From contig NC_068997.1 of assembly GCF_001194135.2 (NCBI RefSeq), forward strand, positions 34,076,151-34,109,652: a stretch of DNA of 33,502 nt, written 5' to 3'. How positions within the stretch are numbered: position 1 is the stretch's first letter; each line of letters starts with the position of its first letter. The position numbers were made by a program, and so were the translations under genes. The notes beneath the pieces are model-generated. The model did not search any database and was not told where the DNA came from. It was given only the letters and a program-made list of their open reading frames with translations. Positions 1 through 33,502 of this stretch are shown one piece after another. Origin of the DNA: Octopus bimaculoides. Taxonomy: Eukaryota.

Positions 1-7
1 ATATGTA

Positions 8-80
<73 letters not shown>
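8..80. repeat. (CTAT)n tetranucleotide microsatellite
   Basis: Uninterrupted ctat run at the window start. Confidence 0.95.
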
Positions 81-82
<2 letters not shown>

Positions 83-419
83 ATATTATGTACGCGTACG
101 TCAATGTGTACATATCTGAATATGTGTAAATGGTTTTGTGTATGTGCGTACGCGTGAGATTATTTTATTGCGTGAATCTATTTTTGAAAATCAGCCGATC
201 TCATCAGGTTACCTGCCCACCTATTGTGATGTTTGCATATAGATATACAGACTCCACATACATTGACATATAGACACATACCCACATGTATAAACGTGTA
301 CATGCATACGTACACACATACATACATACAAACATACATACACTTGTGTCTGCGCGAGCATGTATGTGTGTGTATGTCTACACACTGACACACTCACATA
401 TACTAGCATTGACAAAATT

Positions 420-950
420 AATGCTGGAAATTTGTGAAAGGAGTCAAAGAACACGTTGATAGGCGAGATATATATTACAAGTGAATCATGTAGCAGATAG
501 GAGTGGCGTTTTAGTGAAATAATTGATATATTTGAACGATAGCCGCTCTTGTATTTCAAGATGGCCAGAAACTATTGTCACCCTAGCATTACCTCAGTCA
601 AGGACCAGACTTCCTTAAAGTAGAATTCATTGTTAGTGCATAAATGATAATCAATAGAAGTATCTGAGTAGGTGTTAACCTCTAGTTGGTGCTAGGTGTT
701 GTATTTGTAGAAATAAGAAACGATCGTAGTCGCTTTGAAGAGAAGTGGATTTAAAAGCTGATATAGTGTGTCCATTTAAATTGTCTTGAAATGTCAGACA
801 AGTAATTTTCATTATTCTACTTACTCGGTTGAAATATTAGTACCAAATCGACTGCTATGTTGATATAATGTAGGCTAATGTTGTATCCTGAAGGAGATGT
901 TTTCTTCTATTCAATGCTACTGTAATCGGAGATACGTAAGCCTTTGTAAA
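420..950 (-). pseudogene. Possible highly decayed Penelope-like reverse transcriptase remnant
   Basis: Broken minus-strand frames give TNNEFYFKE and YLLHDSLVI...FFDSFHKFPALIL, loosely resembling the PLE motifs THNYFxF and YIDDxLVI...FxxFNxxHPxIxF. Many stops and frameshifts. Confidence 0.25.
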
Positions 951-1404
951 TTGTAAGGCGATTAACATTAATGATGAATATAAGAAAAGCAGAAGCTACG
1001 TAGCAGCTGTTATTGTAACATTTGTTAGAGTATATTAATGGCTTGTAAGTTTGAAGCTATGAGAACATCGTAATAACAACCATGATACTCTTTTTACACC
1101 CAATTTGTCCACTTAGCCTCATCCCATTTAGAATTTTCTTTCTTTGGTGAAAATTTAATATTTTCAAATTTTGACGAACTTATACAAAATGATATAGTAG
1201 AAATCGTGTATAAAGATATAAGTTAGAAATAAGTATAAAGTTTAATATTTTGGGATATAGATTACAAGACAATCTTTTCTAAATAATATTAAATTTTGTG
1301 ACTTATAATCATATAGCATCTTTCGATTTTAATATCTGACGTAACATGTGAAGACTTCTATTAAGATCACATGTCTATTTAAGCTAACGTGATTCGAGGA
1401 AGGT

Positions 1405-1715
1405 TCGTGGGTCAGTGGTTAGAGCGTCAGGTTAACAATCACGAGGTAATGAGTTCGATTCCCATTTTGTACCTTTGTCTTGAGCAAGACATTTTATTTC
1501 GCATTTCTCTTGTTCACTCATCTGTCGAAATGAATTGCAACGTCACTGGTACCAAGCTGTATCGTTCTTTGCCTTTCCCTTGGACAACAAGATGGGAGGC
1601 TGGTGTGCATGAGAGATTGCTGCTCTGCCATAAACAACCTTGCCTGGACTTGTTCCTCGGAGGGTAACTTTCGAGGTACAACCCCATGGCCATTCATGAC
1701 CGAAGGGGGTCACGT
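1405..1715 (+). mobile_element. tRNA-derived SINE, family C, near full length and diverged
   Basis: A-box-like gggtcagtggtt, B-box-like gagttcgattcc, then cttgagcaagacattttatttc. The same head and body occur at 6637-6797 on the minus strand. Confidence 0.75.
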
Positions 1716-2546
1716 AGATGGTATCAAAGAACACGGCGACTTTGAAAGCTACATTTATAATAGCTTATACTGAGTGCCAAAGGTAGTATGAAAAACAAAT
1801 GATTAAATGCAAGCGTGTCATCTCATACCTGTACATTTTTTGACCTTTCCAGTTTATATATAGAACGCATAAGAAGATTATTGACAGTTCGAATTCCTGT
1901 AGATTTTGATTTCTATGTTCAGTAGTAAGCTGTTGTCGGAGAATCACAGCCGACAAGAAAACGCAGTAAAATTTAGCAATCATTTCAATCAAGAGTTCAC
2001 TAGATCGAAGAGAATGTGAAAACTTGTTTAAAAGCAAATCTGGGCTTTTAAAGGGTATGTAATCACCATCGGAACCAAACACCTTGAAACCATCAGAAGA
2101 GAAAACGAAGACAGGAGAGAGGGGCTCGACAAAATTAATCTCGTCCTCCACCATCATTACCATGCAATCAATACCAGTAACTCTTCTATGCAATTGGCCT
2201 ACAGAGTCATTAACTGTTTCATTTAGGATTTGTGTAAATTTGAGCTAGGATGTAAAATATTTTTCTATGATGATATATTATATATAACTGAATATTTTAG
2301 GATGTTTAGGGCTGATGAAGTGAATTTACAAAATAATTTAACTAGAATTTACTTTCTCGGTGTATTTAGAGAAGATAAACTTACTAAACGGAACCAAAAG
2401 AGGATATTATTAAATAAACATAGGAAATGATTTTATTAGGCGACAAAAGTTTGGGAGTTGGTGTATTTAGCTGCTGAATGGGAAACGTTGGAAAATACAT
2501 TGGAGTATTGCGACCTCAATCTGCTTCAACATTAAAAGCACGATAA

Positions 2547-2760
2547 GTCGGCGAGCTGGTAGAATCGTTCCCGCGATGGACAAAATGTTTAACGGCTTTT
2601 TATCCGTCTTTACGTTATGATTTCAAATTTTGCCGAGGTCAATTTTGCCTTTCATCCTTTCCGGGTCGACAAAATAAGTACCAGCCAAACATTGGAGTCG
2701 ATGTAATCGACTAGTCCCCCACCCCCGAAATTGCTGGCCGTCTGCCAAAATTTGAAACCA
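2547..2760 (+). mobile_element. tRNA-related SINE, family B
   Basis: ggcgagctggtagaatcgtt...ttcaaattttgccgaggtcaattttgcctttcatcctttccgggtcgacaaaataagtacc...gccaaaatttgaaacca, shared with many other copies in the window. Confidence 0.85.
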
Positions 2761-2847
2761 ATTTTAAAAGTGCGACAAAGTTACATTTTGTCTTTCACCA
2801 GTCAGCTCTTTGGACCTGACGATGCCTCCTCCTTTATAAATTTGTTT

Positions 2848-2965
2848 CAAATGTTGGCACAAGGCCATCAATTTTGGGGAGGGAGTAAATCGATTGTATC
2901 GACCCCAGTGCTCAACTGGTACTTCTTTTATCGACTCTGAAAGGACGAAAGACAAAATCGGCCTC
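2848..2965 (-). mobile_element. SINE family B, 3' part, inverted relative to the 2547-2760 copy
   Basis: Reverse complement of the family B tail (ttggcacaaggcc...atcgaccccagtgctcaactggtactt...aaaggacgaaagacaaaatcggcctcg). Confidence 0.75.
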
Positions 2966-3049
2966 GAAAATAGCAGTCATATCTATAAGGAGGAAGCAAT
3001 AATTCATTGGGCTAAATTAGGAAATTCACTACAATTTTTTCTAAACCAA

Positions 3050-3050
3050 C

Positions 3051-3082
<32 letters not shown>

Positions 3083-3380
3083 GTCATCATCATCATCATC
3101 ATCGTGGTCGTCGTCAACATTGCCGTCATCATCGCCACAACGACGACGACGACAACGAAACCAATACCACCAAAACCAACACCACCACCACCACCACCAC
3201 CACTACCAGCATCATCATCATCATCATCATCATCACCACCGCCACCACCACCACCTTTATTTTTTCTCTCTTACTATTGTCTTTCAATTGTTTGCTTCTT
3301 GGGTTTCTTCATCATAATCCTCTCCATTCTTCACCCCTTCTCTCATCATCATCATCGTCATCATCATCATCATCATCGTT
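3050..3380. repeat. Compound trinucleotide microsatellite (CAT/CGT/ACG/CAC)
   Basis: Successive (CAT)n, (ACG)n, (CCA)n and (CAT)n tracts. These explain the poly-I, poly-P and poly-H ORFs. Confidence 0.9.
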
Positions 3381-3714
3381 CATCTTCCTCCGACTTTGAT
3401 GCCACCTATTTCACGGCTGTAGGATATTAACTCACCACACCCAACGTTTCATGTTAATCTTCAGAGCAATTCTCTGATTCTGTTGATAATACAGATAAAA
3501 GCTGATAAACACTTTAGTAAGTTTCTTCTGGCATGCAAGACAGGTCGTCGCTCAGCGCACACTTTTATCATTGACGAAAAAGTGTGATGGCCAACATCCC
3601 GAGTTTTTGATTTATCTCGGATATTCTGCACGGAGCATCAAACGCTGAAACACACACACATCGCATACAGGTCACAGAGGCACGAATGTATGTGCGTATG
3701 TATGTGTCTATGTA

Positions 3715-4373
3715 TACTTCTTACTCTCTTTTACTCTTTTACTTGTTTCAGTCATTTGACTGCGGCCATACTGGAGCACTGCATTTAGTCGAGCAAATCG
3801 ACCCCGGGACTTATTCTTTGTAAGCCTAATACTTATTCTATCGGTCTCTATTGCCGAACCGCTAAGTGACGGGGACATAAACACATCAGCATCGGTTGTC
3901 AAGGAATGCTAGTAGGACAAACACAGACACACAAACACACACGCGCGCACACACACNNNNNNNNNNNNNNNNNNNNNNNNNNNNNNNNNNNNNNNNNNNN
4001 NNNNNNNNNNNNNNNNNNNNNNNNNNNNNNNNNNNNNNNNNNNNNNNNNNNNNNNNNNNNNNNNNNNNNNNNNNNNNNNNNNNNNNNNNNNNNNNNNNNN
4101 NNNNNNNNNNNNNNNNNNNNNNNNNNNNNNNNNNNNNNNNNNNNACACACACACACACACACACATACACACACACACGCACACACACACATCTATACAT
4201 ACATATATACGATGGGCTTCTTTCAGTTTCCGTCTACCAAATCCACTCACAAGGCTTTGGTCGGCCCGAGGCGATAGTAGAAGACCCTTGCTCAAGATGT
4301 CACGCAGTTGGATTGAACCCGGAACCATGTGGTTGGTAAGCAAGCTACTTACCACACAGCCACTCCTGCGCCT
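3715..4373 (-). mobile_element. Full-length tRNA-derived SINE, family A, with an internal (TG/CA)n microsatellite spanning an N gap
   Basis: Minus strand: aggcgcaggagtggctgtgtggt (A box 4351-4362), ggttcaatcc (B box 4310-4319), body to 4200, internal CA repeat and gap (3957-4144), tail body 3910-3740, terminal (AAGAGTAA)n-like repeats near 3715-3745. Confidence 0.85.
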
Positions 4374-4416
4374 ATGTATGTATGTATGTATGTATGTATG
4401 TATGTATGTATGTATG
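4374..4416. repeat. (TATG)n microsatellite
   Basis: Direct sequence. Confidence 0.9.
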
Positions 4417-5162
4417 TGTACATGATCATGTATTGTTGAGTAATTAAGACGATCTCTATGCAATTTCATGATGCCGGGTTCCATCTCATTATGCGACATT
4501 CTCGACGAATGGAGCGTCTATATAAACTGGGATTCACCAGTGGCATGTGAAATTTAATAGAAGAAAACGGTGCAGAAGACCACCGTATATGTATATGTGC
4601 GTATATGTGTGTGCTTGATTTCCTTGATATACGCAGGGATTTTGGATTTGTGATTCTGAGGAAACAAGGCTATCATGTTCCAATTAAATGGTGCTAGTGA
4701 GGTCTTTGTTCAGAGTGGCAATGCATGTATGATGTTAGGTGTCGAGTTTGTGGAGGGTGATCCCTCTGTGCAGAATATTAAGCGAGAAAGAAGAGTTGTG
4801 AGCTTCGTTTAGAGGCGGTAACAAACAATTCGTTAATGTACATGAAGGAATAGAGGGTCTGACATAACTGAACGTCGGTGTATATATCAAAGTTAGAGTA
4901 TAATTCAGAATGAAGATGAATCAAGGCTGGTGGGTCGGAGGAATATGCACAGTTGATAGAGGCCTTCTTAGAAAAGGAACAATGGTGAGGCAGAGCAGCT
5001 TGTAGAATATTCCAGTGCCCGAAAGCATATTTTTGGTGGTAATCGGAAAGGAGTCGCAGTAGCGTTAAAAACAATCAAGTTGCTGGAGGTGGGTTACTCT
5101 TCAGAGATGTCGTAGTCCATAAACATCACCATTACTACTACATTGTGGCTACATAATGGTTT

Positions 5163-5396
5163 AAAATTTTGACACAAGACCAGCAAAATTGGAAGAGGTT
5201 AGTTGAACACTGGGGTCGATGTAATCAACTAACTTTTTTTTCCAAAATTGCTGGTCTTGTGCCAAAATTTTATCGACTTCGAAGGATGAAAGGCAAAGTC
5301 GACCTCGACAGAATTTGAACTCGGAACGTAAAACCAGACTAGATACTGCCAAGTATTCTACCTGGCGTGTTAACGATTCTGCCAACTCACCGCCTT
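5163..5396 (-). mobile_element. SINE family B with a fold-back (inverted, duplicated) tail
   Basis: Head on the minus strand at 5272-5396, a plus-oriented tail piece at 5205-5271 and a minus-oriented tail piece at 5163-5206. Confidence 0.75.
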
Positions 5397-6229
5397 ATAG
5401 TGTGGTTACATGTTAATCAACCACAATAATAGTCGGTTGTCTCATGTCGTGAGACAATGATAATCTAGCTCTTCTAATGTAGTCAATTAACAAGGTCTTG
5501 CAGACTCAGTCCATATTTTTCCGTGTAACAGAACTCATCTCTCTTCATGTAGTAAACCTCCGATAAGGCAGCTGGACGCAGTTCGTCTCTCCCGGTGTAG
5601 TGAATCAATGTCTTATGTTTTATTCTAGCAGTTACGAAGACCAAACTACAAGAGAGAGGATGAATACTCGGATAATAAGAGAACTCCGAGTAGAATTTTC
5701 AAACATTATTTCCCAATTTCATTAATATCACAGTTTTAATGTGATAGTAACATATACATAGAATAGGACGTAACAGATTTAATAGATTCCTGTAAATACC
5801 AGGGAGATATTTTAGCAATTCTGAATAGAGAAAAGGAAACACTGAGAGAGAGAGTTTGAACTATAACCGCAAAGAAATAAATGGTAACTACTACAAAATT
5901 AGTAATCTACAGTTTCAGAAAAGTTACAGACAAATGATTAACTCTAAAGAGTAGTAGGTATAATAATGATTTGTTATTCTGGCGCAAAGCGACAAATTTA
6001 TACAGGAGGAACAAAGCAAGGGTGAATAAGTTTATTAGAGTTGAAACTTATTTCAAATTCCCGAAAATATGAAAGTCAAGGACGAGTTTAGAAGTGTTTG
6101 AACTTATTAAAAACATTAAGAATTTAGTTCCCTGCTCAACAAATTTCTCTCTATAAGGTTCATAATATTTTTAGAGAACTGTAGAAAATTACCTGCAACT
6201 GGGAAATGAAATATGGCTGATAAACAAAT

Positions 6230-6270
6230 TGGATTTTGCCGATGGAAACTTAAAAGAAGACCGTCGGGTA
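6230..6270 (+). mobile_element. SINE family A body fragment running into (TA)n
   Basis: tggattttgccgatggaaacttaaaagaagaccgtcgg matches the family A segment just upstream of its internal microsatellite (compare 4205-4250, minus strand). Confidence 0.6.
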
Positions 6271-6636
6271 TATATATATATATATATATATATATNNNNN
6301 NNNNNNNNNNNNNNNNNNNNNNNNNNNNNNNNNNNNNNNNNNNNNNNNNNNNNNNNNNNNNNNNNNNNNNNNNNNNNNNNNNNNNNNNNNNNNNNNNNNN
6401 NNNNNNNNNNNNNNNNNNNNNNNNNNNNNNNNNNNNNNNNNNNNNNNNNNNNNNNNNNNNNNNNNNNNNNNNNNNNNNNNNNNNNNNNNNNNNNNNNNNN
6501 NNNNNNNNNNNNNNNNNNNNNNNNNNNNNNNNNNNNNNNNNNNNNNNNNNNNNNNNNNNNNNNNNNNNNNNNNNNNNNNNNNNNNNNNNNNNNNNNNNNN
6601 NNNNNNNNNNNNNNNNNNNNNNNNNNNNNNNNNNNN

Positions 6637-6797
6637 CTTGGCACCTGTGACGTCGCAACTCATTTCTACAGCTGAGTGACCTGGAGCAATGTGAAATAAA
6701 GTGTCTTGCTCAAGAACACAACACGCAACCTAGTCCGGGATTCGAACTAACAACCTCACGATCGTGAGCTCGATGCTCTAACCACTGAGCCATGCGT
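6637..6797 (-). mobile_element. tRNA-derived SINE, family C head
   Basis: Minus strand: gcatggctcagtggttagagc (A box), gttcgaatcc (B box, 6738-6747), gtgttgtgttcttgagcaagacactttatttcac body. The 3' part is lost in the N gap. Confidence 0.85.
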
Positions 6798-6800
6798 ATG

Positions 6801-6844
<44 letters not shown>

Positions 6845-6865
6845 ATGTATGTATGTATGTATGTA

Positions 6866-7330
6866 TCAGTGGCGAAGGGTAACTAAGAAACTAGGGCATG
6901 CAGCCACCCCCCACTGTGTGTTCCGCCCTCCTCCGTTTTCCGTGAAAAGTGTAGTATTATAAGCTTTGAAATATGGTGAGTCTGAAAATGAAAATAGTTT
7001 GTCTCCTACGATGCACCGTTTTGAAGTAGTGAGTAAGACACAAGTAATGTACATATAACTTTGGAAATCACTTTCCAACGATTTCATCCAGTAGGGACTA
7101 TTTAAGCCGTCGACTTTGAGGAAAAAAGTCGGAATTCTTTTTAAAGTTTGGAAGAAAATTCGTCATTTACGAATTATTGAAGCTGATTGAGAGACTACCA
7201 AATTAAGTGAATGTGTATAACAATGTACAATTTCTGTCAGTAATGTAGCTTTTCTGTCTTTACTGACATCGACTTATCCCCTAAACCCTTCTTGAAGTCT
7301 TTCCTTCTCATCAACAAATCGCAAAACGTG
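6866..7330 (+). mobile_element. Possible decayed DNA transposon (hAT-like) fragment
   Basis: Begins CAGTGGCG directly after a (TATG)n tract. A TISVS...FSVL-like stretch near 7225-7262 is reminiscent of the hAT dimerization region. No partner TIR found. Confidence 0.25.
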
Positions 7331-9107
7331 TGAAAGTTAAGATTTCATTCGAAGGTCTGTAGACTAACCAAACATAACAGCAACAAATGCTGTTTTTTTT
7401 CTCGATCATTGGCTTAATTACTCCTTCACTTGTAGCAGTCAAACAATTAAATAATTTCGTTTTGAATATCACTTGAAAGTAATATCCGTTTTCAATATCA
7501 CTTCAAGTCTGAGAAAATGTGTTCTTATACTGACAAACTAACTGACATGGGAAACAGAAAATTTGTTCAGAATGGACCATCTCGTCATTCACTCAGACTA
7601 TTCGTAATACTTTCAATCAAAATAACGATGACATTCCTTGCTGCCCATTTCAGTTTTGATTTTTAGCTTAAGCTTTGATTTCTCTTTTCCGCGAATCATA
7701 ATATTCTTCTTATCTGTTTCAAAGTAGGGGAAAGTTGGGAGAAGACCGAACTAACTGACCCTTTTGCCATCCTAGGGGTGACTGAAAGCCGGAGAAATTC
7801 TACTAGGTTATAATCTTTTTAAACGAATCGAAGCTTTATGCTAATAGATAATTTAAGTGCTAGTTTACTTTTTTACATAACCTTTCTTAAATAACTTTAA
7901 ATATTTAGAATTAAATTTTAAAGCATTGATATGAATGAATGGATGAAAACTACTTTTTAATCCCCGCTACTTGATAAATTCTTATAAAGATTTTATCCTA
8001 TTTTATATTATAAATAATTAGAATATATTCAGTGCTGAATATTATTCTGTATAAGCACGTGTTACTGAGATGCAACCGGATAAATTCTAACCTCTTTCAC
8101 GGATATATAATGATGAACAGAAGTCATCGTACTATGTTGGGTACATCGTGGTATGTTTGATTTTTGTTTATTTTTTATGTGTCTCGACCATACGTGTACT
8201 GATGAACAAAAGATGCAGCTTACTTCACAGTTTTGCTGTATTAATTGAGAAACCAGTGGTTTGCCGTTAAGTTAAATGTTTTTAGGAGATTAATTTTTGA
8301 AAGTTGCATTCCCTCGCTTTCGGTAAATATGTTGCTTATTTTTTGGTAGTTTTTGACTTTTTTAGTCCCTCTAAGCGTGAGGCATTACTATATANNNNNN
8401 NNNNNNNNNNNNNNNNNNNNNNNNNNNNNNNNNNNNNNNNNNNNNNNNNNNNNNNNNNNNNNNNNNNNNNNNNNNNNNNNNNNNNNNNNNNNNNNNNNNN
8501 NNNNNNNNNNNNNNNNNNNNNNNNNNNNNNNNNNNNNNNNNNNNNNNNNNNNNNNNNNNNNNNNNNNNNNNNNNNNNNNNNNNNNNNNNNNNNNNNNNNN
8601 NNNNNNNNNNNNNNNNNNNNNNNNNNNNNNNNNNNNNNNNNNNNNNNNNNNNNNNNNNNNNNNNNNNNNNNNNNNNNNNNNNNNNNNNNNNNNNNNNNNN
8701 NNNNNNNNNNNNNNNNNNNNNNNNNNNNNNNNNNNNNNNNNNNNNNNNNNNNNNNNNNNNNNNNNNNNNNNNNNNNNNNNNNNNNNNNNNNNNNNNNNNN
8801 NNNNNNNNNNNNNNNNNNNNNNNNNNNNNNNNNNNNNNNNNNNNNNNNNNNNNNNNNNNNNNNNNNNNNNNNNNNNNNNNNNNNNNNNNNNNNNNNNNNN
8901 NNNNNNNNNNNNNNNNNNNNNNNNNNNNNNNNNNNNNNNNNNNNNNNNNNNNNNNNNNNNNNNNNNNNNNNNNNNNNNNNNNNNNNNNNNNNNNNCATAC
9001 ATACTGAAGTAATACCAGGAATACCTTTGAATACATTTATCCCTTAGATGGTTTATTACCTCTTATTTATATCTTACACAATATATATATATATGTATGT
9101 ATGCATG

Positions 9108-9161
<54 letters not shown>

Positions 9162-9180
9162 CATACATACACACACACGA

Positions 9181-9353
9181 GTGTGTGTTTACGTTCTCAT
9201 ACCTTAGCAGTTCGGCAAGAGAGACCAAAAGAATAAGCACCTGGCTTTAAAAAAAGTACTGGGGTAGATCCATTAGATTAAAAATTATTTAACGTTGTGA
9301 CCCAGAATGGCTACAACCTACTGATTGAAACAGGTAGAAGATAAAAGATAAAA
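9181..9353 (+). mobile_element. SINE family A 3' half following a TA/CA microsatellite
   Basis: gtgtttacgttctcataccttagcagttcggcaagagagaccaaaagaataag...ctggggtagat...tgattgaaacaggtagaagataaaagataaa matches the reverse complement of 3730-3900. Confidence 0.75.
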
Positions 9354-9551
9354 TGTGTACTTTTTGGTACCGAATACTTGTACGAAGTATATCAGAAAGC
9401 AATAAAACAAACTTGTAAATTGACTAAATATGCATTTGTCGTCTAAATCTGTCCGACTATGAGGAAAGCCTCAAAAAACCCCCCGAATAGGCAAGTTCTT
9501 GATTTCTACTGCACAAGAAAGTAAAAACATGAGCACTTCAAAAAAAAAAAA

Positions 9552-9906
9552 GTTGACAACGTGTCTGGTGGCTTAACACGGCTGAAAGGCAAGCAGTAAA
9601 ATATCTGCTTTCTCTCTCTTTCTCTTTCTTGGTCACTGCTCTTACTATGACTGAAAGGAAGCAGTAAAAAATTTGCTTTCTGTTGACAACACGGCTGAAC
9701 GGCAAGTAGTAAAATATCTGCTTTCTTTGTCTTTCTCCTTCTTGACCGCTCATTTTTTGTCTCTCTTCTCGAAATATAATAGAATACAAAGAAAATAACA
9801 TCACCGCCCTTACTATGACTGAAAGCAAGCAGTAAAAATTTGCTTTGCCTTCGCTATGTTTCTGTTGACAACTTAACACCACTGAAAGACAAGCAGTAAA
9901 ATATCA
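9552..9906. repeat. Imperfect direct-repeat array of five hairpin motifs
   Basis: A motif like ctgaaaggcaagcagtaaaa(t)at(c/t)tgcttt at about 9582, 9651, 9695, 9819 and 9882, with gttgacaac and ttactatga sub-motifs alternating. Confidence 0.8.
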
Positions 9907-9974
9907 ATACTCAATTATCATGGAAAAATAGTGAGGCATGCAGTGCATGCGTTGCACACATAGACCCTTCGCCC

Positions 9975-10680
9975 CTGCACCGTAATTATATCCAAGTACC
10001 TTGACCTAGTGGCTTCCTTCCCCTCACATATTCATCACACATTCACGACACCAATCATGCTCTTCGTTTATTTAACTCTTTCTCTTTCCCTCCTGACCCC
10101 ACTCAACTTCTGTTCACTCTCGCCATCGAATCTCTGTATACGGCGATCCCGCACAATGAAAGTCTTGCGCTAAAACCCTTTCTAGACCTTCGTCCAGACC
10201 CTCAGCCCAACACCTCCACACTTCTTCGTTTGGCTGAATTTGTCCTCTCTCTCAACTTCTCGTTCGCGGGGGAGTTTTACCAACATTCTCGGGAGTGGCC
10301 ATGGGAACGAGAATGGGCCCCAACTATGCAAACCTGTTTTGAGGCCCGATTATTCTCACAGTGCACTGGTCTTACTCCTGAGCTATACAGTTGTTATATA
10401 GACGACTCCACTACAAACACTGATCCACATTCCTACCTCAATTTCTCCTCCTCCCGTCTTACCAAGCTCTCCATCCCCTACTCCCAGTTCATCCGTCTAC
10501 GCCGGTTCTGCAGTGATGACCATGATTTTGAGACCTAGTTTCAACTCATGGTTCACTACTTCACCCTACTTGGATATCTCCTCACTATTATCCAAACTGC
10601 CCTTTCCCGGGCACGATCCGTTGACCGTGCCTCTGGTATTTCCTCACCTCCAACCCTACATCTGCACACCGCCTAACTCA
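9975..10680 (+). pseudogene. Penelope-like element reverse transcriptase remnant
   Basis: Translates across frameshifts as ISKYLD...HDTNHALRLFNSF...LFTL(A)IESLYTAIPHNE...LLRLAEFVLSLNFSF.GEFYQ / GVAMGTRMGPNYANLF (10292 onward) / YIDD (10395-10406), then an internal deletion joining to TDPHSYLNFSSS...SIPYSQFIRLRRFCSDD. These are PLE RT and post-RT motifs. Confidence 0.85.
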
Positions 10681-10821
10681 GTTACATCTTAATAACTTAC
10701 ACGCACACGAGTGAGATGGGCCCCTATAACTATATAACACGCAACATGTTTAATTGCAAGTAAGCTCATAAGCACTCGTATATTATAATACTATTCAGTA
10801 TATTATATTGCATAATACTTC

Positions 10822-11036
10822 AGGCAACGAGCTGGCAGAGCTGTAAATACACAGAGCAAAATGCATAGCAGTATTTCGTCCGTTTTTACTTCCTGAGTTC
10901 AAATTCCGTCGAGATCGACTTTGCCTTTCATCCTTTCGGAACTAATAAAATAAGTTACAGTTGAGTTTTTGGGTCGATGCAATCGACTTTACCCCTCTCC
11001 CGAACTTGCTAGCTTTGTGCCAAAATTTGAAACCAA
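10822..11036 (+). mobile_element. SINE family B
   Basis: ggcaacgagctggcagag...gagttcaaattccgtcgagatcgactttgcctttcatcctttcgg...gtgccaaaatttgaaacca. Confidence 0.85.
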
Positions 11037-11229
11037 TATTACATAATATGTCGATATTGTAAAGAAATAACAAGTTTGTAGAGATGGGAGATCATCAAAC
11101 TAAATACTAGTTTCAACGTTCTTATTTCCGAGTTCAGATTTTAAGGAATTGACATTTCTATTCATTTCTCTGGGTCAAGGAAAGTAAGTAACAGTAATAT
11201 ATTACATTTCATATAGTTTACTCTAACTT

Positions 11230-12410
11230 ACAGGCCTGGACTTTTTGCCTGAAATCGAATTGGAAACCACTGTCGATACTATGAAAGTGTTTAGTAATGA
11301 CATCAAAATGGAATCTGGTATTTTCAAGTGTGATACTCATGTTATGAAGAAAGGGAAATACCATAAAAGTGATGAAATAAATCTACCAAGATATGGGAGA
11401 TTAAAGCAGATGATAGTTATAAATACCCGGGAGTCTTGGAAGCTGGTGATATCAAAAATAGAACAATGAAAGATAAAGTGAGAAAGAATATTTCGGAAGG
11501 ATTAGAATAATAAAACGTGAACTCAATGGTTTAAACACCAACTGCCATAAACTCAAGAGCCATATCCATTATCAGGTGTTGTACCAAAATAATCAAATGG
11601 ACAAAAGAAGATCTTCAGAAGATAGAAAAATAAGGAAATTGCTGACAATTTACTGAAGCTTACACTCACAGGCAAGGGTTGACAGATTGTGTTTTAGAAA
11701 GATGGAGAAAGGGAATTGATAAATACAGAGAACTGTGATTAAGTAAAAATGGAAAAGTTAAGAAAGTACGTTGCTAACAGTGAAGAGGCGTTATTGATAG
11801 CAGTATGGAAAAGATATGTTAGATGAAGAAAGATTTTAAAAAGTGACATTCTTAAAGTTAGAAAGTAACAATATGAACAAACAATGGCTGAAGAGAGTAT
11901 CAAAAGGATAGTGGCGCAGGAGGAAGCAATCAGAAGATACATGCAGAACAAAAACAACAGAACCATCTCAGCCATCACAGCCGAATGTAGAATGTGAGGT
12001 GAAAGCGAAGAGACGGCTGCGTATATTCACTGAAAGTGAACTGCTTGCTCAGAGGGTCTTTAAAAGCTGGGGTCATGACAAGGTTGTTATGATCATATAT
12101 CAGCAAATCTGTAACAAGGAATATTTGAACATACAGAAAAAATAGTTTAGCCATAAAATAGAACGCATCCTTGACAATGTCCAAGTAAAGGTACGATGAG
12201 ATATAAAACTTCAAACGAATAAGCAAATAGAACATTCGCGTCCAGATATTGACATACTCAATAAAAGATATGAATGTGCTGCTTTGTCAATGTTGCTTGT
12301 CCGTTTGACATAAAACGAGTAGAGAAAGAACGTGAGAAAATAGAAAACTACCAGGATCTAAAATATCAACTTCAAAGACTTAACTGGCAGTAGTGTTGGG
12401 ACTGCAGCAT
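11230..12410 (+). pseudogene. Non-LTR retrotransposon remnant, R4/Dong-clade-like: end of RT, CCHC knuckle, restriction-like endonuclease
   Basis: Frameshifted motifs TMKVFSNDIKMESGIFKC, YKYPGVLEAGDIK, ELNGLN..TAIN, DRKIRKLLT, ARVDRL, CRMxGESEET, HDKV..IYQQIC, RPDI (12239-12250), VNVACPFD and EKIENYQDLK, in the order typical of RLE-bearing elements. Confidence 0.8.
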
Positions 12411-12419
12411 CAGTGACCT

Positions 12420-12990
12420 GCTTCTGTTTTGGTGCCCGCTGCCCTTTCTTTATTCTATGTTTTACCAGTTTCTAGGAGCAGAAACCTCTTAAATTTTGTT
12501 TGCTTTCATAATAATAACAGTTACTCTTCCATCCTTGAATGCCCAGTCTCGTGGCATTTCCTTCTGTACCAGCGACGGTATTGCACTCCAGCATAGTTTA
12601 GCAATCCTCGGGGTCATTAAGACTTGTAATGTCTGTCCATCGAGAATCCATCCAACCACACCTTATTTCTGGCCATTTCGACGCTCACGAAATCCCTAGT
12701 GTCCCGCATTGGTTAGGCAAGAGTCAAGGTTGTTGCTAATATATTTGACTCTGACCCTCGTATTACGTCGACCTAAGTAATTTGGTATTCGTTATGGGTA
12801 ATTGTGTTCTGTACCAACTCGGCTTGCCTATTTGTATTCTCCTCAGTATTAAAGACCAGACACAATCCTGTACCTCTTTCCTCGACCTATGGATTATCAC
12901 ATCAATTAGAGCTACCTTGAATTGTTGTTCTGCAGGAATGAAAACTCCCTCCGTCTTTTTGTGATAGACAAGTCGGTGATTTTTCTTTGT
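12420..12990 (-). pseudogene. Possible L1/Tx1-type ORF1 remnant
   Basis: Minus frames give IPNYLGRRNTRVRVKYI and VVGWILDGQTLQVLMTPRIAKLCWS, followed by a degraded zinc-knuckle-like stretch. The family assignment is tentative. Confidence 0.3.
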
Positions 12991-13504
12991 GCCAAATATT
13001 AACTAGCATAAATGCTTACTAACTATAAACTAGAAACAACGTGAAATAATCGATAATCATTCTAGAGACAAAATATCATGTGTGAATATATTTTTAGGGG
13101 GTTTATTTGAAGTATTCGCTAAATTCAAGATATTCATTAATAAAGTGTGACAAAGCTTTTACTGTTCCTAGGGTTTGTGGATATGTACATAAATGTAGGT
13201 ATGCGTCTGCATGTACATGAACTCATGTAATGACTATGTGTACCTCTGTAGTATACATATGCGTGTGTCTTATACACTATGCAGAAACTCAAATGGATGA
13301 CCATGGAATATTTTGCAAATCTTCTCTATACGTCTATTCGATTAGATTTGGAGGATGCGAGTCAGGTTTCTTCTATCTTGGAAAATCCCAGCATTTCGAC
13401 AAATTTTATCTGAAACTTTTTGCAAATCTGCTGTTACGCTGACTAGTGCACCTAGGGTAATAGGTACAAATGAAAATATATAGCCAGGATATAAGAGATC
13501 ATAT

Positions 13505-14145
13505 ATGCAAAAATATGCATATGTATGTATATATGCATGTAGGTAAGTATGAATGGTTGGCTTCATATATGTGTAAATGTACGTATATATGTACGTACGC
13601 ATGTATGCATGTATGTATGTATGTATGTATGTATGTATGTATGTATGTATGTATGTATGTATATATATGCGTATGTATGTGTATATGTGTATATATGTAT
13701 ATATGTATATATATATATANNNNNNNNNNNNNNNNNNNNNNNNNNNNNNNNNNNNNNNNNNNNNNNNNNNNNNNNNNNNNNNNNNNNNNNNNNNNNNNNN
13801 NNNNNNNNNNNNNNNNNNNNNNNNNNNNNNNNNNNNNNNNNNNNNNNNNNNNNNNNNNNNNNNNNNNNNNNNNNNNNNNNNNNNNNNNNNNNNNNNNNNN
13901 NNNNNNNNNNNNNNNNNNNNNNNNNNNNNNNNNNNNNNNNNNNNNNNNNNNNNNNNNNNNNNNNNNNNNNNNNNNNNNNNNNNNNNNNNNNNNNNNNNNN
14001 NNNNNNNNNNNNNNNNNNNNNNNNNNNNNNNNNNNNNNNNNNNNNNNNNNNNNNNNNNNNNNNNNNNNNNNNNTATATATATATATATATATATATGTAC
14101 GTACATGTGTATGCATAGTTATATGTGCATGCATATATACATGAA
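13505..14145. repeat. Compound (TATG)n/(TA)n microsatellite around N gap 13720-14073
   Basis: Direct sequence. Confidence 0.9.
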
Positions 14146-15028
14146 TATACTTTGAAAAGCATCATGCACAGATATCGCTTGACATACTGGTGTCGTCATC
14201 TTATACATGAGAACGAGGAAGCGGCCATCATAAATGTATGTATGGGTGGATAAACTGACGGTTACATAAATAGATAGATTCAAAATAAGTCGTAATCTCC
14301 TATTAGTTCGTAGTCAGTTCTGCAAGCTTCTGAAGCACTCGTCAATTTTAAGGTATCATTGTTGCTTACAATTGTAAAATATACCCGCCATTTCCCCTAT
14401 TTACAATTAGATAGACTGGGTACAATATTGACCTTAGTGTATCTGATGACAACAAACTGTATTTTCACATGATATCTTCTTACAAATCATGTATTTAATT
14501 CCAGCATGACTTAGTTTATAGTAAGCTGTTTTGACTCAACTATCTACAACTCTGTCATATATGTTCCGATATACTCTTTCACATACACCACTTCAAAAAT
14601 AGTTCACATACAACAAGTACACACGAAGCCATATATATTCTCATATATTATTTTATTTAGGATAACGAATAAAATAACCTATTTAGTAATTTTTCATTCA
14701 GGGAGAGTAATCTTCTATTTCCCACTCGCTGTTTACCTGTCTGTCTGTCTTAAGTTTTACTCACAGTAAAACAAGCGAGAAAACTAAAGCATTTAGCTGC
14801 AGTTCACCTTGTAATCTAGTCGACCGTTCATATTCTCATCAAGTATACAATTGAATATACTTACTTCTAGCATTGGTGCATATCATTACATTTATAAGAG
14901 AAAATTAAGATTGCGTGAGCAAAAATAATACAAGTTCTCAGAAGATAACAGTCTCCTTATAGAACACAATCAGACAGAACGCACTCATCATCTGGCCACA
15001 GATAATATTACATACATACGTACAAAAG

Positions 15029-15076
<48 letters not shown>

Positions 15077-16093
15077 NNNNNNNNNNNNNNNNNNNNNNNN
15101 NNNNNNNNNNNNNNNNNNNNNNNNNNNNNNNNNNNNNNNNNNNNNNNNNNNNNNNNNNNNNNNNNNNNNNNNNNNNNNNNNNNNNNNNNNNNNNNNNNNN
15201 NNNNNNNNNNNNNNNNNNNNNNNNNNNNNNNNNNNNNNNNNNNNNNNNNNNNNNNNNNNNNNNNNNNNNNNNNNNNNNNNNNNNNNNNNNNNNNNNNNNN
15301 NNNNNNNNNNNNTATATATATATATATATATATCCATACATACACATACATTGTTGATATAGGGAAATATAAACTTTCGAGAGAACGTGAAATAATACTG
15401 TTTGGAACAGTGGCTTTCGAAGCACATAAAACTGTAAATAGTAGCACGCATACCTTTAGAAAGAAGGTTGGCCGTGATAGAATACGTTTCATGTCTACAT
15501 GCTATCATTTAGAGCTTCATGTGCATCAAGATCCAATGTTCCATAGAAGATATGTGTTGCATGTGTGTGTGTATGTCTGTGCCTATTTGTACCATATTTA
15601 TAGATACATCTACATACACAAGTACCGATCAATGCATCCCATACAAACAGAGACGTCTCCACATAGATCCACAAAAATCTTCCCATTCATTAATATATCT
15701 ATTACACATATAAAACAGCCACGAACATATACATTCAGGAGTCGCTATCTCACTGTTGCTTGATTACACATCAGCAGCACTGCTCTATGTCCATGATACT
15801 ATAAGTATAAGCAGTAATTTGTTATGCAAGCGGTCCAAGGCTTCACAGTGTATTAGAAAGGTCACAATTTCCGTCAATGTCACCAGTTATCTCGTTGAGT
15901 GTTGGTTATGCAATAAGTCTTTGTTCTTACTAAGAGTTACTTTTTGTGTTGGTTTGTGTGCCATAGTATATTCCACTATAGCACATACGACCGCACTGCC
16001 TGTGGATATTTTACTCAGTCGAGGACTACGAGATAATGACATACTTATATAAATAAGTTTTATACCCATCAGGGTACATCCATATATAAAGTT

Positions 16094-16251
16094 GTGTCTC
16101 GCTAAAGAGCCTGAGTTTTGGCTATCATGTTGTTATATGCCCGTCTGGTTTGGGAATGAAACATTGCTACAATTTTCAATTACTATTATCTTTCTATAAT
16201 AAGAATTGCAAACATTTGTAAATATAGACAAATAACTGTTGATAAAAAAAG
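16094..16251 (+). repeat. Unclassified dispersed element of about 155 bp, copy 1
   Basis: taaagagcctgagttttggctatcatgttgttatatgcccgtctggtttgggaatgaaacattgc...aataactgttgataaaaaaag matches 20791-20949 on the minus strand end to end. Confidence 0.8.
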
Positions 16252-16399
16252 AAAAAAATTGTAGGGGAAGTGACTGGATGGACAGGGATGGATTGAGTTA
16301 CATTGGGTTTAAGACAAAGGGATGGTACTAGAAAAAGGAAGGGAAAGATATATATGCAGGTTAGAATGTCTAATGGGCGACAGGCTGTTTAGCTAGGTT

Positions 16400-16505
16400 A
16401 GCGCGCGCGCACACACACATACAAAGGTGTACACATATACCTATACACACATACACACACACACACACACACATATATATACACACATATACACACATAT
16501 ACACA

Positions 16506-16549
<44 letters not shown>

Positions 16550-16627
16550 ATATAAATAAAATATATATATACAGGTATATATACATATATGTACATACTA
16601 ACATATATATGTATATATATATATGTG

Positions 16628-16712
<85 letters not shown>
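16400..16712. repeat. Compound (CA)n/(TA)n microsatellite
   Basis: Direct sequence. Confidence 0.9.
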
Positions 16713-16715
<3 letters not shown>

Positions 16716-16718
16716 TAA

Positions 16719-16906
16719 ATGGGTACAGGACGTCACAAAACGTAAACAACACGAAATACGAAAACAAACTTTTGTACGTGAACAACGTGAGAAACAAATA
16801 GAAAACAAGATAAGTTGACTTGTTTTCCATTTGTTTCTCTTGTTCGCATACAAAAGTTTATTTTCGTATTTCGTCTCGTTTACGTTTTGTGACGTCCTGT
16901 ACCCAT
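16719..16906. mobile_element. Palindromic MITE-like element embedded in (TA)n
   Basis: Arms 16719-16809 and 16819-16906 are reverse complements: the outer 29 bp match perfectly, with about 6 mismatches and a 3-nt indel overall. The loop is 9 nt (ataagttga). Confidence 0.8.
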
Positions 16907-16934
16907 ATATGCATATATATATACATATATATAT

Positions 16935-17112
16935 ATCGTGAAGTATATTTGTCACTTAAATGTGGCTAACCCTTAAGGGTGGATGCTACTGTAGTTTGTA
17001 GCCCCCGGAAGACACCTCCTCCAGCTGTCTATTGACATACTTTCTGCGCCCTATCACAGTAGCATCCACCCTTAAGGTTAGCCACATTTAAGTGGCAAAT
17101 ATACTTCACGAT
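16935..17112. mobile_element. Inverted-repeat element with 58/57-bp arms and a 63-bp spacer
   Basis: 16935-16992 (atcgtgaagtatatttgtcacttaaatgtggctaacccttaagggtggatgctactgt) matches the reverse complement of 17056-17112 with 1 mismatch and 1 indel. Confidence 0.8.
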
Positions 17113-17132
17113 GTCGTGCAGCTACTGTTTAT

Positions 17133-17384
17133 ACCTCGCTCAGAGATTTATTTTTGCTTGTTTACACTTTTTCGAGATCAGTGACTTTTCGTCACTGGAA
17201 AAAGGATATATATATTTGCAGTGGGAACCACTTCACATCGACAACCGGTGATTGTCACACGCTGATGACGGGTCAGTACCCAGAAACTCGGGTCCGTGTG
17301 TATCACGTCAAGTTGGAGATGGGAAGGATAGCTTCCCTTTGCAAATACTGATAGGGCACCTCGCTCAGAGATTTATTATTGCTT
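17133..17384 (+). mobile_element. 225-nt ribozyme-bearing unit bounded by 27-bp direct repeats (retrozyme or Penelope pLTR-like)
   Basis: acctcgctcagagatttatttttgctt (17133-17159) and acctcgctcagagatttattattgctt (17358-17384) are 26/27 identical and enclose the hammerhead motif. Confidence 0.65.
17248..17306 (+). ncRNA. Type I minimal hammerhead ribozyme motif
   Basis: Stem I cacacg (17256-61)/cgtgtg (17295-300), extended by gtgat/atcac. Core CTGATGA 17262-68; stem II gggt-cagt-accc; GAAA 17283-86; short stem III ac-tcgg-gt; GTC cleavage triplet 17292-94. The 10.1-11.1 position is a C.A mismatch. Confidence 0.85.
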
Positions 17385-17398
17385 ACATATATATATAT

Positions 17399-17432
17399 AC
17401 TAGCAGCTAAGCCCGGTTTCACCCGGTCAGAG
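17399..17432 (-). mobile_element. Helitron-like 3' terminus
   Basis: Minus strand ends gaccgggtgaaaccgggcttagctgCTAG|T: a GC-rich subterminal hairpin, then CTAG, then T. Confidence 0.5.
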
Positions 17433-17893
17433 AACGACGCGAAGAGAGAAACGAAGACATAAAAAAGAGGAAGAAATTGATATGAAGTGGTGTTTGGGCG
17501 ACGGATCTTGGNNNNNNNNNNNNNNNNNNNNNNNNNNNNNNNNNNNNNNNNNNNNNNNNNNNNNNNNNNNNNNNNNNNNNNNNNNNNNNNNNNNNNNNNN
17601 NNNNNNNNNNNNNNNNNNNNNNNNNNNNNNNNNNNNNNNNNNNNNNNNNNNNNNNNNNNNNNNNNNNNNNNNNNNNNNNNNNNNNNNNNNNNNNNNNNNN
17701 NNNNNNNNNNNNNNNNNNNNNNNNNNNNNNNNNNNNNNNNNNNNNNNNNNNNNNNNNNNNNNNNNNNNNNNNNNNNNNNNNNNNNNNNNNNNNNNNNNNN
17801 NNNNNNNNNNNNNNNNNNNNNNNNNNNNNNNNNNNNNNNNATATATGTATGTATATATGCATATACGTAGATATGTATGTATACACACACATA

Positions 17894-18050
17894 TCTATCT
17901 ATATAACAAGAATGTGGGTGTGTATCTGTCTGTGTGAATCCCTAAAACACGAGAACTACACAACTGATTTCATTCAAATTTTACACATGCCTTAATTAGG
18001 GTCCATGCAGTGTCATGGGCCAAACAATTTTAAACTTCTTGCCTAATGCG
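17894..18050 (+). mobile_element. Helitron-like non-autonomous 5' region
   Basis: A|TCtatctatataacaagaatgt...gtctgtgtg...gagaactacacaactgatttcattcaaattttacac resembles invertebrate non-autonomous Helitron 5' ends as I recall them. Confidence 0.45.
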
Positions 18051-18555
18051 AGACCAGAGCAATCTCTTATCTCTTACACTATTTTGGTATTACGTCTCTC
18101 ACACACGCATACGCACACATGGCCATTTCATATACACGTACATACATCTTTCACTTTCTCATCTCCTTCACTTACTTTCTCTCTGTCCTTTCCGCTTTCT
18201 CCTCTTTCAATTTCTGCTCTCTTGAAATAAATTTTTACAGAATGAGCGGGAGAAACACAAAATGAGAAAAAGACAGAGACAAGAGAAAGAAACAGACAGA
18301 AAACAAGTTTCTATTGGAGAAGATGAAAGACACGGATAGCGGGTTACAGAGAAATGATGTTTCATACCTTATGTATGTTATAAAAGTGGGTGTGTGAGAT
18401 ATAGAGAGTGCGTATGTGTAAGTGTGTGTGTGTATGTGTGTGTATGCGTGTGTGCGTGTGCGCGAACGACCAGGTTTGATCAGAAAATGAAAATAGTTTC
18501 ACACTTTCAATTTCAACCAAAATTACAAAGTGTTGCATTACGAGAGTGACGATGT

Positions 18556-19178
18556 TTCAAAGCGTTTAGACCCCGTTGAAAAGCGTTAAGAGTGGAGTAA
18601 AAACCTACAGAATTGGTCCCCAGAGCAGCGGAAGAATGTTATTTTCTCGGACGAGTCATCCTTTACTTTATTTCCGACCACCGTCCGAGTATACGTGTGA
18701 AGACAGCCAAAAGAAGCATTTGACCCAGACTACCTTCTTCCAACTGTTAAGCATGAAGGAGGATCTGTGATGATTTGTGGGGTGGGGCTATATCTTAGAA
18801 ATCCGCCGGCCCAATGGTTTCACTTCATGATAGTGTACCACTTCACACAGCTAAAGTTGTTACTGAATGGTACGAAGAACATTCTAGTGAAATTGAACAT
18901 CTTATCTGGCCACCACAGTCCCCAGATCTCAATATTATTGAACATTTATGGTGCATTTTAGAAAAACAAGTAAGGAGTCGATATCCTCCACCATCATCAC
19001 TACAAGAACTGGAGACTGTTTTAGCTGAAGAATGGGCAAAAATTCCTTTGAAAACAATTCAAACTTTGTACAAGTCCATACCTCGTAGAATTCAAGCTGT
19101 AATTACTGCCAAAGGCAGTCCTACCCCATATTAAAATAAATTTGTTTGAAATTTTAAGGTGTTTCCATTAATTAGTCC
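18556..19178 (+). mobile_element. 5'-truncated Tc1-like transposon, copy B, with DD36E spacing
   Basis: High similarity to 27140-27810. Encodes IFSDESSF and DSVPLHTAK...WPPQSPDLNIIEHLW...RRIQAVITAKGSPTPY*. The right TIR starts at 19157 (aggtgtttccatta) and runs into N gap 19179-19188 and (TA)n. Has an internal deletion of about 100 bp. Confidence 0.92.
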
Positions 19179-19188
19179 NNNNNNNNNN

Positions 19189-19222
<34 letters not shown>

Positions 19223-19476
19223 TCAGAAGAGTGGTACAACAAGGCACCAATATGTGTGTGTGTATATATATATATATACATACACATCCACATATATATA
19301 TTTACACACACATGCATGTGCGACCCACATACACGCGCGTACGTATACACCAACACATTCCCCCTTCCATCCTGTCCCCCACACGCATGTATATGTATAT
19401 CCATACACGCCCACACGAACACATACATACTCCTGCGTCTTGTTAGTTCTTCAAGCAGTAACTAATTATTGGCGTA

Positions 19477-19477
19477 T

Positions 19478-19542
<65 letters not shown>

Positions 19543-19560
19543 CATTATTATTATTATTAA
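19477..19560. repeat. (ATT)n microsatellite at the 3' end of the minus-strand Penelope-like remnant
   Basis: Direct sequence. Confidence 0.9.
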
Positions 19561-20790
19561 TATACAGTTGCATTGTAAGGTTACATATCTGAACTTATAT
19601 CAATATCAGTTTCTGTACACAAGTGTAAAGATAGAGAAAGGCATATTTTTGCCTCTTTAGGTAACTCATCTGTTACGTTAGTTTAGAGGCTATGCTGTAG
19701 TAACTTTTAGTTTGCATATTTTAGTGACTCACGGTTGTGTTCCAAAAGTATCATGTAGGAACATGTATAAATATAACTGTCTGAGCATAATCAACACATA
19801 AAGTAAATTTTTGTCTTTTTAGTTAATCAGTTTATTACATTTTTGAAAAGGCTATAATCAAGTTATGGTTGCGTAGCATTCTAATATGGTCTTTCCTTAC
19901 TATAGGCTCCATGGTTACAGTTCATGAGGTTTCCAATTAAGGGGTGGGGTGGGTTTAATCCGAGTTGTTGGGATTATGGTTTGTATAGGTTAGGTGTAGT
20001 TTGCATTGTACTCTGTGAACAGGGGTTTAACTGTATGCATGCATCTAGGCAGTCGATCAGCAAATCTATAATTCGCGCTTTTGTCAACAGTATTGACAGC
20101 GATTTCTCGGAACATAGTAGGCATCTCCGGGATAGAAGTGTTGTGGGAACTCGCTTGTCTAATTATTGATCAGGTCAGGTTGTATTTTACCTTCTCTTCC
20201 TTGAGTCGCCAGATGAAATCGGCCAGTGATTTTGCGTGCCATTTAAGGATTTTTCGAAAGCTGGCGATGTGGTTTCTATATCTGTTTTTGAAAATATCAG
20301 CCAATGCACCGATATATATGTAGGGACCTCCTGTAGTATTTACAGCGCAATTGTACACGACAGTTCGGGTCTTGCATTGGCTACCCAGAGTACATTTCGA
20401 ACGCCCCCTACAATAGCATAGATTGTCAGACTTTGTTTGCGTGTGTACAGCCGGTACCTGTCCGGTCGGTTCCATTCACATTCGTGCTCATGGCTACCCT
20501 ATTATCATTTTTATTGCTTCTATGTGTGTTTATGTTGTTGTTTGAGTTGTGGCTATCATGTGTTGGTTGGTTAGTAAAGTAGTTGCAGTTGTTTTTTCTT
20601 TGTTGGTTAGTGTTATTGTTCGAGTCCTTGTTACTGTGAAGCGTTATGCAGTTGGTATTTGCAATGTCTCTAGGATTGTTATATATGTCTCCGTCAATTT
20701 TTGAGGGCCTATTTTCGATGCTGCCTGCACGCTGCCTTAGTTTTCAGTTAATTCTACGAATGTGGTGCTCCATATTCTATGAGATAGTAA
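19561..20790 (-). pseudogene. Penelope-like element 3' part with a GIY-YIG endonuclease remnant
   Basis: ORF 20475-20170: CYCRGRSKCTLGSQC...VVY...YIG...FKNRYRNHIASF...SLADFIWRLKE...LT, then *SII and frameshifted RCLLC..EK and RCMH downstream, matching the PLE-type GIY-YIG pattern. Confidence 0.8.
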
Positions 20791-20949
20791 ACTTTTTTTA
20801 TCAACAGTTATTTGTCTATGTTTACAAATGTTTGCAATTCTTATTATAGAAAGATAATGATAATTGAAAATTGCAGCAATGTTTCATTCCCTAACCAGAT
20901 AGGCATGTAACAACATAACAGTCAAAACTCAGGATCTTTAGAGAGACAC
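20791..20949 (-). repeat. Unclassified dispersed element of about 155 bp, copy 2
   Basis: Reverse complement of 16094-16251 with the same start and end points. Confidence 0.8.
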
Positions 20950-20967
20950 GGATAGATAAATAGATAG

Positions 20968-21048
<81 letters not shown>

Positions 21049-21064
21049 AAGAAAGAAAGAAAGA
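20950..21064. repeat. (GATA)n-(GA)n-(GAAA)n compound microsatellite
   Basis: Direct sequence. Confidence 0.9.
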
Positions 21065-21642
21065 GCTACCATTATACAGTTATTATTATGCTATGAGTCT
21101 TCCATAGTGACTTTCTCTCCGTAACTTACAAAGTCTTTCTGGTTTGTTTACAAATATTATATATATATACACGCACGTATATATATACGCATACATGGAA
21201 TAAATACATGCATCCTTCACCCTCTCTCTATATGTACGTTTATGTGCACGTAAACATATGTATGCATATTGTATATAATGGATGTTTGTGTACGTTGACC
21301 ACAGATACGCTTTCCCGAAATATTATGTGCTTCTTATGAGACCCTTTATATATTTGAATGTGTGTGTGTGTATATATATATATATATTTATGTGTGTGTG
21401 TGTATATATGTATACACACACACACATATATATAGACATACACGCATATAATTATATACGTATGCAAACGTATATACTCATACCCACACCTTATATATGT
21501 ACATAAACACAGAATCACTCGTACATACATATTGTTCTCATTCTCTTTTCCTTTGTATTTTTATCTCCTTTCTTTCTACACTTCATCAGTTTCTTATAGG
21601 CCATCATGTTTGCTCATAACTTCCTTTCTTCTCAACTTTAGC

Positions 21643-21689
<47 letters not shown>

Positions 21690-22521
21690 NNNNNNNNNNN
21701 NNNNNNNNNNNNNNNNNNNNNNNNNNNNNNNNNNNNNNNNNNNNNNNNNNNNNNNNNNNNNNNNNNNNNNNNNNNNNNNNNNNNNNNNNNNNNNNNNNNN
21801 NNNNNNNNNNNNNNNNNNNNNNNNNNNNNNNNNNNNNNNNNNNNNNNNNNNNNNNNNNNNNNNNNNNNNNNNNNNNNNNNNNNNNNNNNNNNNNNNNNNN
21901 NNNNNNNNNNNNNNNNNNNNNNNNNNNNNNNNNNNNNNNNNNNNNNNNNNNNNNNNNNNNNNNNNNNNNNNNNNNNNNNNNNNNNNNNNNNNNNNNNNNN
22001 NNNNNNNNNNNNNNNNNNNNNNNNNNNNNNNNNNNNNNNNNNNNNNNNNNNNNNNNNNNNNNNNNNNNNNNNNNNNNNNNNNNNNNNNNNNNNNNNNNNN
22101 NNNNNNNNNNNNNNNNNNNNNNNNNNNNNNNNNNNNNNNNNNNNNNNNNNNNNNNNNNNNNNNNNNNNNNNNNNNNNNNNNNNNNNNNNNNNNNNNNNNN
22201 NNNNNNNNNNNNNNNNNNNNNNNNNNNNNNNNNNNNNNNNNNNNNNNNNNNNNNNNNNNNNNNNNNNNNNNNNNNNNNNNNNNNNNNNNNNNNNNNNNNN
22301 NNNNNNNNNNNNNNNNNNNNNNNNNNNNNNNNNNNNNNNNNNNNNNNNNNNNNNNNNNNNNNNNNNNNNNNNNNNNNNNNNNNNNNNNNNNNNNNNNNNN
22401 NNNNNNNNNNNNNNNNNNNNNNNNNNNNNNNNNNNNNNNNNNNNNNNNNNNNNNNNNNNNNNNNNNNNNNNNNNNNNNNNNNNNNNNNNNNNNNNNNNNN
22501 NNNNNNNNNNNNNNNNNNNNN

Positions 22522-22567
<46 letters not shown>

Positions 22568-22892
22568 GTTGTCAACAATAACTGACTGTCAGACTAGACA
22601 CTAATTATATGGGTATTACTAAATGAAACTAGCGATATGTTTGGCCATGTCGATAGAGTGCTAACCTGTTGACACAAATAATAAAATTTCGTTTCTCGTT
22701 CTTGTTGTTTGATGTGTCTTCCACAAGTACATTAGAATTGCAATGACTTAGCATTTCACTTTATATACCGGTACCATAGAAATAAATTGTTCAATTATCT
22801 ATAAACAATTAAATGGGAAGGCATAGTTCACTACTTTAAGCACGTACTTATTGCGGAGAGTTTCGTTAGTTTGTAATATTGAACTTAGACTT

Positions 22893-23075
22893 TAAGGTGG
22901 CGGGCTGGAAGAATTGTTAGCACGCTGGGCAAAATGCTTATCTGCATTTCGTACATCATTACATTACGTTCTGGGTTCAAATTTTGCCGATGTCGACTTC
23001 GCCGTTCACCTGCTTGGGGTTAGTAAAATAGGTACAATTTGAATACTGGGGTTTTGTGCAAAAATTTGAAATCAG
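22893..23075 (+). mobile_element. SINE family B, internally deleted
   Basis: aaggtggcgggctggaagaattgttagcacgctgggcaaaatgctta...gggttcaaattttgccgatgtcgacttcgcc...gtgcaaaaatttgaaatca. Confidence 0.8.
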
Positions 23076-23517
23076 TATTGAATTTAGGCTTAAACACCCC
23101 CCACCCCACCACCACGACTACAATCAAATAGTAAAGAATCTAGATACTACGAGCAACAATGATAATTATTGCCATTCATATTGTTTGATATCTTGTGCAC
23201 TTTCTCGTTAAAACTCGAGAAAACTTATGATGATAGTTCCTGTCGAAAACATAGTGTCAGGTTGCCGTTTGGAGAAATTAATGATTTCTAAAATTGAAAA
23301 TAATCATATCAAGAAACAACGATTCTTAACAGAGACAAGATCAAGATTACTGTGGGCAGATACGCAGCACAACGAATCGACGATAGATTATTGCCTTTTT
23401 TTTTTTTACCACAGAAAGTTCAAAGAGATTTGGATACAATACAACGAAAAAACCGGGCTATCTGGTGCTCAAATTTTATTACAACCTTTCTCTTAAAAAT
23501 ATACAAGAAGTATTAAT

Positions 23518-23735
23518 GATGGTGGGCTGACAGAACCGTTAGCACGCCGGACAAAATGCTTAACAGCATTTTGTCTGTCTTTATGCTTAGAGTACAAACT
23601 CCGGCGAGGTCAGCTTTGCCTTTCTTCCTTTCAGGATCGATAAAAAAATGTATTAGTGAAGTATTGAAGGCGGGAAATCGACCAGCCCTTCCCCCAAAAT
23701 TTCAGGTCTTGTGCCTGTAGCAGAAAGAATTATTA
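23518..23735 (+). mobile_element. SINE family B
   Basis: ggtgggctgacagaaccgttagcacgccggacaaaatgctt...cccccaaaatttcaggtcttgtgcc. Confidence 0.8.
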
Positions 23736-23740
23736 TTACT

Positions 23741-23955
23741 GGCAGCGAACTGGCAGAATCGGTACCATACCGGACAAGATGCTTAGCGGCATTTCTTCCG
23801 ACTCTATGTGCAGAGCTGAAATTCCGCTGAGATCGACTTTGCCTTTTATCCTTTCGGAATCGATGAAATAAGTTGAGCACCCGAGTCGCCGTAATCGATT
23901 AGATCTTTGCTCTCAAATTTCAGACATTGTGCCAATAATAAAATAAAAAAATTAT
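23741..23955 (+). mobile_element. SINE family B, in tandem behind the previous copy
   Basis: ggcagcgaactggcagaatcgg...aaattccgctgagatcgactttgccttttatcctttcgg...aaatttcagacattgtgcc. Confidence 0.8.
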
Positions 23956-24237
23956 CATTGTTTTATATTCGATAGTTTCGGGCAGATTTCTACTACATCA
24001 ACTCCTACATCTCCGTGTTGCTGAGGTGTGTGCAGCATTGTGTGTTCTTTTTTGTTATTGGAGGAGCGCAAACTGTTCTCGGTATTGTAATGCATCAATT
24101 TGTTTTGTTATGGGGTTTGGCTGCAGTGTTTTGTTGTATTGGCGTTTGTATTGTGTGTGGCGTGTAATGCGAGTTGTGTTCTTCTGTTGGGTATCCGGTC
24201 TATTTCACTTATTGTGTAGAGTGTGTCTTGTGTTTAT

Positions 24238-24239
24238 GG

Positions 24240-24322
<83 letters not shown>

Positions 24323-24875
24323 NNNNNNNNNNNNNNNNNNNNNNNNNNNNNNNNNNNNNNNNNNNNNNNNNNNNNNNNNNNNNNNNNNNNNNNNNNNNNN
24401 NNNNNNNNNNNNNNNNNNNNNNNNNNNNNNNNNNNNNNNNNNNNNNNNNNNNNNNNNNNNNNNNNNNNNNNNNNNNNNNNNNNNNNNNNNNNNNNNNNNN
24501 NNNNNNNNNNNNNNNNNNNNNNNNNNNNNNNNNNNNNNNNNNNNNNNNNNNNNNNNNNNNNNNNNNNNNNNNNNNNNNNNNNNNNNNNNNNNNNNNNNNN
24601 NNNNNNNNNNNNNNNNNNNNNNNNNNNNNNNNNNNNNNNNNNNNNNNNNNNNNNNNNNNNNNNNNNNNNNNNNNNNNNNNNNNNNNNNNNNNNNNNNNNN
24701 NNNNNNNNNNNNNNNNNNNNNNNNNNNNNNNNNNNNNNNNNNNNNNNNNNNNNNNNNNNNNNNNNNNNNNNNNNNNNNNNNNNNNNNNNNNNNNNNNNNN
24801 NNNNNNNCATGATAACACTTCCAATCAATTAAGATCAGAAGCCATGAGAGCCACTGCCTGGTCTGCATCCGGGCA

Positions 24876-24923
<48 letters not shown>

Positions 24924-24936
24924 GATTATTATTATT
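24238..24936. repeat. (ATT)n tracts flanking N gap 24323-24807, with a 70-bp non-repeat island at 24808-24876
   Basis: Direct sequence. Confidence 0.85.
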
Positions 24937-25110
24937 ACCTCCGCCTAAGCGAAGGCGGAAGTATTGTTTTCAGCCGTGTTTGTTTGTTTCTTCCGTAGAC
25001 ATGACATCTCTAGAACCGTTCGATAGATTTGGATGAAACTTTCAGGGATGTTTGCCCTCGTGACTGGCACAAACTGATTAGATTTTGGGATCAATCATGT
25101 ACCGTAAAAG
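24932..25110 (+). mobile_element. Helentron-associated (HINE/DINE-1-like) non-autonomous element, 5' part
   Basis: ttattacctccgcc start with hairpin tccgcct-aagcga-aggcgga (24940-24959), then gttttcagccgtgtttgtttgttt (tetranucleotide core), gatttggatgaaacttt and attagattttggga. Confidence 0.55.
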
Positions 25111-25244
25111 AACTCTGGTTTATTTTTCCTGTTTTTATTTTTACTTAATTTTTGAGAGCGGTTGAGTTCATTTTTAGTATTTTGGTTTGTGAGAGCAGTC
25201 GAGTTTATTTCAGATATTCTCATTTTAAAAATCATCTCTGGTTA

Positions 25245-25291
25245 TTGTTATTATTATTATTATTACTATTATTATTATTATGATTATTATT

Positions 25292-25350
<59 letters not shown>

Positions 25351-25355
25351 TATTA
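25245..25355. repeat. (TAT)n-(CAT)n microsatellite
   Basis: Direct sequence. Confidence 0.9.
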
Positions 25356-25374
25356 TTTGTTTGTTCAATTTCTA

Positions 25375-25590
25375 GACTGGGTGGTGCGTTGTGTTCTTGA
25401 AAAGTCATCTAGCGTTGCTCTTCAGTCACATCGACACCTGACGCGTAGTACACAGTGCACCTGTTCAGAAACCATCGATTTGATGGAGAGACAGTGAGCT
25501 TATGTGCAGCACGAACATTTGATCACTATAAACAAATCATTTATGCAGGTTGTTCGGTAAAAGCTGAACGCTCATACGTCGTCTTCGAGA
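25375..25590 (+). mobile_element. SINE fragment, family D, sharing the gttgtgttcttga body motif
   Basis: gtgcgttgtgttcttgaaaagtc... resembles the family C core and then has a different tail. Confidence 0.45.
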
Positions 25591-25604
25591 GTCCAACACA
25601 TTAA

Positions 25605-25720
25605 TTCAAATTCCGCCGAGGTCGACTTTGCCTTTCATCCTTTCGGGGTCGATAAAATAAGTACCAGTGAAACACTGGGATCCATGTAATCGACCTTATC
25701 CCTTCAACCGAATTTGCGGC
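25605..25720 (+). mobile_element. SINE family B, 5'-truncated, low divergence
   Basis: ttcaaattccgccgaggtcgactttgcctttcatcctttcggggtcgataaaataagtaccagt. Confidence 0.85.
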
Positions 25721-26029
25721 ATTTCTTCTGGTTCTTTACGTCCTGAATTCAAACCTCGCTACTGGTGTTAAACGATTAGTTCACAAACCTTTTCTATGTA
25801 GCAACCACACATAATCTAGTATGTGTTGGTGATATTCAAACAAATAAAGACATTTAAAAACAAGGTTCATAAATACAATAAAACACCTGCAATCCAAATG
25901 AGCTCAGTCAGAATCTATGAACAGGTAGTCCAGTACATTAGATTAGTCAGTTAATCGTCGCCCATCTGAATATATGCATTTCATTTGAGTTTGAGATAGC
26001 AGAATCTTTAGGGAGTTGAAACAAAAAAA

Positions 26030-26175
26030 ATGCTTTGCAACATTCGTTTCGTTCTTTTCACATTCTGAGTTTAAATCTCACCGAGTTTCATACCTCCATA
26101 ATTGATATAATAAAGTACCAGTTAAGTACTGGAGCCAATGATATCTACTACTGTCCTCAAAAATGGTGGCCATGT
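26030..26175 (+). mobile_element. SINE family B, degraded
   Basis: aaaatgctttgcaacatt...acattctgagtttaaatctcaccgag...aaagtaccagttaagtactggag. Confidence 0.6.
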
Positions 26176-26199
26176 GCTTAAATCTGAGGTAGTTTTTAA

Positions 26200-26410
26200 T
26201 GCGGTGATCTGGCAGAATAGTTAGCGCGTCGGACAAAATGTTTAGTAACATTCTTTTCTGCTTCTCTTACGTTCTGAGTTAAATATCTCACCCAGGTAAA
26301 ATATACTTTCCATTTGTTTCGGGGGTCGCTAAAGTAACGTACCAGTTAAGTGCTGGAATCGATGGTATCGACTAACCACCTTCCCTCAAAACTGCTAGCC
26401 TTGTGACTAA
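26200..26410 (+). mobile_element. SINE family B
   Basis: gcggtgatctggcagaatagttagcgcgtcggacaaaatgtttag...ttacgttctgagtt...accagttaagtgctggaatcgat. Confidence 0.75.
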
Positions 26411-26588
26411 ATAGATGATAGATATATAATATTAATGCGCTTAAAATGCTTTGTGTGTGCACTCGTGACCCAAATATGATGTGTATTTGGATATCTCCAT
26501 GTACATATATGCAATCAGATTGACAGGTGTATACACTTATAAGTATATACATCGCAAATGTATGTATGCGTGTATATATATATATATA

Positions 26589-27819
26589 CAGGGGTCGGAC
26601 AAAATAATGGGAACACCTAGCATCATAGCATCATAATTTTCAAATATCTATAAAACTGTCAAAAGCTTGTTTATTTTTATGATTTTTGATTTATGATTTT
26701 TGCTTCATATGTTTTGTTAAAACTGCTGTTTCTTTTCAGATATAATCAGAAAAAGGTAACTAAAATTCATTAAAATGACAGATATATCGAACTTTCAAAA
26801 AGGTCAAATTGTTGTTGCTCGAATGGCAGGTGCTAGCGTAACGAAAACAGCCGAAATGTTTGGTGTATCAAGAAGTACTACCTCGAAAGTAATGACAGCC
26901 TTTGAGAAGGAGGGAAAAACCACTTTGTCGAAACAAAACTCCGGAAGAAAAGTAAAACTTTCAGATAGGGACCATCGGTCTCTTACGGGAATTGTTAGAA
27001 AATATCCCCAAATTACTGCAGAGCTTAATGACCACCTCGAGAACCCAGTTTCCACAAAAACTGTTCGCCGGGAGCTGCACAAAGCCGGATTTCACGGTGG
27101 GGCTGCAATCAGAAAACCACTACGTTCAAAAATAAACTTTGCAAAGCGTTTAAAGTGGAGTAAAAATCTACAGAATTGGTCCCTAGAGCAGCGGAAGAAT
27201 GTTATTTTCTCGGACAAATCATCGTTTACCTTATTTTCTACCGCCGGCCAAGTATACGTGTGGAGACAGCCAAAAGAAAAATTTGACCCAGACTACCTTC
27301 TTCCAACTGTTAAACATGAAGGAGGATCTGTGATGGTTTGTGGGGGCTATATCTTGAAAATCCGACGGCCTAATGGTTTCACAACATGGCAGAATTAATA
27401 GTGAAGACTATTTAAGCATTTTATCTGATCAAATTCATCCTATGATTGTTGAACTGTTTCCGGGGGGAAACACAATCTTTCAGCTAAATTCTTACTGAAT
27501 GGCACGAGGAACATTCTCGTGAAGTCGAACATCTTATCTGGCCACCACAGTCTCCAGATCTCAATATTATTGAACATTTTATGGTTCATTTTAGAAAAGC
27601 AAGTAAGGAGTCGATATCCTCCACCATCATCACTACAAGAACTGGAGACGGTTTTAGCTGAAGAATGGACAAAAATTCTTTTGGAAACAATTCAAAGTTT
27701 GTATGCGTCTATACCTCGTAGAATTCAAGCTATAATTACTGCCAAAGGCGGTCCTACCCCAACCTAAAATAAATTTGTTTGAAATTTTTAGGTGTTTCCA
27801 TTATTTTGTCCAACCCCTG
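26589..27819 (+). mobile_element. Full-length Tc1-like DNA transposon, copy A, 1231 bp, DD36E (Incomer-like)
   Basis: 31-bp TIRs (caggggtcggacaaaataatgggaacaccta at 26589-26619 vs the reverse complement of 27789-27819, 29/31), TA on both sides (26587-88 and 27820-21), single transposase region. Confidence 0.97.
26775..27767 (+). pseudogene. Disrupted Tc1-family transposase
   Basis: The 207-aa ORF 26775-27398 carries paired-like HTH regions, NSGRK, VIFSDKSSF and PTVKHEGGSVMV, then frameshifts. The DNAPxH motif is deleted at tttcag|ctaaa (about 27483). The C-terminus TEW...WPPQSPDLNIIE...[15 protein letters not shown] is present in other frames. Confidence 0.93.
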
Positions 27820-27828
27820 TATAAGCGA

Positions 27829-27910
27829 GTATGTATGTATGTACGTATGTATGTATGTATGTATGTATGTATGTATGTATGTGTATATATACATATATAT
27901 GTATGTATGC

Positions 27911-27962
<52 letters not shown>

Positions 27963-28075
27963 NNNNNNNNNNNNNNNNNNNNNNNNNNNNNNNNNNNNNN
28001 NNNNNNNNNNNNNNATATATATTTGTATGCATGTGTGTATATATATATATGTACATATGTATGTATGTATGTATG
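27829..28075. repeat. (TATG)n/(TA)n compound microsatellite around N gap 27963-28014
   Basis: Direct sequence. Confidence 0.9.
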
Positions 28076-29224
28076 TGTGAAAGAGTGTAAGATAAAGAGG
28101 GAAAGGGAGAGAGAGAGGGAGAGAGAGAAGGAGAGAGAGGGAAAGAGGGAGAGAGAGAGAGAGAGAGAGAGAGGTGCATTTATAAACACTCACAAGCGTT
28201 GCGCATATAGACAGTTTATGTGTGGTATTAGAGCGTAATTTCGGAGTGGAGCCAGAAATGACGAAAAGTAGAGATATTGGCCCTTCTTCCCCGCATTTTT
28301 CTTGATATCATGCCAACTATCTGATAATTTTTGATATCGCCTAATCGTTTTGACACGACAAACCGATAGTAATGTAGGAGCAGAAGGAGTTGAGAAGTTT
28401 AAAATGTTGACGGTAATACAAAATTATGAAAATAGCAATCGAGTGCTTTTGAGATTTTTCCTTTTTCTTTCTTTTATTCTTTTTATTTTTCTATTCAGGT
28501 GCTATTGTACTGTTTCTATTATTTACTATAACATTTTGTGTAACTTCATAAGTTTCCTTGAAGTGCAAAAAGAAAATGAAAAGAAAAAATGCTACGACAG
28601 CCAGAGAAAGTTTTCCAGAAATAGTTGAGAATGAAAAGTTGCCGCTAGCTTAGTTGATAAGGCATGATCTTTCTTATTGTATAGACGACTTTTCACATTT
28701 TTTCAGTAGCTGAATCTCGGCCAATCTACACAGATACGTAAATAGGTATTATAAAGAAGCTCATGTGTAAATAGGTTTGTTGATATTTCCTATGTGTATG
28801 TTTTCGAGTTTATATGATTCTATCAATATAATGCTCGTGATCTTCAGGGAAGATACGTTGCAATACATTTTAGTGTGGAGATAAGTTTTAGTAGTTTGTA
28901 CAACTATCATGTGTGGTCAGATCGTTGTAAATTGGTTTACCAGTGCACTTTTATTAGGATTTTCAAATTTTATAATGACCACAGACTTGCTTATATGTTT
29001 TATTATTTCTTTCACGAAGTTGTCTTTATATGTTAGGACTCAATTACTTTCAACCAGGCAATTTCTTTAATTTCTATTTTTGAACGATGACAATTTAATC
29101 TGGATAACTTGTCAATACCTCTGTTAATATAACAATGCGAGAAAGTACTGTCACAATTTCTTATTTTCAAACATGACTTGTAGTGTGTTCTTGTAACATA
29201 TATTTGTGTCAATTGATAACTAGT

Positions 29225-29360
29225 AATAGTAGTAGATTTGTAGTTTGGTATCCGATACTATTACGCTAACGTCGTCCGTATATGCAAACACAATTCTTCC
29301 GCATTATAGTTCTCGCGAGATGCTCCTCGAAATTTCTAATTCCCGCAGAAGTTGCCTCGC
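29225..29360 (-). pseudogene. Inverted RT fragment of an L1/Tx1-clade LINE
   Basis: Minus frame: QLLRELEISRSISREL*CGRIVFAYTDDVSVIVSDT. The YTDD (YADD-like) motif is at 29282-29271. Confidence 0.7.
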
Positions 29361-30405
29361 TGCGGGCAGAACAGAGCATGCTATGACTAATGATGCGCAG
29401 AAATGCGCTGAAGTCTCGTATCCGCCGTTTCGTTGACGGTGAGCAGGTGTAGTAGCTATTTGTCAGACACGCTGTGCTACAGATCGTTTCCTTCACAGAG
29501 TTGCAGTATTGTATCAAGCATAGCCCGAGGCTGGATCTATAGCGTTTAGTGTGTCGTAAGGTGTACACAGCCCTTCGTCGATCGAAGCGGTGGGTTGTGT
29601 TTTATAGAGGTTTAATGGCGAGTAGATTCAACGACGTTCTCGAGGGTACGCTGAGTATCGAGAAGGATCAACTAGATGGTATCTTCGGGAGAACTTTCAG
29701 TCTAGGTTCGATTTCCAGAAATCCCTGGCTTGGCAGTACTAACCGGGACACTATCGGTTCGAGATAACCTCTACAGTCATGCTAGTATCGTTACTCGGCC
29801 TGCTTAAGATACAGCAATGATGTGGCACTGCTGACACAGTGCCACATGATTGCAGGCTTGTAGAATTTTGCCTAACAACTACTGCGTGTTGCATGATAGA
29901 TCCGGCTGTCAGCTTACTCCATTATAAGGATCGCTCCACTGCCTAAAGACAGGCAATTTTCCACTGCCTGGTGCCTACGGCGAAAGACTGAAAGGACTAA
30001 AGACTAACCTCGACCAAGCCCTCATCGTCTCTTTAAAGTGCCATTTAAAAAGGAATGTGACGGTTGAGAATGAAGTGTTGCACACTAGTAAATTTGTTGA
30101 AAGGTAGGTGAATGTAACGATGGTATCCCGAACGAGTGTGCCTGCTCTGAGCTTGCGCTTGTAGGATGGAGAGAACGGATAGAAGAGAGGCGCTTCCCTC
30201 TGATGTCCTTGACTGTCGGATTAATCTGGGATCAGTTGGGTTCTTTGTTGCTCCTGAGTGGCTCCCTTCTCTTTTGAGGAATTTTATGTCTAAAAATTAT
30301 CTTAATTATTATTGTTTTTTAGTTTTCACGTGTTTATGTAAATCCACACTGTGCTTTCTTCTCGCGTTGTCCTAAATGCTTTTTCGGCCTTTGTGGCCGA
30401 CAAAG
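29361..30405 (+). pseudogene. L1/Tx1-clade LINE ORF2 C-terminus and 3' UTR
   Basis: MMRRNALKSRIRRFVDGEQV, FYRGL, FQKSLAWQ, VRDNLYSH, a degraded Cys/His knuckle and KGLKT...CHLKRNVTVE..VL...FVER*VNV, stop at 30162-64. Ends with hairpin cggcc-tttgt-ggccg and acaaag before (TTC)n. Homologous to 32884-33036. Confidence 0.65.
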
Positions 30406-30579
30406 TCTTCTTCTTCTTCTTCTTCTTCTTCTTCTTCTTCTTCTTCTTCTTCTTCTTCTTCTTCTTCTTCTTCTTCTTCTTCTTCGTCGTCGTCGTCGTC
30501 GTCTTCGTCATCGTCATCGTCATCGTCATCGTNNNNNNNNNNATCATCATCATCACAACCACCGTTATTGTTGTTGTTG

Positions 30580-30621
<42 letters not shown>

Positions 30622-30765
30622 GTAGTAGTAGTAGTAGTAGTAGTAGTAGAGTAGTAGTAATAATAGTAGTAGTAGTAGTATACTAGTAATAGTAGTAATA
30701 GTGGTGGTGGTGAGGGTGGTGGTAATTATGATGATGATGATGATGATGATGATGATAATAATAAT
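30406..30765. repeat. Compound trinucleotide microsatellite (TTC, GTC, ATC, GTT, ATT, AGT, GGT, GAT)
   Basis: Direct sequence, with N gap 30533-30542. Confidence 0.92.
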
Positions 30766-31225
30766 CGTAGAAAATTGAGTTGAAGCCTTTCCGTGGTCCA
30801 ATTTGTCTCTCAACCCAACGGTTTCGATAACATAAGTAGCAGGCGATTGAATCTACTTTAAGCTCACCCACCGCCGAAATATCTACGACCTTGTGTCATT
30901 GTAAGAAAGCATTATTAATATCACTATTAATAACATTGCTAATATTATTATTAGTCCCCCCCTCTCCTTTTTGTACCAAGTGATGATCGAGTTTGACTTG
31001 AGGCTGGGTGGCCTACTCACGTAGTCAGTGGGGTGAAGTTCATGTGGTAAAGGTAGTGCAAAGCAACATAGTGGAAATGGTGGGAGTTAGTAATTAGACG
31101 AAGACGCTTAACACAAAATGTTTGGCATTGCCATCTCAGCCCGACAGCAATGATAAGAGAAACGAGAGCTTTGTTGACAAGAAACTGAAATCTAAGAGGG
31201 CTAGTCATCCGAAAATATCTCTTAG

Positions 31226-31364
31226 ACACACATACACACACACAGACACACACAGGCACACACACACACAGACACACACATGCACACACACACACACGCA
31301 CACACACACACACATGTACACACACACACACGCACACATCACACACACAAACACACACGCACAC

Positions 31365-31420
<56 letters not shown>
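31226..31420. repeat. (CA)n compound microsatellite
   Basis: Direct sequence. Confidence 0.92.
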
Positions 31421-31766
31421 GTATAAGCACTAACAATACATTTCCTCACAAAAATAAGCTAAATAGTTTTAATATTAGTTCGGTGGTGGCGGACTAGGCG
31501 AGAATATTTAAAAAGAAAGTGAGGATGTGATAATTCAGACAAGAATATTGCTCGTTCTGAGTAAAAATGTCACTGAAAATATAGACACACAACTCACAAC
31601 TATATTTACGCGCACGCGCGTGTATGTGTGTGTCTATGTGTGAGTGAGTGTGTGTGTGTGAGAGAGAGAGAGTGTGTGTGCGTATGTGTATAAATACATA
31701 CACGTATAGAAGTATATTTTTATTTATATAACTATCTCGCTCTGTGTGTGTGTATATATGTGTCTG

Positions 31767-31804
<38 letters not shown>

Positions 31805-32823
31805 CATACACACACACACATGTGCATATACATCGGCTTAAACGTTGTAAATACTTGAATATGCATGTATCATTGTATGATAAACATGTAAGCGTGTATG
31901 TATGTATGTATGTATGTACGTATAGATAGACAGATAGATAGATAGACAAATAGGTAGACAGATAGATAGAGAGGTTGATAGATAGATAGAGAGGTAGATA
32001 CATTTCTTTTATTAGCAACACAGGGCTCAACGAAGATGGGACAAATACAATGTAGAGCTTTTCTTTTTGTGAGGGGGAAGGAAAAAAAGGTGGGGGGTGT
32101 CGATCAAAAGGGATCGTAGGAAGGAAAAAGGGGGCAGTTCGANNNNNNNNNNNNNNNNNNNNNNNNNNNNNNNNNNNNNNNNNNNNNNNNNNNNNNNNNN
32201 NNNNNNNNNNNNNNNNNNNNNNNNNNNNNNNNNNNNNNNNNNNNNNNNNNNNNNNNNNNNNNNNNNNNNNNNNNNNNNNNNNNNNNNNNNNNNNNNNNNN
32301 NNNNNNNNNNNNNNNNNNNNNNNNNNNNNNNNNNNNNNNNNNNNNNNNNNNNNNNNNNNNNNNNNNNNNNNNNNNNNNNNNNNNNNNNNNNNNNNNNNNN
32401 NNNNNNNNNNNNNNNNNNNNNNNNNNNNNNNNNNNNNNNNNNNNNNNNNNNNNNNNNNNNNNNNNNNNNNNNNNNNNNNNNNNNNNNNNNNNNNNNNNNN
32501 NNNNNNNNNNNNNNNNNNNNNNNNNNNNNNNNNNNNNNNNNNNNNNNNNNNNNNNNNNNNNNNNNNNNNNNNNNNNNNNNNNNNNNNNNNNNNNNNNNNN
32601 NNNNNNNNNNNNNNNNNNNNNNNNNNNNNNNNNNNNNNNNNNNNNNNNNNNNNNNNNNNNNNNNNNNNNNNNNNNNNNNNNNNNNNNNNNNNNNNNNNNN
32701 NNNNNNNNNNNNNNNNNNNNNNNNNNNNNNNNNNNNNNNNNNNNNNNNNNNNNNNNNNNNNNNNNNNNNNNNNNNNNNNNNNNNNNNNNNNNNNNNNNNN
32801 NNNNNNNNNNNNNNNNNNNNNNN

Positions 32824-33036
32824 CCCACACGCGATAGCAGTTGTTCGACGTAAGCCCACAGCTCGGAAATGGTGGGACACTGTATTTCCGAGCTGTGGGC
32901 TTACGTCGAACAACTGCTATCGCGTGTGGGACGAGTCGGTCTATCAGCCGAGTCTATCGTGAATATTGTCGCGTCTCCTTCCTTTAAACGGGAAGGAAGA
33001 GCTATTTTCATCGTACTTGTGGCTATGGCGAAAGAT
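32824..33036 (+). pseudogene. L1/Tx1-clade ORF2 fragment with a head-to-head inverted duplication
   Basis: Plus frame ISELWAYVEQLLSRVGRVGLSAESIVNIVASPSFKREGRAIFIVLVAMAK is homologous to about 29860-29990. 32824-32870 is the exact reverse complement of 32884-32930. Confidence 0.75.
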
Positions 33037-33180
33037 AGGCAGATAGATAAGTAATTGAATAGATAAATAGACAGATAGAGGGATAGGTAGAAAAATAGAT
33101 AAGTAGATAGATTGATACACAGATTGATAAATAGATTGACAAATAGATAGATTGATAGATAGATCAATAAATAGATAAAT
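33037..33180. repeat. Degenerate (GATA)n tract
   Basis: Direct sequence. Confidence 0.85.
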
Positions 33181-33281
33181 ATAATTAATTTTCTAGCCGT
33201 CATCCGTCAAGACAATAATAGATAGGTTGAAGGGTGGTTGTATTGATATCTTAACGGATTACAGAAAGAAAATTACTTCTG

Positions 33282-33333
<52 letters not shown>

Positions 33334-33380
33334 CCAACCAATCAATCAATCAATCAATCAGTCAATCAATCAATCAAACA

Positions 33381-33465
<85 letters not shown>
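33282..33465. repeat. (CAAT)n followed by (CTAT)n microsatellites
   Basis: Direct sequence. Confidence 0.92.
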
Positions 33466-33502
33466 CACGTACATACATACAGGTTTACATGTGTATCATA
33501 CA

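What the first reader, a model, noticed from the sequence alone, without database searches (positions are those of the whole stretch)
17133..17384. 225-nt direct-repeat-bounded unit folding into a rod around the ribozyme: candidate cephalopod retrozyme or circRNA monomer
Seen: 27-bp direct repeats (26/27 identical) exactly 225 nt apart enclose the hammerhead. Five helices nest around the core: 17213-17227/17333-17347 (13/15), 17231-17239/17318-17326 (8/9), 17242-17245/17312-17315, 17248-52/17302-06 and stem I. Together they form a rod of about 135 nt with the ribozyme at its tip. A separate 7-bp hairpin lies at 17179-17197. There is no ORF. Established: animal non-LTR retrozymes are non-coding, ribozyme-containing tandem units of a few hundred nt that give structured circular RNAs and probably use Penelope RT. 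Inference: this is a 1.1-mer copy of such a family, or a solo Penelope pseudo-LTR. Penelope RT and GIY-YIG remnants occur in the same window.
Basis: partly seen in the sequence, partly recalled or inferred. Interest (0 to 1): 0.85.

Follow-up and report, generated by a model that had tools for sequence, protein, structure and literature searches.

The report
Lone hammerhead-ribozyme retroelement copy
This is a single, probably dead, non-coding insertion that carries one hammerhead self-cleaving ribozyme inside a hairpin-like RNA fold; it matches a known kind of animal mobile element (retrozymes and Penelope-like element ends), and this locus on its own cannot make a circular RNA.

Summary
There is a 27-bp direct repeat (26/27) with 225-bp spacing. 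All the listed helices exist, and so does a type I hammerhead with cleavage after C17294. The motif, the repeat and the fold all exceed chance: 0 descriptor hits in 300 shuffles, rod z = -3.7, outer arms z = -5.7.

The unit occurs once in the window, with no tandem array and only one ribozyme, so this locus cannot release a 225-nt monomer or circle. The ribozyme has a C·A non-pair at the base of helix II and a weak 2-bp helix III that needs a partner copy. Its predicted lowest-energy fold is an inactive one. Rfam does not detect it, but a clean control hammerhead with the same helix III also scores far below Rfam's threshold.

The RT-like and GIY-YIG-like remnants lie 6.6 kb upstream and 2.8 kb downstream, the latter on the opposite strand. 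Neither adjoins the unit. No related copy could be retrieved from any collection, so copy number, tandem arrays and RNA circles remain untested.

Best reading: a solitary relic of a small element mobilised by a Penelope-like element, inserted beside a (TA)n tract. I could not decide whether it is a 1.12-unit retrozyme copy or a 198-bp truncated Penelope end with a 27-bp target duplication. It is a new member of a known kind, of modest interest.

The parts
17133..17159 (+). Direct repeat copy 1 (ACCTCGCTCAGAGATTTATTTTTGCTT). It is either the first 27 nt of a 225-nt unit or the left copy of a 27-bp target-site duplication.
   Evidence: (family D5)
17167..17204 (+). Two-tier hairpin: 7 bp (17167-73/17198-204), a 5-nt one-sided bulge (17174-17178), then 7 bp (17179-85/17191-97) closed by a 5-nt loop.
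17213..17347 (+). Rod of 135 nt. Four nested helices enclose hammerhead stem I, with the ribozyme at the closed end.
   Evidence: pair counts; z = -3.7; outer arms z = -5.7
17248..17306 (+). Type I hammerhead ribozyme motif. Stem I is 6 bp, then an internal loop (UGU/U), then 5 bp. CUGAUGA box at 17262-68. Helix II is 4 bp with a CAGU loop and a C17269·A17282 non-pair at its base. GAAA at 17283-86. Helix III is 2 bp with a UCGG loop.
   Evidence: sequence; descriptor scan with 1 hit against 0 in 300 shuffles
17294..17295 (+). Predicted self-cleavage site (GUC | C), between C17294 and C17295.
   Evidence: inferred from the hammerhead numbering applied to the sequence; not tested experimentally
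17286..17293 (+). Helix III strand ACUCGGGU. It is self-complementary (6 Watson-Crick plus 2 G·U of 8), so two ribozyme copies could form an extended intermolecular helix III.
   Evidence: dimer principle from PMC4209133
17358..17384 (+). Direct repeat copy 2 (one T>A difference). It is either a terminal redundancy ('tail') or the right copy of a target-site duplication.
17385..17401 (.). AC(AT)n microsatellite immediately 3' of the insertion: an AT-rich integration context.
   Evidence: target preference from PMC11167929 and PMC8557442 (inference)

Best explanation
17133-17384 is a solitary, non-coding DNA copy of a small hammerhead-bearing retroelement RNA of the animal non-LTR retrozyme type, a non-autonomous relative of Penelope-like elements (PLEs). 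It is most likely a dead relic.

Family-level mechanism (inferred from the literature, not shown here):
- Master loci with two or more tandem units are transcribed.
- Neighbouring hammerheads have helix III too weak to act alone, so they pair through the palindromic ACUCGGGU strand and cut after GUC. This releases unit-length RNA with 5'-OH and 2',3'-cyclic phosphate ends.
- A tRNA ligase of the RtcB type circularises it into a highly self-paired circle, here a rod plus a hairpin.
- PLE reverse transcriptase and endonuclease, acting in trans, nick AT-rich DNA and copy the RNA.

This locus: reverse transcription of a circular or multimeric template ran for 1.12 units. That gave the 27-bp terminal redundancy, which is comparable in size to the 30-40-bp 'tail' of PLE insertions. 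Integration was beside a (TA)n tract.

The copy has one ribozyme, a C·A non-pair at the base of helix II and a more stable inactive fold. It therefore cannot release a monomer or a circle by itself.
For: Shown here:
- Direct repeat with 225-bp period.
- Hammerhead motif beyond chance.
- Helix I 6 bp, helix II 4 bp, helix III 2 bp with a palindromic strand. This is the 'canonical metazoan type I' architecture that PMC4209133 assigns to tandem-repeat hammerheads. PLE pseudo-LTR min-hammerheads instead have helix II of 7-8 bp, helix I of 4-5 bp and no helix III.
- Highly self-paired RNA.
- Unit of 225 nt and 44.9% GC. Both fall in the published ranges: 150-450 bp and <50% GC in PMC7229834, where the coral retrozyme repeats are 220-240 bp.
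- No ORF and no protein homologue.
- No tRNA-like part.
- AT-rich right flank.
- The copy ends lie at 17133 and 17384, not at the cleavage site. The template was therefore not a cleaved linear monomer.

From the literature:
- A mismatch at the base of helix II has a precedent in the axolotl HHR_Amex2 (U·U), which still cleaves, especially as a dimer (PMC7229834).
- Solo monomers are common in retrozyme families, with a proportion from 0 to 1 (bioRxiv 10.64898/2026.07.22.740005).
- RT-like and GIY-YIG-family remnants in the window are compatible with the presence of PLEs in this genome.
Against: - No second copy of the unit was found anywhere, so no family, tandem array or RNA is demonstrated.
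- The 27-bp repeat lies outside every predicted helix. That fits a target duplication at least as well as element sequence.
- The extra nucleotide 5' of helix II is a feature of PLE min-hammerheads (PMC4209133).
- Rfam gives no hammerhead hit. This is weak evidence, because a clean control scores only 18.5 bits.
- The active-like secondary structure (-12.4 kcal/mol) is less stable than an inactive fold (-19.3).
Confidence: 0.45

Rival explanations
1. A heavily 5'-truncated insertion, or solo pseudo-LTR fragment, of an autonomous Penelope-like element. The insert is 198 bp (17160-17357) and carries the element's hammerhead. It is flanked by a 27-bp target-site duplication produced by staggered GIY-YIG nicks. 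On this reading there is no 225-nt unit and no circle.
For: - PLE insertions are mostly 5'-truncated and give target duplications of variable length (PMC8557442).
- Most genomic PLE-type hammerheads occur as single motifs attributed to truncated PLEs (PMC4209133).
- The two structured modules, hairpin and rod, fill the 198-bp insert almost exactly, and the 27-mer is unstructured.
- There is an extra nucleotide between A9 and helix II, as in PLE hammerheads (PMC4209133).
- RT-like and GIY-YIG-family remnants occur in the window.
- Retrozymes and pseudo-LTRs are phylogenetically intermingled in any case (bioRxiv 10.64898/2026.07.22.740005).
Against: - The helix I/II/III sizes are those of canonical tandem-repeat hammerheads, not of PLE min-hammerheads (against PMC4209133).
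- No PLE ORF adjoins the unit on either side within the assembled sequence.
- The unit shares no sequence with the neighbourhoods of the RT or GIY-YIG remnants.
Confidence: 0.35
2. A hammerhead-like motif and fold that arose by chance in unique or other repeat-derived DNA, with a small local duplication. It is not a ribozyme-bearing mobile element.
For: - No Rfam hit.
- Single copy in the window.
- Palindromic DNA is abundant nearby.
- The C·A non-pair in helix II and an inactive lowest-energy fold.
Against: - 0 descriptor hits in 300 shuffles of the whole window on both strands.
- The conserved boxes CUGAUGA, GAAA and GUC (U16.1 and H17) and all three helices are in register, with a palindromic helix III strand identical to that of a bona fide hammerhead in L002.
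- The motif sits exactly at the tip of a significantly stable rod and is bounded by a 27-bp repeat whose chance expectation is far below 1.
Confidence: 0.06
3. A ribozyme domesticated by the host, or a structured non-coding RNA gene: for example a self-cleaving element acting in cis on a host transcript, or a small-RNA precursor hairpin.
For: The fold is stable. Li et al. report retrozyme copies in 3' UTRs (bioRxiv 10.64898/2026.07.22.740005).
Against: - No gene context could be established.
- The surroundings are transposon debris and microsatellites.
- No Rfam family matches the unit.
- The ribozyme carries a helix II defect.
Confidence: 0.04

Closest known systems
Metazoan non-LTR retrozymes (Cervera & de la Peña, NAR 2020, PMC7229834), e.g. 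the Acropora millepora 220-240-bp and Mytilus ~350-390-bp repeats
   Same: Non-coding unit of a few hundred nt (225), below the <50% GC limit (44.9%). Type I hammerhead with helix I of 6 bp, helix II of 4 bp and a short helix III with a palindromic strand. Highly self-paired predicted RNA. Co-occurrence with PLE-like remnants.
   Different: Only 1.12 units and one ribozyme, where the family is defined by tandem repeats with a ribozyme in each unit. No family members, expression or circles shown. C·A non-pair at the base of helix II. Tetraloop on helix II without recognisable loop-loop contact nucleotides; the mussel hammerheads also lack most of these.
Pseudo-LTR 'min-hammerheads' of Penelope-like elements (Cervera & de la Peña 2014, PMC4209133) and truncated PLE insertions
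   Same: Solitary occurrence. An extra nucleotide between A9 and helix II. Palindromic 15.2-16.2/loop 3. Possible variable-length target duplication. AT-rich target.
   Different: Helix II is 4 bp rather than 7-8 bp. Helix I is 6 bp with a closing stem rather than 4-5 bp. A real helix III is present. No adjoining RT/EN ORF.
The PLE 'tail': an optional 30-40-bp terminal extension caused by two internal reverse-transcription start sites (Frangieh et al. 2024, PMC11167929; Craig et al. 2021, PMC8557442)
   Same: A short terminal extension (27 bp) that repeats the start of the unit. It ends 90 nt downstream of the ribozyme cut site, close to the 85-92 nt I derive from positions given in the text of PMC11167929 for the anole element (cut site 26 bp and main RT start 111-118 bp into the ORF). 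The flank is AT-rich.
   Different: 27 bp is just under the reported range. The correspondence is by geometry only. No RT start sites or protein-binding element are known for this unit.
Hammerhead-bearing satellite and SINE-like repeats (newt satellite 2, Schistosoma Sm-alpha; my own knowledge, plus PMC7229834 for the newt)
   Same: Short non-coding repeats with a type I hammerhead that works best as a dimer.
   Different: Those are high-copy families. Sm-alpha has pol III promoter boxes, and no tRNA-like or box A/B part is detectable here (and inspection).

Membership tests
Hammerhead ribozyme, type I | Conserved core CUGANGA ... GAAA ... UH, with helices I, II and III in register and an open helix I | tested here: met
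   Core boxes and all three helices are present. 1 hit against 0 in 300 shuffles.
Hammerhead ribozyme, type I | Paired 10.1-11.1 (normally G-C) directly adjoining the core | tested here: not met
   C17269 opposes A17282. Alternatively, G10.1-C11.1 is offset by one unpaired nucleotide on each side. Precedents exist for a weakened helix II base (PMC7229834) and for a 5' bulge (PMC4209133).
Hammerhead ribozyme, type I | Match to a curated Rfam hammerhead covariance model | tested here: not met
   No hit at gathering score or at E<=10. A clean control with the same helix III reaches only 18.5 bits against a gathering score of 52, so the test has low power.
Hammerhead ribozyme, type I | Site-specific self-cleavage | not testable with these tools
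   Needs in vitro transcription of monomeric and dimeric constructs.
Non-LTR retrozyme (active) | Tandem repeat with at least two consecutive units, each carrying a complete hammerhead (bioRxiv 10.64898/2026.07.22.740005) | tested here: not met
   1.12 units and one hammerhead. TRF finds no array with a period near 225. No second motif in the window.
Non-LTR retrozyme (solo monomer of a family) | >80% identity over >=80% of a family consensus derived from tandem arrays | not testable with these tools
   The host genome is not in any searchable collection. Indirect searches found nothing.
Non-LTR retrozyme | Non-coding, 150-450 bp, GC <50%, no LTR/PBS/PPT (PMC7229834) | tested here: met
   225 bp and 44.9% GC. 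No ORF and no homologue.
Non-LTR retrozyme | Expressed as unit-length linear and circular RNA joined at the cleavage site | not testable with these tools
   No transcriptome access.
Non-LTR retrozyme | Highly self-paired predicted RNA | tested here: met
   Rod z = -3.7 and circle z = -2.9. Outer arms z = -5.7.
Penelope-like element pseudo-LTR | Direct continuity with, or repetition on both sides of, an RT(+GIY-YIG) ORF | tested here: not met
   The nearest RT-like remnant is 6.6 kb upstream. The GIY-YIG-family ORF is 2.8 kb downstream on the opposite strand. No shared sequence. A 329-bp assembly gap at 17512-17840 cannot hide an ORF.
Penelope-like element pseudo-LTR | min-hammerhead architecture: helix II 7-8 bp, helix I 4-5 bp, helix III absent or minimal (PMC4209133) | tested here: not met
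   Helix II is 4 bp, helix I is 6 bp plus 5 bp, and helix III is 2 bp plus a tetraloop.

The most novel reading that the evidence does not exclude
The unit is a recent offspring of a still-active retrozyme family in this (reportedly cephalopod) genome. Such a family would produce abundant ~225-nt rod-shaped circular RNAs processed by a dimeric hammerhead. Its more-than-unit copies would show that PLE-type reverse transcription can run around a small RNA circle, leaving a 27-nt 'tail' signature.
Probability: 0.15. Interest if true: 0.55.

Novelty: new member of a known kind. Interest (0 to 1): 0.3.

Why it matters
Hammerhead-bearing repeats and their circular RNAs are established in cnidarians, bivalves, amphibians and other animals. 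Their dependence on Penelope-like elements is the current working model. My paper searches found no report of them in cephalopods.

A verified family there would extend the taxonomic range. If more-than-unit copies with a fixed 27-nt overlap are the rule, it would also give a sequence signature for how PLE enzymes initiate reverse transcription on small circular templates. As it stands, this single locus is an ordinary transposon relic and cannot itself yield a circle.

Tried and rejected
1. Rfam 15 at gathering score and at E<=10 on 621-nt and 86-nt slices gave no hammerhead hit. I kept the motif because a control hammerhead with identical helix III scores only 18.5 bits and the descriptor and shuffle test is clean.

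2. BLASTN of 17100-17511 against the window found only itself, the 27-bp repeat and microsatellite noise. TRF found no array.

3. A six-frame concatenated translation of the unit, searched against 5.8 billion proteins to catch spurious ORFs on repeat copies, found nothing. Exact-product look-ups of two ORFs internal to the unit found nothing.

4. A metagenome scan for CTGATGA-N12-16-GAAACTCGGGTC gave 21 loci. Only L002 is a true hammerhead. It is unrelated outside the core and has no flanking direct repeat or tandem array.

5. I tried to reach PLE loci through the RT remnant and got two hits on contigs of <1.5 kb, which were useless for context. The word-indexed search had no hit for the GIY-YIG ORF, and exact look-ups of window ORFs failed.

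6. Pfam, NCBIfam and PDB searches run directly on the RT and GIY-YIG remnants gave nothing. GIY-YIG identity rests on homologues found in the representatives library.

7. A tRNA- or SINE-like origin was rejected: ARAGORN found nothing.

8. A paper search combining 'retrozyme' with cephalopod terms was uninformative.

9. My energy evaluation of the dimeric hammerhead failed, because the intermolecular helix III is a crossing structure in the cofold notation. The dimer argument rests on the self-complementarity count.

Full report
**Observation**

The segment was read directly. A 27-bp direct repeat occupies 17133-17159 and 17358-17384. It is 26/27 identical with start-to-start spacing of 225 bp, and it does not extend on either side.

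Between the copies lies a type I hammerhead motif:
- Stem I: CACACG/CGUGUG, 17256-61/17295-300. An internal loop (UGU/U) and a 5-bp closing helix (17248-52/17302-06) follow.
- Core box CUGAUGA at 17262-68.
- Helix II: GGGU/ACCC with a CAGU loop.
- GAAA at 17283-86.
- Helix III: 2 bp with a UCGG loop.
- GUC, with predicted cleavage after C17294.

One extra 7-bp helix extends the separate hairpin.

**Is it more than chance?**

A hammerhead descriptor required the core boxes, at least 5 bp in stem I, at least 3-4 bp in helix II, at least 2 bp in helix III, and U16.1-H17. It finds exactly this site in the window on both strands and none in 300 dinucleotide-preserving shuffles of the whole window.

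The 135-nt rod folds at -50.7 kcal/mol against -36.9 ± 3.7 for shuffles (z = -3.7). The 225-nt circle has z = -2.9. The outer arms without the ribozyme have z = -5.7.

A caveat is that this window is full of palindromic DNA, both MITE-like foldbacks and microsatellites. The rod therefore ranks only about 29th of 1841 windows in raw stability.

Rfam 15 reports no hammerhead at any threshold. A clean hammerhead with the same GAAAC-UCGG-GUC helix III, found in a metagenome contig (L002), reaches only 18.5 bits against a gathering score of 52. Rfam's silence is therefore weak evidence.

**Quality of the ribozyme**

Three points argue that this copy is weak or inactive by itself.
- C17269 opposes A17282 at the base of helix II, where a G10.1-C11.1 pair normally adjoins the core. 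CCCAG could derive from CCCGG by CpG decay, but that is inference.
- Helix III has only two pairs. Its strand ACUCGGGU is self-complementary (6 Watson-Crick plus 2 G·U). This is the published hallmark of metazoan hammerheads that act as dimers in tandem repeats (PMC4209133, PMC7229834).
- The isolated motif prefers an inactive fold, in which the CUGAUGA box pairs with the helix II loop region (-19.3 against -12.4 kcal/mol for the active-like structure).

A mismatched base of helix II has a precedent in the axolotl HHR_Amex2, which still cleaves, best as a dimer (PMC7229834).

**Context**

The unit is unique in the window and is not part of any array. It has no ATG ORF above 46 aa, no protein homologue in any frame and no tRNA-like part.
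- Upstream lie two foldback elements, 16689-16936 and 16944-17112.
- Downstream lie an AC(AT)n tract, 110 bp of unrelated sequence, and an assembly gap at 17512-17840.
- An RT-like remnant with SLYT.IPH and YIDD motifs lies at 10005-10535 on the + strand. It is 45% identical to a protein with a weak RVT_1 match.
- An ORF at 20173-20475 on the - strand belongs to a large family (1233 homologues), and two tested members hit Pfam GIY-YIG.
- Neither remnant adjoins the unit, and the second is on the opposite strand.
- Tc1/mariner remnants lie at 18701-19131 and 26775-27764.

**What it is**

The anatomy matches the published description of animal non-LTR retrozymes: non-coding units of 150-450 bp, GC below 50% (here 225 bp and 44.9%), a type I hammerhead, and highly self-paired RNA (PMC7229834).

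The helix sizes are helix I 6 bp, helix II 4 bp, and helix III 2 bp with a palindromic strand. These are the sizes of the 'canonical' tandem-repeat hammerheads. The min-hammerheads of PLE pseudo-LTRs have a long helix II, a short helix I and no helix III (PMC4209133). This tips the balance towards a retrozyme-type element.

The locus nevertheless fails the defining test for an active retrozyme, which is two consecutive units with complete hammerheads (bioRxiv 10.64898/2026.07.22.740005). One ribozyme gives one cut, so no monomer or circle can come from this locus. At best it is a 'solo monomer', a category that the same preprint finds to be common.

**The 27-bp repeat**

Two readings remain open.

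(a) Terminal redundancy. Reverse transcription of a circular or multimeric template ran for 1.12 units. This resembles the optional 30-40-bp 'tail' of PLE insertions, which reflects two internal RT start sites (PMC11167929, PMC8557442). The copy ends 90 nt downstream of the cut site. From positions given in the text of PMC11167929 for the anole element (cut site 26 bp and main RT start 111-118 bp into the ORF) I derive a distance of 85-92 nt. The flank is AT-rich, as PLE endonucleases prefer. These correspondences are inference.

(b) Target-site duplication. The insert is then 198 bp (17160-17357). The hairpin and rod fill it almost exactly, and the 27-mer takes part in no stable helix. PLEs give variable-length duplications and are mostly 5'-truncated (PMC8557442). 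Single hammerheads have been attributed to truncated PLEs (PMC4209133).

Without other copies or an empty site I cannot decide. I put (a) at about 0.45 and (b) at about 0.35. The recent phylogenetic evidence that retrozymes derive from PLE pseudo-LTRs makes the two readings close relatives in any case.

**Attempts to find relatives**

The source genome is not in any collection I could search by DNA. The following all failed to yield a related unit:
- a six-frame protein search;
- exact-product look-ups;
- a metagenome pattern scan;
- retrieval of PLE loci through the RT and GIY-YIG remnants.

The cephalopod origin is unverified. My paper searches found no report of hammerhead repeats in cephalopods. 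PLEs are documented in octopus genomes (PMC13282606, PMC8557442).

**Verdict**

The most likely reading is an ordinary, solitary and probably inactive relic of a known kind of hammerhead-bearing, PLE-dependent retroelement. It is a new member of a known kind, and interest is modest (0.3). Interest would rise if a genome-wide search showed an active tandem family with expressed circles.

Noticed in passing
window 16944-17112: A near-perfect long hairpin (MITE-like inverted repeat, arms of about 60 nt) lies 20 bp upstream of the unit. It gives sub-threshold Rfam hits to miRNA-precursor models only (MIR904, 41.5 bits against a gathering score of 80).
   Followed up: partly
window 16689-16936: A second foldback element has 97-nt arms that are 93% complementary with a 54-nt spacer. 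It is embedded in a long (AT)n/(AC)n microsatellite block (16431-16712).
   Followed up: no
window 10005-10535 (+): A decayed reverse-transcriptase remnant carries SLYT.IPH and YIDD motifs and an internal deletion. Its best homologue, P0001 (45% identity), has a weak RVT_1 match and PF26215. No hammerhead motif lies near it.
   Followed up: partly
window 20173-20475 (-): An intact-looking 101-aa ORF has a Cys-rich motif followed by a GIY...YIG-like core. It has 1233 homologues in the representatives library, mostly short proteins, and two tested homologues hit Pfam GIY-YIG. No RT-like sequence lies next to it. The N-terminal position of the domain might indicate a Naiad-type PLE remnant, but this was not tested.
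   Followed up: partly
window 18701-19131 (+) and 26775-27764 (+): Two Tc1/mariner transposase remnants of one family (DDE_3; HTH_Tnp_Tc3_2). They share the LAEEW..IP...IQ.LY.SIPRRIQA C-terminal stretch. Their CTGAAGA...GAAA strings are coding sequence, not ribozymes.
   Followed up: partly
window 32824-32930: A perfect 47-nt inverted repeat with a 13-nt spacer starts exactly at the edge of the N gap 32143-32823. It may be an assembly artefact or a foldback element cut by the gap.
   Followed up: no
window 6736-6800: The string CGGGATTCGAAC... resembles a reverse-complemented tRNA B-box or T-arm, suggesting a tRNA-derived SINE on the - strand. ARAGORN calls no tRNA there.
   Followed up: no
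window, 12 N gaps (3957-4144 ... 32143-32823): At least seven of the 12 assembly gaps are bordered by (TA)n, (TG)n or similar microsatellites. Tandem or low-complexity sequence is therefore systematically missing from this assembly, which limits any statement about arrays.
   Followed up: no
L002 6927-6969 (-): This metagenome contig (Ga0126336_10004877) carries a clean type I hammerhead with the same GAAAC-UCGG-GUC helix III. It is solitary, with no tandem array or flanking direct repeat within 600 bp.
   Followed up: partly

What the first reader, a model, noticed from the sequence alone, without database searches (positions are those of the whole stretch)
26589..27819. DD36E (Incomer-like) Tc1 transposon in a probable cephalopod
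Seen: 1231 bp, 31-bp TIRs and TA flanks. In copy B the catalytic D of DSVPLH and the E of NIIEH are separated by 36 residues. Copy A independently shows the same 2-residue-longer W-to-WP spacing (TEWHEEHSREVEHLIWPPQSPDLNIIE). Established, from memory: the DD36E Incomer family has about 1.2-kb elements with short TIRs and was described mainly from fishes, frogs, bats and a few arthropods. Motifs here (GASVTKTA, PVSTKTVRRELHK, SFTLFxTxGxVYVWRxPKE, SIPRRIxAxxxAKGGPTP) resemble teleost members as I recall them. Inference: an extension of host range to molluscs and a horizontal-transfer candidate.
Basis: partly seen in the sequence, partly recalled or inferred. Interest (0 to 1): 0.75.

Follow-up and report, generated by a model that had tools for sequence, protein, structure and literature searches.

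The report
Dead Incomer-like DD36E Tc1 transposon copies
This is a broken, immobile copy (plus a second fragment) of an ordinary cut-and-paste Tc1/mariner DNA transposon from a lineage that is sister to the published DD36E "Incomer" family; the host could not be identified, so the claimed extension to molluscs is untested.

Summary
Window 26589-27819 is a 1231-bp element with 31-bp terminal inverted repeats (2 mismatches) and TA on both sides. A 5'-truncated second copy lies at about 18574-19178. Both copies are dead, and neither keeps a whole catalytic triad. Copy B, and every intact relative found in public data, has 36 residues between the second D and the E.

Intact relatives are 343-346 aa with D-90-D-36-E spacing, the same as published Incomer. 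They align to Incomer over 342 residues without a gap, at 47% identity. In my NJ trees the window's family and published Incomer are each monophyletic (100%). They are sisters with 84-88% support on full length and 57% on the DDE domain alone. The element is therefore Incomer-like, but it is not nested in any published Incomer cluster, and its repeat sequence differs.

Named members of the family come from an amphipod, spiders, fishes, a frog and a nematode, so one more host is unremarkable. The two window copies differ by about 12%, each about 5-6% from their common ancestor. They share a frameshift, so they derive from an already defective copy. I found no evidence of recent horizontal transfer into this host. 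The cephalopod origin could not be tested.

Verdict: a new member of a known kind, of low to moderate interest.

The parts
26587..26588 (.). TA flanking the 5' end of copy A (candidate target-site duplication)
   Evidence: Read directly. It lies at the end of a (TA)n run, so it is weak evidence on its own.
26589..26619 (+). 5' terminal inverted repeat of copy A (31 bp)
   Evidence: Nearly identical to the TIR of the intact relative L002.
26775..27398 (+). [quoted passage not shown] It gives 207 aa, of which about 190 are transposase: two helix-turn-helix motifs and the first catalytic D at 27213-27215. The last ~17 aa are out of frame after the +1 T at 27341. The part also carries a 15-bp in-frame deletion after 27004, a W-to-R change (CGG, about 27192-27194) and an HGGG-to-HEGG change.
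   Evidence: Pfam HTH_Tnp_Tc3_2 (7.4e-13) and HTH_23. Defects mapped against L003.
27341..27764 (+). Broken C-terminal part of the transposase gene. Defects: +1 T at 27341, TGG-to-TGA stop at about 27356-27358, a 26-bp deletion after 27483 that removes the second catalytic D, and +1 T at 27577. The stretch WHEEHSREVEHLIWPPQSPDLNIIEH and the C-terminal [18 protein letters not shown] are still readable.
27789..27819 (-). 3' terminal inverted repeat of copy A (31 bp, 2 mismatches to the 5' repeat)
27820..27821 (.). TA flanking the 3' end of copy A
18574..19178 (+). Copy B, a 5'-truncated fragment corresponding to element positions ~551-1223. It has 5 extra bases at 18778-18782, of which one is the +1 T shared with copy A. 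It also has a TGG-to-TAG stop at about 18797-18799 and a 99-bp in-frame deletion after 18833. It keeps DSVPLH...NIIEH (36 residues between D and E) and the C-terminus. Its 3' TIR is cut by the N gap at 19179.
   Evidence: Pfam DDE_3 1.3e-11.

Best explanation
Copy A is a fossil of a cut-and-paste Tc1/mariner DNA transposon. When intact, such an element encodes one transposase of about 343-346 aa. That protein has an N-terminal paired-like helix-turn-helix DNA-binding region and a C-terminal DDE (RNase H-like) catalytic domain with D-90-D-36-E spacing. It binds the ~30-bp terminal inverted repeats, cuts the element out, and re-inserts it at a TA dinucleotide, which is duplicated.

The lineage is a sister clade of the published DD36E/Incomer family. 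It shares Incomer's two extra residues in the loop between the second D and the E.

In this window the element is dead. Copy A has two frameshifts, a premature stop, and a deletion that removes the second catalytic aspartate. Copy B is a truncated fragment.

The two copies share a frameshift and two substitutions. They therefore descend from a copy that was already defective. It was then either mobilised in trans by an autonomous element, landing 8.6 kb away in the same orientation, or copied by local duplication.

Shown here: anatomy, homology, spacing, defects and tree position. Inferred from established knowledge of Tc1/mariner: the transposition mechanism, trans-mobilisation and local hopping.
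For: - Anatomy: TIRs, TA flanks and size.
- Domains: Pfam HTH_Tnp_Tc3_2, HTH_23 and DDE_3.
- Relatives: 315 homologues at E<=1e-10. A tight group of 343-346-aa proteins is 55-79% identical to the composite, after which identity drops to 42% or less for ordinary Tc1.
- Spacing: members of that group in which my motif scan found both anchors have 36 residues between D and E, apart from two visibly damaged gene models (32 and 31). The next-best hits have 33, 34 or 38.
- Triad positions: D155/D246/E283 in P0001, identical to Incomer of Pygocentrus.
- Full-length comparison: P0002 against Incomer gives 46.8% identity over 342 aa with no gaps and 335 bits. DD34E and DD38E proteins give 288 bits or less with 3-5 gaps. 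The result is reciprocal.
- Trees: NJ on 337 columns, three distance models, 200 bootstraps each. Window family 100%, published Incomer 100%, the two together 84-88%.
- An intact relative: L002 is 1271 bp, TA-flanked, has a 29-nt perfect TIR almost identical to the window's, and an open 343-aa ORF.
- Defects and shared defects.
- Age: a three-way comparison with L003 gives about 5-6% unique change per copy.
Against: - The sister relation to Incomer has only 57% bootstrap on the DDE domain alone. My trees are neighbour-joining, not maximum likelihood.
- The TIR sequence shares only 15 of 29 positions with cluster-B Incomer (CACTCACCGG... against CAGGGGTTGG...).
- The G-rich box reads TVKHGGGS as in DD34E, not TVQAGGGG as in Incomer.
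- No single window copy carries the whole triad, so the transposase used as query is a composite of two copies.
- The TA at the 5' end is part of a microsatellite.
Confidence: 0.85

Rival explanations
1. It is an ordinary DD34E-type Tc1 lineage that gained two loop residues independently. The DD36E spacing would then be convergent with Incomer and the 'Incomer-like' label would be misleading.
For: DDE-only bootstrap for family+Incomer is only 57%. The TIR sequences differ. The TVKHGGGS motif matches DD34E. D-to-E spacing varies among the nearest Tc1 hits, at 33, 34 and 38.
Against: The two extra residues sit in the same loop, with a shared W-x-x-E-H motif. The full-length alignment to Incomer has no gaps, whereas every DD34E/DD38E alignment needs 3-5 gaps and scores lower, and this is reciprocal. 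Full-length bootstrap is 84-88% under three distance models. D1, D2 and E sit at identical positions.
Confidence: 0.12
2. It entered a cephalopod or other mollusc recently by horizontal transfer from fish or arthropods.
For: The family is patchy across phyla with high identities. Amphipod Trinorchestia against fish Sphaeramia is 94% over 103 aa. Nematode Strongyloides is 82% and frog Dendrobates 83-88% to relatives. No open paper in the library reports DD36E/Incomer in cephalopods. The TLEWI preprint found its own DD36E group absent from cephalopods.
Against: The host is unidentified. The window copies differ by about 12% and are full of defects, so they are not recent. Their closest relative, L003, is 85-92% identical in DNA and is an anonymous metagenome contig with similar microsatellite flanks. 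It may simply be the same or a related host. The closest named relatives are only 68-73% identical in protein. A cephalopod repeat survey already reports abundant Tc1 elements with database hits to aquatic vertebrates, and considers vertical descent equally likely (PMC8967140).
Confidence: 0.15
3. It is a domesticated or host-gene-like DD36E element of the mollusc TLEWI type.
For: TLEWI elements are mollusc Tc1-like sequences with DD36E spacing.
Against: TLEWI elements lack TIRs and target duplications, carry spliceosomal introns, are 2.2-11.5 kb long, and have a YQDNDSKH motif. This element has TIRs and TA flanks, is 1.2 kb with no introns, reads QDDNAP(L/I)H, and its reading frames are broken.
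Confidence: 0.01

Closest known systems
DD36E/Incomer (IC) family of Tc1/mariner transposons (Sang et al. 2019, PMC6875036)
   Same: Element about 1.2 kb. Short TIRs: 31 bp here, 22-32 bp in IC. TA target. A single ORF without introns, of 343-346 aa. D-90-D-36-E with the triad at identical positions. The extra two residues lie in the same loop with a shared W-x-x-E-H. A DNAPxH motif at the second D. N-terminal DLSDFxRGxxVGAR...SR.T.S.V. Full-length alignment without gaps. Sister position in the trees. Patchy cross-phylum distribution.
   Different: It forms its own 100%-supported clade outside all sampled published IC (fish and hagfish, insects and spiders in the full-length tree; frog and bat sequences as well in the DDE-domain tree). 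It is about 45% identical to IC in the DDE domain and 40-47% over the full length. The TIR sequence differs (CAGGGGTTGGACAAAATAATGG... against CACTCACCGGCCACTTTATTAGG...). The G-rich box reads KHGGGS rather than QAGGGG. Named hosts include an amphipod and a nematode, which are not in the published IC host list.
DD34E/Tc1 (Sleeping Beauty, Passport, Frog Prince, Quetzal)
   Same: Same superfamily, domain order, TA target and mechanism. Shares TVKHGGGSVMVWG and the C-terminal PRRxxAVxxAKGGxTxY.
   Different: 34 rather than 36 residues between D and E. DNDPKH rather than DNAPxH. Alignments need gaps. 38-40% identity in the DDE domain.
TLEWI (Tc1-like elements with introns, DD36E, bivalves; bioRxiv 10.1101/656579)
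   Same: Tc1-like with DD36E spacing. Described from molluscs.
   Different: TLEWI has introns, no TIR or target duplication, low copy number, lengths of 2-11 kb, a YQDNDSKH motif, and was reported absent from cephalopods.
DD38E/Intruder and DD35E/Traveler
   Same: Sibling Tc1-like families that are likewise defined by spacing plus monophyly. DD38E-spaced proteins were among the next-best database hits.
   Different: Different spacing (38 or 35). The DD38E-spaced hits fall outside the window-family-plus-Incomer group in my trees. No Traveler sequence was included in my trees.

Membership tests
Tc1/mariner superfamily | DDE_3-type catalytic domain plus N-terminal paired-like HTH domains | tested here: met
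   Pfam DDE_3 1.3e-11, HTH_Tnp_Tc3_2 7.4e-13, HTH_23 1.3e-6.
Tc1/mariner superfamily | Terminal inverted repeats and a TA target-site duplication | tested here: met
   31-bp TIRs with 0 expected by chance. TA on both sides. The intact relative L002 shows the same. No empty site was available to prove duplication.
DD36E/Incomer | 36 residues between the second D and the E | tested here: met
   Copy B has 36. Intact relatives whose motifs could be scanned have 36. Neither window copy has the whole triad.
DD36E/Incomer | Element about 1.2 kb with a single intron-less ORF of about 346 aa | tested here: met
   Copy A is 1231 bp. L002 is 1271 bp with a 343-aa ORF. P0001 is 346 aa. The published range is 1169-1229 bp and 314-382 aa. 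The window ORF itself is broken.
DD36E/Incomer | Short TIRs of 22-32 bp | tested here: met
   31 bp.
DD36E/Incomer | Transposase groups with Incomer to the exclusion of other Tc1/mariner families in a phylogeny | tested here: inconclusive
   It is sister to all sampled published IC, with 84-88% NJ bootstrap on full length and 57% on the DDE domain alone. It is not nested in any published cluster. No maximum-likelihood tree, and no TR, ZB or TLEWI references.
DD36E/Incomer | TIR sequence resembles that of published members | tested here: inconclusive
   15 of 29 positions match cluster-B IC. Termini are CAGGG here against CACTC, CACTG, CACAC, CAAAG and CAGTC in IC.
DD34E/Tc1 | 34 residues between the second D and the E | tested here: not met
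   36 in copy B and in intact relatives.
TLEWI (mollusc DD36E with introns) | Spliceosomal introns, no TIRs or TSD, YQDNDSKH motif | tested here: not met
   TIRs and TA are present. The coding sequence is collinear with intron-less relatives. The motif is QDDNAP(L/I)H.

The most novel reading that the evidence does not exclude
The window's family may be a so far undescribed deep DD36E lineage, sister to Incomer. It may still be active in some hosts: L002 is an intact 1271-bp copy with perfect TIRs, and its protein cluster at 90% identity has 44 members. It may be moving horizontally among crustaceans, fishes, frogs, nematodes and the window's host. If that host is a cephalopod, this would be the first DD36E/Incomer-type element with TIRs reported from Lophotrochozoa.
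Probability: 0.3. Interest if true: 0.4.

Novelty: new member of a known kind. Interest (0 to 1): 0.25.

Why it matters
It matters little for the biology of this locus, which holds a dead transposon in a microsatellite-rich stretch.

For transposon taxonomy it shows that DD36E spacing is shared by a second, well-separated clade next to published Incomer. That clade has a wide and patchy host range and has apparently intact copies in public data. This bears on whether Incomer should be widened or split. It also adds one more Tc1-like lineage to the catalogue of likely horizontally transferred elements.

Intact members such as L002 could be tested as new cut-and-paste vectors, but many such vectors already exist.

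Tried and rejected
Attempts to identify the host:
- Exact look-up of the two window ORFs in the assembly index found nothing on record.
- A protein search with an RT-like fragment (10005-10535) gave only two anonymous hits.
- A protein search with a chimera of eight other open stretches gave no hit.
- Pfam on ten other ORFs gave nothing meaningful.
- Rfam and tRNA scans found nothing.
- A literature search for the sample accessions of the closest contigs found nothing.

The host therefore remains unknown. The microsatellite richness, the RT-like fragments and the short dispersed repeats fit an octopus (PMC8967140). From my own knowledge, they would also fit other invertebrates such as decapod crustaceans.

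Other dead ends:
- Two scans of viral contigs for a possible transfer vector found no relative.
- No paper in the library holds the TIR or the motif strings.

Rejected readings:
- TLEWI membership, which fails on all its defining features.
- Contamination or misassembly. Both copies sit in the same kind of microsatellite context as the rest of the window.

Not run: structure prediction and the representative-protein search. The fold is not in question, and that library carries no names.

Full report
**What is there**

The stretch 26589-27819 is 1231 bp long. It begins with CAGGGGTCGGACAAAATAATGGGAACACCTA and ends with the inverted complement of that sequence, with two mismatches. Dinucleotide-preserving shuffles of the window gave no such pair. 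TA lies immediately outside each end. The 5' TA is the last unit of a (TA)n run, and both flanks are (TA)n/(TATG)n microsatellite.

A BLASTN of the element against the window finds a second partial copy at about 18574-19178 on the same strand. It is 88.6-91.6% identical to copy A. It lacks the 5' half, and its 3' repeat runs into a 10-N gap.

**Coding content**

Copy A has an open 207-aa N-terminal piece at 26775-27398. The rest of a Tc1-type transposase is readable in the other two frames. Pfam finds HTH_Tnp_Tc3_2 and HTH_23 in the N-terminal piece and DDE_3 in the C-terminal piece of copy B.

Copy B reads DSVPLHTAKVVTEWYEEHSSEIEHLIWPPQSPDLNIIE, which has 36 residues between D and E. Copy A has the same 12-residue W-to-WP loop.

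**Defects**

I aligned both copies to the closest relative with an intact motif, L003. Copy A has:
- a 15-bp in-frame deletion after 27004;
- an extra T at 27341;
- a TGG-to-TGA stop at about 27356;
- a 26-bp deletion after 27483 that removes the second catalytic aspartate;
- an extra T at 27577.

Copy B has:
- the same extra T, plus four more bases, at 18778-18782;
- a TGG-to-TAG stop in the same codon as copy A's stop;
- a 99-bp in-frame deletion after 18833.

Both copies share a W-to-R codon (CGG) and an HGGG-to-HEGG change.

The shared frameshift means both copies descend from a copy that was already defective.

Copy B's D codon lies at the edge of its 99-bp deletion. Whether it is the ancestral catalytic codon is ambiguous. 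The spacing inference does not depend on this, because the NAPxH-to-E stretch is collinear with intact relatives.

**Relatives**

I joined the readable pieces of the two copies into a 338-aa composite transposase and searched with it. It finds 315 proteins at E<=1e-10.

A compact group of 343-346-aa proteins is 55-79% identical to the composite. Identity then drops to 42% or less for ordinary Tc1 proteins. In that group, the proteins in which my motif scan found both anchors have 36 residues between D and E, apart from two visibly damaged gene models (32 and 31). The next-best hits have 33, 34 or 38.

Named members or close cluster mates come from these hosts:
- the amphipod Trinorchestia longiramus;
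- the spiders Araneus, Trichonephila and Parasteatoda;
- the fishes Paramormyrops, Sphaeramia and Cirrhinus;
- the frog Dendrobates tinctorius;
- the nematode Strongyloides venezuelensis.

The amphipod and cardinalfish proteins are 94% identical over 103 aa. That is the usual Tc1/mariner picture of patchy, probably horizontal spread. No mollusc name appears.

Two contigs are especially informative:
- L002 (ENA metagenome contig) carries a complete 1271-bp element. It is TA-flanked, has a perfect 29-nt TIR almost identical to the window's, and has an open 343-aa ORF.
- L003 (another metagenome contig, flanked by (TTG)n and (TA)n) belongs to the same subfamily as the window copies. It is 85% identical in DNA to copy A and 90-92% to copy B. 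It keeps QDDNAPLH.

Over 608 three-way columns, 39 changes are unique to A, 30 are unique to B, and 28 are either unique to L003 or shared by A and B. That amounts to about 5-6% per lineage. The copies are not young.

**Is it Incomer?**

I took published Incomer sequences from the supplements of Sang et al. 2019 (PMC6875036).

- The composite aligns to the Incomer DDE domains without a gap at 39-48% identity. DD34E references give 38-40% with gaps.
- The intact relative P0002 aligns to full-length Incomer of Pygocentrus over 342 residues with no gap, at 46.8% identity and 335 bits. The best DD34E and DD38E proteins give 288 bits or less with 3-5 gaps. The result is reciprocal.
- The triad sits at D155, D246 and E283 in both P0001 and Incomer.
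- NJ tree on the DDE domain (150 columns, 300 bootstraps): window family 90%, published Incomer 96%, the two together 57%.
- NJ tree on full-length proteins (337 columns, three distance models, 200 bootstraps each): 100%, 100% and 84-88%.
- Mean DDE-domain identity is 45% between the two clades. It is 58% within Incomer, with a minimum of 44%.
- The TIR differs from cluster-B Incomer, with 15 of 29 positions the same.

The element is therefore best described as a sister clade of published Incomer. Whether it counts as a new deep cluster of Incomer depends on where the family boundary is drawn. It is not nested within any published cluster.

It is not a TLEWI element. Those mollusc DD36E sequences have introns, no TIRs and a YQDNDSKH motif.

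**Host and horizontal transfer**

Nothing I could run identifies the host:
- The window ORFs are not on record.
- Other coding-like pieces have only anonymous relatives or none.
- There are no Rfam or tRNA matches.
- The sample accessions of the closest contigs are not in the literature library.

About 12% of the window is N, in 12 gaps, and the window is dense in microsatellites. It also holds an RT-like fragment and a ~200-bp dispersed repeat in five copies.

A published survey says Tc1, Penelope and tRNA-derived SINEs are abundant in octopus genomes. It also reports that cephalopod Tc1 elements have database hits to aquatic vertebrates, and it considers vertical descent equally likely (PMC8967140). 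So the window is compatible with a cephalopod, but not shown to be one.

No open paper in the library reports DD36E/Incomer from cephalopods. Later work added bees to the Incomer host list. Subscription journals are not covered by that library.

Two scans of viral contigs for a possible vector found no relative.

**Verdict**

This is a real, correctly observed, dead Tc1/mariner element with DD36E ancestry. It is Incomer-like, but in a separate sister clade. The mollusc host-range extension and the horizontal-transfer inference are untested, and the old, defective state of the copies does not support recent transfer. It is a new member of a known kind, and interest is low to moderate.

Noticed in passing
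window 10005-10535 (+) and 20173-20475 (-): A 177-aa stop-free stretch with reverse-transcriptase-like motifs (...LYTAIPH..., YIDD), and a 101-aa ORF whose YIYIGALADIFKNRYRNH motif reminds me of the GIY-YIG endonuclease of Penelope-like elements. That resemblance is from memory. Pfam found nothing for either. The RT-like piece has only two anonymous homologues, at 45% and 63% identity.
   Followed up: partly
window 2537-2734, 10813-11010, 23508-23651, 23731-23874, 25600-25717: A dispersed repeat of about 120-200 bp is present five times in 33 kb at 64-80% identity. It is probably a SINE-like family. B-box-like sequences (AGTTCGATTCC and similar) occur at 1452, 6738, 20617 and 29705, barely above chance.
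   Followed up: no
whole window: A draft-quality scaffold. There are 12 runs of N (10-832 bp, 4119 N in total) and 33 tandem-repeat arrays of types TA, AC, AG, TATG, TATC, ATT, ATC, TCT and others. The gaps mostly abut microsatellites. Both transposon copies sit in (TA)n/(TATG)n tracts, which are natural TA targets.
   Followed up: partly
L002 152-1422: An apparently intact, possibly active member of the family on an ENA metagenome contig. It is 1271 bp, TA-flanked, and has a perfect 29-nt TIR and an open 343-aa ORF. Its protein cluster at 90% identity has 44 members.
   Followed up: partly
P0070 and P0117 (Dendrobates tinctorius gene models): Two annotated frog proteins are chimeras that contain fragments of this transposase family. 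One is named 'cytosolic arginine sensor for mTORC1 subunit 1 isoform X1'. They are likely gene-model artefacts or exonised transposon pieces.
   Followed up: no
P0050 (Strongyloides venezuelensis) against P0155 (Trinorchestia longiramus): A protein from a parasitic nematode is 82% identical over 174 aa to the amphipod element. This is either another horizontal-transfer case or contamination in one of the assemblies.
   Followed up: no
L004 7954-8758: A relative on a 15.6-kb ENA contig packed with other transposon genes (Tc5, RVT_1, DDE_1, piggyBac-type). It carries an inverted partial duplicate of its own 5' part: element positions ~551-681 match both strands.
   Followed up: no
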